Below are positions 1-32,000 of a stretch of DNA of 32,000 bases, one piece after another (positions within the stretch are counted from its first letter, which is position 1; every line of letters starts with the position of its first letter). Under the pieces are notes generated by a model that saw nothing but the letters and a program-made list of their open reading frames with translations, made no database searches and had not been told where the DNA came from. The DNA comes from Nostoc sp. PCC 7120 = FACHB-418 (lineage in GTDB: Bacteria; Cyanobacteriota; Cyanobacteriia; Cyanobacteriales; Nostocaceae), in contig NC_003272.1 of the NCBI RefSeq assembly GCF_000009705.1, positions 960,001 to 992,000 of the forward strand. The letters are read 5' to 3'. The translations under genes were made by a program, and so were the position numbers.

Positions 1-2
1 GA

Positions 3-1136
3 GGTCGAGTTGATGCTTTAGAAGCACGTACCTCGGAATTAGAAGCCAATCAATTCTCAACCACAACAAAGCTGCAAGGACAAGTAGTATCAGTTATCAG
101 CGATGTCTTATCAGGCGATCGCGTCAATAATGCAGATATCGTCGATACAAATACTACTCTGGGAGTACGGGCGCGATTAGAACTTGTCTCCAGCTTTACT
201 GGGCGAGATACCTTGTTCACCAGAATTGAAGCTAACAACATTACTAGCCCCGACATTAATACTCCAGAAGGTAACCTGTTCTTCGCTAGCGTTGAACCCA
301 GTACTAACGCTGCTATTGGTACTTTGTGGTATGGGTTCCCCGTGGGCAAAAATACACAAGCCAAGCTAATTGCCGTTGGAGGTGCAGCAGACGACCTCAC
401 CAGCACCGTAAACATATTTGATGGAGATGGTGCTTTTGGTGCTTTAACTACCTTTGGTACACGTAACCCGATTTATGGGCAGATAGGTGGTACTGGTTTG
501 GGTGTCACTCACCAGTTTAGTGATAAATTAGCCTTAAGCTTGGGTTATTTGAGTGGTACAGCAAATGACCCATCACCCCAGAATGGTTTATTTGACGGCG
601 CTTACGGTGCATTAGCACAACTGACAGTTAGACCAAGCGATCGCGTCAGTGTTGGCCTAACATATATCAATTCTTACCGGCAACCCCTAGCCACTGGTAG
701 TAACGCTGCAACCACCTTCCAAGGTTTAGGCGAAAGATTTTCCAGCAATTCCTACGGTCTCCAAGCTTCTATCGGTCTGAGTGAAAAATTAGTCTTGGGT
801 GGATGGGCTGGTTACACTAATAGCCGCATCTTGACAGGCGATCGTGGAGACGTTGATATCTGGAACTATGCGGTTACTCTTGGTTTCCCCGACCTTGGGA
901 AAAAAGGTAACTTAGCCGGTATCATTGCTGGGATGGAACCAAAAGTCACAAGTTCTAGCATCGCTGGACTAAATAGAGATAGAGATACTTCCTATCATGT
1001 GGAAGCATTTTATCAATACAAAGTCAGTGATAATATCACCATCACACCAGGCATTATCTGGCTAACATCACCAGACCACAATGACAATAATGATGATGTT
1101 GTTATTGGTGCGTTGAGAACCACATTTAGTTTCTAA
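3..1136 (+). CDS. Outer-membrane porin, cyanobacterial OprB/SomA-like beta-barrel (5' end cut by the window edge)
   Basis: Frame 3 is open from nt 3. It starts with GRVDALEARTSELEANQFSTTTKLQGQ, the coiled-coil linker that precedes the barrel in SLH-OprB porins. The rest is G/S/T/N/Y-rich alternating strand-like sequence ending in ALRTTFSF with a terminal Phe, as in OMP barrels. A strong terminator follows. Confidence 0.8.
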   Translation, partial: GRVDALEARTSELEANQFSTTTKLQGQVVSVISDVLSGDRVNNADIVDTNTTLGVRARLELVSSFTGRDTLFTRIEANNITSPDINTPEGNLFFASVEPSTNAAIGTLWYGFPVGKNTQAKLIAVGGAADDLTSTVNIFDGDGAFGALTTFGTRNPIYGQIGGTGLGVTHQFSDKLALSLGYLSGTANDPSPQNGLFDGAYGALAQLTVRPSDRVSVGLTYINSYRQPLATGSNAATTFQGLGERFSSNSYGLQASIGLSEKLVLGGWAGYTNSRILTGDRGDVDIWNYAVTLGFPDLGKKGNLAGIIAGMEPKVTSSSIAGLNRDRDTSYHVEAFYQYKVSDNITITPGIIWLTSPDHNDNNDDVVIGALRTTFSF

Positions 1137-1152
1137 TTTCTCCAAACTCACC

Positions 1153-1187
1153 AAAAAGACGCAAAGTAATTCTTTGCGTCTTTTTTA
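1153..1187 (+). terminator. Rho-independent terminator after the porin gene, possibly bidirectional
   Basis: GACGCAAAG (1158-1166) pairs perfectly with CTTTGCGTC (1172-1180) around a 5-nt loop. TTTTTT follows it and AAAAA precedes it. Confidence 0.75.
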
Positions 1188-1203
1188 TGGGAAATCAAAA
1201 ATA

Positions 1204-1231
1204 GGTAATTGGTAATTGGTAATTGGTAATA
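1204..1231. repeat. STRR-type heptamer tandem repeat (GGTAATT x3 plus GGTAATA)
   Basis: Read directly as ggtaattggtaattggtaattggtaata. Short tandemly repeated heptamers are typical of heterocystous cyanobacteria. Confidence 0.85.
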
Positions 1232-1258
1232 ATTGCCTTTTACCCTCTGCGCTCAATT

Positions 1259-1286
1259 CCCAGTCCCCAGCCCCCAATCCCTAACC
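1259..1286. repeat. Degenerate C-rich heptamer repeat (TCCCAGT CCCCAGC CCCCAAT CCCTAAC)
   Basis: Read directly. It has 7-nt periodicity with a CCCnAnn core. Confidence 0.5.
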
Positions 1287-1760
1287 CTATTCCAAACCAT
1301 CATTACCAACAGCAGCCCTAACTAGTGATGTAAATTCATCTAATGTGAGATTGCCATATCTGAGTCTTTCCACTACAGCACCCCTAATAGACCCGCCTGT
1401 GTCGTATGGAAGTTTGGACAGTCCACCAGTATGTAGTGTTAGGGCTGGATATGCTGCATGAGTAATAGGATCTATATACGAGAATGCAGTAACTGTATAC
1501 GCACCGTTGAATCCTGCAAAATAAGTTCCTTTAGGTGCAACCACCTCAGCCGCAATAGTTGATAGATAAGCACCAGGAGTAAGATACACTGCTGCACCTG
1601 CAAAGACAGCAGGCTCTCCAGAACTGAAATCAGCGATGGGGTCTTCTATTATTGCTTGGGCTGATGCTGGAGTTGATGCAAAGCTTAAGCAAGCCATAAA
1701 ACCTGTGAGAGCCAGACTAGCTTTCAAGATCAAGTTAGTAGCGCCAGAAAATAATTTCAT
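1287..1760 (-). CDS. Hypothetical secreted protein (157 aa)
   Basis: The N-terminus MKLFSGATNLILKASLALTGFMACLSFASTPASAQA looks like a Sec signal peptide with an A-x-A cleavage site. I recognise no family. Confidence 0.6.
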   Translation of the reverse strand: MKLFSGATNLILKASLALTGFMACLSFASTPASAQAIIEDPIADFSSGEPAVFAGAAVYLTPGAYLSTIAAEVVAPKGTYFAGFNGAYTVTAFSYIDPITHAAYPALTLHTGGLSKLPYDTGGSIRGAVVERLRYGNLTLDEFTSLVRAAVGNDGLE

Positions 1761-2043
1761 ATAAGTCCTATGTTTTTAGGGTTTGAGCTTGATTTGTTAG
1801 ATATTGGGATATTCCTTTTACAAGAATCAAATTAAAGATGAACTAATAACAAATATATGTGAACTAGATAATTTTATGTATGTGAAGAAAGGCATTTAAT
1901 TAGACATTAAAGCGTCATAGAAATAGACATAAAACTCTCAATAATGTTCTTTTTATTCTTTCTAATTGCTTAAAATATTACTAATAAAAATAAACACCAT
2001 AAATAACATGATAAATTTTAGTATTTCGTCTTATTGTTACTTT

Positions 2044-2643
2044 TCATGCCGATCGCCTAAATTTCTCCTCTTGATGGCGCTGCTGTAACTTGTGCATATG
2101 ATTGAATAAATGCCAGCAATATTCTTCCGGTAATCCGCAGGTGACTGCACCCCTAAGAACAACATTGAAGTACCAGTCATTAGGTGCAACTTCTTCCTCT
2201 GATTTATTCACCACTACGTATGTGCGGACATCTTGATACACTCGACTGTGGCTGTGAATTTCTACTGATTCATGACGATAGAGGTTTTGGGATACACCTT
2301 CACGTTGATCTAAGTATTCACTTAAGCGTAAAGGTAATTGGTAAAGTACGCCTTTAACACTGGCTTTGGGGTCTTGAACTATATCTAAAACACCACATTT
2401 ACGGCTTGGTAAATAGAGATAAAATCCCAGACGATAACCTTTCAATACTCCGGGGCCGATAATATAAGGGTGTGTGTTCTCACCAAGCGATCGCTTCAAA
2501 TCCACCGGACACATACAACTTCCATAAGCAAAATAATAAAACATCGGCTCTTTATGGGACTGATGTAGCGATTTCGTCTCTAAGTGTACAGGATGATGAG
2601 ATTGCACCCAAGTATGATACGGGCGCGTGCTTTGATGGCTCAT
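2044..2643 (-). CDS. Gamma-glutamylcyclotransferase-like (GGCT/AIG2-like) protein
   Basis: YYFAYGSCM matches the YGS-x-M/L signature at the start of the GGCT fold, and LDQREGV supplies the downstream acidic motif. An alternative start at ATG 2544 (MFYYFAYGS...) would remove a 33-aa His-rich extension. Confidence 0.75.
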   Translation of the reverse strand: MSHQSTRPYHTWVQSHHPVHLETKSLHQSHKEPMFYYFAYGSCMCPVDLKRSLGENTHPYIIGPGVLKGYRLGFYLYLPSRKCGVLDIVQDPKASVKGVLYQLPLRLSEYLDQREGVSQNLYRHESVEIHSHSRVYQDVRTYVVVNKSEEEVAPNDWYFNVVLRGAVTCGLPEEYCWHLFNHMHKLQQRHQEEKFRRSA

Positions 2644-2964
2644 TTATCCCTGGAAGTGTATGGTACTATCAGAGTTATACTACATTCATCCTCAGTATTC
2701 AACTAAATCTTGATAGATAAACCGTAGTTCAAATTTTACACTGAGGAATTGTTCTGTTCATCTCTTGCATTGAAGATTAAAATAGCCACTGCATAAGCAT
2801 CAGGACAAGACAAAGCCGCAGATTAGCCTACGCAAGCACTGGAATAACCTTGGACTTAATTATTAAGAACTTTAAACTATTTAAGTAATTACGATATTGC
2901 GACTAATTTACTGAAGAATTATGTTGGTATTGGGAATTACTAAGAGTAAGTGGGTAGTAGATTA

Positions 2965-4083
2965 ATGTCGCTGAATGTAGAAGTCTTAGGCAATGAATCC
3001 ATGCCAATTGTGGATCGAGAAAATAAAAATTCAGTTAATTCTCTAGCACAACAATGGGCGAAAAAGTATTTACAGAATATCCAAATTGATGACGGATCTG
3101 AAGAGCGTAACGATGTCTTGTCTTTGTCAGAAGTTGTATCATCAACTGGGCGACAAAGAACTGCAAACAAAATCATGGAATCTTTGCGGACTGTTAGTGC
3201 TAAAGCCTGGAATAAAACAGAAGCTCTCTTATCGACACAAATCAAACAGCACAATATAAATCCTAATCTGATTAATCCCTGGGAAGTAGCAGGAGATTCC
3301 TTCAAAATTTATCAAAAAACTTTAGATGTATACACTCAACAAACTACGCACAGACCACTCTCTCTAGTGATGAATCAACTGGTTGAAAGCAATTCACTGG
3401 ACGGAACAGCGCCAGATATCTATACAGAACAAATAGCCCCTAATAAATTAGCTACAGTCATTGGTGCAGATATAGGAGCTATGAGAAATAAGTACACCAG
3501 TGTTGATCCGAGAGTGATTGGTTTTGTTAGTATGCAGTTTCATTATACTAGTCAAATGTTGATACAACCGCTCGAACCTCTGGAGCGATCGCTTGTTAGT
3601 GCATACTTTAAAGTCATTGATGATCATCTCTATATGCCGTTACAACGTGCTTACGAAGCGGCTGCAAATCATGACTATAATTCCCCAGCTATGTCCGCAG
3701 TGCAACGATTATTACCGATGAGTAGCCAAATTGCCAAAAAGATTTGTCACAGGGTGATTGAAATCTATCCAAGTTACAGTTCTATGTCCGGTATTTTGAG
3801 TGACCCTATTGTCAAAGTATCTAGTGTTAGAGATGTAGAAATGTTCCAGGTATATCTGTGGGTATGTGCTTTAGAGGAAAGTGTTGCATCTATTCAACAA
3901 GAATTATTTCCCCTATGTGTAATGCTGTATCCCAGATTGAAAGTGCATTGGGAATTAGTGCGGCAAATGTTGCACTTACTGGGACAGGAAATACAACATT
4001 GCCTAACTCCTGAACAATGTAAAACTTTAATGCCATATTTTCAGGTATTGTGGGATATGTTCTCACCGGATGTGTTGAGTTAA
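2965..4083 (+). CDS. Hypothetical protein (about 372 aa)
   Basis: Long ORF. The track starts it at GTG 2950; ATG 2965 is the first ATG. I recognise no confident family. The C-terminal segment SSVRDVEMFQVYLWVCALEE only faintly resembles a phycobiliprotein-like helical motif. Confidence 0.6.
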   Translation: MSLNVEVLGNESMPIVDRENKNSVNSLAQQWAKKYLQNIQIDDGSEERNDVLSLSEVVSSTGRQRTANKIMESLRTVSAKAWNKTEALLSTQIKQHNINPNLINPWEVAGDSFKIYQKTLDVYTQQTTHRPLSLVMNQLVESNSLDGTAPDIYTEQIAPNKLATVIGADIGAMRNKYTSVDPRVIGFVSMQFHYTSQMLIQPLEPLERSLVSAYFKVIDDHLYMPLQRAYEAAANHDYNSPAMSAVQRLLPMSSQIAKKICHRVIEIYPSYSSMSGILSDPIVKVSSVRDVEMFQVYLWVCALEESVASIQQELFPLCVMLYPRLKVHWELVRQMLHLLGQEIQHCLTPEQCKTLMPYFQVLWDMFSPDVLS

Positions 4084-4165
4084 CGTTTATCAACAATATT
4101 CTCGTGGCTTAAGTCTAAAAATTCCTTGAACGGTTACTAGAATAGGAGTAATTATTGATAATATA

Positions 4166-5119
4166 TCAAGCTAAACAACTAGCAATTGTTGCTAAAACAG
4201 ACTGAGAAAGCGTAGGCAAATCATAGCCACCTTCTAAACCAAATAACATTTTACGGGTTATTTCCAAACAATAATTAGTGAATAAACCATAGTCTTTTGG
4301 TTGCAGATTGACGCTAGCTAGAGGATCGTCAGCATTACCATCATAACCAGCACTAACAATCAGTAAATCTGGCTGAAAGTCTTCTAAAAACGGCATTATC
4401 TTTTTTTCCCATAATGGCTGATATACAGCCATATCACTACCAGGTGGTACGGGCAGATTTAACACATTATTATGAAAACCCTTTTCTGTGGCTCTACCTG
4501 TTCCAGGATAACAGGGGTACTGATGGAGAGAACAGTAAGCAATTTGGGGATTAATTTCCACGATCGCCTGTGTACCATTACCATGATGTACATCCCAATC
4601 AATAATGGCGACACGCTTAATTCCTGGCTGTTCTAAGGCATAATGAGCTGCGATCGCTGCATTAGAAAATAGACAAAATCCCATCCCTGCGTCGCCTTCT
4701 GCATGGTGTCCTGGTGGACGTGCCAATACAAAAGCCGGATTGGCTGTCTCTAACACAGTATCGATGCCGTTTAACCAAGCACTCACCGCCAATAAAGCTA
4801 CATCATAACTACGGGGTGAGACTGGTGTATCGCCATCCAAATAACCGCCGCCAGTAGTAGCAATTTCCCTGACTTTATTCACATAACCTGGGCTATGAAC
4901 CTTTACTAGAAGCGGCATTACAGATGAGTTTTCTAGGGCTGGTGTAGGTTCAATCCATCTGATCTTTTCCGCAAACGCAGCCTGTTTTAGTGCGTTAACA
5001 ATCGCTGTCAAACGTTCTGGGCTTTCTGGGTGATATTTGCCAGTTTTGTGATCTAGGAACTCATCAGAATATATGACTGGAAACATGGCGGGAGATGGAC
5101 AGCAGGATACTGAAGCCAT
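4166..5119 (-). CDS. Histone deacetylase-family enzyme (acetoin utilisation / acetylpolyamine amidohydrolase-like)
   Basis: It carries the classical HDAC motifs RPPGHHAE, IIDWDVHHGNGTQ, SAGYDG and LEGGY. An alternative start at ATG 5086 (MFPVIYSDEFLDH) is possible. Confidence 0.9.
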   Translation of the reverse strand: MASVSCCPSPAMFPVIYSDEFLDHKTGKYHPESPERLTAIVNALKQAAFAEKIRWIEPTPALENSSVMPLLVKVHSPGYVNKVREIATTGGGYLDGDTPVSPRSYDVALLAVSAWLNGIDTVLETANPAFVLARPPGHHAEGDAGMGFCLFSNAAIAAHYALEQPGIKRVAIIDWDVHHGNGTQAIVEINPQIAYCSLHQYPCYPGTGRATEKGFHNNVLNLPVPPGSDMAVYQPLWEKKIMPFLEDFQPDLLIVSAGYDGNADDPLASVNLQPKDYGLFTNYCLEITRKMLFGLEGGYDLPTLSQSVLATIASCLA

Positions 5120-5212
5120 TGTATCGTCTGTTAAGGACTGGGGATTGCTTTACTTCTTACTCCCTGTTTTTTGAACTCCTGAGGGACTTCCAGATAAAAA
5201 AATATCCCAAGT

Positions 5213-5277
5213 GTAGGGTGCGTCAGTGCGATAAAACCTAGCTACACCAAGAAATTATTCATACTGACGCACCCTAC
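5213..5277. repeat. Perfect 15-bp inverted repeat (GTAGGGTGCGTCAGT ... ACTGACGCACCCTAC) with a 35-nt spacer
   Basis: Arms are at 5213-5227 and 5263-5277, read directly. It lies in the divergent spacer between the HDAC gene and the ATPase cassette. It resembles the small dispersed repeat or MITE-like hairpins of Nostocales. Confidence 0.8.
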
Positions 5278-5300
5278 TAACTTTGTCAATCCAGGATTTC

Positions 5301-5328
5301 GCAATTGCGAACTGCGAATTGCGAATTG
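5301..5328. repeat. STRR-type heptamer tandem repeat (GCAATTG CGAACTG CGAATTG CGAATTG)
   Basis: Read directly. Confidence 0.85.
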
Positions 5329-5434
5329 GTATTAGACCACCTCGAAAGCAAGAGATCACAAAATTATTCTAAGTATGATGTTATTGTTTTGGGTAATTGC
5401 ACCAAAATCCCTGAAATAACAACAAAATTGTTAC

Positions 5435-6517
5435 ATGACCTCTGGCTCACTGCCTACTAATCCCTTTGTGGCTGCGGGGATGATAGAAGACCCCAGATTA
5501 TTTGTTGGTCGGAAAGATGAATTATATGCGATCGCCTCTCGCATGAGTGGCGCACAGCCGACAAGTATCAATATTTTCGGTGAGAAGCGCATTGGTAAAT
5601 CTTCCCTGCTGTATCATTTCTTCCTGACTTGGCAGCAACGAGTCCAAGACCCCAGTCGTTATGTAGTGGTTTACCTCTCCTTGCAAAATGTGTCTTGTCA
5701 ACGGGAGGAAGATTTTTATGTCGCTGTGGTGCAAGAGTTGCTGAAGTACTCCAGTGTGGCAACAAACCCGGCTTTAAGTGACCCGTTGAAAGTTAGACCC
5801 CTTAACCGTGCTGCTTTTGCCGATGCGGTGAGAGAGTGGAAAAGGCAAGGTGTATTGCCAGTTCTTTGTTTGGATGACTTCAAAACATTATTTGAAAACA
5901 AGAGCGAATTTAACAATGATTTTTACAATAATCTGCGCTCTTTAATGAATCATAATGCTGTGATGCTGGTCATTGCTTCAGAGAAGAAACTTGATTTTTA
6001 CAGTAACAAGCATCAATTGACATCATCTTTTTTCAATTTGGGTCATGTGATTCCACTGGGTGAACTCCAGGAAGAAGAGGTAACAGATTTACTGCGTTTG
6101 CCTGCTAGTACTGTCAATGGGGCAGCACCAGCCTTGAGTATGGATGAACAGCGTCTGAGTCAGCAATTGGCTGGGAATCATCCTTTTCTATTGCAAATTG
6201 CCGGGGGTTTGGTGTGTGAGGCGCGCCAACAAGGGCATGATGCAAGCTGGGTGAAAGTTCGTTTTCATCAAGCATCTCGACGTTTACCAAAGTCTCGACT
6301 AGGTTCACGTAAATGGTGGCGATGGATGCTTTGGCTAGTTTGGGATTTGCCCGTGCGAATAGGTCAGATATCTAAATTTATTGGCGCGGGTGTGGGGGAA
6401 GTAACTAATTGGGTGATGGGAATCGGAATTTTGGTGATGGTGGTTTTGGTGTTTGCTGGTGTCTTGCATTGGCATGATGTGTGGGATTTTGTCCGTGACA
6501 AGTTGGGGATTAAGTAG
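5435..6517 (+). CDS. P-loop ATPase (ORC/Cdc6-STAND-like, PF01637/AAA_35-type by motif) with a C-terminal membrane anchor
   Basis: Motifs in order are the N-terminal NPF...DPRLFVGRKDEL, Walker A GEKRIGKSS, Walker B VLCLDDF and the helical motif GNHPFLLQIAG. The C-terminal hydrophobic segments are WWRWMLWLVWDLP and WVMGIGILVMVVLVFAGVL. Confidence 0.8.
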   Translation: MTSGSLPTNPFVAAGMIEDPRLFVGRKDELYAIASRMSGAQPTSINIFGEKRIGKSSLLYHFFLTWQQRVQDPSRYVVVYLSLQNVSCQREEDFYVAVVQELLKYSSVATNPALSDPLKVRPLNRAAFADAVREWKRQGVLPVLCLDDFKTLFENKSEFNNDFYNNLRSLMNHNAVMLVIASEKKLDFYSNKHQLTSSFFNLGHVIPLGELQEEEVTDLLRLPASTVNGAAPALSMDEQRLSQQLAGNHPFLLQIAGGLVCEARQQGHDASWVKVRFHQASRRLPKSRLGSRKWWRWMLWLVWDLPVRIGQISKFIGAGVGEVTNWVMGIGILVMVVLVFAGVLHWHDVWDFVRDKLGIK

Positions 6518-6519
6518 CT

Positions 6520-8988
6520 ATGAGTAATAAGTCTCCAACATCAGGCTTTTGGATTTATGTAGCTGAATGTGTTCGCCTTTTATATTGGGCTTATTTTAAG
6601 CCTTACACCTATGAACGCTGGCTGCGTGATATACATCCAGAACTACAGCCCAGAAATAACCCCTTTGATAAAAAAGCTGAGTTTCGCGCTAACCCCCGAT
6701 TGCGTCGCTATGCTGGGCAGGTTTGGTGGGTAACTCTGTTAGTTCCGTTTTTTGTTGTATTGCTGATAGCACCTGTTTACACTTTGGTTAGTGGTGAGTC
6801 GTCTAGATGGTTCTTCAGCTTTATTTTTTTCTTGGGCTGGGTAATAGGAATGTGTCTAGAACCTGTTAGGGATAAATATAAACTTGCTATTTTCTTTCTT
6901 GCCTTCCTTACCACGATTTTAAGATCTATATTTTTATCAGGCTTGGCGGTAGGCGTGGTGTTTGGCTTGGCGGTAGGCGTGGTGTTTGGCTTGGCGGTAG
7001 GCGTGGTGTTCGGCGTGGCGTTCGACTTGGCGCTAGGCGTGGCGCTAGGCGTGGCGGGAGGCTTGGCGGTAGGCGTAGTGGGAGACATGGCGTTCGGCTT
7101 GGCGCTAGGCGTGGTGCGAGGAGTAGCGCTAGGCTTGGCGTTCGGCTTGGCGTTCGGCTTGGTGATAGGCGTGGCGGTAGACGTGGCGATAGGCGTGGTG
7201 TTCGGCGTGGTGATAAGCGTGGCGCTAGGCGTAGTGATAAGCGTGGCGATAGGAGTGGTGTTCGGCGTGGCGTTCGGCGTGGCGTTCGGCTTGGCGTTGA
7301 TTCTGGGCGTGTTACGGTTTTACTTCTGGTTGGTGGAATTGTTGTGGACACTCTTCCTTTTCTTTTTTTCCCCAAATGGGAAGCAGGTAAATTGCTTAAG
7401 ATACATACCCCCCCGTTTTGATGAATTAATTATTTTGCCTCTACCTTTCTTGGATCAGATGATTGTCGAGGCTTATCGAGAAAATCCTTCATCTGCCCGT
7501 GAGACAATAGATTACCTGACGACTTCTACAAATCAACAAAAAGTTGCAGTACGGGCAACTATTGGTATTACTGCCGATATTCTCAATGGCTGTCAACGGT
7601 TAGAAGATATTTTAGACATTGCTAATCAATTAACCTGGATTCCCTCCCCACCACCAAAAGAACTTGGCCTTGTCCTACCGCAATTTTTAGACATTAGCCA
7701 AAGTGTAAGAGCATCCCAAGCAGCAACTACATCCTATCGCCGATATGAGTTACTCAATCCTCCTATAAATGCTTTACAAGAACTAAAAAACAATCTGGCT
7801 TTTGGGAAAAATGCTTCATTAGCTACTAAATTCGGCAGCATAGCCGAACGCTGGCTAAGAATTTTACAGACAGCACAGCGCATTTTAGAAGAAACAGCAA
7901 AGCAATCACAAGAAATCCGCCAAGTTTACATCGCCGGTAATTCACTAGAACCGCAAACAGCCAAGTATCGTTTTAAAGGGCGAATTGATATATTTCGAGA
8001 AATCGAAACTTTGACCCTTTCCGACCAATCACAAGTATTGCTACTTTACGGTGGGCGAAGAACTGGCAAAACTTCAGCACTTAAATATCTACCTTACAGA
8101 ATTGCCCCAGATATCATTCCTTTGCTGGTAGATTTACAAGGAACCGCATCAGCCACAACTTTAAAGGGGTTCGCTGAAAATCTAGCCCGACAAATTATCG
8201 ATACTGCACGACGCTTACCCCGAACAATAAATTTGCCTAATCCAGATGCCTATAAACTAGCGGAAGATCCATTTCCCGCGCTGCAAACTTGGTTAGGAGA
8301 AATAGAACGCAGCAATTCGGGTAAGCGATTTCTTTTATGTTTAGACGAGTTTGAACGCTTGAGTGAAGTAGTTAACGCCACAAATAGCCGTGCGCCACTC
8401 AACTTTATTCGTCACCTCCTGCAACACCAAAAACAATGGATTTTGCTATTCAGTGGTTCTCACCAATTATCTGAACTTGATGCTTACTGGAGTGATTATT
8501 TAATTAACACTCGCGCCTTACGCATGACTTATCTGCAAGAGTCCGAAGCCCGTGAGTTAATTCTCAAGCCAGTAGAAGATTTTACCAACATCTATGAGCC
8601 AGAAGCAGTAGATATGATTATCCAAATTACTCGCTGTCAGCCTTATTTGGTGCAGTTGGTGTGTTACGAGTTGGTAGAATTGCTAAATCGTGATATTAGG
8701 GCAAACAGACGACAACCAAATACGGCAAAAGCCACAGTCGCGGATGTGCAAGATATCATCCCCACCGTCCTAGAACGAGGTGATCAGTATTTTCGGGAAT
8801 TATGGACAAGTTTAGAAAATAAAGATCAAAGTTTACTGCGTCGTCTCATTGATGGCGAAACTCCCACACCACAAGACAGCAAGGTAGTCAAAAAACTAGC
8901 CCGCAAGGAAATCTTGACTCCAGAAGGTAATGCTTTTCAAGTGCCTTTAGTACAGAAATTTGTCGAATATCTGCTAGAAGAAGAATAA
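6520..8988 (+). CDS. Polytopic membrane protein with a glycine-zipper repeat domain fused to a C-terminal P-loop ATPase of the same type as the upstream gene
   Basis: The ATG lies 2 nt after the upstream stop. Residues about 60-290 are hydrophobic and include 30 period-4 G-x-x-x units. The C-terminal part has Walker A GGRRTGKTS, Walker B FLLCLDEFE and CQPYLVQLVC, the counterpart of the HPFLLQIAG motif in the upstream protein. Confidence 0.8.
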   Translation: MSNKSPTSGFWIYVAECVRLLYWAYFKPYTYERWLRDIHPELQPRNNPFDKKAEFRANPRLRRYAGQVWWVTLLVPFFVVLLIAPVYTLVSGESSRWFFSFIFFLGWVIGMCLEPVRDKYKLAIFFLAFLTTILRSIFLSGLAVGVVFGLAVGVVFGLAVGVVFGVAFDLALGVALGVAGGLAVGVVGDMAFGLALGVVRGVALGLAFGLAFGLVIGVAVDVAIGVVFGVVISVALGVVISVAIGVVFGVAFGVAFGLALILGVLRFYFWLVELLWTLFLFFFSPNGKQVNCLRYIPPRFDELIILPLPFLDQMIVEAYRENPSSARETIDYLTTSTNQQKVAVRATIGITADILNGCQRLEDILDIANQLTWIPSPPPKELGLVLPQFLDISQSVRASQAATTSYRRYELLNPPINALQELKNNLAFGKNASLATKFGSIAERWLRILQTAQRILEETAKQSQEIRQVYIAGNSLEPQTAKYRFKGRIDIFREIETLTLSDQSQVLLLYGGRRTGKTSALKYLPYRIAPDIIPLLVDLQGTASATTLKGFAENLARQIIDTARRLPRTINLPNPDAYKLAEDPFPALQTWLGEIERSNSGKRFLLCLDEFERLSEVVNATNSRAPLNFIRHLLQHQKQWILLFSGSHQLSELDAYWSDYLINTRALRMTYLQESEARELILKPVEDFTNIYEPEAVDMIIQITRCQPYLVQLVCYELVELLNRDIRANRRQPNTAKATVADVQDIIPTVLERGDQYFRELWTSLENKDQSLLRRLIDGETPTPQDSKVVKKLARKEILTPEGNAFQVPLVQKFVEYLLEEE
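6940..7299 (+). repeat. Intragenic tandem array of 30 x 12 nt, opening with three near-identical 24-nt units
   Basis: GGCTTGGCGGTAGGCGTGGTGTTT occurs at 6940-6963 and 6964-6987, and once more with a single change at 6988-7011. Degenerate GGCKTGGYGNTN 12-mers then continue in register to 7299. The stretch is visibly more GC-rich than its flanks. Confidence 0.95.
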
Positions 8989-9046
8989 GTATCGGCGCTA
9001 GTTAATGGTCAGCGACTCTAGCCACACAGTACGAGCCGCTTTTAGT

Positions 9047-9289
9047 TTACTCTTTTGAAAAACCGGTCATTTCATCGGTGGGTTCGTCTAGCATTTCTGG
9101 AACTAAAGCCTGGTTTCCTCTTTTTTCCTCTGCTGATTGTTGTCGAATTACGTCATCCATTTTTGGCGGATGTTTAATCATGTCCAACACTTCTGGACTT
9201 AATTGAGAGGAATCACCTTCTGGATTGCTCTTTTCAGCTTGGCTCGGAACAGTTTCTTTATTCATGATTATTGCCCCAAATATATACAT
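9047..9289 (-). CDS. Hypothetical small acidic protein, probably disordered
   Basis: This rests on the ORF only. The alternative start at ATG 9265 (MNKETV...) is equally plausible. The sequence is E/D/S/P-rich and I recognise no family. Confidence 0.35.
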   Translation of the reverse strand: MYIFGAIIMNKETVPSQAEKSNPEGDSSQLSPEVLDMIKHPPKMDDVIRQQSAEEKRGNQALVPEMLDEPTDEMTGFSKE

Positions 9290-9696
9290 ACCAGCTTAAG
9301 GGTCTGTACGATAAGTACACACTATCCTGGGACTCATGAACCTACTTTCTTGAGACTGAAAATAGGACATCGGAGTAGTCAAAAATCCCAGGATTAACTT
9401 ATGAGGCCAATAGGTAATATGAGACTACACCCAGCATTATGAGTAATGCCGATTAAATTTTATACAAGCAACGGGTCAAGGAGCTTTGACAATTTTATGT
9501 TATCTGATTCTTAACGTGGAAACCGAAACACAATCATCAAATTCATGAGGTTTAGACAGTAGCTTATCCTATGCTGAACAACTCCCCATAACCAGACTCA
9601 ATTAAATAAATTACTATTCTGTTTTTCGTCTCAATAAGTTTGGCTTAGTTTGAGGCTACTATTACAATGGAAACTATTGATCAGTGAGGAAAACCC

Positions 9697-9873
9697 ATGA
9701 CCCAAGTGGTTTTAGGAGAACATGAAGGCATAGATTCAGCACTACGTCGGTTCAAACGTCAAGTTTCTAAGGCTGGTATATTAGCTGATGTTAAGTATCA
9801 TCGGCATTTTGAAACACCGTTAGAAAGACGCAAACGCAAAGCAGTGGCAGCGAGACGCAAGCGCCGTTTTTAA
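9697..9873 (+). CDS. rpsU: 30S ribosomal protein S21
   Basis: Translates to [58 protein letters not shown] (58 aa), a typical S21. A GAGGA Shine-Dalgarno lies 7-11 nt upstream. It is below the size cut-off of the ORF track. Confidence 0.9.
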
Positions 9874-10117
9874 ATAAACCTATTTTGTTGGTTTGGATAA
9901 GCGGTGTTGCTTGAGGAAATAGACTAATAACAAATAACAGTAAGTTGCCACTATTGTGACAATCACAAAGTGAGATGTGCCGCACCCCAATGTGGGGTGT
10001 AAGTAAATCATCTGACTGATAAATAAGTCTTATATAAGGTGTGACTTTGGTTGGATTGGACAAGCCATCGTCGTTAACCACCAACCAATGTTCAACACCT
10101 AAAAACTGGCGAGAGCT

Positions 10118-10759
10118 TTAAGATTTAGGAGCCTCGACAGTACAACTATTGCAGCGATTCATCGCCTTTTCTACGCCTTGTTTGAGGCTCAATTCTACAC
10201 ATTCAACTACGAACTGTAAGACAAGGGACATAAGTTGAGTCTCGGTGGCGGAAAATTTTCCTAACACATGAGAAACTGTTTCTGAGTTATCGCCATTCAC
10301 TGCATTTTTCGGCTTACCTATACCAATACGTAAGCGGGGGAAATTTTGCGTGCTAAGATGAGCGATCGCACTCTTCATGCCATTATGTCCCCCAGCCGAC
10401 CCAGACAAACGCAGACGAGTCTTACCCAAAGGCAAGTCTAGATCATCATAAATCACTAACACAGATTCACCTGACAATTTATACCAGCTTGTTACTGCTT
10501 GTATCGCCTGTCCTGAGCGATTCATATAAGTTAGTGGCTTAAGCAAGCGAATTTTTACACCTCCAGGGGCAGTACCTTCACCGTATTGACCCTGAAATTT
10601 GCGATTTTCAGCCAAGGAAATATTCCAAGCACGAGCAAGAGCATCCACAGCTGCAAAGCCGATATTGTGGCGAGTTTGGTCATATTTAGGCTCTGGGTTC
10701 CCCAACCCAACAATTAGCTGGGGAATCACCAAAGCAGGTTGCGTTACAGGTTCTGTCAT
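10118..10759 (-). CDS. pth: Peptidyl-tRNA hydrolase
   Basis: LIVGLGNPEPKYDQTRHNIGF and GGHNGMKS are the canonical Pth motifs. Confidence 0.95.
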   Translation of the reverse strand: MTEPVTQPALVIPQLIVGLGNPEPKYDQTRHNIGFAAVDALARAWNISLAENRKFQGQYGEGTAPGGVKIRLLKPLTYMNRSGQAIQAVTSWYKLSGESVLVIYDDLDLPLGKTRLRLSGSAGGHNGMKSAIAHLSTQNFPRLRIGIGKPKNAVNGDNSETVSHVLGKFSATETQLMSLVLQFVVECVELSLKQGVEKAMNRCNSCTVEAPKS

Positions 10760-10795
10760 CTATCTTGTTTACAATCAACCGCTTGCTGCACTTCC

Positions 10796-11068
10796 TCAAA
10801 TAGCGGGGGAAGAACCAGCACTATCTTGCTCAGATTTCACCGATTCGATTTGCTTGGGTTCAAGTTCAGCAGTCGTCTTTACAGCCTGTTCCAATTGTTC
10901 AGCTTCGCGCTTGAACTCGCTCTGAAACTCATTAGAAGCTTCTTGAAAACCGCGAATTGCTTTTCCCATACTCCGGCCAATTTCTGGTAATTTTTTTGGG
11001 CCAAAGATGAGTAGCGCTACTACCATAATTAGACCCATTTCCGGTAAACCAATACCAAATATATTCAC
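10796..11068 (-). CDS. tatA: Twin-arginine translocase subunit TatA/E
   Basis: MNIFGIGLPEMGLIMVVALLIFGPKKLPEIGRSMGKAIRGFQ gives the TatA transmembrane helix, the FGPKKLP hinge and the amphipathic helix. It lies 36 nt upstream of pth on the same strand. Confidence 0.9.
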   Translation of the reverse strand: MNIFGIGLPEMGLIMVVALLIFGPKKLPEIGRSMGKAIRGFQEASNEFQSEFKREAEQLEQAVKTTAELEPKQIESVKSEQDSAGSSPAI

Positions 11069-11366
11069 GCGGGTTCTCCTGTTAAGTGTTTGGGCTTGGG
11101 GACTGGTGATTGGGTATGGGGGACTAGGTAGAATTTTTCACCCTACTCCTGACCACCCTTTTTTAGAGACTATATTCAAAAAGTTATCATTATTCTTATT
11201 CAAGAGTAACGTTTCCGGTATACCAACCACAAATAGAAATTAGACAAGAGAAGTAATTCAATCGGTGATTATTGTCAACGTTTAAGTACGAGAAAAAAAT
11301 GGATTTTAGGACTCACGACCAAGGGAACACCAAAAATTAACAATTCAAAATTCAAAATAAATGTTT

Positions 11367-11405
11367 TACACCCTCACACCCTTACACCCTTATACCCCTA
11401 AACCC
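11367..11405. repeat. Degenerate ACACCCT-type short tandem repeat
   Basis: Reads tacaccctcacacccttacacccttatacccctaaaccc. The short repeat AATTCAAAATTCAAAAT precedes it. Confidence 0.6.
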
Positions 11406-11444
11406 AGTCTCAACAGAAAATCTGGGTGAGTAAGTCCTAACTAC

Positions 11445-11467
11445 AAAAAAACCCGGACAGGCCGGGT
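11445..11467 (-). terminator. Rho-independent terminator of psbH
   Basis: The minus strand reads ACCCGG-CCTGT-CCGGGT followed by TTTTTTT, 44 nt after the psbH stop. Confidence 0.8.
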
Positions 11468-11510
11468 GTAGACTAACTAATTAGTTAGCTTGGTTATTGT
11501 GTGTTGATAG

Positions 11511-11699
11511 CTACCAGCCAACTCTGACATCTTGAATCAAGATTGATTTGTTGTAGAGTTGCAGAATAATTAGCAGAAACACAAGAAACAGGGCCATAAA
11601 AACACCCATTACAGGGGTAGTTCCCCAGCCTGGAGCCACTTTACCATACTCAGAATTTAAAGGTCGCAGGATATCTCCCAACCTAGTGCGTTGTGCCAT
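11511..11699 (-). CDS. psbH: Photosystem II reaction centre protein H
   Basis: [50 protein letters not shown] is an unmistakable PsbH sequence. Confidence 0.95.
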
Positions 11700-11784
11700 A
11701 GTTCACCTAAGATTAGTTGCCAAAGCTTTTTTTAATCTTCTGTAATATTCTATAAGAATAACATTCATCATCTATAACTCACTT

Positions 11785-11916
11785 ATGGAACCCGCAATAG
11801 TTCTTATCATTTCTGTCGGTGCTGCTCTCGTCGCTGTGACTGGGTATGGGATTTATACTGCTTTTGGCCCTCCTAGCAGAGAATTATCCGACCCTTTTGA
11901 AGATCATGAAGACTAA
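11785..11916 (+). CDS. psbN: PsbN (photosystem II assembly factor)
   Basis: Translates to MEPAIVLIISVGAALVAVTGYGIYTAFGPPSRELSDPFEDHED (43 aa). It is divergent from psbH, the conserved psbH/psbN arrangement. It is below the size cut-off of the ORF track. Confidence 0.9.
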   Translation: MEPAIVLIISVGAALVAVTGYGIYTAFGPPSRELSDPFEDHED

Positions 11917-12003
11917 ACAGTGTGTGAGAAATTGGGAGTGAGGAATGAGGGAATAGTAACGCTCCCTCCTCAAATCTCTCGTTTCCTTTCTCGTACCCAA
12001 GCT

Positions 12004-15000
12004 CTAGCCTTTGACTTCTAAAATTTTAAAAGTCGCAATTTTCCAAGGTTCAATTGTGGAGATTTGTTGCTGAAATGAGAATTGGCTAGTGGGGCGTTCC
12101 AGTAAATCTACTGGAGTACCCAAAGTTAAGTTTAAATCGCTCTGCAAAGATAACTCTGTAGTCACACCATGAGATTCATAAAAGCGCAGAATTAATTGTT
12201 GCTGGTCGTCTTCCGATGGTTTTATAGCCATTAAGACTAAATTTTCGGCTGGTAAATTTACAAAACTTACTCTGTCTCTCATGTTGGGCGGGTAGTGAGA
12301 GGTTAAGAGTTGGGAGTTGGGAACCGGGTTTAATATTACTTGCAGGGGGATGTTTAATTCATATCCCTTTTGTACTGTGTGGGCTGATTCCCAGCTATCA
12401 GCGTGAGGATACACAGTATAAGTAAATTCGTGTATGCCTGTGTCAGCTTCTGGGTCAGGCCAGGTAGGGCTACGAAGTAAGGTTAGCCTTAATAGCTGGG
12501 GTTGGCTATCGTAACCATATTTACAATCATTCAGTAAACTAACACCGTAAATACCCTTGTCTGTGTCTGCGGTTAAATCAGCCCAACGTAAAGCTGGGAC
12601 TTCCCATTTTGCTTTATCTTGTGGGTTTTGGGGTTGAGTCGGGCGACGAATTGCACCGCAGGGAATTTCGTAGGTGGCAAAGTCGGCTGTCAGGTTGAGA
12701 GGAAACGCTGCTTTTACTAAAACCTGCTTTTCTCGCCAATTGACTCTAGAAGCTATTTTTAATTGGGGTGAACCGACTTGCAAGATATAATCCTGGCAAA
12801 ATTCCGACTCGCCTAATTGACGCACTACGCGGAGGCGATTCTGTACAGCGCCTTGTTCTAACCACTGGATAGATTTGAGGTTGGTTGCTGGTAGGGGATG
12901 CTGACTATAACTGGGGTCGATGTTCCAAGCGTCCCAATATTGACCACTGTCTTTAAAAGCCTGTAGTTGATTACCCGCACCAGACAATATTTCTCGTTGA
13001 TGAGTTTTGTCATAGATGCTTGATAAATCTCCAGTATCAGGATCTACGATAACGCGCAGGTGTTCATTTTCGAGAACATAGTCTAGGGATGTGGGTGATG
13101 TGGGCGATGGGGGCGATGTAGGGGAAAGCCAAAAGAGGCGATAGCCTACAGATGGAATATCCTTGGCGAGAAATAGTAAGGTTGATGGTTCAGTTAATTG
13201 GGAAATTATTTGTTCGCCAGTCGTATCGTAGACTTGCCATTGTTGGTTAGTTGGTGGCGGGGGTAAGGTAACTGATACTACCTCAGAGCGTTGCCAGTTG
13301 AGAGAATTGAAAACGAAAATGGGGAAACTATCGGCTTTTGGTGGCTCTGGTAAGGTAAAGTGAGAAGCAATCGCCTGTAATGATTCCTTTAATATCCTGG
13401 TTCCTGTTTGTTCTACTTGCTGCCATTCGTGTAAGGCATCTATATATACTTGGGTAATGGAAGAACCAGGTAAAATATCGTGGAATTGGTTAAATAATAC
13501 TTGTTTCCAAGCCGTTTCTATCGCTGTTTTGGGATATGTCACGCCACAGATAAAAGTTGCCAAGGTAGCAAATAGTTCTGCTTGGTATAGTAAATTTTCT
13601 GAATGCCGATTCCAGCGTTTTTGGTCTGCGTGGGTAGTGTAGCAGCCACGATGGAATTCTAAGTATAGTTCGTCGTTCCATGTGGGAACTATTGATTGTT
13701 GACTGTTGACTGTTGACTGAATTTGCTGGAGATACTTTTCGGCGGTGATAAATTCTAAGTCTGGGAAAAATGGTGAGGTTTGCCAGCGTTGGGCGGTTTC
13801 TAACATATCACGGGTGGGGCCGCCGCCGTGGTCGCCGACACCAGGAAGCCAGAGGGATTCAGTTAAGTTGGTTTGGGTTTGCCATTCTAGAGAATAGGCT
13901 GCCATTTTGATGGGGTCAATACCTTCGCCTATGGGTGCAGACATAACACTGAATACTTGACTACCGTCAGGCGATCGCCACCAAAAAGCGCCATAATCAA
14001 ATTTAGTAGTGTCGTTCCATCGTAATTTTTGGGTGACGAAATACTCAATACCTGCATTCGCCAAAAATTGCGGTAGGGTTGCACAAAAACCAAAGGTGTC
14101 GGGAACCCAAACTACAGTCGTGAGTTTGTCGAATTTTTCTTGAAAGTAGCGTTGACCGTATAGTAACTGACGGACTATGGACTCCCCAGCGATTAAATTG
14201 AGGTCAGGTTCTACCCAAAAACCGCCGATAATTTCCCATGTTTTTGCAGCTACAGCTTGTTGAATTGCTGTAAATAAATCTGGGCGATGTTCTTCAATCC
14301 AAGCATACAGGGCTGGGGTGGAATGACAAAAGATTAACTCTGGAAAATCCTGTTGTAGTTTGAGGACTGATGCAAAAGTGTTTTGGGCTGCATTCCAAGT
14401 TTCACTGACTGGCCATAGCCATGCTAAATCTAAGTGGGCGTGACCTAATAAATAGATTTTAAATTTTGGGTCGCTGATAGAGAGATGATTTATCAGATTT
14501 TGGCGGATGGTAATTAGAGATTCTGGATTGGAGGGATTAATTTCTGGGATTGCTGCTGTGAGGATATTTAACTTTTCTGGTGCGGACTTTTCTAAATACA
14601 GTTGTAATATCGCTAACTCATCGGCAATAAAACCTGGGTCAGGATAATTATAATCTGTGGACTCGTAGACAAGGAGCGATCGCACTAAAGCACCATCACA
14701 ATGTCCGGGACTTGCTAGCCGCAAAGCCACTACAAATTCTTGCCCTGGTGATACTTCCCGACTGAGTAAAACCCTGGGTGAACAATCAAATAAATCTCCC
14801 TCTAGCACTAATTCCCCATTCACGTAGATTTTGGCAGAGTCCGCCCACCAAAGCAGGGACAGCCGCAAAGATAACCCCGCTAAAGGATAATCATGTAAAT
14901 TTTGGGGAACTACGAATTTCTGTTCTAGCCAAAGTACTTGCTGTCCACCACTCCAAGCAATGTTACCCTTGGTGTCTAACTCTACAGATTGCCAATTGGA

Positions 15001-15147
15001 TACACTAGATGTAGCAACGCCATTAATTTCCCTGGTCGAGTCCTGGTATAACCAAGTAGATTGAACATTAACTTGACAACAACTGCGTAATTGTTCAATT
15101 GTGTCTGAGATTAAATTTGTCTGAGATTGAGATCCGGTAGGGGTCAT
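12004..15147 (-). CDS. Glycoside hydrolase family 38 alpha-mannosidase
   Basis: LGHAHLDLAWLWP, VWVPDTFGF and GDHGGGPT are GH38 catalytic-domain motifs. At 1047 aa the length is typical. Confidence 0.9.
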   Translation of the reverse strand: MTPTGSQSQTNLISDTIEQLRSCCQVNVQSTWLYQDSTREINGVATSSVSNWQSVELDTKGNIAWSGGQQVLWLEQKFVVPQNLHDYPLAGLSLRLSLLWWADSAKIYVNGELVLEGDLFDCSPRVLLSREVSPGQEFVVALRLASPGHCDGALVRSLLVYESTDYNYPDPGFIADELAILQLYLEKSAPEKLNILTAAIPEINPSNPESLITIRQNLINHLSISDPKFKIYLLGHAHLDLAWLWPVSETWNAAQNTFASVLKLQQDFPELIFCHSTPALYAWIEEHRPDLFTAIQQAVAAKTWEIIGGFWVEPDLNLIAGESIVRQLLYGQRYFQEKFDKLTTVVWVPDTFGFCATLPQFLANAGIEYFVTQKLRWNDTTKFDYGAFWWRSPDGSQVFSVMSAPIGEGIDPIKMAAYSLEWQTQTNLTESLWLPGVGDHGGGPTRDMLETAQRWQTSPFFPDLEFITAEKYLQQIQSTVNSQQSIVPTWNDELYLEFHRGCYTTHADQKRWNRHSENLLYQAELFATLATFICGVTYPKTAIETAWKQVLFNQFHDILPGSSITQVYIDALHEWQQVEQTGTRILKESLQAIASHFTLPEPPKADSFPIFVFNSLNWQRSEVVSVTLPPPPTNQQWQVYDTTGEQIISQLTEPSTLLFLAKDIPSVGYRLFWLSPTSPPSPTSPTSLDYVLENEHLRVIVDPDTGDLSSIYDKTHQREILSGAGNQLQAFKDSGQYWDAWNIDPSYSQHPLPATNLKSIQWLEQGAVQNRLRVVRQLGESEFCQDYILQVGSPQLKIASRVNWREKQVLVKAAFPLNLTADFATYEIPCGAIRRPTQPQNPQDKAKWEVPALRWADLTADTDKGIYGVSLLNDCKYGYDSQPQLLRLTLLRSPTWPDPEADTGIHEFTYTVYPHADSWESAHTVQKGYELNIPLQVILNPVPNSQLLTSHYPPNMRDRVSFVNLPAENLVLMAIKPSEDDQQQLILRFYESHGVTTELSLQSDLNLTLGTPVDLLERPTSQFSFQQQISTIEPWKIATFKILEVKG
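13088..13123 (-). repeat. In-frame 9-nt tandem repeat (GATGTGGGY x4) inside the mannosidase gene
   Basis: Reads gatgtgggtgatgtgggcgatgggggcgatgtaggg. It corresponds to the SPTSPPSPTSPT stretch of the SPTSPPSPTSPTS insert on the coding strand. Confidence 0.8.
13693..13720 (-). repeat. In-frame STRR heptamer repeat (TTGATTG then TTGACTG x3) inside the mannosidase gene
   Basis: Read directly. On the coding strand it reads CAGTCAA x3 and is translated through all three phases as QSTVNSQQS. Confidence 0.8.
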
Positions 15148-15415
15148 ATATTCGCTAAAATCAAAGCACTTACAAGAATTATTGAGATAGTAGTCAGAAG
15201 TCAGAATTGGGAATAAAGTTGTGTAAAACTGTTGGCAGGCTAGATTTTTCTACTTTATCCTTGACGAGAAAAGTAAAGCTGAGAATTTTTGGCTTTTCCA
15301 TCTCTGGCGCTTATTTATGTCTATGCTGAATCCTGTATTCTAAATTTTGAATACATTTATATTGTTGGGCGGGAGTCTCAAAAATCAACAAGGCTCACAC
15401 TAATTAGTTACTACC

Positions 15416-16951
15416 ATGTCATCTGGTTCTTCTGGTCGTTATCAAAGCAGATTATTTAACTTTGTCAACCAGCAATCTCGGCGGTTGACGGAAAATTGGG
15501 GAAGTACCTTGCGGAATTTACAAGTTGCTACTAAGTCGGGTGTGTCAGCACTACTTTATCCTGTGTTGATGTTTTTGCAATCATCTGATTCATCGGTGAA
15601 AAGTTTATACACCAAAGAACCAGAATTGCGGAAAAGGTTACAGCCTCATGATACTGACTTATTTTCCCCAACTCCCCTAGCGACCGATAGACCTATTCAG
15701 CGCGTATTAGAGTCTGTCCAATATTTATCACCAGAAGAAACCGATATCACGGCTTCCACCACATCCAGATTTGCCAATATTCTGGAGTTATTGCAAGGGA
15801 AATTTCTCACCCATCGCCCAAATAAGCCTAAACTTTCACACTCTTTAACTATTTCAGACGCAAAGTTAGCAACTGTTAACCCCTCCCTTCCAGAAAACCC
15901 ACTCCAACGCCATCTACCAATGGTTAGAGGAGTAGCCTCAGATGTAGTTAATCGTCAGTTGGTACTAGTCAGCACTGAGAACCAGATTCTAGATATTTTG
16001 ACACCGCAACAACAAGCAAAATTAACAGACAGAATTCTCAGCGAAGTAGCTGAATATTGGCATTCTTGGCAATTAACTGAAGCGCAACAGCAAGCCCATT
16101 TACTACCAGAAATTAATCGGATATTAGCAAAGTTGACAGGCGAAAATATGAGCAAAACGCCTGTTATCACCGAGGGAATCACTAAAAATGTCCTCAACAC
16201 AGGTAAAATAGTAGCTCTACTAGATGCAGCGATCGCTAAACTAGAACAAACTGCGATTGTACCGACACAACAACGCAGTCTAGAAATAATGCGAGTTGCC
16301 CAAACTCAAGTCAATATTTTTCTTTATGGCCAAGAACAGCTAAACTCTAGAAAAGAAATAGTAGCTAATTCCGAGAGTGGAGTTACCCAAAAACAAAATG
16401 TTTCGGCTTTAATTGAAGCAGCCCTGAATTACTTCTTTGGTGTACCTAAATATAAAGTACTAAAGTCTAGTTTTTTTGAGCAAAAATTACCTGATAGTTA
16501 TCAGTCACCACATGAATATTTCACAAACGACCCTTGGCTAGAGTGGGCTGATTTGTATGATGATGTTGAAAATCTTACAGCAAAGATTATGCAATCATCA
16601 AGAATCAAATCCAGTCTTCCTCCGCATAAATCGGCTGGTTTATCTGGGCAGAAAAAACAACCTACACCACAACAAAAATCAACCTCTAGTGTGTCACCAA
16701 AGAAAAAACATACATCTAGAAAAATTTCCTCTACAAAACAAATCCCAGCTTATCTTGCCCAACAGCAACCTTATACCGAAAACCAAGCAGAAGCCCAACC
16801 AGATTGGATAGAAACGACAGCGACCGTACTAGGCTATGAAAAGCACCTCTTGGAATATATTCTGGAATGGTTAGACCGTGCTATTCTCTGGATAGAACAA
16901 ATATTGACAAATATTTTTTACTTTTTGCAAGGTTTGTTGCGGGGTAAGTGA
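15416..16951 (+). CDS. Hypothetical protein (511 aa) with a low-complexity basic linker and a hydrophobic C-terminal tail
   Basis: Long ORF. It has a Q/K/S/T/P-rich segment (KKQPTPQQKSTSSVSPKKKHTSRKISSTKQ) and the C-terminal sequence LEWLDRAILWIEQILTNIFYFLQGLL. I recognise no family. Confidence 0.6.
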   Translation: MSSGSSGRYQSRLFNFVNQQSRRLTENWGSTLRNLQVATKSGVSALLYPVLMFLQSSDSSVKSLYTKEPELRKRLQPHDTDLFSPTPLATDRPIQRVLESVQYLSPEETDITASTTSRFANILELLQGKFLTHRPNKPKLSHSLTISDAKLATVNPSLPENPLQRHLPMVRGVASDVVNRQLVLVSTENQILDILTPQQQAKLTDRILSEVAEYWHSWQLTEAQQQAHLLPEINRILAKLTGENMSKTPVITEGITKNVLNTGKIVALLDAAIAKLEQTAIVPTQQRSLEIMRVAQTQVNIFLYGQEQLNSRKEIVANSESGVTQKQNVSALIEAALNYFFGVPKYKVLKSSFFEQKLPDSYQSPHEYFTNDPWLEWADLYDDVENLTAKIMQSSRIKSSLPPHKSAGLSGQKKQPTPQQKSTSSVSPKKKHTSRKISSTKQIPAYLAQQQPYTENQAEAQPDWIETTATVLGYEKHLLEYILEWLDRAILWIEQILTNIFYFLQGLLRGK

Positions 16952-17077
16952 AACTTAATTACTTAGTGAATTTATGATTTTTTGGTAATTGGTAATGGGT
17001 CGTTAATTTCTACTATTAGCTATTACTAATGAGCGATTACTAACCCCCACAAATTTAACCGCACAAGATGTATTCTT

Positions 17078-18022
17078 TCACCACAGCATATGGTTAAGAA
17101 AATGTTGCAGTAGTTTGAAGCCTGTTGGTTCCTGATAATCTGTAGGTAACACATCCTGCATTGCTTCCTGCAACTTCTCTAACGCTACATCTACTTCTTG
17201 GCGGTTTGGTCTGTTAGTTTGGACGAAATACAACGGTTCACCAATGCGAACAGTTAATTGTTTGCGCCAATACAGGTCATGAGTGCCGATTAAAGCTATT
17301 GGTACTATGGGTACACCAGCCCTTAAGGCGTAAATCACCGTCCCTCGTTTCAGAGGTAAATGTAACTGACCCTCCACATTTCCCAGTCGTCCTTCGGGAA
17401 AAAGAATCATCCCGTCCCCTTGGGCTAAAATCCCTAAAACAATGCGGTCTATCTGTCGCAGTGTAGGTATATCTCCCCCAGTGGGTACAGTTTCTTCAAT
17501 GATTTGGGCTAACTCTATGAGGTCTTGTCTTCCCGCCTTAGCGGCTTGAATAACAGCGATTTCTTCTTTCCATATCCGGGCTAAGGGAATCACCCCTCCA
17601 GCAAAACCCAAGATAAAACGCTTCCACCATTTGTTATAGAGGGTACGAGCATCGCCCACAATGTAATAGTGGGGTTGGGTGGGTATTTCCGCTAGCAGCA
17701 CCAGAGGGTCGAGATGGTGGAGATGGTTAGCTGCGATAATTGCCGATGTTTGGGGGATTTTTTCCGAGTTTTCGACGCGTACCCGAAAGATAGCATGAAT
17801 GAGCGATCGCAAGACAAAACGACGTATCCCCGCATTAACTCTCGGTTCCATCTGCCCTTGATGCCTAGCTTCCAATCCAACCAGAGTTTTAGCAATTATC
17901 TCACGCACCGCGCGATCGCTTGCTGCCGCCACACCTTCCCGCACCCGCTTAATAGTTGCGGTCGTTAAGGATGGTAAGACTTCTGTTCGCGTACTAATTT
18001 CTGGCTGGTCGTTGGATTTCAC
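17078..18022 (-). CDS. Lysophospholipid (1-acyl-sn-glycerol-3-phosphate) acyltransferase, PlsC family
   Basis: It has the H-x4-D catalytic block NHLHHLD and the FPEGRLG block, the counterpart of FPEGTR. Confidence 0.85.
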   Translation of the reverse strand: MKSNDQPEISTRTEVLPSLTTATIKRVREGVAAASDRAVREIIAKTLVGLEARHQGQMEPRVNAGIRRFVLRSLIHAIFRVRVENSEKIPQTSAIIAANHLHHLDPLVLLAEIPTQPHYYIVGDARTLYNKWWKRFILGFAGGVIPLARIWKEEIAVIQAAKAGRQDLIELAQIIEETVPTGGDIPTLRQIDRIVLGILAQGDGMILFPEGRLGNVEGQLHLPLKRGTVIYALRAGVPIVPIALIGTHDLYWRKQLTVRIGEPLYFVQTNRPNRQEVDVALEKLQEAMQDVLPTDYQEPTGFKLLQHFLNHMLW

Positions 18023-18238
18023 TTCATTTAAGCCTGACTGAGCAGATTTGTGAAAAAAACGTTTGAACAGCTAATAATTATTTAAATTGTATAGAGCTAG
18101 TAAAGAAAATGTTTGTTTAGCTTGTATTTCTTAATTTTGAAGTTTGCGGAAAGTGGGCGGTGTCGGTTTCCGTCCCGCCCAACTTTCCAAGACGAATTTT
18201 GTAGCTTTAGCTTCCCGTAGGGTATTTTTAATTAATTC

Positions 18239-19084
18239 ATGGTCTACCATAACGAAGGCGTATTTAAAAGTGTCGATGGACTTGAGCTTTATTATCAGAA
18301 TTGGTATCCAGAAGTTAAAGCAAAAGCCATCTTGGTGATTGTGCATGGACTGGGAGGACACAGTGATAAATATAGTAATATCGTCAACCATCTAACAGCC
18401 AAAGATTATGCCGTTTATGGCTTAGATTTACGCGGTCATGGGCGATCGCCTGGACAGCGTGGTCACATCAACGCCTGGGCTGATTTTCGGGGAGATTTAA
18501 GTGCTTTCTTAGAGCTAATTCAGACCCAGCAGCCACAATCCCCGATTTTCTTATTAGGGCATAGTTTAGGTGCAGTAGTTGTCTGCGACTATATTTTACG
18601 CTGTCCCAAAGAAGCCGCAAAATTGCAAGGTGCGATCGCCTTAGCACCAGCCATAGGCAAAGTCGGCGTGTCGAAATTCCGCTTACTTGTAGGTAAATTG
18701 CTTTCGCAAATATGGCCGCGCTTCTCCTTAACTACTGGACTTGACCTGAGTGCAGGTTCACGAGACGAGAAAGTTGTAGCCGCTTATGCTCAAGACACCC
18801 TACGCCATAATCTTGGTAGCGCCCGTTTAGCCACAGAATACTTTACCACCGTCGCCTGGATTCATGCTCATGCACCTGACTGGCAAATCCCCTTGCTGAT
18901 TCTTCACGGTAGCAGCGATCGCATCGCCTCACCTGAAGGCGGAGAAATTTTTTACAAAAACGTAGGTTGTTCAGATAAGTTTCGTATCGAATACCCGGAA
19001 GCCTATCATGACCTACAAGCAGACCTCAACTACCAACAAGTCCTAGCTGACATAGAAAATTGGCTAGAAAATCATTTGCCATAA
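18239..19084 (+). CDS. Alpha/beta hydrolase, lysophospholipase / monoacylglycerol lipase-like
   Basis: VIVHGLGGHSDKY supplies the oxyanion HG, LLGHSLGA is the G-x-S-x-G nucleophile elbow, and HGSSDRI and AYHDL are the candidate Asp and His of the triad. Confidence 0.85.
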   Translation: MVYHNEGVFKSVDGLELYYQNWYPEVKAKAILVIVHGLGGHSDKYSNIVNHLTAKDYAVYGLDLRGHGRSPGQRGHINAWADFRGDLSAFLELIQTQQPQSPIFLLGHSLGAVVVCDYILRCPKEAAKLQGAIALAPAIGKVGVSKFRLLVGKLLSQIWPRFSLTTGLDLSAGSRDEKVVAAYAQDTLRHNLGSARLATEYFTTVAWIHAHAPDWQIPLLILHGSSDRIASPEGGEIFYKNVGCSDKFRIEYPEAYHDLQADLNYQQVLADIENWLENHLP

Positions 19085-19085
19085 A

Positions 19086-19112
19086 TGCTTCCCCTGCTTC
19101 CCCTGCTTCCCA
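19086..19112. repeat. 9-nt tandem repeat (TGCTTCCCC x2 plus TGCTTCCCA)
   Basis: Read directly. It lies immediately after the hydrolase stop codon. Confidence 0.8.
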
Positions 19113-19232
19113 AGGCGATTGGATATTTCTTAGTGAGAATTCCCTTCTTCTGTCCCAAGCCCGAAAATTTTTTTCCCGACCTATTGACATCACCTGAAAA
19201 ATCCGTTAATTTATAAAAGGTCTGAGGTTGAT

Positions 19233-19305
19233 GCCCCCATCGTCTAGAGGCCTAGGACACCTCCCTTTCACGGAGGTAACGGGGATTCGAATTCCCCTGG
19301 GGGTA
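19233..19305 (+). tRNA. tRNA-Glu (anticodon UUC)
   Basis: It folds as a cloverleaf. The acceptor is GCCCCCA/TGGGGGT with a G1-U72 pair, the D arm GTCT/GGAC, the anticodon stem CCTCC/GGAGG with loop CTTTCAC, and the T arm GGGGA-TTCGAAT-TCCCC. The discriminator is A and no CCA is encoded. The sequence is typical of cyanobacterial and plastid tRNA-Glu. Confidence 0.95.
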
Positions 19306-19354
19306 CTAAAAAATTAAATTTAAACTTTATAAGTTTAAAGACCTATACTAACTT

Positions 19355-19386
19355 AAATCCCTTCAGGAATAACCTTGAAGGGATTT
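19355..19386. terminator. Long hairpin between tRNA-Glu and the convergent SRPBCC gene, a possible bidirectional terminator
   Basis: AAATCCCTTCAGG pairs with CCTTGAAGGGATTT around an AATAA loop, giving 13 bp with one bulge. Neither side has a clean U-tract. Confidence 0.5.
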
Positions 19387-19396
19387 AGATTTGCAC

Positions 19397-20005
19397 CTAG
19401 AGACTCTGGTTAGCTAAACACTCTACCCTTTGGTAAATTGCCAGCAGGTTAGACCTAAGATCCTGACTCAGACGACGCTCAATAATAGTGATTGGCATAG
19501 TCAACTTAGGCCAAACTTGGATTGTGTAGCACAGATCAGTACCAATTACATTACCGAGAGCATAAGGCTGTAAACACCAATTACCTGAAAAGCCTTTAAA
19601 ATCTCCCTCAACCATTTGGAAATTTATTTCCTTGGGGAAGTATTCTTCCAAATCTAGAACCACACGGGCGCAAAATTTGAAATTGAGTAAGCGTTGAGAG
19701 CCTACTTGTTCAAGTCGAATACCACCATTGGGATGCTCAAGTAGGGAACTTTTAGCGAGGTTGGGAATGAAGTCAGCTAAGGCTTCATAATTTGTGAGTA
19801 CCTGCCAAACTTGTTCCACTGGTTGGGGAATTTGGACTCTAGCCGTAATTTGCCGTTGTCGATCAGCGATTTTCTCAACTTGGATTTCTACAGATGGTAG
19901 GTTGTCTGCACCTGCAACCAATTCGCCATCTAAATCGGGGTTAAATTCCAAGTCTTCTGTAGGGTTGTATTGTTTAGTCACTTTCAGAATATGGTGTGCT
20001 TTCAT
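19397..20005 (-). CDS. SRPBCC (START/cyclase-dehydrase/CoxG-like) ligand-binding protein
   Basis: RQITARVQIPQPVEQVWQVLTNYEALADFIPNLAKS is the typical opening of the cyclase/dehydrase-type SRPBCC fold. The ATG at 20005 overlaps the end of the upstream kinase-like gene by 32 nt. Confidence 0.75.
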   Translation of the reverse strand: MKAHHILKVTKQYNPTEDLEFNPDLDGELVAGADNLPSVEIQVEKIADRQRQITARVQIPQPVEQVWQVLTNYEALADFIPNLAKSSLLEHPNGGIRLEQVGSQRLLNFKFCARVVLDLEEYFPKEINFQMVEGDFKGFSGNWCLQPYALGNVIGTDLCYTIQVWPKLTMPITIIERRLSQDLRSNLLAIYQRVECLANQSL

Positions 20006-21998
20006 CAGAAAACTGGGGCAAAGTTAGGGTAAAACAAATTTCGCTGAGTTGAGAACCGGGAATAGGGTTGCTCTCAACTGCGATCGCCCCGTTTAAATGC
20101 TGTACTAAGGACTTAACTAAAGCGAGTCCCAAGCCAGTCCCTGGAGTCCAGCGACCTCCTCTACCGCGACGGAACCTATCAAATATATAGGTAGCCTCTT
20201 GTTCGGAGATGCCACGTCCTGTGTTAGTCACTTTAATCATAACTTGATCAACAAGCTGATCAACTTGATGACTGGCGTGCAGGTGAACGATAGTGTCACG
20301 CTCCGAGTATGTATAGGCATTATTTAGTAGCTCATGCAGGATGCGATCAAAACTTTCCAATTCGGTTTGGAGTTTTAACGGTTCATCCGGTATGTCTAAA
20401 TCTATACTCAATCCTTTACCTGCCATTTTGCTGGCTAAAGAATCCCTTAAGTCTTGAATTTTGGCGTTTAAATTGATATTTTCCACCCTTGGTGGTTCTT
20501 GCTCAGACTCTAATTTCTGGAGAGTCAGCAAGTCATTAATTAAGTTGATTTCCTTAGCGCATTCGTTCTCTAGAATCTCTAAGTATTTCACCTGACGCTC
20601 TGCGGGGATTCCTGGGAGACGCAGATTTTTGATTGACATCATCATATTCGTCAACGGGTAGCGCAGGCGATCGCTGATGTTGCTCATAAATTCGTCTTTG
20701 AGCTGGTTCAGTTCCCGCAACTGCTCCACATATTGCCGCGTTCTCTCATGAAGTTTTGCTTGCAGTTCCAAGCTACTTTGGAGCTTTGCCGTGCGCTCAT
20801 CTACTAAAGTCTGGACTTGCCGCAGTGTTTTTGATTGAATAATGGCATTGCTCACTTGAGCGCAAACCATTTCCACCAAATTTAACTCAGACTGTTGCCA
20901 GTTACGCGCCACACCCTGCTGTAAGACTAAAAATCCTAATATTTTGCCTTGGTTCTCTAATGGCATTAATAGGACTGCTGGCAGTTCTGTAATGGCAAAT
21001 AAAGGAGCAACGGTATAGGTATCCTGTATTTCCGAGTAATCATTAATGATGACTGGCTTACCCGCATCTTGGAACACCCTTTGACATAACCCGCAATCAG
21101 CCAAAGAGAAAGATCCAGAAAAGGAATCTGTTTGATTGGCATTTTCCTTGCGCCATTCACCAACAACATCAGCTTTAGCTTGAGGAATTTGTTTTTTAAT
21201 GGGAGTTCTAAATAGTGGATCTGTATATTTCAGTAGAATCAGCAAACCTCGATCTGCTTGTAAACATTCGGCAGTAGATGCTATGGCCAGTTGGAGCATT
21301 TGATTTAACTCCAAATTGCTACGACTTAGTATAGTTAATTGTTTAATTAAGCTCTGATGTTGATTACTCTTTTGTAGGTGTTGCTGCTGAGAGGAAATCA
21401 ACTGTGCTTGGGTTAATTGAGAAAAAGCGATCGCACAAGATGCTTCTATCGTCTTCAAAATGTTTTTTGCTGAATCATCCCAATCATGAGATTGGAATTT
21501 AATCAGACTAATTACCCCATTAGTTTTGCCACCAAAGCGGGTAGAAATTGCCAACACGGCTTTGATTGGTAATGGCAAATGTTGACATCCCACCACCAAA
21601 CTATTGCGGATGATGGAAATCTCATCAATATTGCGTGGTTCTACTGCACATTGCAAAACCGGTAATTCCATCAAGAAACGTTCTGTAGAGAACATCTCAT
21701 TAGACAGAGGTACTCCTAGAAATTCATCAGAACACCAGTTAGCTGTTGTTGTTTCCGTGGATTCCTCATTGGTAACTGTCACCAAGCAGCAACAATCTAC
21801 ATTTGTGGCAGTCCCCACCAAGTGGGCTATCTCTTGCAGCATTGCTGCTGTTGCTGGACGACTGGCAACGATGTGATTGATCTTGTGTGCCAACTCCTGG
21901 GCTGTTTCTTCCTGATGTTGCATCAGTTTGACTGGGTAGGGTTGTAGTCGCTCTGGTCCATCGGGGTACTGTGGCGGCAATAATAAACGCTTTTTCAT
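19974..21998 (-). CDS. GAF-GAF sensor with a histidine-kinase-like core (HATPase intact, H-box His replaced by Asp)
   Basis: There are two GAF-like regions. The dimerisation box reads KDEFMSNISDRLRYPL where the consensus is SHELRTPL. The N box LHELLNNAYTYS, the G1 box VTNTGRGIS, the F box IFDRF and the G2 box GTGLGLALV are all present. Confidence 0.85.
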   Translation of the reverse strand: MKKRLLLPPQYPDGPERLQPYPVKLMQHQEETAQELAHKINHIVASRPATAAMLQEIAHLVGTATNVDCCCLVTVTNEESTETTTANWCSDEFLGVPLSNEMFSTERFLMELPVLQCAVEPRNIDEISIIRNSLVVGCQHLPLPIKAVLAISTRFGGKTNGVISLIKFQSHDWDDSAKNILKTIEASCAIAFSQLTQAQLISSQQQHLQKSNQHQSLIKQLTILSRSNLELNQMLQLAIASTAECLQADRGLLILLKYTDPLFRTPIKKQIPQAKADVVGEWRKENANQTDSFSGSFSLADCGLCQRVFQDAGKPVIINDYSEIQDTYTVAPLFAITELPAVLLMPLENQGKILGFLVLQQGVARNWQQSELNLVEMVCAQVSNAIIQSKTLRQVQTLVDERTAKLQSSLELQAKLHERTRQYVEQLRELNQLKDEFMSNISDRLRYPLTNMMMSIKNLRLPGIPAERQVKYLEILENECAKEINLINDLLTLQKLESEQEPPRVENINLNAKIQDLRDSLASKMAGKGLSIDLDIPDEPLKLQTELESFDRILHELLNNAYTYSERDTIVHLHASHQVDQLVDQVMIKVTNTGRGISEQEATYIFDRFRRGRGGRWTPGTGLGLALVKSLVQHLNGAIAVESNPIPGSQLSEICFTLTLPQFSDESTPYSESD

Positions 21999-22360
21999 TC
22001 CTAATATGCTCTGAGATTTTTACCCCATTGTTTATGCACCAAACTGTTTGGCATATTATTCACCTTGAGTTGTGTTGCTGCACCTGATGGATGGGAAATG
22101 TTTGATGAAAAATTTCTCTCATCTGTTATAGCCCCTTTCTATTGCAGATGATCAAGTTATCAGTAAAATAAACTAATTTATACAGTATTGTGACAGCCGT
22201 CTAAGATGACTAAATGCCTGATCAAGCTACTATTTGGTTTCGTGTTGCCAGTCCAAATAATAACTTGGACTCAGGATACCTTGTTTATTACTATACATAA
22301 ACCGTAATTTCTCTAGATTGGCAACCATAACTTCATTGTGATTAACCGCATTAGTACTGT

Positions 22361-22376
22361 TGTGACTCAAATCACA
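22361..22376. promoter_or_regulatory. Perfect CRP-family consensus palindrome TGTGA-N6-TCACA
   Basis: Reads tgtgactcaaatcaca. It lies in the 689-nt AT-rich spacer, 363-378 nt upstream of the kinase-like gene start. A fully specified 10-nt pattern is expected about 0.03 times by chance per strand in 32 kb, assuming equal base frequencies. Confidence 0.35.
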
Positions 22377-22630
22377 AATGAAGATGTTTAGGAAAATTTT
22401 AACCAGTGTCGTTTTATTGTTGATGGCTCTGAAGAATTGGGGAATGCTCTGATATTCAGGTTATAGAAAAATTTTTGAGAACTAAATCAAGTATCATATG
22501 AGAAAAATTTATGGTTTTTTGATTTCCCTCTATAATATTCTATAGTTTTTTACTTATTACATTAATAGTGTGAGTATGTCAAGATCAGCGCTGAGTAGTG
22601 AGTAAAGCATACTAACCCATAACCTAATAG

Positions 22631-22674
22631 CGAATACAGCCTAGTTACTTATCAGGGCAACTAGGCTGTATTCG
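22631..22674. repeat. Perfect 16-bp inverted repeat hairpin (CGAATACAGCCTAGTT / AACTAGGCTGTATTCG) with a 12-nt loop
   Basis: Read directly. It begins 14 nt downstream of the RHH gene stop. There is no U-tract on either strand, so it is not a canonical intrinsic terminator. Confidence 0.6.
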
Positions 22675-22687
22675 GACAAATGTAAAA

Positions 22688-23023
22688 CTAGCCGACTAAA
22701 CTCTCGACACTGAGCGGAACCATATCGCCGTTTCTGGTTAATCCTAATAACATGGGCTGTTGGGCTTGGATGAGTTGACCTGTGAGTACACAACGTTCTT
22801 CTTGTTGAGCTGTGGCGGCTATACTGGCGCGAATATCGGCTCGTGAAAATCGCGGTTTCCACTCGCCCGATTTTTGCTGCACATAGTTCCAGAGGATATC
22901 GCGGATAAGTGCTTGATATCCTTGATTTCCAGCTATTTCTTTGAGTTTCTCTTTCAGTTCTCGCTCTAAACGGATGCTGGTAACTTCCATATCGGTGGTT
23001 GGGGTGCGAGCGATTGTGTGCAT
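22688..23023 (-). CDS. Ribbon-helix-helix (CopG/BrnA-like) DNA-binding protein with an uncharacterised C-terminal extension (111 aa)
   Basis: I placed the start at ATG 23023 because AAGGAG lies 7 nt upstream. The track's earlier start adds 22 implausible residues. VTSIRLERELKEKLKEIAGNQGYQALIRDILWNYV fits the strand-helix-helix RHH pattern. Confidence 0.65.
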   Translation of the reverse strand: MHTIARTPTTDMEVTSIRLERELKEKLKEIAGNQGYQALIRDILWNYVQQKSGEWKPRFSRADIRASIAATAQQEERCVLTGQLIQAQQPMLLGLTRNGDMVPLSVESLVG

Positions 23024-23042
23024 GATTTTTCTCCTTAAAGTA

Positions 23043-23071
23043 TGGACAGGATAGTAATACAAGTGTAGTAT
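23043..23071 (+). promoter_or_regulatory. Putative sigma70-type promoter for the leader/HNH transcript
   Basis: TGGACA (23043-23048), a 17-nt spacer, then TAGTAT (23066-23071). It overlaps the region that must also hold the divergent RHH gene promoter. Confidence 0.4.
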
Positions 23072-23111
23072 GTTTAAAGAAATGTTCAATAGGTGAAATT
23101 TTCTGTGAAAT

Positions 23112-23372
23112 CCATTTACCCCATTTCCACTTCCTTAACTGCGACCAAATCCCCATTTAGTTGGGAATTTGGCGTTGTGGGAGTGGAGTATTCATTTATG
23201 GGCGATGGTAGCCGTGATGGCGCGCAAATCACAAAGGGAAATTATGACTTTATTATTGATGTCAGCATTAATGGGCTGAATAGCAAACCACAACTAGATA
23301 CCAGAAGCGGGAGGTACAGACAGAGATATGCTGTACCAAAATAAGACCAAAAATCTGACGGTCTATTTCTCA
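23112..23372 (+). promoter_or_regulatory. Candidate structured leader RNA (riboswitch or attenuator-like) upstream of the HNH gene
   Basis: Two helices are nested. TCCACTTCC (23126-23134) pairs with GGGAGTGGA (23179-23187), and this encloses CCAAATCCC (23145-23153) paired with GGGAATTTGG (23163-23172), which has one bulged A. There is also a GGTACAG/CTGTACC hairpin (23313-23319 / 23331-23337). ACCAGAAGCGGG occurs twice (23300-23311 and 23389-23400), which allows an alternative pairing with the left arm of the terminator. Confidence 0.35.
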
Positions 23373-23408
23373 CCCCCGCTTCACCCAAACCAGAAGCGGG
23401 GGTTTTTT
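23373..23408 (+). terminator. Strong Rho-independent terminator 3 nt upstream of the HNH Shine-Dalgarno
   Basis: CCCCCGCTTC (23373-23382) pairs perfectly with GAAGCGGGGG (23393-23402) around a 10-nt loop, followed by TTTTTT (23403-23408). The AAGGAG Shine-Dalgarno starts at 23412. Confidence 0.8.
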
Positions 23409-23424
23409 ATTAAGGAGTGAAGCT

Positions 23425-23970
23425 GTGGCTATCACAATACCAGTGTTAGAGCAATCTGTGGTGGTATTTTCGCAAAATTACTTGCCACTGTGTCGGGTCA
23501 ATATCAAACGGGCGATCGTCCTGTTATTAACAAACAAAGCTGAACCATTAGTTGGTTATACAGAAAATGGGTGGCGAGTCCATTCACCTAGTTTGATAAT
23601 TGATGTACCAAAACATATCCGCTTAAAAATCACCTCTGTTGAGAGGACATGGAAAGTTCCGCCTGTGAATCGGCGAGAAATTTTGCGGCGAGATCATCAC
23701 AGTTGTCAATATTGCGGTAGCAGGAAGCATCTCACCTTAGATCATGTGATTCCCCGGTCTAGAGGTGGTTCTCACACTTGGGATAACGTGGTTGCGGCTT
23801 GTGAAAGATGTAACTCGCGTAAGGGAGACCGAACACCGGCAGAAGTTGGTATGCAGTTGCGTACTAAGCCAAAACCACCAGTCCACCCGGCAGTAGCTTT
23901 TGCAGTCAGCGACGCTTGGCGTGATAGCGCCACACAGTTTTGGATAGATATGCAGGCAAACCTGGAGTAA
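23425..23970 (+). CDS. HNH endonuclease (181 aa) with an uncharacterised N-terminal domain
   Basis: GTG start with AAGGAG 7 nt upstream. The HNH motif reads CQYCGSRKHLTLDHVIPRSRGGSHTWDNVVAACERCNSRKGDR. Confidence 0.85.
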   Translation: MAITIPVLEQSVVVFSQNYLPLCRVNIKRAIVLLLTNKAEPLVGYTENGWRVHSPSLIIDVPKHIRLKITSVERTWKVPPVNRREILRRDHHSCQYCGSRKHLTLDHVIPRSRGGSHTWDNVVAACERCNSRKGDRTPAEVGMQLRTKPKPPVHPAVAFAVSDAWRDSATQFWIDMQANLE

Positions 23971-23986
23971 CAGGAGAGCAGAAGGA

Positions 23987-24376
23987 ATGCTGAAATTAAC
24001 TTACACAGAGAACAGCTTTTATTTGGAATGTTTCACATTGTCTTTGGAGGAATGGGTAGCGCAACGAGTAATTTTTACACTCCGGCTAGGTCAAAACTTG
24101 TGCGTCCAACCCAGCACCGCTTCCTTTTTGTTACCTGTAGATTTACCGGGAATTGAAGCGCTAAAAGCAGAAGCCATAAGGGCTGACAGTGAAATCATTG
24201 ACTTGGTGACTTGTGATCCTGAGTATCTGGAAATAACTTTGCGGGGTTCTTGGTTGTCAGATGGTTCTGAAGATGCTGATGGCGTGTTTGTGACTCACAT
24301 GAGCGATCGCACCGAATTTTTTCTACATAAACTCTGGCACGCAGCTCAAGCCTGTGCTTCTGTGATGAGCGAATAA
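23987..24376 (+). CDS. Hypothetical small acidic protein (129 aa), apparently co-transcribed with the HNH gene
   Basis: The ATG lies 16 nt after the HNH stop with GGAGAGCAGAAGGA upstream. The sequence is D/E-rich (DSEIIDLVTCDPEYLE, SDGSEDADG). I recognise no family. Confidence 0.6.
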   Translation: MLKLTYTENSFYLECFTLSLEEWVAQRVIFTLRLGQNLCVQPSTASFLLPVDLPGIEALKAEAIRADSEIIDLVTCDPEYLEITLRGSWLSDGSEDADGVFVTHMSDRTEFFLHKLWHAAQACASVMSE

Positions 24377-24388
24377 GAAAGGTTAGTT

Positions 24389-24421
24389 CTGAGTTATGAG
24401 TAACATCCACTAATAACTCAG
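24389..24421. terminator. Hairpin between convergent genes, a possible bidirectional terminator
   Basis: CTGAGTTAT (24389-24397) pairs with ATAACTCAG (24413-24421), a perfect 9 bp. The following sequence is T-rich. Confidence 0.5.
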
Positions 24422-24427
24422 CATTTA

Positions 24428-24763
24428 TTACACTAAACGAAACATAAATGGATAGCGATAAGGTACATTTGGCGTATTGACAACCTTAATAATGGCAATG
24501 ATGGGCATGATGATACTGACTGCCCATAAACCTATAAGCAATACAATGCCAATGCCGATAAAAATTAGTAATCCAAATATAATGCCGTATATGTAAAGGT
24601 TAATGTGGAAATTCAGAGATTCCTTGGCATTTTCTTTCACCACAGGGTCTTCATTGAGCAATAAAATTGCAATGGGTATACCAATAGAGACTATCGTAGA
24701 ACTAAAAAATATTGCTCCGTGACTCAGAGCAGATAACAATTTGCGTTGCTCGAAGCTTTCCAT
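24428..24763 (-). CDS. DUF4870-type small membrane protein
   Basis: The pattern LSALSHGAIFF ... KESLNFHINLYIY ... YRYPFMFRLV, with hydrophobic helices between the motifs, matches my recollection of the DUF4870 family. Confidence 0.75.
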   Translation of the reverse strand: MESFEQRKLLSALSHGAIFFSSTIVSIGIPIAILLLNEDPVVKENAKESLNFHINLYIYGIIFGLLIFIGIGIVLLIGLWAVSIIMPIIAIIKVVNTPNVPYRYPFMFRLV

Positions 24764-24789
24764 AGCATCACCCCTCTAAATTGTCTTCA

Positions 24790-26379
24790 TCATCTTAGTT
24801 TAGAATTAGCGTTGGCATCATTCCGCCAGAAGATATTTAGACTCCAGCCTAAAAAACTTAACCCTACTAATAAAGGTGTGAACCAATCACCCCAGCGCAC
24901 GTATAAATTTTGTGTCTGGCGACGATAGATAGTTTCTGCATGAGTTTCGTAGGTGTTGTATCCAGATATCCACAAGGTTCTACCGTGGGGATCAACAAAA
25001 GCTGAATATCCTGTATTTGTTGCCCGTGCTGACCATCTATCTGTTTCAATCGCCCTCATGATATCTTGTGCATGATGCTGGAATGGCATAGCAGCACTGT
25101 AATGGGCATCGTTGGAAGAACTGAGGATAAATTGTCCACCCGCCGCCGCTTGACTACGAAATACTTCCGGGAAGGCTGACTCATAACAAATACCGACGAT
25201 CGCCCGACCGAATGGAGTATCAAAAATTTGGTTGGGTGAACCATGAACTTGGTGTTCATCCAGGGGTGACAAACGTTGTACCAAACCGCCAATAATGCCC
25301 TCAAAGGGAATATATTCACCTAAAGGTACTAACTTGGATTTATCGTAGCGGCTGGTAATTTCGCCTTGGCTGTTGACGGTAAATAGACTATTAGTATAAC
25401 TGCGCCCGCGATCGCCAAAAGCACCTATCCAAGCAACTACACCTTTTTCCCGCACGGCTGAAACTAGGGGTGTTGTGGGCAGATTTCGTTGGAAAAATGG
25501 TAATGCGCCTTCTGGAGTGAGAACTGCTTCTACACCTTGGTTTACTAGAGTTAAATATCCATCGGTGTAGCCTGTAATGGCACGGCTCAATCCCTGGGGA
25601 AGCAACTTAATTTTATTGGGAATATTCCCCTGAACAATTCCTACCTTTAATGCTGTGTCTGATGATTTGGCAATAGGGGCGGTATATAAGCCGAAACCAA
25701 TTAGATGTAGGGTAATTAATAATCCGGTGGCTATTGCTAAATATCTACCTAGCAAGCCCTGTTTGCGATTGAGCCACGCCTCAGCAACTATACCATTGAC
25801 GCTGACAATTGCTGCTGTGACGAGATTCGGCCCGGAGATTTGCCCCAAGTGCAGAATTGCCAGGTTATGGGGTGATTGGGTATAAGCTAGGGAACTCCAC
25901 CACAAAGGCCCGGCACTCCATAGGCTTTCTAAAACACACCACATAGCTGTACCAATAAGGATACGCAGCCAGGATTTTTGTTCAGAAATATGAGTTAAGC
26001 AAGCTGCCCAAATAGCGCCAAATAAACCACCATAGAAGCTAATAAATGACCAGCAAAATATGGTGATTGCCAAACTCGGCCACCAGGGAACACCCAACCA
26101 ATCCATAGGATGAATACCGGTAATCCAAAAGAGGGCTACACCGTGATAGCCGATACCCCAGGTCAATCCCAGGAGGAGAAGAGATGAGGGGGGATAGTTT
26201 TTTCTTTTACTAGAAACTACGAATATCCATAGAGGGGCTAGGGCAATCCAAGCTAGAAACCATGCAGCAAAAGGGGCTACCGTTAGCCCCATGAATATGC
26301 CACTAGTTAGGGTAATTAGGGGAGGGAGCAGGGAAATAAGTCTCTCTCCCTGCTGTTTACTCAGCTTCTTCCTCATCAC
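24790..26379 (-). CDS. lnt: Apolipoprotein N-acyltransferase
   Basis: A polytopic N-terminal domain precedes a CN-hydrolase domain with E (LTPEGALPF), K ([15 protein letters not shown]) and C ([11 protein letters not shown]) in the Lnt order. The start overlaps the gyrA stop by 23 nt. Confidence 0.9.
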
Positions 26380-28975
26380 CAGTGTCGGGGGGAACTATAG
26401 CTACTCCAGTAATTGCGTCATCTTCATCTAGGCGTTGGACTCTAACACCTGTTGCCGATCGCGATTGAATGGAAATTGCGTTGACAGCTTGGCGTATAAT
26501 GATCCCGCGATTTGTCACCATCATGATTTCGTTATCGCTGTTGACAATACCAAGGGTGGCTAATTTGTCTTTGGTTTTGCGATTTTTGAATTTAGTCGCC
26601 ATTAAACCTTGTCCAGCACGATTTTGCAGGCGGAATTGGCTGACTGGTACGCGCTTGCCATAGCCTCCCATTGTGATGACTAACACCCAAGGCCCGACAC
26701 TGGCAGTGCTAGATACTTCTACAGCTTCTAGGTTTTCTAAAGTTTCTAAGACTTCTGTTGTTTCTACGGCGGTTTCGATGTCTTCTGTTTCGATATCGTC
26801 GATGTCTGGTTCTTCAGTGTTTAACGTATCGAGAATTGCTGCCGGTAGAATATCCATCCCTACCAGTTCATCGCCTTTTTTCAGTTTCATGGATTTCACT
26901 CCACGGGTTGCCCTACCTAGAGGACGGAGTTGTTCGTGGGTACATCTAAAGTGAATTGCCATACCTAAACGAGAGCCAACAATAATGCTGTCCTCAACTC
27001 TAGCGCGGCGTACCCATCGCAGTTGGTCGCCTTCTTCTAAGGAAATAGCAATCAACCCATTGGCGCGGATATTACTAAATGCTGCCAATTCGGTTTTCTT
27101 GATGTTGCCGCCTTTGGTGAGCATGACCAGATATTCTTCACTGGTAAACTCATCCACAGGGACAATGGAGGTGATTTTTTCTTCTTTGGGAATGGGTAAT
27201 AATTGGACAATGGGCGTACCCCTACTGGTGCGGGAACCCAAGGGTATTTGATAGGCTTTGAGGCAATAGACGACACCGCGATCGCTAAAAAATAGCACGC
27301 TGTCATGGTCACAACAAGTCAAGAAATGCTCAATGGTGTCATCATCTTTTACCTTAGCGGCGGCTTTACCTCTGGTAGCACGGCTTTGTGCTTCAAAGGT
27401 GTTGACTGGCATCCGTTTGATGTAACCTTGTTGTGTCAGGAGGATAATTGCTTTTTCGTTGGCGATGAGGTCACGCTCATCTATTTCACCCTCGGCGTGG
27501 GTAATTACGGTACGTCTAGGTGTGGCAAAGCTGGTTTTGATTTGGGTGATTTCGGTTTCGATGATTTCCAGTATCCGTTCCCGCCGTGCCAAAATATCTT
27601 GTAAATCGGCAATTTGGGTTTGTAAATCTTCGTGTTCTAGGCGGATTTTGTCGGCTTCTAAGGCAGTCAAACGGCGCAACTGCATCTGTAAAATTGCGTC
27701 GGCTTGGACTTCCGAAAGCATATAGGTGGTGATTAACTCCCCTTTAGCTGTGGGTGTATCGGAAGCACCACGAATCAAGTTAATAATTGCATCTAAATGA
27801 GATAGGGCAATTAATAACCCTTGTAAAAGATGATCCCGTTCTTCCGCTTTTCGCAGTTCGTAGCGGGTGCGTCTGGTAATGGATTCGATGCGGAAATCGA
27901 GGAAGACGTTTAAGAATTGTTTGAGGTTGAGAATTTGGGGTTCACCATTCACCAAGGCCAGCATATTGGCCCCGAAGTTGGCTTGTAGAGGCGTTTGCTT
28001 ATAAAGGTTATTAAGGACTACGCGGGGATAGGCATCACGCTTGAGTTCGATGACAATTCGCATTCCGTCGCGATCGCTTTCATCTCGGATATCTGCAATG
28101 CCTTCAATCCGTTTGTCGTTCACCAACTCCGCTATTTTCTCAATTAGTGCGGCTTTGTTGGTTTGATATGGCAACTCAGTAATGATGATTGCTTCTCGGT
28201 CTGGTCTTCCCCTGTGTTCAATGGTTTCGATATTGGCCACACCACGCATGGTGATGGAACCGCGCCCTGTGGTGTAGGCTTCTTTAATCGCTCCCACCCC
28301 CAGAATTTGCGCCCCCGTAGGAAAGTCTGGCCCGTGGATGTATTGCATTAATTGCAGGTCAGTGATTTCTGGATTGTGAATCACTGCTACCACCCCATCA
28401 ATTAATTCTCCTAAGTTATGAGGAGGAATATTGGTCGCCATCCCCACTGCGATCCCCGAAGAACCATTTAGTAGTAACTGGGGAATACGAGATGGCAAAA
28501 CTGTGGGTTCTTGTTGGGAACCATCGAAGTTATCAGCAAAATCTACTGTTTCTGATTCGATGTCTTGGAGGAGGGCGGAACTGGTTAGGGCTTGTAGGCG
28601 ACATTCTGTATAACGCATTGCCGCCGGGGGATCGTTATCTACAGAACCGAAGTTACCATGTCCGTTGACTAAGGGCGATCGCATGGAAAAATCCTGCGCC
28701 ATCCGCACCAAGGCATCATATACTGCTGTGTCGCCGTGGGGGTGATATTTACCCAACACTTCCCCGACCACACGGGCGCATTTCTTAAAAGGGCGATCGT
28801 GGGTTAAACCCAATTCGTGCATGGCGTAGAGGATGCGACGATGCACAGGTTTTAGACCATCCCTGGCATCTGGTAGCGCCCTACCCACTATCACACTCAT
28901 GGCGTATTCCAGATAAGACCGGGACATTTCGTTCCGCAGATCCGTCGGGATAATCCTCTCCTGTGAGGTTGTCAT
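26357..28975 (-). CDS. gyrA: DNA gyrase subunit A
   Basis: [37 protein letters not shown] and AAMRYTE (the active-site Tyr) are present, with a repeated C-terminal beta-pinwheel-type sequence. Confidence 0.97.
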
Positions 28976-29467
28976 AACTTAAATAACTCCAAAAAACTTA
29001 GATTTTAGCCTTAGCGCTTGACATAGCGCCAAGTTATGCAAAATTTCTTTTGAATAGTTGCCATATTTTGATACAATTCTAACACAATATTCCCTGTGTC
29101 TGCCGAGATAGGTTATCTATAGGATCTCGCTATATATCTTGTTTAAACTGAGTTAGTTACTATTGTTTAATTTTCAATAAAAAACGAATTTGATTTTGAA
29201 AAACAAATTTTATAGTGAAGTTTTCTCAAAAGATTTCTATGTATTGAGTTGAGGGGCAATTAAGGAAATTTTTCATTCTCAAAAAAAGCCCATTCAACTA
29301 GCAAAAATAATTACCATAAAAAAGCTAAAATTAGCCAATTTTGATCACAGCAAATTTCTACTTATTGGTGTTTGTTTTGTTGCTGCATATTTGGCTATCA
29401 TTGTGTTAATCATAACCAATAGACAATTCAAGACAAATAACCCTTTACCTTGGCACATTACTTAGTA

Positions 29468-31105
29468 TTAAATATTTAATCCAACAACTGTTAACTCTGG
29501 TGGATGCTCAACAGTAAACTGATAAGATACTTCTTGTTTTACTTGGGGTGGGATAGTTAGTTTCCATTCTAAAATACCCATTTCACCTAGTTGAGTTGGA
29601 GGGTTGCTGCGGTTGAGGCGGACTTTAATTTGTTCATTGCGGCTTACGGGTAATTGTTCAGTTAATTGCAACTGAGTTTCTTGATTGAGTAAGTTAGTAA
29701 TTATCAGACGATAACCATAAGTGGTGCGGCGTTGATTACCGATAAGTTTTTTATCTACTTGACGCTCAACTAGATCCCGTTCAATTTTTAAACCTTCATC
29801 AATTCCTAAGTTGAGTTTAAATTCTTGTCCTGGGGCAACATTTTCTAATTGAGTGATTCCAACATACATTTCATCACGGAAAATATTGGCTTTACCAGGT
29901 AATAAAGTCACGCCATCAGAACTGTTTTTTACATTAGCTTCCAGATACGCAAAACTAACCAAGCGTGGCATTGCTACATAATTAAAATTACAAGGGTAAT
30001 CATCATGAAAAATTGTGATTTTATGAGGTGTGCCATCACTAGGAATATTACCACCACCATGAAGTTTAAATGTGACGATACTTCCTTCTTTGGAGACCTC
30101 CGCCGCGATATTTTCTGCTGAAATCAAACTATCATCGGCTGTTTCTGCTTCATCTTCTGCGGGAATTCCTGCCCCAGATGGAACAGTCGTAGTTGATATG
30201 GTGGGCAAAGAAGGGCTGGCGGCTAATTGTCGTCGCGATCGCCATACTTGAGGAGTTGGTGCGTCAATATACCAAGGTTTGAGTTTGGGTGGTAGTGTAC
30301 CTAATCCTGGTTTGGCTGTAGATAAGGTAAGTGCCACATCTAGCCAATCTTCCCCTGTATTTTGGTTGACTTCAGCAAGGTAACTCAAATTTACGGTCTT
30401 ATTTGTACTATTTAACCGTAAGTCATATAAGGGAGTCCAACTGGCATGATTCACCACGTAAGACACTTCCAGATCAAATTCACCTTCCCCCATAGCTTCA
30501 ATTAGTGCAATCAAACTCACACTTTCTTGGGGATGGGGTGTTTGGATCATCTGCAAAGAGGCGCGGAGTGCTTGTATTTGCTTGTCTAATTCTTGTTGTT
30601 GGCTTTTACATTCCCCAGAGGCGATCGCATATTCGCTGTACTGGCTGCCTAAAAAGTTGAGAAAATCTAGAGTTTCGCTGAGGCTGAGATTTTTCCGCGA
30701 TAGGCTTTGAGCAAACGGTTCTTCTGTCTTTTCCCGTAAACCTTCAATAAACTTAGCTTGTAAAGATAAAGCATCTACCTGGGCTTGCAGATGGCGTTTT
30801 TCCGTTTCTAATTGCTGAATTTGCCGATTTAAATGGGCGGCTCGTTCGGCCACAGGTTCAGTGGTATAGATGCGATCGCAGTTTACTCCCAACAAGCGCA
30901 CCCCTACTGTACCTGCACCACTAACCCGAACAGAATCAGTTTCTAGAGTTACTGGCAGTGAATTAATCACCAATTCTCGTTCCGTTCCTGATAAGGAAAC
31001 CTTACCCTTTCGTGTAACTAAGGCTTTGTCACTGTAAACTGTCACCGCTACAATCTGACTGTGTACTGTTGTTCGCCAAGATGGTGTTTCTTCCGGGTTA
31101 ACCAC
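29468..31105 (-). CDS. DUF4140/DUF4139 (MuiA-like, TIGR02231-type) protein
   Basis: GTG start. The N-terminus IVAVTVYSDKALVTRKGKVSLSGTERELVINSLPVTLETDSVRVSG is the characteristic DUF4140 opening. A coiled-coil region follows (QIQQLETEKRHLQAQVDALS) and then a large beta-rich C-terminal domain. Confidence 0.7.
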   Translation of the reverse strand: MVNPEETPSWRTTVHSQIVAVTVYSDKALVTRKGKVSLSGTERELVINSLPVTLETDSVRVSGAGTVGVRLLGVNCDRIYTTEPVAERAAHLNRQIQQLETEKRHLQAQVDALSLQAKFIEGLREKTEEPFAQSLSRKNLSLSETLDFLNFLGSQYSEYAIASGECKSQQQELDKQIQALRASLQMIQTPHPQESVSLIALIEAMGEGEFDLEVSYVVNHASWTPLYDLRLNSTNKTVNLSYLAEVNQNTGEDWLDVALTLSTAKPGLGTLPPKLKPWYIDAPTPQVWRSRRQLAASPSLPTISTTTVPSGAGIPAEDEAETADDSLISAENIAAEVSKEGSIVTFKLHGGGNIPSDGTPHKITIFHDDYPCNFNYVAMPRLVSFAYLEANVKNSSDGVTLLPGKANIFRDEMYVGITQLENVAPGQEFKLNLGIDEGLKIERDLVERQVDKKLIGNQRRTTYGYRLIITNLLNQETQLQLTEQLPVSRNEQIKVRLNRSNPPTQLGEMGILEWKLTIPPQVKQEVSYQFTVEHPPELTVVGLNI

Positions 31106-31306
31106 TGCCAGTTTTTCCCTATGTTAAATGACGCTGCTGGTTAATTGTGAAATTTTCCAGGTCTACCCGTCAAGTAATTTGAAATGAATTGTCAGTATTG
31201 AGAGTCATGAGATATGTAAAGCCTCGTGGACATAGCTGCGGAATGTGTAGTCGGTGCTGAGTTAGGAGTAAAAATATATTTCTGATTCTCCCCCGGCCTT
31301 CTACTG

Positions 31307-32000
31307 TTACTCAACCACACTATACTCAGGCACAGCAACAGGGATATTTAGTTGCTCTGTTTGCTCTACAAACTTTTTGGCTGCATCTAGCAGATACTCA
31401 TAGTAGGTACGAGCCACAATCGATAACTGTTTACCCGATGGGTAAACCATGTACCAAGTCCGCTTAATGGGGAAGTGCTGCACGTCCAGAATGCTGAATT
31501 CGGCGGCATCAGATAATAGGGTATGTCGAGATAAAACAGAAATTCCTAGTCCACCGGCGATCGCTTGTTTGATTGCCTCATTACTACCTAATTCCAGCTT
31601 CACTTTGACGGAAACACCTTGTTCTTCCAGTAGATTTTGTACAGCACGGCGTGTTCCCGAACCCGGTTCCCGCATAATAAAGGGTTCACTGGACAACCGT
31701 TGTATGGGAATATTTTTTTCTTGTGCTAGTGGATGATTTGCAGGAGCAAATACTACTAAAGGATTATCTAAAAATGGCTGACTAGTTACATCCAAATGCT
31801 CTGGGACTTGACTCATAATATACAAGTCATCCATGTTACTCATCATCCGCTCTAGGATGCGTTCGTGGTTTGTGACTTGCAAGGAAATGTCAATGCCTGG
31901 ATAAAGTTGGCAAAAAGGCCCCAATAAGCGGGGAATAAAATATTTAGCAGTGGTAATTACTGCTAATCTTAATTGCCCTTGTTTTAGCCCTTTTAAATCA
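31307..32000 (-). CDS. LysR-type transcriptional regulator of the CbbR/RbcR/CmpR clade (N-terminus beyond the window)
   Basis: The frame stays open to nt 32000 (...DLKGLKQGQLRLAVITTAKYFIPRLLGPFCQLYPGIDISLQV...), so the track's TTG at 31924 is not the true start. The effector-domain sequence (FIMREPGSGTRRAVQ, LELGSNEAIKQAIAGGLGISVLS) is typical of cyanobacterial RbcR/CmpR-like proteins. Confidence 0.85.
   Translation of the reverse strand, partial: DLKGLKQGQLRLAVITTAKYFIPRLLGPFCQLYPGIDISLQVTNHERILERMMSNMDDLYIMSQVPEHLDVTSQPFLDNPLVVFAPANHPLAQEKNIPIQRLSSEPFIMREPGSGTRRAVQNLLEEQGVSVKVKLELGSNEAIKQAIAGGLGISVLSRHTLLSDAAEFSILDVQHFPIKRTWYMVYPSGKQLSIVARTYYEYLLDAAKKFVEQTEQLNIPVAVPEYSVVE

Follow-up and report, generated by a model that had tools for sequence, protein, structure and literature searches.

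Do two neighbouring genes for membrane-bound P-loop ATPases, here called A and B, encode the two halves of one conflict or cell-death switch? They lie within the window, the whole 32,000-nucleotide stretch of DNA that was analysed; the first-pass annotation interpreted them as such a module, and the present analysis partly supports that interpretation. The preferred reading, to which we assign a probability of about 0.45, is that A and B together make up a membrane-bound heteromer that acts as an NLR-like conflict or cell-death switch and is encoded by an accessory cassette inherited as a unit.

Architecture of the two ATPases

Genes A and B are adjacent on the same strand (Table 1), and only 2 nt (AAG TAG ct ATG) separate the stop codon of A at 6515-6517 from the start codon of B at 6520; the ORF listing and the sequence read agree with the earlier description on this point. 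As also described there, the membrane parts sit at opposite ends, with an ATPase followed by a transmembrane tail in A and a polytopic transmembrane domain followed by an ATPase in B.

Table 1. Features of the A/B locus, in window coordinates, with gene limits from the ORF listing of the window.
Feature	Coordinates	Strand	Remarks
Hist_deacetyl gene	4166-5119	minus	Upstream neighbour, divergent from A
Perfect 15-nt inverted repeat	5213-5227 / 5263-5277		Upstream of A
Heptamer AATTGCG, 3.7 copies	5303-5328		Upstream of A
Conserved 5′ leader/promoter block	5375-5434	+	Travels with the pair; DNA homology to the Anabaena azotica locus from 5378
Gene A, 360 aa	5435-6517	+	Cytoplasmic ORC/Cdc6-STAND-like P-loop ATPase, then membrane tail
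A Walker A GEKRIGKSS, residues 49-57	5579-5605	+	G49, G54, K55, S56 invariant in 52 homologues
A Walker B VLCLDDF, residues 143-149	5861-5881	+	C145, D147 invariant in 52 homologues
A C-terminal membrane tail	6323-6475	+	Basic juxtamembrane stretch, amphipathic helix (WRWMLWLVWDLPVRIG), one TM helix (~residues 323-347)
Gene B, 822 aa	6520-8988	+	N-terminal membrane module, helical middle domain, STAND ATPase, winged helix
B polytopic membrane module, residues ~64-285	6709-7374	+	Hydropathy and positive-inside charge pattern
B glycine-zipper array, (G-x-x-x)n	6939-7298	+	TRF: period 12 nt, 30 copies, 74% matches
B middle helical (juxtamembrane) domain, residues ~306-479	7435-7956	+	pLDDT ~80-90; many invariant residues
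B NTPase, lid and winged-helix module, residues 484-822	7969-8985	+	Invariant residues, hhalign match to A, AF2 secondary structure
B Walker A GGRRTGKTS	8050-8076	+	G511, R513, G516, K517, T518, S519 invariant in 58 homologues
B Walker B FLLCLDEFE	8329-8355	+	D609, E610 invariant in 58 homologues
80-aa ORF	9047-9289	minus	Downstream neighbour, convergent with B
rpsU	9697-9873		Downstream neighbour

Both ATPases have the ORC/Cdc6-STAND fold with intact Walker A and Walker B motifs. In particular, A matches the Pfam families AAA_35 (35.4 bits, cut-off 27) and ATPase_2 (35.7 bits, cut-off 33.2), and B matches nSTAND1 (31.9 bits, cut-off 27.1) and also AAA_22, which upholds the original fold assignment. 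The shared P-loop architecture is confirmed as well: the motifs quoted for A (FVGRKDEL, GEKRIGKSS, VLCLDDF and HPFLLQIAG) and for B (FKGRIDIF, GGRRTGKTS, FLLCLDEFE and QPYLVQLVC) are present in the translations, and their listed residues are invariant or almost so across 52 A and 58 B homologues (439 and 462 homologues were found, respectively). Moreover, residues 22-267 of A align to residues 484-725 of B with an hhalign probability of 97.3% (E 2e-11); judged by sequence, the two modules are homologous far beyond chance, and paralogous.

The A module consists of a nucleotide-binding domain and a helical lid, without a winged helix, and its model is confident (AF2 mean pLDDT 86.4). Its top Foldseek matches are archaeal Orc1/Cdc6, 2qen/2fna, TnsC and DnaA, and structures of NRC4, NRC2 and Sr35 are also among them. 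Behind it, hydropathy and charge distribution mark one strong hydrophobic span (~residues 319-350) with a basic amphipathic stretch in front of it, and the AF2 model places helices at 288-316 and 322-340. This tail is kept in cyanobacterial and Chloroflexota A proteins and absent from the distant A-like partners in Anaerolineales and the one archaeon. In the window, A carries neither an effector nor an adaptor domain.

Protein B is modelled with a mean pLDDT of 73.4, its soluble part confidently, and matches Orc1/Cdc6 and 2qen (TM-score of 0.62, normalised to 2qen). A conserved basic cytoplasmic N-terminus (residues 1-63) precedes the membrane module, and the motifs flanking that module, YWxYFKP and LRVYFWLPELLW, are conserved out to Chloroflexota and an archaeon. 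Inside it, the glycine-zipper array varies in length across homologues, and otherwise identical proteins differ by in-frame indels of 8 aa, or of 8 plus 24 aa. The AF2 pLDDT falls below 50 over residues 159-245, the zipper region; as AF2 yields no confident model there, a glycine-zipper pore is a conjecture. The middle helical domain matches no Pfam family, and B lacks a C-terminal repeat sensor.

A linked, accessory gene pair with its own leader or promoter block

The two genes are strictly and obligately linked: of the 52 related loci with upstream DNA to inspect, Chloroflexota included, 51 have A immediately before B. Among 44 loci, 26 have a gap of exactly 2 nt, and 35 have a gap of no more than 8 nt or overlapping genes. 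The pairing extends to Chloroflexota and to a variant of B with a CHASE2 domain, and in distant Anaerolineales and one Altiarchaeales archaeon a tail-less A-like ATPase still precedes B, so that the known range spans filamentous cyanobacteria, Chloroflexota and one archaeon. Identity of B is 47-50% between cyanobacterial orders and phyla, with close homologues in Chloroflexota at 46-47%, a higher conservation than is usual for fast-evolving immune genes.

The neighbours listed earlier, an HDAC-family gene upstream and a convergent small ORF and rpsU downstream, are all found in the window. The flanks of the pair are not conserved across related loci; for example, the order in Anabaena azotica is c20-A-B-HDAC, compared to HDAC-A-B-small ORF here. 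Further, three related genomes lack the pair at the syntenic site: Nostoc sp. TCL26-01 has a c20-like ORF, HDAC and a small ORF, Anabaena PCC 7108 retains the NYN and BlaR1 flanks with other genes between them, and Nostoc NIES-3756 has unrelated genes after its NYN gene. Because flanks vary, and because related genomes keep flanks without the pair, A and B are an accessory cassette, and the question raised at the outset, whether the locus is variable or part of a fixed core synteny, is answered in favour of variability. In about 27 Nostoc and Nodularia genomes the pair occupies the same stable site, with NYN/YacP on one side and BlaR1-like genes on the other. Between lineages, identity is 58% for A, 76% for the soluble part of B and about 85% for flanking genes; A and B evolve roughly two to three times faster than these.

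The cassette also brings a leader or promoter block. It contains a -10-like element, TAnnnTGnTAT, whose TAT (5382-5384) is invariant, followed at 5387-5407 by an inverted repeat (TTTTGGGTAATTGCACCAAAA; family consensus TTTTAAGTG-ATTG-CACTTAAAA). Across 20 aligned loci, pairing within the repeat reaches 85.5%, compared to 29-55% with the partner columns shifted out of register; covariation in the same alignment is weak (10 of 500 shuffles reach the same level), and the RNA fold of the window's leader has no significance (z -0.54). The repeat may serve as an operator or form a leader hairpin. The 15-nt inverted repeat and heptamer block described earlier are both present further upstream and are not part of the co-travelling block, which begins at about 5378.

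The wider context has little of a defence locus. Against PADLOC models, A and B gave only weak partial matches in the P-loop region (E 0.0026-0.02), so the proposed search produced no convincing defence-model match for either protein. No relatives were found on phages, viral contigs or plasmids. A consistent defence island was not seen around A/B loci; restriction-modification or Abi-like neighbours are scattered, and most neighbours are housekeeping genes.

Domain swaps and the direction of signalling

Relatives of the pair exchange domains at both ends. A relatives carry an N-terminal Trypsin_2, bDLD1 (Death-like) or EAD1 domain, with EAD7 marginal, and A-like relatives match nSTAND1 or nSTAND2. 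According to PMC7159879 and PMC8195603, adaptors and effectors of the EAD, Death-like and trypsin types define NTP-dependent conflict systems of multicellular prokaryotes; the suspected tie to described conflict and apoptosis-like systems is thereby borne out. In some B relatives, CHASE2 replaces the glycine-zipper module while the helical domain and ATPase are unchanged, and in three relatives (P0444, P0443 and P0495) the B-type middle helical domain follows CHASE2. As CHASE2 is an extracytoplasmic, sensor-type domain, this exchange weakens the earlier proposal that ATPase oligomerisation gates a glycine-zipper pore, and the membrane module of B may therefore be an input rather than a weapon.

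For hetero-oligomerisation, trigger, signalling direction and lethal output, we infer the following sequence. Both ATPase modules would face the cytoplasm, A hung by its C-terminal tail and B held by its N-terminal polytopic domain. The membrane module of B (a glycine zipper here, CHASE2 in some relatives) would sense a perturbation of the membrane or of what lies beyond it, and the signal would pass through the conserved helical middle domain to the ATPase-winged-helix switch. ATP-bound B would then co-assemble with A, a paralogue whose lack of a winged helix makes autonomous switching unlikely, and the membrane-apposed A/B oligomer would be the output platform. In relatives, the N-terminus of A would provide the output, through a trypsin-like protease fused to it or through effector-recruiting EAD1 or Death-like adaptors. 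The window's version lacks an enzymatic effector, and there the clustering of transmembrane segments (A tails and the B zipper) would be the sole output to be seen, making the membrane leaky and leading to cell arrest or death. If so, one cell of a filament would be sacrificed and phage or other damage contained.

The opposite polarity, as originally proposed, makes A the sensor or regulator and B the executioner, whose zipper would form a resistosome-like pore on ATPase assembly. Arrays of (G/A/S)xxxGxxxG are a packing motif familiar from channel-forming proteins, and the zipper is B's most striking and constant feature from cyanobacteria to the archaeon; NLR convention places effectors N-terminally, where B has its membrane module, A diverges faster, as a specificity determinant would, and no other effector is visible on the window's A. 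This polarity is nevertheless rather unlikely: relatives that have CHASE2 instead of the zipper keep the rest of B and its partner A, Trypsin, EAD1 and bDLD1 are attached to A and not to B, the array lacks a structural model, and a fixed pore is hard to square with an array whose length shifts by 8 to 32 residues between proteins that are otherwise identical. A related reading, in which A is a guard or antitoxin-like antagonist whose loss or titration frees a toxic membrane activity of B, would account for A being invariably upstream, translationally coupled, faster-evolving and devoid of the winged helix of a complete switch, and paralogous pro-death/anti-death pairs are a known regulatory theme (PMC8195603). 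The fully conserved catalytic motifs of A, effector and adaptor domains on its relatives that suit output better than inhibition, and the lack of any addiction-type context (plasmids, mobile elements) at the loci seen make it highly improbable.

Outside conflict altogether, A and B could be a signalling or maintenance ATPase pair of filamentous bacteria, membrane-associated, vertically inherited and lost in some lineages, with roles such as envelope or thylakoid stress sensing or the developmental control of cell death and filament breakage. Their stable site in Nostoc and Nodularia, housekeeping neighbours, apparently single copy, well-conserved B, weak partial PADLOC matches and missing mobile-element link are consistent with this, as is the general use of CHASE2 as a signalling input. 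It is quite improbable given the presence, absence and relocation of the pair among related genomes, the close Chloroflexota homologues, the rapid evolution of A and B relative to their flanks and the fusion of family members to Death-like, EAD and trypsin domains. Finally, a match of A to Pfam TniB (E 1e-6) and the TnsC fold match raised the candidate of TniB/TnsC-like AAA+ transposon regulators. It is effectively refuted: neither the window nor 56 loci show a transposase, TniQ or element ends beside the pair, the proteins are membrane-anchored, their position is constant across many species, and the TniB match reflects only the shared AAA+ core.

Comparison with known systems

The best structural matches of both modules are archaeal PF01637 (ATPase_2) Walker-type ATPases (PDB 2qen, 2fna) and Orc1/Cdc6, which share the layout of FxGRxxE, Walker A, Walker B, lid and, in B only, winged helix; in contrast, those proteins are soluble, not paired in the A/B manner and of DNA-related or unknown roles, at 13-16% identity. 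Anti-phage Avs/bNACHT STANDs (PMC13581612; bioRxiv 10.1101/2022.07.19.500537) share the STAND NTPase core, are abundant in cyanobacteria and include bNACHT proteins whose transmembrane regions are interpreted as sensing signals from the membrane or periplasm. However, each is encoded by a single gene and combines a large C-terminal sensor with an enzymatic N-terminal effector; PADLOC models, candidate STAND systems among them, miss A and B, and no defence island was evident around A/B loci. Cyanobacterial CHASE2 signalling and cell-death proteins, fused to caspase-like proteases, kinases or cyclases, share CHASE2 with some B relatives, which suggests the same architecture of input in or beyond the membrane and cytoplasmic output; the window's B differs in lacking CHASE2 and in having a STAND ATPase with an obligatory ATPase partner as its cytoplasmic module.

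The EAD-coupled nSTAND1/nSTAND2 conflict systems of Kaur, Burroughs, Iyer and Aravind (PMC7159879, PMC8195603) share several features with the pair: B exceeds the nSTAND1 threshold, A relatives bear N-terminal EAD1, bDLD1 (EAD3) or trypsin, both occur in filamentous cyanobacteria and Chloroflexota, and a constant core is combined with variable modules. A text search of both papers yielded no fixed pair of paralogous NTPases, glycine-zipper membrane module or middle helical domain. Unlike those systems, the window's pair has no EAD or enzymatic effector, and no vWA-MoxR, GTPase or caspase partner.

Genetically paired sensor/helper NLRs (RGA4/RGA5 and the NRC network in plants, NAIP-NLRC4 in animals) and resistosome channels offer an analogy only, at 10-15% identity and with better matches to ORC/Cdc6 and PF01637 ATPases. 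A and B differ from them in being membrane proteins from the start, in being co-directional and translationally coupled rather than head-to-head, and in carrying no LRR, TPR or WD40 sensors; the repeat-type sensor that pattern-recognising STANDs typically carry is missing from both proteins. The likeness lies in two linked, paralogous NOD-type ATPases with a presumed split of labour, in membrane oligomerisation as the output proposed for A/B, and in NRC4, NRC2 and Sr35 among the fold matches of A. Overall, by this analogy, the pair resembles NLR-type immune or cell-death switches.

Architecture of the paired ATPases

The cassette consists of two adjacent genes on the same strand, A and B, whose junction reads TAG (6515-6517), the two bases CT and an ATG at 6520. 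The first-pass annotation had proposed the pair as a candidate conflict or cell-death module, and what it read from the sequence holds up: the 2-nt gap, every ATPase motif that it quoted (with residues fully or almost fully conserved across 52 aligned A homologues and 58 aligned B homologues), the membrane parts at opposite ends of the two proteins, the upstream inverted repeat and heptamer block, and the neighbours that it named (an HDAC-family gene, a small ORF and rpsU). In particular, F23, G25, R26, G49, G54, K55, S56 and D147 are invariant among the A homologues, as are the GxxxxGKT/S and hhhhDE motifs among those of B. Contig JACJQC010000010.1 (GCA_014696465.1) shares 99.995% identity with the window.

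Both proteins pass curated Pfam thresholds. A, with its FxGRxxE-Walker A-Walker B layout, matches AAA_35 (PF14516; 35.4 bits, cut-off 27) and ATPase_2 (PF01637; 35.7 bits, cut-off 33.2), while B matches nSTAND1 (PF20703; 31.9 bits, cut-off 27.1, residues 574-815) and AAA_22, and many B orthologues have precomputed PF20703 matches. In a profile-profile alignment, residues 22-267 of A align with residues 484-725 of B (probability 97.3%, E = 2e-11); judged by their sequence profiles, A and B carry homologous ATPase modules. By sequence and fold (nSTAND1; AAA_35, ATPase_2), both proteins belong to the ORC/Cdc6-STAND assemblage. Profile searches of PDB sequences with A and B gave no relative.

The AF2 model of A (mean pLDDT 86.4) has a nucleotide-binding domain and a helical lid, followed by long helices that lead into the membrane, and contains no winged helix. 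Its best fold matches in Foldseek are archaeal Orc1/Cdc6, the PF01637 ATPases 2qen and 2fna, TnsC and DnaA, with plant NLR resistosome subunits ranking lower. The model of B (mean pLDDT 73.4) comprises a membrane region of low confidence (pLDDT < 50 at residues 159-245), a middle domain (about 306-479) that is entirely helical, confidently modelled and without a Pfam match, a beta-alpha core (506-669), a lid (694-727) and a C-terminal helical and winged-helix part (740-822). Its ATPase-lid-winged-helix module matches the folds of Orc1/Cdc6 and 2qen, and the C-terminus of a distant B-family member matches MarR_2. B therefore has the NOD layout of a P-loop domain with Walker A and B, a helical lid and a winged helix. 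The winged helix closes the chain (residue 822), and neither a C-terminal repeat sensor (TPR, WD40, LRR or similar) nor any repeat-domain match was found in B; A likewise has no repeat-type sensor. Hydropathy and charge distribution back the mirror-image topology: A ends in a basic juxtamembrane stretch, an amphipathic helix and one TM helix, and B begins with a basic cytoplasmic N-terminus (1-63) and is then hydrophobic to about residue 285. A catalytic Glu/Cys/His set in the B N-terminus (E16, C17, H39) was considered and rejected, since these residues are lost in distant members.

The membrane region of B contains 30 tandem G-x-x-x units at residues of about 140-260, a glycine-zipper feature that is kept as such in B homologues and that AF2 models with a confidence below 50. 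In otherwise identical B proteins from near-identical strains or metagenomes, the sole differences are in-frame indels within this array, of either 8 aa or 8 plus 24 aa; the length variants may reflect slippage or the collapse of repeats in short-read assemblies. Two minus-strand ORFs, rich in Pro, Thr, Arg and Ser, cross the 12-nt array and are almost certainly repeat by-products rather than genes.

Positions of the features discussed, in the window and in related loci (L, loci or contigs with relatives of the pair)
Feature	Sequence	Position	Strand	Remarks
377-aa ORF	window	2950-4083	+	
HDAC-family gene	window	4166-5119	-	5′ neighbour
Perfect 15-nt inverted repeat, 35-nt loop	window	5213-5277		between HDAC gene and cassette
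Heptamer AATTGCG x3.7	window	5303-5328		between HDAC gene and cassette
-10-like TAnnnTGnTAT	window	5375-5386		conserved; precedes inverted repeat
Mobile homology block	window	~5378-8993		
Inverted repeat TTTTAAGTG-ATTG-CACTTAAAA (consensus)	window	5387-5407		25-45 nt 5′ of A start codon
Gene A	window	5435-6517	+	360 aa (ORF listing)
Gene B	window	6520-8988	+	822 aa (ORF listing)
Antisense ORF	window	6777-7088	-	103 aa
Antisense ORF	window	6926-7375	-	149 aa
Glycine-zipper array	window	6939-7298	+	thirty 12-nt tandem units
Glycine-array length variants	window; L060	6939-7298; 1279-3723		also protein P0001
Small ORF	window	9047-9289	-	3′ neighbour; 80 aa
psbN 5′UTR RNA element	window	11598-11658	+	Rfam; beside psbH and psbN as annotated in L057
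tRNA	window	19233-19305	+	Rfam
Divergent A paralogue	L050	4131-6374		between A and B
B fragment	L052	8001-9050		residues 466-816
RNase HII-DEAD_2 helicase fusion gene	L070	4276-8004		1242 aa; overlapped by A
XRE-type HTH gene	L073	2252-2533		93 aa; overlapped by A
Methylase fusion with B-type ATPase	L074 (NZ_MH220285.1)	196986-200957		Acinetobacter ursingii plasmid

Linkage, distribution and mobility of the cassette

The two genes travel together. With one genome per species, a relative of A lies immediately 5′ of B in 51 of the 56 loci that hold a B relative; four others begin inside B, where the upstream gene is not assessable, and the last (L052) is a lone B fragment. Where both genes are present, the gap between them is exactly 2 nt in 26 of 44 loci and is at most 8 nt, or an overlap, in 35 of 44. 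In six loci (L018, L020, L029, L035, L044 and L051), repeats of 130-500 bp have been inserted between A and B, leaving the genes unseparated; these insertions are heptamer arrays and palindromic MITE-like sequences. Further irregular loci include one with an extra divergent A paralogue (37% identity) between the two genes (L050), a second locus of Anabaena azotica that retains part of B and lacks A (L052), and one in which A is fragmented and the N-terminus of B duplicated (L017).

Chloroflexota carry the pair as well (L055 and L056, 46-47% identity), and so do metagenomic contigs, on which the stop codon of A overlaps the start of B. A profile of the N-terminal half of B, searched against 1.84 billion representatives, retrieved 592 clusters (50% identity, E ≤ 1e-10), whose named members include Chloroflexota, Anaerolineales and one Candidatus Altiarchaeales archaeon. 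The named hosts are all filamentous or Pleurocapsales-type cyanobacteria, Chloroflexota or Anaerolineales, apart from the Altiarchaeales archaeon. Ahead of B, the Anaerolineales and archaeal loci likewise hold an A-like NTPase, which has 29-31% identity to A and no TM tail; the ATPase pair is therefore old, and mirror-image anchoring belongs to the cyanobacterial and Chloroflexota branch. On two Chloroflexota-type contigs, A overlaps a preceding gene, an RNase HII-DEAD_2 helicase fusion (L070) or an XRE-type HTH gene (L073); these may be lineage-specific operon additions.

The pair is accessory rather than core, being present or absent, and relocated, among Nostocaceae; it does not sit in fixed synteny. 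The adjacency of the window's flanking genes to the pair is not kept elsewhere: an NYN/YacP gene and a BlaR1/BlaI-like gene pair flank the cassette in about 27 genomes of Nostoc and Nodularia, its context in Calothrix and Rivularia is different, and a dozen loci have unique contexts. Three genomes show sites without A and B. In Nostoc sp. TCL26-01, a c20-like ORF (c20 is the neighbour of A in Anabaena azotica), the HDAC gene and the small ORF stand consecutively; in Anabaena PCC 7108, the NYN...BlaR1-BlaI-ComB flanks are retained, with NifH-like and NblA genes where A and B would be; and in Nostoc NIES-3756, unrelated genes come after the NYN gene. The order is c20-A-B-HDAC-small ORF in Anabaena azotica and HDAC-A-B-small ORF in the window, where the A-B cassette has split the conserved HDAC/small-ORF pair. 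The small ORF itself is conserved (77-82% nucleotide identity) and adjoins the HDAC-family gene in both Anabaena azotica and Nostoc sp. TCL26-01. The mobile homology block has no terminal repeats and no transposase. When close strains lacking the pair were sought through an identical rpsU protein, every contig returned belonged to the window's own species (at least 99.8% identity) and carried the pair.

Across the 56 loci, the neighbours are mostly housekeeping genes: psbD, an ABC ATPase, NYN, BlaR1/BlaI-like, ComB and rfb genes are conserved, and tRNA synthetases, ClpC, TrkA and a lipase mark unique contexts. Clustering all flanking ORFs of these loci revealed no conserved third gene; the small ORFs in the interval from B to the BlaR1-like gene proved to be transporters or artefacts of repeats. 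Among 128 neighbour representatives, no consistent defence-gene neighbourhood was found, with only scattered RM, AbiLi or AriA-like matches. Searches of phages, plasmids and viral contigs found no orthologues, their sole match being a methylase fusion on Acinetobacter plasmids. In this fusion (L074), a distant relative of the B ATPase (28% identity) forms the C-terminus of an N6 DNA methylase, and the operon also holds a type I restriction R subunit and another ATP-binding protein.

Upstream of A, the inverted repeat preceded by a -10-like sequence is kept in about 20 Nostocaceae loci, with 85% of positions paired. Tested as an RNA hairpin, it is conserved, its fold is not significant and its covariation is weak; it may be a putative operator or leader element of the cassette. 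The perfect 15-nt inverted repeat, whose sequence has no other occurrence in the window, and the heptamer block were rejected as parts of the module because neither falls within the block that moves with the pair. Elsewhere in the window, a 377-aa ORF resembles phycobilisome proteins weakly and below threshold in its C-terminal third (E = 5e-4, 20.5 bits, cut-off 22.2), and the psbN 5′UTR element and the tRNA are unrelated to the A-B pair.

Exchangeable modules and proposed function

Several relatives of A, with about 50% identity and the same TM tail, have N-terminal additions: Trypsin_2 in P0194 (E = 6e-15), the bacterial Death-like domain bDLD1 in P0219 (E = 4e-12), EAD1 in P0224 (E = 6e-27) and an unnamed helical domain in P0192, P0202 and P0208. 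Wherever the contigs of these extended genes are readable, B again comes next. Further, an Anaerolineales A-like partner is headed by a marginal EAD7-like domain (31.2 bits, cut-off 32). Pfam finds no EAD or fused effector in the window's A and B. In B relatives P0444 and P0443, CHASE2 takes the place of the glycine-zipper module while the middle domain and a very similar ATPase are kept, and an A homologue that has a TM tail precedes the P0444 gene. The pair thus has two exchangeable ports, with effector or adaptor domains at the N-terminus of A and a membrane or extracytoplasmic module at that of B. A complete Nostoc protein of 1434 aa (P0495) combines TPR, nSTAND1 and CHASE2 and ends in a B-type middle domain, and P0506 (1075 aa) has the B membrane module twice in tandem; the membrane module and the middle domain therefore behave as independent evolutionary units.

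Mean identities between and within three Nostocaceae lineages are 58% and about 80% for A, 76% and 80-83% for the soluble part of B, and 76-91% (mostly about 85%) and 88-98% for five flanking genes. Accordingly, both genes evolve faster than their neighbours, and A does so in lineage-specific bursts, which are concentrated at residues 101-120, 201-220, 241-260 and 281-300.

Domain logic points to A and B forming one heteromeric, membrane-apposed STAND switch. All functional statements on the pair are inferred: B is favoured as input and transducer because it has a complete NBD-lid-winged-helix switch, a membrane module exchangeable with CHASE2 and a conserved juxtamembrane domain; A is favoured as the co-assembling output partner because it has no winged helix and because effector and adaptor domains attach to it. 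As the window's version carries no enzymatic effector, its sole visible output would be the clustering of TM segments, which could compromise the membrane. The opposite polarity, put forward in the first-pass annotation, is possible: A would sense and the glycine zipper of B would form the pore, and the predicted TM helices of B do repeat the (G/A/S)xxxGxxxG motif of glycine-zipper channel and pore formers. As a lesser alternative, A would be a guard or antitoxin-like partner of B. Some probability also falls to a signalling role outside immunity, which the housekeeping neighbourhoods and the well-conserved sequence of B favour; it would itself represent a non-immune use of paired STAND switches.

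In animals, plants, fungi and bacteria alike, innate immunity and regulated cell death have STAND/NLR ATPases as their central switches. To our knowledge, almost every characterised bacterial example is one soluble protein that combines a large repeat sensor with an enzymatic effector. The cassette differs in having two obligatorily paired paralogous ATPases, both membrane-tethered and from opposite ends, no repeat sensor in either protein and an unusual, expandable glycine-zipper array; moreover, the B-type family is large, spanning two bacterial phyla and one archaeon. On the most elaborate form of the favoured reading, which is speculative and rather unlikely as a whole (probability about 0.15), the pair would be a prokaryotic, membrane-built equivalent of the NLR sensor/helper pairs. 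A signal from the envelope or membrane, received at the exchangeable module of B (glycine zipper or CHASE2), would induce co-assembly with A into a resistosome-like ring, whose clustered TM segments would open a channel and cause the altruistic death of a single cell in the filament, for phage containment or necridium-type breakage; the slippage-prone (GxxxG)n array would be a tunable, contingency-like element of threshold or specificity. If the cassette is such a membrane-triggered death or defence switch, a heteromeric, membrane-integral design would join the bacterial NLR repertoire, and the cassette would offer a compact two-gene handle on single-cell sacrifice in filamentous, multicellular bacteria, still an open question in cyanobacterial programmed cell death.

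Comparison with known systems

The defence-system models of PADLOC-DB v2, which include Avs, bNACHT and PDC candidates, do not recognise the pair: there was no significant full-length match, the best being a partial one of PDC-S27 to residues 23-64 of A (E = 0.0026), and the best for B having E = 0.0098. NCBIfam and PADLOC together gave nothing meaningful for either protein, only weak partial P-loop matches. A transposition role of the TniB/TnsC kind was rejected, as neither the window nor the 56 loci contain a transposase, target selector or element ends. KAP P-loop NTPases have TM segments inside the P-loop domain, whereas those of A lie wholly C-terminal and those of B wholly N-terminal to the ATPase; neither protein has a KAP_NTPase Pfam match. 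The available text of two Aravind-group papers (PMC7159879, PMC8195603) and of the bNACHT preprint, and the main text of the 2026 STAND survey (PMC13581612), contain no description of an obligatory paralogous ATPase pair, opposite-end membrane anchoring, a (GxxxG)30 array or the unnamed middle domain of B.

The nearest parallels are drawn by modular design. Adaptor and effector domains of the EAD, Death-like and trypsin types define NTP-dependent conflict systems of multicellular prokaryotes (PMC7159879, PMC8195603), and nSTAND1 is named in the latter paper. In the EAD-coupled systems (Kaur et al. 2020/2021), the EAD or effector corresponds to what is found on A relatives and is absent from the window's A and B; variable modules and an accessory locus are shared with the cassette, through the swaps at the A N-terminus and the B membrane module and through the presence, absence and relocation of the pair among Nostocaceae. 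By analogy, the A-B system may operate as NLR pairs or EAD-coupled conflict systems do.

Follow-up and report, generated by a model that had tools for sequence, protein, structure and literature searches.

A homogenized period-4 glycine array in the N-terminal membrane domain of alr0841, a STAND NTPase of Nostoc sp. PCC 7120

The alr0840-alr0841 cassette and its products

The window, a 32,000-nt stretch of the Nostoc sp. PCC 7120 chromosome (NC_003272.1, positions 960,001 to 992,000), contains two adjacent genes, alr0840 and alr0841, each of which codes for an NTPase (Table 1). The second gene starts 2 nt past the stop codon of the first and the two are co-transcribed. Across animals, plants, fungi and bacteria, ATPases of the STAND/NLR type act as central switches of immunity and cell death; to our knowledge their membrane-embedded versions have barely been studied, and alr0840-alr0841 represents a conserved two-ATPase cassette in the genetically tractable Anabaena/Nostoc PCC 7120.

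The alr0840 protein displays a Walker A motif (GEKRIGKS) at residue 49 and a Walker B motif (VLCLDD) at residue 143, and is distantly paralogous to the NTPase of alr0841 (BLASTP E 2e-4). At its C-terminus, an amphipathic helix rich in Trp leads into one transmembrane helix, a tail that 54 loci conserve. A gene of this type (partner 1) lies directly upstream of the array-bearing gene (partner 2) at nearly all of the 71 genome loci. Cassettes of the PCC 7120 type carry no enzymatic effector, their sole non-ATPase parts being membrane segments. Upstream of alr0840, CATACTTAGAATAATTTTG has been published as its predicted FurC (PerR) box (PMC10406281). The PCC 7120 cassette is surrounded by housekeeping genes and not by a defence island, and PADLOC-DB v2 gave no convincing match, returning only PDC-S27 over the P-loop region (E 0.0098 and 0.0026; 12.8 and 14.7 bits). 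Our literature search found neither a mention of alr0841 nor a link of glycine zippers to STAND or NACHT proteins.

Table 1. Features of the alr0840-alr0841 locus, in window coordinates
Feature	Position	Strand	Evidence and remarks
Predicted FurC (PerR) box, CATACTTAGAATAATTTTG	5359..5377	-	58 nt ahead of the alr0840 start codon (ATG at 5435); exact match once in the window
alr0840, partner NTPase (AAA_35/ATPase_2/TniB-like), 360 aa	5435..6517	+	Pfam matches, motif positions
alr0841, membrane-anchored nSTAND1-type STAND NTPase, 822 aa, holds the array	6520..8988	+	Exact match to BAB72798.1
Basic N-terminal motif, residues 1-65, FWxYVAECxRLLYWxYFKP...NPRLRRYAGQ	6520..6714	+	Near-invariant columns in 72-sequence alignment; AlphaFold2 pLDDT 70-88
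TM1-3, ordinary hydrophobic helices, residues ~66-140	6715..6939	+	Hydropathy; AlphaFold2 helices H59-91, H97-113, H118 onward
Array, 30 x 12 nt, consensus GGCGTGGCGTTA, residues 141-260	6940..7299	+	DNA repeat and translation
Three 24-nt copies (GLAVGVVF x3), units 1-6	6940..7011	+	Two identical; third with T>C at 7011
Units 9-14, 72 nt, missing from metagenome contig L001 (otherwise identical)	7036..7107	+	Bounded by 17-nt direct repeat CTTGGCGCTAGGCGTGG
End of membrane domain and juxtamembrane motif, ILGVLRFYFWLxELLW ... PRFDELIILPLPF	7300..7449	+	Alignment of 72; kept across phyla
C7 homopolymer within alr0841	7408..7414	+	FACHB-595 has one extra C, splitting the gene
Conserved helical linker, residues ~311-480	7450..7959	+	AlphaFold2 pLDDT 78-95; alignment
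STAND NTPase with helical and winged-helix domains	7960..8985	+	Pfam, Foldseek, motifs

The C-terminal part of alr0841 contains an NTPase module with the Walker A motif GGRRTGKT at residue 511 (8050-8073) and the Walker B motif LLCLDE at residue 605 (8332-8349), both invariant in 72 homologues. Pfam recovered nSTAND1 (PF20703) at 31.9 bits (cut-off 27.1; E 1.4e-7), in a partial match that covers profile positions 91-321 of 379, and AAA_22 at 27.7 (cut-off 27). AlphaFold2 models most of residues 481-822 with a pLDDT of ~75-95, and Foldseek matches of the NTPase part include MalT (8bob_C), PAB2304 (2qen), ORC/Cdc6 and the plant NLRs NRC2 and NRC4. The winged-helix region constitutes the end of the protein, and neither Pfam nor AlphaFold2 revealed a C-terminal repeat sensor (TPR, WD40, LRR or FGS) in alr0841. 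The helical linker is found in every partner-2 variant seen, including L083 and P0303.

The N-terminal motif is probably cytoplasmic, and its core, LRLLYWxFFKP, is retained in Chloroflexi, Beggiatoa and Acidobacteria. Residues 120-283 form a continuous hydrophobic span (Kyte-Doolittle at least 1.6) with only four charged residues, and the near-invariant juxtamembrane columns of the 72-sequence alignment are R266, W270, E273, W276, P297, D301 and P309. Over the array AlphaFold2 draws helices with a pLDDT below 50, in alr0841 as well as in an orthologue whose array is short. On sequence grounds, the array is predicted to be an intramembrane segment that inflates the last helix of the N-terminal membrane domain. 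A preliminary description of this DNA had placed the array inside the second ATPase; it does lie within that gene, but outside the ATPase domain, in the N-terminal membrane domain ~250 residues upstream of Walker A.

Repeat structure and length variation of the array

Tandem Repeats Finder (6939-7298, period 12, 30.0 copies, 74% matches, 0% indels, score 279) and translation bore out what the preliminary description had reported of the array, namely thirty in-register 12-nt units, the peptides that they encode, the counts of Gly, Asp and Ser, and one Arg. The units follow the consensus GGC GTG GCG NNN and encode 120 residues of the form G-[V/L]-[A/V]-x. In the frame of the ORF 6520..8988 (+), position 1 is Gly in 25 of the 30 units, Asp in three (units 8, 13 and 21) and Ser in two (units 24 and 26), and the single Arg falls in unit 15 (GVVR). 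Its higher GC content, likewise noted earlier, amounts to 0.647 at 6950-7249 against 0.41-0.44 in the flanks. A chance origin is excluded: the longest period-4 run of G/S/D in the protein is 30, whereas shuffling the whole protein 2000 times gave runs of at most 7, and shuffling the 120-aa segment 5000 times gave runs of at most 8; among the other open stretches of the window the next longest run is 7. With its 30 consecutive G/S/D units, 25 of them Gly, the array conforms to the (G/A/S)xxxGxxxG or GxxxGxxx(G/S/T) motif of transmembrane glycine zippers (Kim et al. 2005). The Pfam glycine-zipper families (Gly-zipper_Omp, OmpA and YMGG, Rick_17kDa_Anti and PF26273 Gly_zipper) gave no match at E up to 10, whether to the array or to the first 300 aa of the protein, the relative P0165 alone having a 'faint' precomputed match to PF26273.

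Codon usage in the array is strikingly uniform: GGC accounts for 23 of 27 Gly codons, GTG for 26 of 34 Val codons and GCG for all 20 Ala codons, against only 4 of 48 Ala codons outside it. Variation is concentrated in codon 4 and synonymous sites are nearly uniform; diversity among units (pi) reaches 0.213 at non-synonymous sites against 0.105 at synonymous ones. The similarity of units to their consensus (Psim) is 0.82 for the 12-nt unit and 0.85 for a 60-nt unit at the DNA level, and 0.63 at the protein level. The three 24-nt copies that make up units 1-6 represent the most recent duplication in the array, a triplication in keeping with the recent expansion proposed earlier for the first units. 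G is strongly enriched on the coding strand, where every unit has GG at two fixed phases.

Reading frames other than that of alr0841, and the minus strand too, run open across the array, and short-read assemblies mis-size it, as might be expected if it were an assembly error or a non-coding minisatellite open by chance. However, the identical 822-aa product (BAB72798.1) is encoded in 10 contigs, including complete chromosomes, one of them of 6.41 Mb, as against the artefact that the preliminary description had named as a caveat. Moreover, the frame runs into conserved domains on both flanks of the array in hundreds of orthologues, array indels are all in frame, and the alternative frames yield only Arg/Pro-rich low-complexity peptides. 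We accordingly regard this explanation as exceedingly improbable and effectively refuted.

Comparison of orthologues showed the array to be a DNA-level repeat under concerted evolution with hypervariable length. Among 145 orthologue pairs with at least 88% C-terminal identity, only three have arrays of equal length, and the differences reach 96 aa between orthologues that are 92-96% identical elsewhere. The array segment ranges from 92 to 263 aa, with a median of ~21 units and no constraint to multiples of four residues or to a number of transmembrane passes. Other lineages have fixed other codons in their arrays, such as GCT in L076 and GGT-TTA in L077; as different lineages use different codons for the same G-hydrophobic-small-x pattern, the latter is under selection at the protein level.

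Thus, the earlier expectation of variable copy number holds among relatives but hardly within the PCC 7120 lineage, where every good assembly has 30 units and a 28-unit form occurs only in k=31 Logan assemblies. Such 24-nt variants are probably a product of k-mer collapse, which is expected for the 71-nt perfectly periodic stretch at the three 24-nt copies (6940-7011), and the apparent variation inside this lineage is mostly of this kind. The 72-nt deletion in L001, which results in a 22-unit variant, looks like the sole real recent change. Assemblies built from short reads or k-mers systematically contain too few copies of this repeat, so copy-number variation in public data needs careful reading.

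Relatives of the array protein and their effector domains

The array architecture is present in five phyla, in cyanobacteria, Chloroflexi, Beggiatoa, Desulfobacterales and Acidobacteria, and the two-gene cassette is found mainly in filamentous bacteria. A Chloroflexus protein provides the minimal form, with ~6 units in a single last transmembrane helix before the conserved YFRLP...YWDE motif. In certain distant orthologues (P0108, P0118, P0086 and P0287) the Gly repeats are replaced by hydrophobic sequence of an ordinary kind, an observation that counts against a membrane-active role for the array. Some arrays of 80-120 residues are entirely without charge, and neither the number nor the position of Asp and Arg is conserved, one Asp of alr0841 falling in units 9-14 that are absent from the 22-unit variant. 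The earlier suggestion that these residues could line a pore is thus not supported.

Further period-4 Gly arrays fused to NTPases, which the preliminary description had suggested seeking, were recovered beyond this family in actinobacterial NACHT proteins, where they arose independently. In 30 such representatives (from Streptomyces, Nonomuraea and metagenomes) the C-terminal membrane blocks are GLxxGLxx period-4 arrays, split by basic loops into blocks of 40-60 aa, and some of these proteins have an N-terminal TIR or HTH domain. At the one locus inspected there was no paired ATPase beside the NACHT gene. Bacterial NACHT (bNACHT) proteins with C-terminal transmembrane regions have been described (Kibby et al., bioRxiv 10.1101/2022.07.19.500537); like alr0841 they join a STAND NTPase to a membrane region, but they belong to the NACHT rather than the nSTAND1 clade, and the main text of that report does not describe a glycine periodicity.

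Precomputed Pfam matches show that partner-1 homologues carry TIR, SEFIR, caspase, trypsin, CHAT or HTH domains, and also PF19955 and PF19960, which we take to be effector-associated domains; a Trypco1/trypsin neighbourhood was also observed. As the partner ATPase of relatives has TIR, caspase, trypsin or CHAT domains, the cassette can be placed among the NLR-like conflict systems. It shares with the nSTAND1/NLR-like systems of multicellular prokaryotes (Kaur, Burroughs, Iyer and Aravind 2020/2021; PMC7159879, PMC8195603) the P-loop NTPase with a helical/winged-helix module, an nSTAND1 match above cut-off, the bias to filamentous bacteria, the two-gene cassette, and TIR, caspase, trypsin, CHAT or Trypco domains on relatives and partners. 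It differs from them in that alr0841 lacks C-terminal sensor repeats and instead carries a long period-4 Gly array within an N-terminal membrane domain of several passes, and in that two paralogous NTPases are paired, both membrane-tethered in the PCC 7120 type. Glycine zippers are not mentioned in either of those studies.

The N-terminal slot is the classical effector position in such proteins, and in P0303/P0304 that of partner 2 is occupied by TIR and two transmembrane helices. Cassettes with TIR on partner 1 nevertheless retain the array protein; since relatives with TIR, caspase or trypsin there still keep the array, it is not needed as the sole effector, and since these classical effector domains sit on the partner ATPase, the array module is not necessarily the killing part.

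The length variation and these relatives also bear on whether the array has a specific role at all. It might be a passive anchor or slippage-driven filler, a selfishly expanding minisatellite that is tolerated since G-V-A-x suits a membrane. A hydrophobic tether would then suffice for function, with no specific part played by the number or sequence of the units. The unconstrained segment length, the ordinary transmembrane sequence of some distant orthologues, the sufficiency of two plain transmembrane helices in TIR-fused relatives and the lack of a defined array fold in AlphaFold2 all agree with this, and the G-rich coding strand with GG at fixed phases may itself favour instability. Yet G-[V/L]-[A]-x is retained in five phyla despite different codons, and similar arrays originated independently in the NACHT proteins. 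The period-4 units have Gly at position 1 in 87% and V at position 2 in 72%, and the arrays remain long and show no decay. We consider mere filler unlikely.

Candidate roles of the array in a paired NTPase system

GxxxGxxxG motifs have a documented role in tight helix packing and membrane permeabilisation. With the glycine-zipper toxins and channels (VacA, TelE, EsxX, CdzC/CdzD and Tde1) the array shares a small residue at every fourth position of a hydrophobic stretch. Zippers described so far comprise 2-5 motifs spread over one or two helices, in contrast to the 30 consecutive units, 120 aa without loops, in alr0841, whose array moreover derives from a homogenized DNA repeat, is fused to an NTPase, is not secreted and lacks a Pfam zipper match. 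In TelE, EsxX and CdzC/D, glycine-zipper segments are described as the part that is toxic and depolarises membranes (PMC10434224, PMC12744356, PMC5380434).

We tentatively favour a reading of the array as an oligomerisation-driven membrane-active module. In this scenario alr0841 would be a membrane-anchored STAND (NLR-like) NTPase working as a pair with its tail-anchored paralogue alr0840. A trigger would cause nucleotide binding and oligomerisation of both NTPases at the membrane, crowding many glycine-faced helices, whose flat Gly faces could then pack laterally, in the manner of a glycine zipper, into a large assembly. This assembly might breach or depolarise the membrane of the affected cell, so that one cell of the filament is sacrificed. 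Repeat slippage and unequal recombination would continually change the unit number, which we propose is tolerated because every unit is equivalent. In favour of this reading are the continuous hydrophobic span, the single-helix form in Chloroflexus, the conflict-system relatives, the effector slot that TIR takes in P0303/P0304, the lack of an enzymatic effector in cassettes of the PCC 7120 type, the precedent of the zipper toxins and the convergent arrays of NACHT proteins. If the array is such a killing module, it would represent a new way to build a membrane lesion from a tunable repeat.

Several observations weigh against this proposal. A constitutively inserted hydrophobic domain of ~160 residues would require tight gating, and the array is kept beside TIR, caspase or trypsin partners. 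The pLDDT below 50 on the array, the missing zipper match in Pfam, the lack of a convincing PADLOC match and the housekeeping neighbours point the same way. Furthermore, hypervariable, internally homogenized repeats are typical of the sensor domains of NLRs rather than of their effectors (PMC13449251).

The last point suggests the main alternative, in which the array is an intramembrane variable sensor, the input domain of a split NLR-like pair. Here, the helices would pack through their Gly faces, and the variable fourth residue, together with the alternation of V/L and A/V, would offer a diversifiable lipid-facing surface. This surface might recognise a perturbed membrane or else membrane proteins of invaders (holins, injection or superinfection proteins, glycine-zipper toxins), and the signal would pass through the NTPases to the partner-1 effector, i.e. 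TIR, caspase or trypsin in relatives and the membrane tail in alr0840. The two partners are complementary, in that partner-1 homologues are short, with an effector and NTPase and no sensor repeats, while partner 2 has no enzymatic effector, and the array is kept in cassettes with TIR on partner 1. Pfam and AlphaFold2 offer no other candidate sensor repeat in either protein, and the arrays of the 30 NACHT representatives, some with N-terminal TIR or HTH, occupy the C-terminal slot usual for sensors, which also speaks against the membrane-active module. On the other hand, the array of alr0841 is N-terminal, in the usual effector slot where P0303/P0304 have TIR; the sensor might rather be the helical linker (residues 311-480); and we know of no intramembrane NLR sensor.

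The array further bears the evolutionary signature of the highly internally conserved (HIC) repeats (PMC13449251) in the sensors of fungal NLRs (HET-E/NWD WD40, ANK and TPR) and of NLR-like ATPases elsewhere: units homogenized at the DNA level, polymorphic unit number, few variable positions, association with a STAND ATPase and a need for long reads in sizing. Those repeats, however, are soluble, form superstructures, span 24-42 residues and lie in a C-terminal sensor, as against 4 hydrophobic, predicted intramembrane residues in an N-terminal array. The protein Psim of the array lies below the value of at least 0.70 published for protein repeats as the HIC criterion, and its non-synonymous excess can also arise with no positive selection, when longer units (24-60 nt) are duplicated. 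Taken together, we view a sensor role as possible but rather doubtful. If it is one, NLR-like proteins would gain their first recognition domain that lies within the membrane and is diversified through repeats. It is likewise conceivable, if on balance improbable, that period-4 Gly arrays constitute an unrecognised class of intramembrane NLR sensors, homogenized and quickly reshuffled repeats that would recognise membrane damage or invader membrane proteins through their variable fourth residue, adopted independently by two unrelated STAND clades, the nSTAND1-like cassette and actinobacterial NACHT. Whatever its role, this glycine-zipper repeat is an extreme one that evolves fast and is met with in several phyla.

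By inspection, the alr0840 tail has neither G-V-A-x units nor a clear likeness to the alr0841 N-terminus of the kind seen in NLR-associated amyloid signalling pairs (BASS/Bell type). As a functional analogy only, the oligomerisation-driven membrane-active module that we favour recalls the paired plant NLRs and resistosomes (ZAR1, NRC helpers), in which two adjacent paralogous STAND ATPases likewise occur and oligomerisation gathers N-terminal helices at the membrane; NRC2 and NRC4 are among the above Foldseek matches. The N-terminal modules are unrelated in sequence, and membrane insertion of the plant CC helices awaits activation, while for alr0841 a permanent place in the membrane is predicted.

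An array-bearing membrane NTPase and its partner gene

The Tandem Repeats Finder program recovered a single array at 6939-7298 of the window (period 12, 30.0 copies, 74% matches, no indels), lying within an ORF that codes for a protein of 822 aa. In the frame of this ORF the 30 units encode exactly the peptides listed in a preliminary description made from the sequence alone. Its counts for the first position of the unit (25 Gly, three Asp and two Ser) and the single Arg in the array were reproduced, as was its account of units 1-6 as three 24-nt copies, whose sole difference is T>C at 7011, and the elevated GC content that it reported was found to be 0.647 against about 0.41-0.44 in the flanks. 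The period-4 run spans 30 units, with a maximum of 7-8 over thousands of shuffles. There is firm support for a protein-coding, hydrophobic repeat in which every fourth residue is glycine. The preliminary description had placed it inside the second ATPase of the locus; the gene is the right one, but the array belongs to the N-terminal membrane domain (residues 141-260), outside the ATPase domain and far from the Walker A motif at residue 511. The earlier observation is confirmed, and its interpretation is partly supported. Since the repeat has no stop codons, alternative frames across it are also open; these code for low-complexity Arg/Pro-rich peptides, and we rejected them as overlapping genes, as they are probably not genes.

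The 822-aa product exactly matches BAB72798.1 and entries from Anabaena sp. FACHB-709 and other Nostocaceae, and is found on 10 contigs, the longest being 6,413,771 bp. A FurC box has been published as a prediction for alr0840 (PMC10406281), and its one exact occurrence in the window lies 58 nt 5' of the ATG at 5435, which identifies the ORF starting there as alr0840 and the array gene as alr0841 of Nostoc/Anabaena sp. PCC 7120. This predicted FurC (PerR) site hints at redox or iron-linked control of the alr0840-alr0841 operon; matches in a promoter and terminator scan were no more numerous than in shuffled sequence. The two genes are separated by 2 nt and are adjacent in essentially all of the 71 related genome loci, with flanking genes that vary between genomes and are housekeeping genes in PCC 7120. 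The cassette is chromosomal: no relatives were found in IMG/VR viral contigs, and a plasmid search recovered remote Acinetobacter matches only.

Dissection of alr0841 revealed six parts (Table), of which the NTPase is recognized in Pfam as nSTAND1 (31.9 bits; cut-off 27.1) and also as AAA_22. An AlphaFold2 model is of good confidence apart from the array (mean pLDDT 74.7), and Foldseek matched it to MalT, PAB2304, ORC/Cdc6 and the plant NRC NLRs. No C-terminal repeat sensor is seen in alr0841, an NCBIfam search of it found nothing, a PDB sequence search gave no meaningful matches, and PADLOC, which has no model for the cassette, returned marginal P-loop matches only. In Pfam, alr0840 is an AAA_35/ATPase_2/TniB-like NTPase of 360 aa; its NTPase is a remote paralogue of that in alr0841, and its tail combines a Trp-rich amphipathic helix, one transmembrane helix and the motif NEVWDFVRDKLGIK, conserved in 54 loci. 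An amyloid-signalling pair was rejected by inspection, the C-terminus of alr0840 and the N-terminus of alr0841 having no common motif.

The array falls in a continuous hydrophobic span at residues 120-283 (Kyte-Doolittle hydropathy at least 1.6), whose charged residues number four: D169, D189, R200 and D221. Arrays in Beggiatoa and an acidobacterium have zero charge over 80-120 residues, and the number and position of charges vary freely between orthologues; because of this, the suggestion that Asp and Arg line a pore finds no comparative support. A minimal version with about six units occurs in Chloroflexus sp. Y-396-1, where the units and a conserved WTVAFLLYYF form a single last transmembrane helix followed by a cytoplasmic YFRLP...YWDE motif. 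On the simplest view, the array would be an inflated form of this last transmembrane helix. AlphaFold2 runs, each using a 72-sequence alignment, gave long helices with pLDDT <50 for the array in both alr0841 and the short-array orthologue P0027, which is too low for a usable array model. Neither the array nor the N-terminal 300 aa had any match in Pfam at E up to 10, glycine-zipper profiles included.

Features of the window and parts of the alr0841 protein (nucleotide positions in the window unless residues are stated)
Feature	Position	Strand	Remarks
Tandem repeat	1200-1230		AATTGGT
Tandem repeat	1259-1281		CCCAGTC
377-aa ORF	2950-4083	+	C-terminal Pfam Phycobilisome match below threshold (E 5e-4; 20.5 bits vs 22.2)
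Tandem repeat	5303-5328		AATTGCG
FurC box	5359-5377	-	predicted
alr0840	5435..6517	+	
alr0841	6520..8988	+	
alr0841 part 1	residues 1-65		basic, strongly conserved N-terminal motif
alr0841 part 2	after N-terminal motif		three ordinary hydrophobic helices
alr0841 part 3	residues 141-260		the array
alr0841 part 4	after array		conserved hydrophobic and juxtamembrane motif ILGVLRFYFW...PRFDELIILPLPF
alr0841 part 5	about residues 311-480		conserved helical linker
alr0841 part 6	after linker		P-loop NTPase with helical and winged-helix parts
Array	6940-7299	+	30 units of 12 nt
Alternative ORF through array	6926-7375	-	probably not a gene
Alternative ORF through array	6777-7088	-	probably not a gene
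Alternative ORF through array		frame +3	probably not a gene; alternative ORFs include e.g. a 149-aa PRLSPRL-type peptide
C7 homopolymer	7408-7414		in alr0841, codons Pro-Pro-Arg
Tandem repeat	11333-11405		AAAATTC/TTACACCC
Plastid-psbN 5'UTR RNA	11598-11658	+	Rfam 65.4 bits (gathering score 50)
GH38 alpha-mannosidase ORF	12004..15147	-	
Tandem repeat	13688-13719		ACTGTTG
tRNA-Glu (anticodon TTC)	19233-19306	+	

Turnover and length of the array

Codon usage in the array is strikingly uniform: Gly is GGC in 23 of 27 cases, Val GTG in 26 of 34 and Ala GCG in 20 of 20, as against 4 of 48 Ala codons in the remainder of alr0841. The four-fold degenerate third positions (columns 3, 6 and 9 of the unit) are nearly invariant and variation lies in columns 4 (V/L), 8 (A/V) and 10-12 (the fourth codon). 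Pairwise unit diversity, 0.105 at these synonymous sites, is 0.213 when first and second positions in codons 1-3 are compared and reaches 0.46-0.56 in codon 4. The similarity of units to their consensus is 0.82 for DNA and 0.63 for protein. The GGC-GTG-GCG unit is used in most Nostocales arrays, and other related loci have homogenized different codons, namely GGC-GTG-GCT in 23 of 28 units of L076, GGT-GTG in L074 and GGT-TTA (GLxx) in L077. As codon choice is uniform within but different between lineages, the units must turn over inside each array, and a universal nucleotide-level constraint on GGC-GTG-GCG was rejected. That the G-hydrophobic-small-x pattern is nevertheless kept across lineages points to selection acting at the protein level. 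This pattern is preserved across phyla and has arisen convergently, which disfavours the notion that the array is a passive anchor or slippage-driven filler, an explanation that we regard as improbable. Mutagenesis by a diversity-generating retroelement was rejected too, as the variation is not adenine-specific and there is no reverse transcriptase or template repeat nearby. The coding strand of the array has a strong base skew (G 172, C 63, T 91, A 34), with GG at two fixed phases in every 12-mer, i.e. (GGN3GGN5)n; structures such as two-tetrad G-quadruplexes or R-loops could form on the non-template strand and might be one source of instability.

The uninterrupted run is between 3 and 30 units long in 120 close homologues, and the segment between the nearly invariant anchors W97 and R266 measures 92 to 263 aa, with no constraint modulo four or on helix number. 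When proteins with C-terminal 450+ residues at least 88% identical were paired, the membrane region was of equal length in only 3 of 145 pairs, and pairs 92-96% identical differed by up to 96 residues. The array is by far the fastest-changing part of the protein, and its evolution through unit duplication and loss is firmly supported. The length variation between strains suggested in the preliminary description holds among relatives, but not for PCC 7120-lineage genomes in NCBI, JGI and ENA, which have the 822-aa form with 30 units, as does the complete genome of Anabaena sp. FACHB-595. The latter carries one extra C in the C7 homopolymer of alr0841, splitting the gene into ORFs of 300 aa and 517 aa (P0122 and P0123); the additional base reflects either miscalling of the homopolymer in long reads or a genuine inactivation.

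An 814-aa form with 28 units was found exclusively in Logan k=31 assemblies (23 contigs/sequencing runs), in which no 30-unit form was seen; the four such contigs that we compared (L079-L082) are identical to the window over ~6 kb minus one 24-nt unit. Since 6940-7010 is perfectly 24-periodic, its 31-mers repeat, and de Bruijn assembly at k=31 should follow the shorter path. We accordingly rejected the 814-aa form, which is exactly this expected collapse, as evidence of copy number and consider it an artefact; public k-mer assemblies systematically under-count the array. Partial proteins of the 90% cluster that start within the array were similarly set aside as contig breaks rather than copy-number variants. 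A 790-aa form with 22 units in the megahit metagenome contig L001 lacks the 24-nt unit missing from the 814-aa form and, in addition, a block of 72 nt (units 9-14), the latter flanked by just 17 nt of direct repeat. Its differences from the window in alr0841 all lie in 6987-7097, and the four neighbouring proteins show 100% identity. Simple k-mer collapse cannot account for the 72-nt deletion, which is therefore probably a genuine, very recent change, seen in this single contig.

Relatives of the gene pair and possible roles of the array

A wider search seeded with the distant member P0148 recovered an architecture comprising an LRLLYWxFFKP motif, transmembrane helices, a G-V-A-x array, a YWDE.IW.PLP motif, the linker and the NTPase in Desulfococcaceae/Desulfobacterales, Beggiatoa sp. 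PS, Roseiflexus, Chloroflexus, other Chloroflexota and Pyrinomonadaceae; the array architecture is also present in many filamentous cyanobacteria. In two such cassettes the upstream partner has an N-terminal TIR domain and no membrane tail. A search with the ATPase part of the TIR-bearing partner revealed homologues whose precomputed Pfam assignments include N-terminal TIR or SEFIR, caspase (Peptidase_C14), trypsin, CHAT and HTH domains, along with the putative effector-associated domains PF19955 or PF19960; several of these homologues share contigs with array proteins. At locus L084 (1240-8105) Trypco1, a trypsin-STAND protein and a TIR-2TM-linker-NTPase (STAND) relative of alr0841 are neighbours, and at L083 (747-9564) there are two caspase proteins, a secreted 765-aa protein, a caspase-STAND protein and a 963-aa double-ATPase relative of alr0841, in which an extra ATPase module replaces the membrane module. 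The NLR-like conflict systems described from multicellular prokaryotes have this domain repertoire (PMC7159879, PMC8195603). The predicted domains of partners and neighbours place alr0840-alr0841 among these systems, despite the housekeeping surroundings and the lack of a PADLOC model. Firm support exists for placing the array in the membrane domain of one of the two NTPases in a conserved STAND pair of conflict-system type.

The preliminary description had also raised the occurrence of period-4 glycine arrays fused to other NTPases, and these do exist. When the 120-aa array on its own served as a phmmer query against 1.84 billion representative proteins, 372 matches at E up to 1e-3 were obtained; the best 148 of these comprise 38 alr0841-like proteins, 30 NACHT proteins in which the array lies C-terminal to the NTPase, 66 short proteins (<450 aa) that are mostly fragments, 13 long proteins without a P-loop and one other P-loop protein. 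The NACHT proteins (including P0145, P0153, P0156, P0164, P0171 and that of locus L078) are actinobacterial, e.g. from Streptomyces and Nonomuraea, and metagenomic, and some have an N-terminal TIR or HTH domain. Their GLxxGLxx arrays form blocks of 40-60 aa with basic loops between them, followed by a conserved C-terminal FLxDAxxRGxLRxVGxxYxFRH motif, whereas the array of alr0841 is loop-less and N-terminal. A transmembrane category of C-terminal regions has been noted for bacterial NACHT proteins (Kibby et al., bioRxiv 10.1101/2022.07.19.500537).

These arrays occupy the sensor slot of the NACHT proteins, and this bears on the main rival explanation, namely that the array is a variable input domain. 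The retention of the array in TIR-bearing cassettes, the presence of classical effectors but no sensor on the partner NTPase of relatives, and an evolutionary signature resembling the internally homogenized sensor repeats of fungal NLRs (PMC13449251) speak for it, though on balance we consider it rather unlikely. We tentatively favour, at somewhat short of even chances, a role for the array as a membrane-active oligomerizing module, because effectors usually sit in the N-terminal slot, which is taken by TIR in P0303 and P0304 (variants of alr0841 with TIR plus two transmembrane helices), because the PCC 7120-type cassette has no enzymatic effector, and because the glycine-zipper toxins TelE, EsxX and CdzC/D (PMC10434224, PMC12744356, PMC5380434) offer an experimental precedent. 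Under this membrane-active reading, the NTPases would assemble in response to nucleotide and bring the glycine-faced helices together; these would pack via their flat faces, with a loss of membrane integrity in the affected cell.

Taken singly, glycine zippers and the NTPase family are already known. Our literature search found no paper on alr0841 or BAB72798, none linking a glycine zipper with a STAND NTPase or NACHT, and none on GxxxG tandem repeats in cyanobacteria. What appears to be undescribed so far is their combination: 1) an array of extreme length, with up to 45 period-4 units and no loops; 2) its homogenization at the DNA level and hypervariable length; 3) its conservation as part of a membrane STAND system built from a pair of proteins; 4) its mirroring in actinobacterial NACHT proteins.

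Other features of the window

The window also contains several heptamer and octamer tandem repeats (Table), one of them just 5' of alr0840 and another within the ORF for the GH38 alpha-mannosidase. They resemble the STRR class (short tandemly repeated sequences) that heterocystous cyanobacteria typically carry. The Plastid-psbN RNA match adjoins psbH/psbN genes seen in related contigs, and the 377-aa ORF upstream of alr0840 is 100% conserved in the metagenome contig L001.
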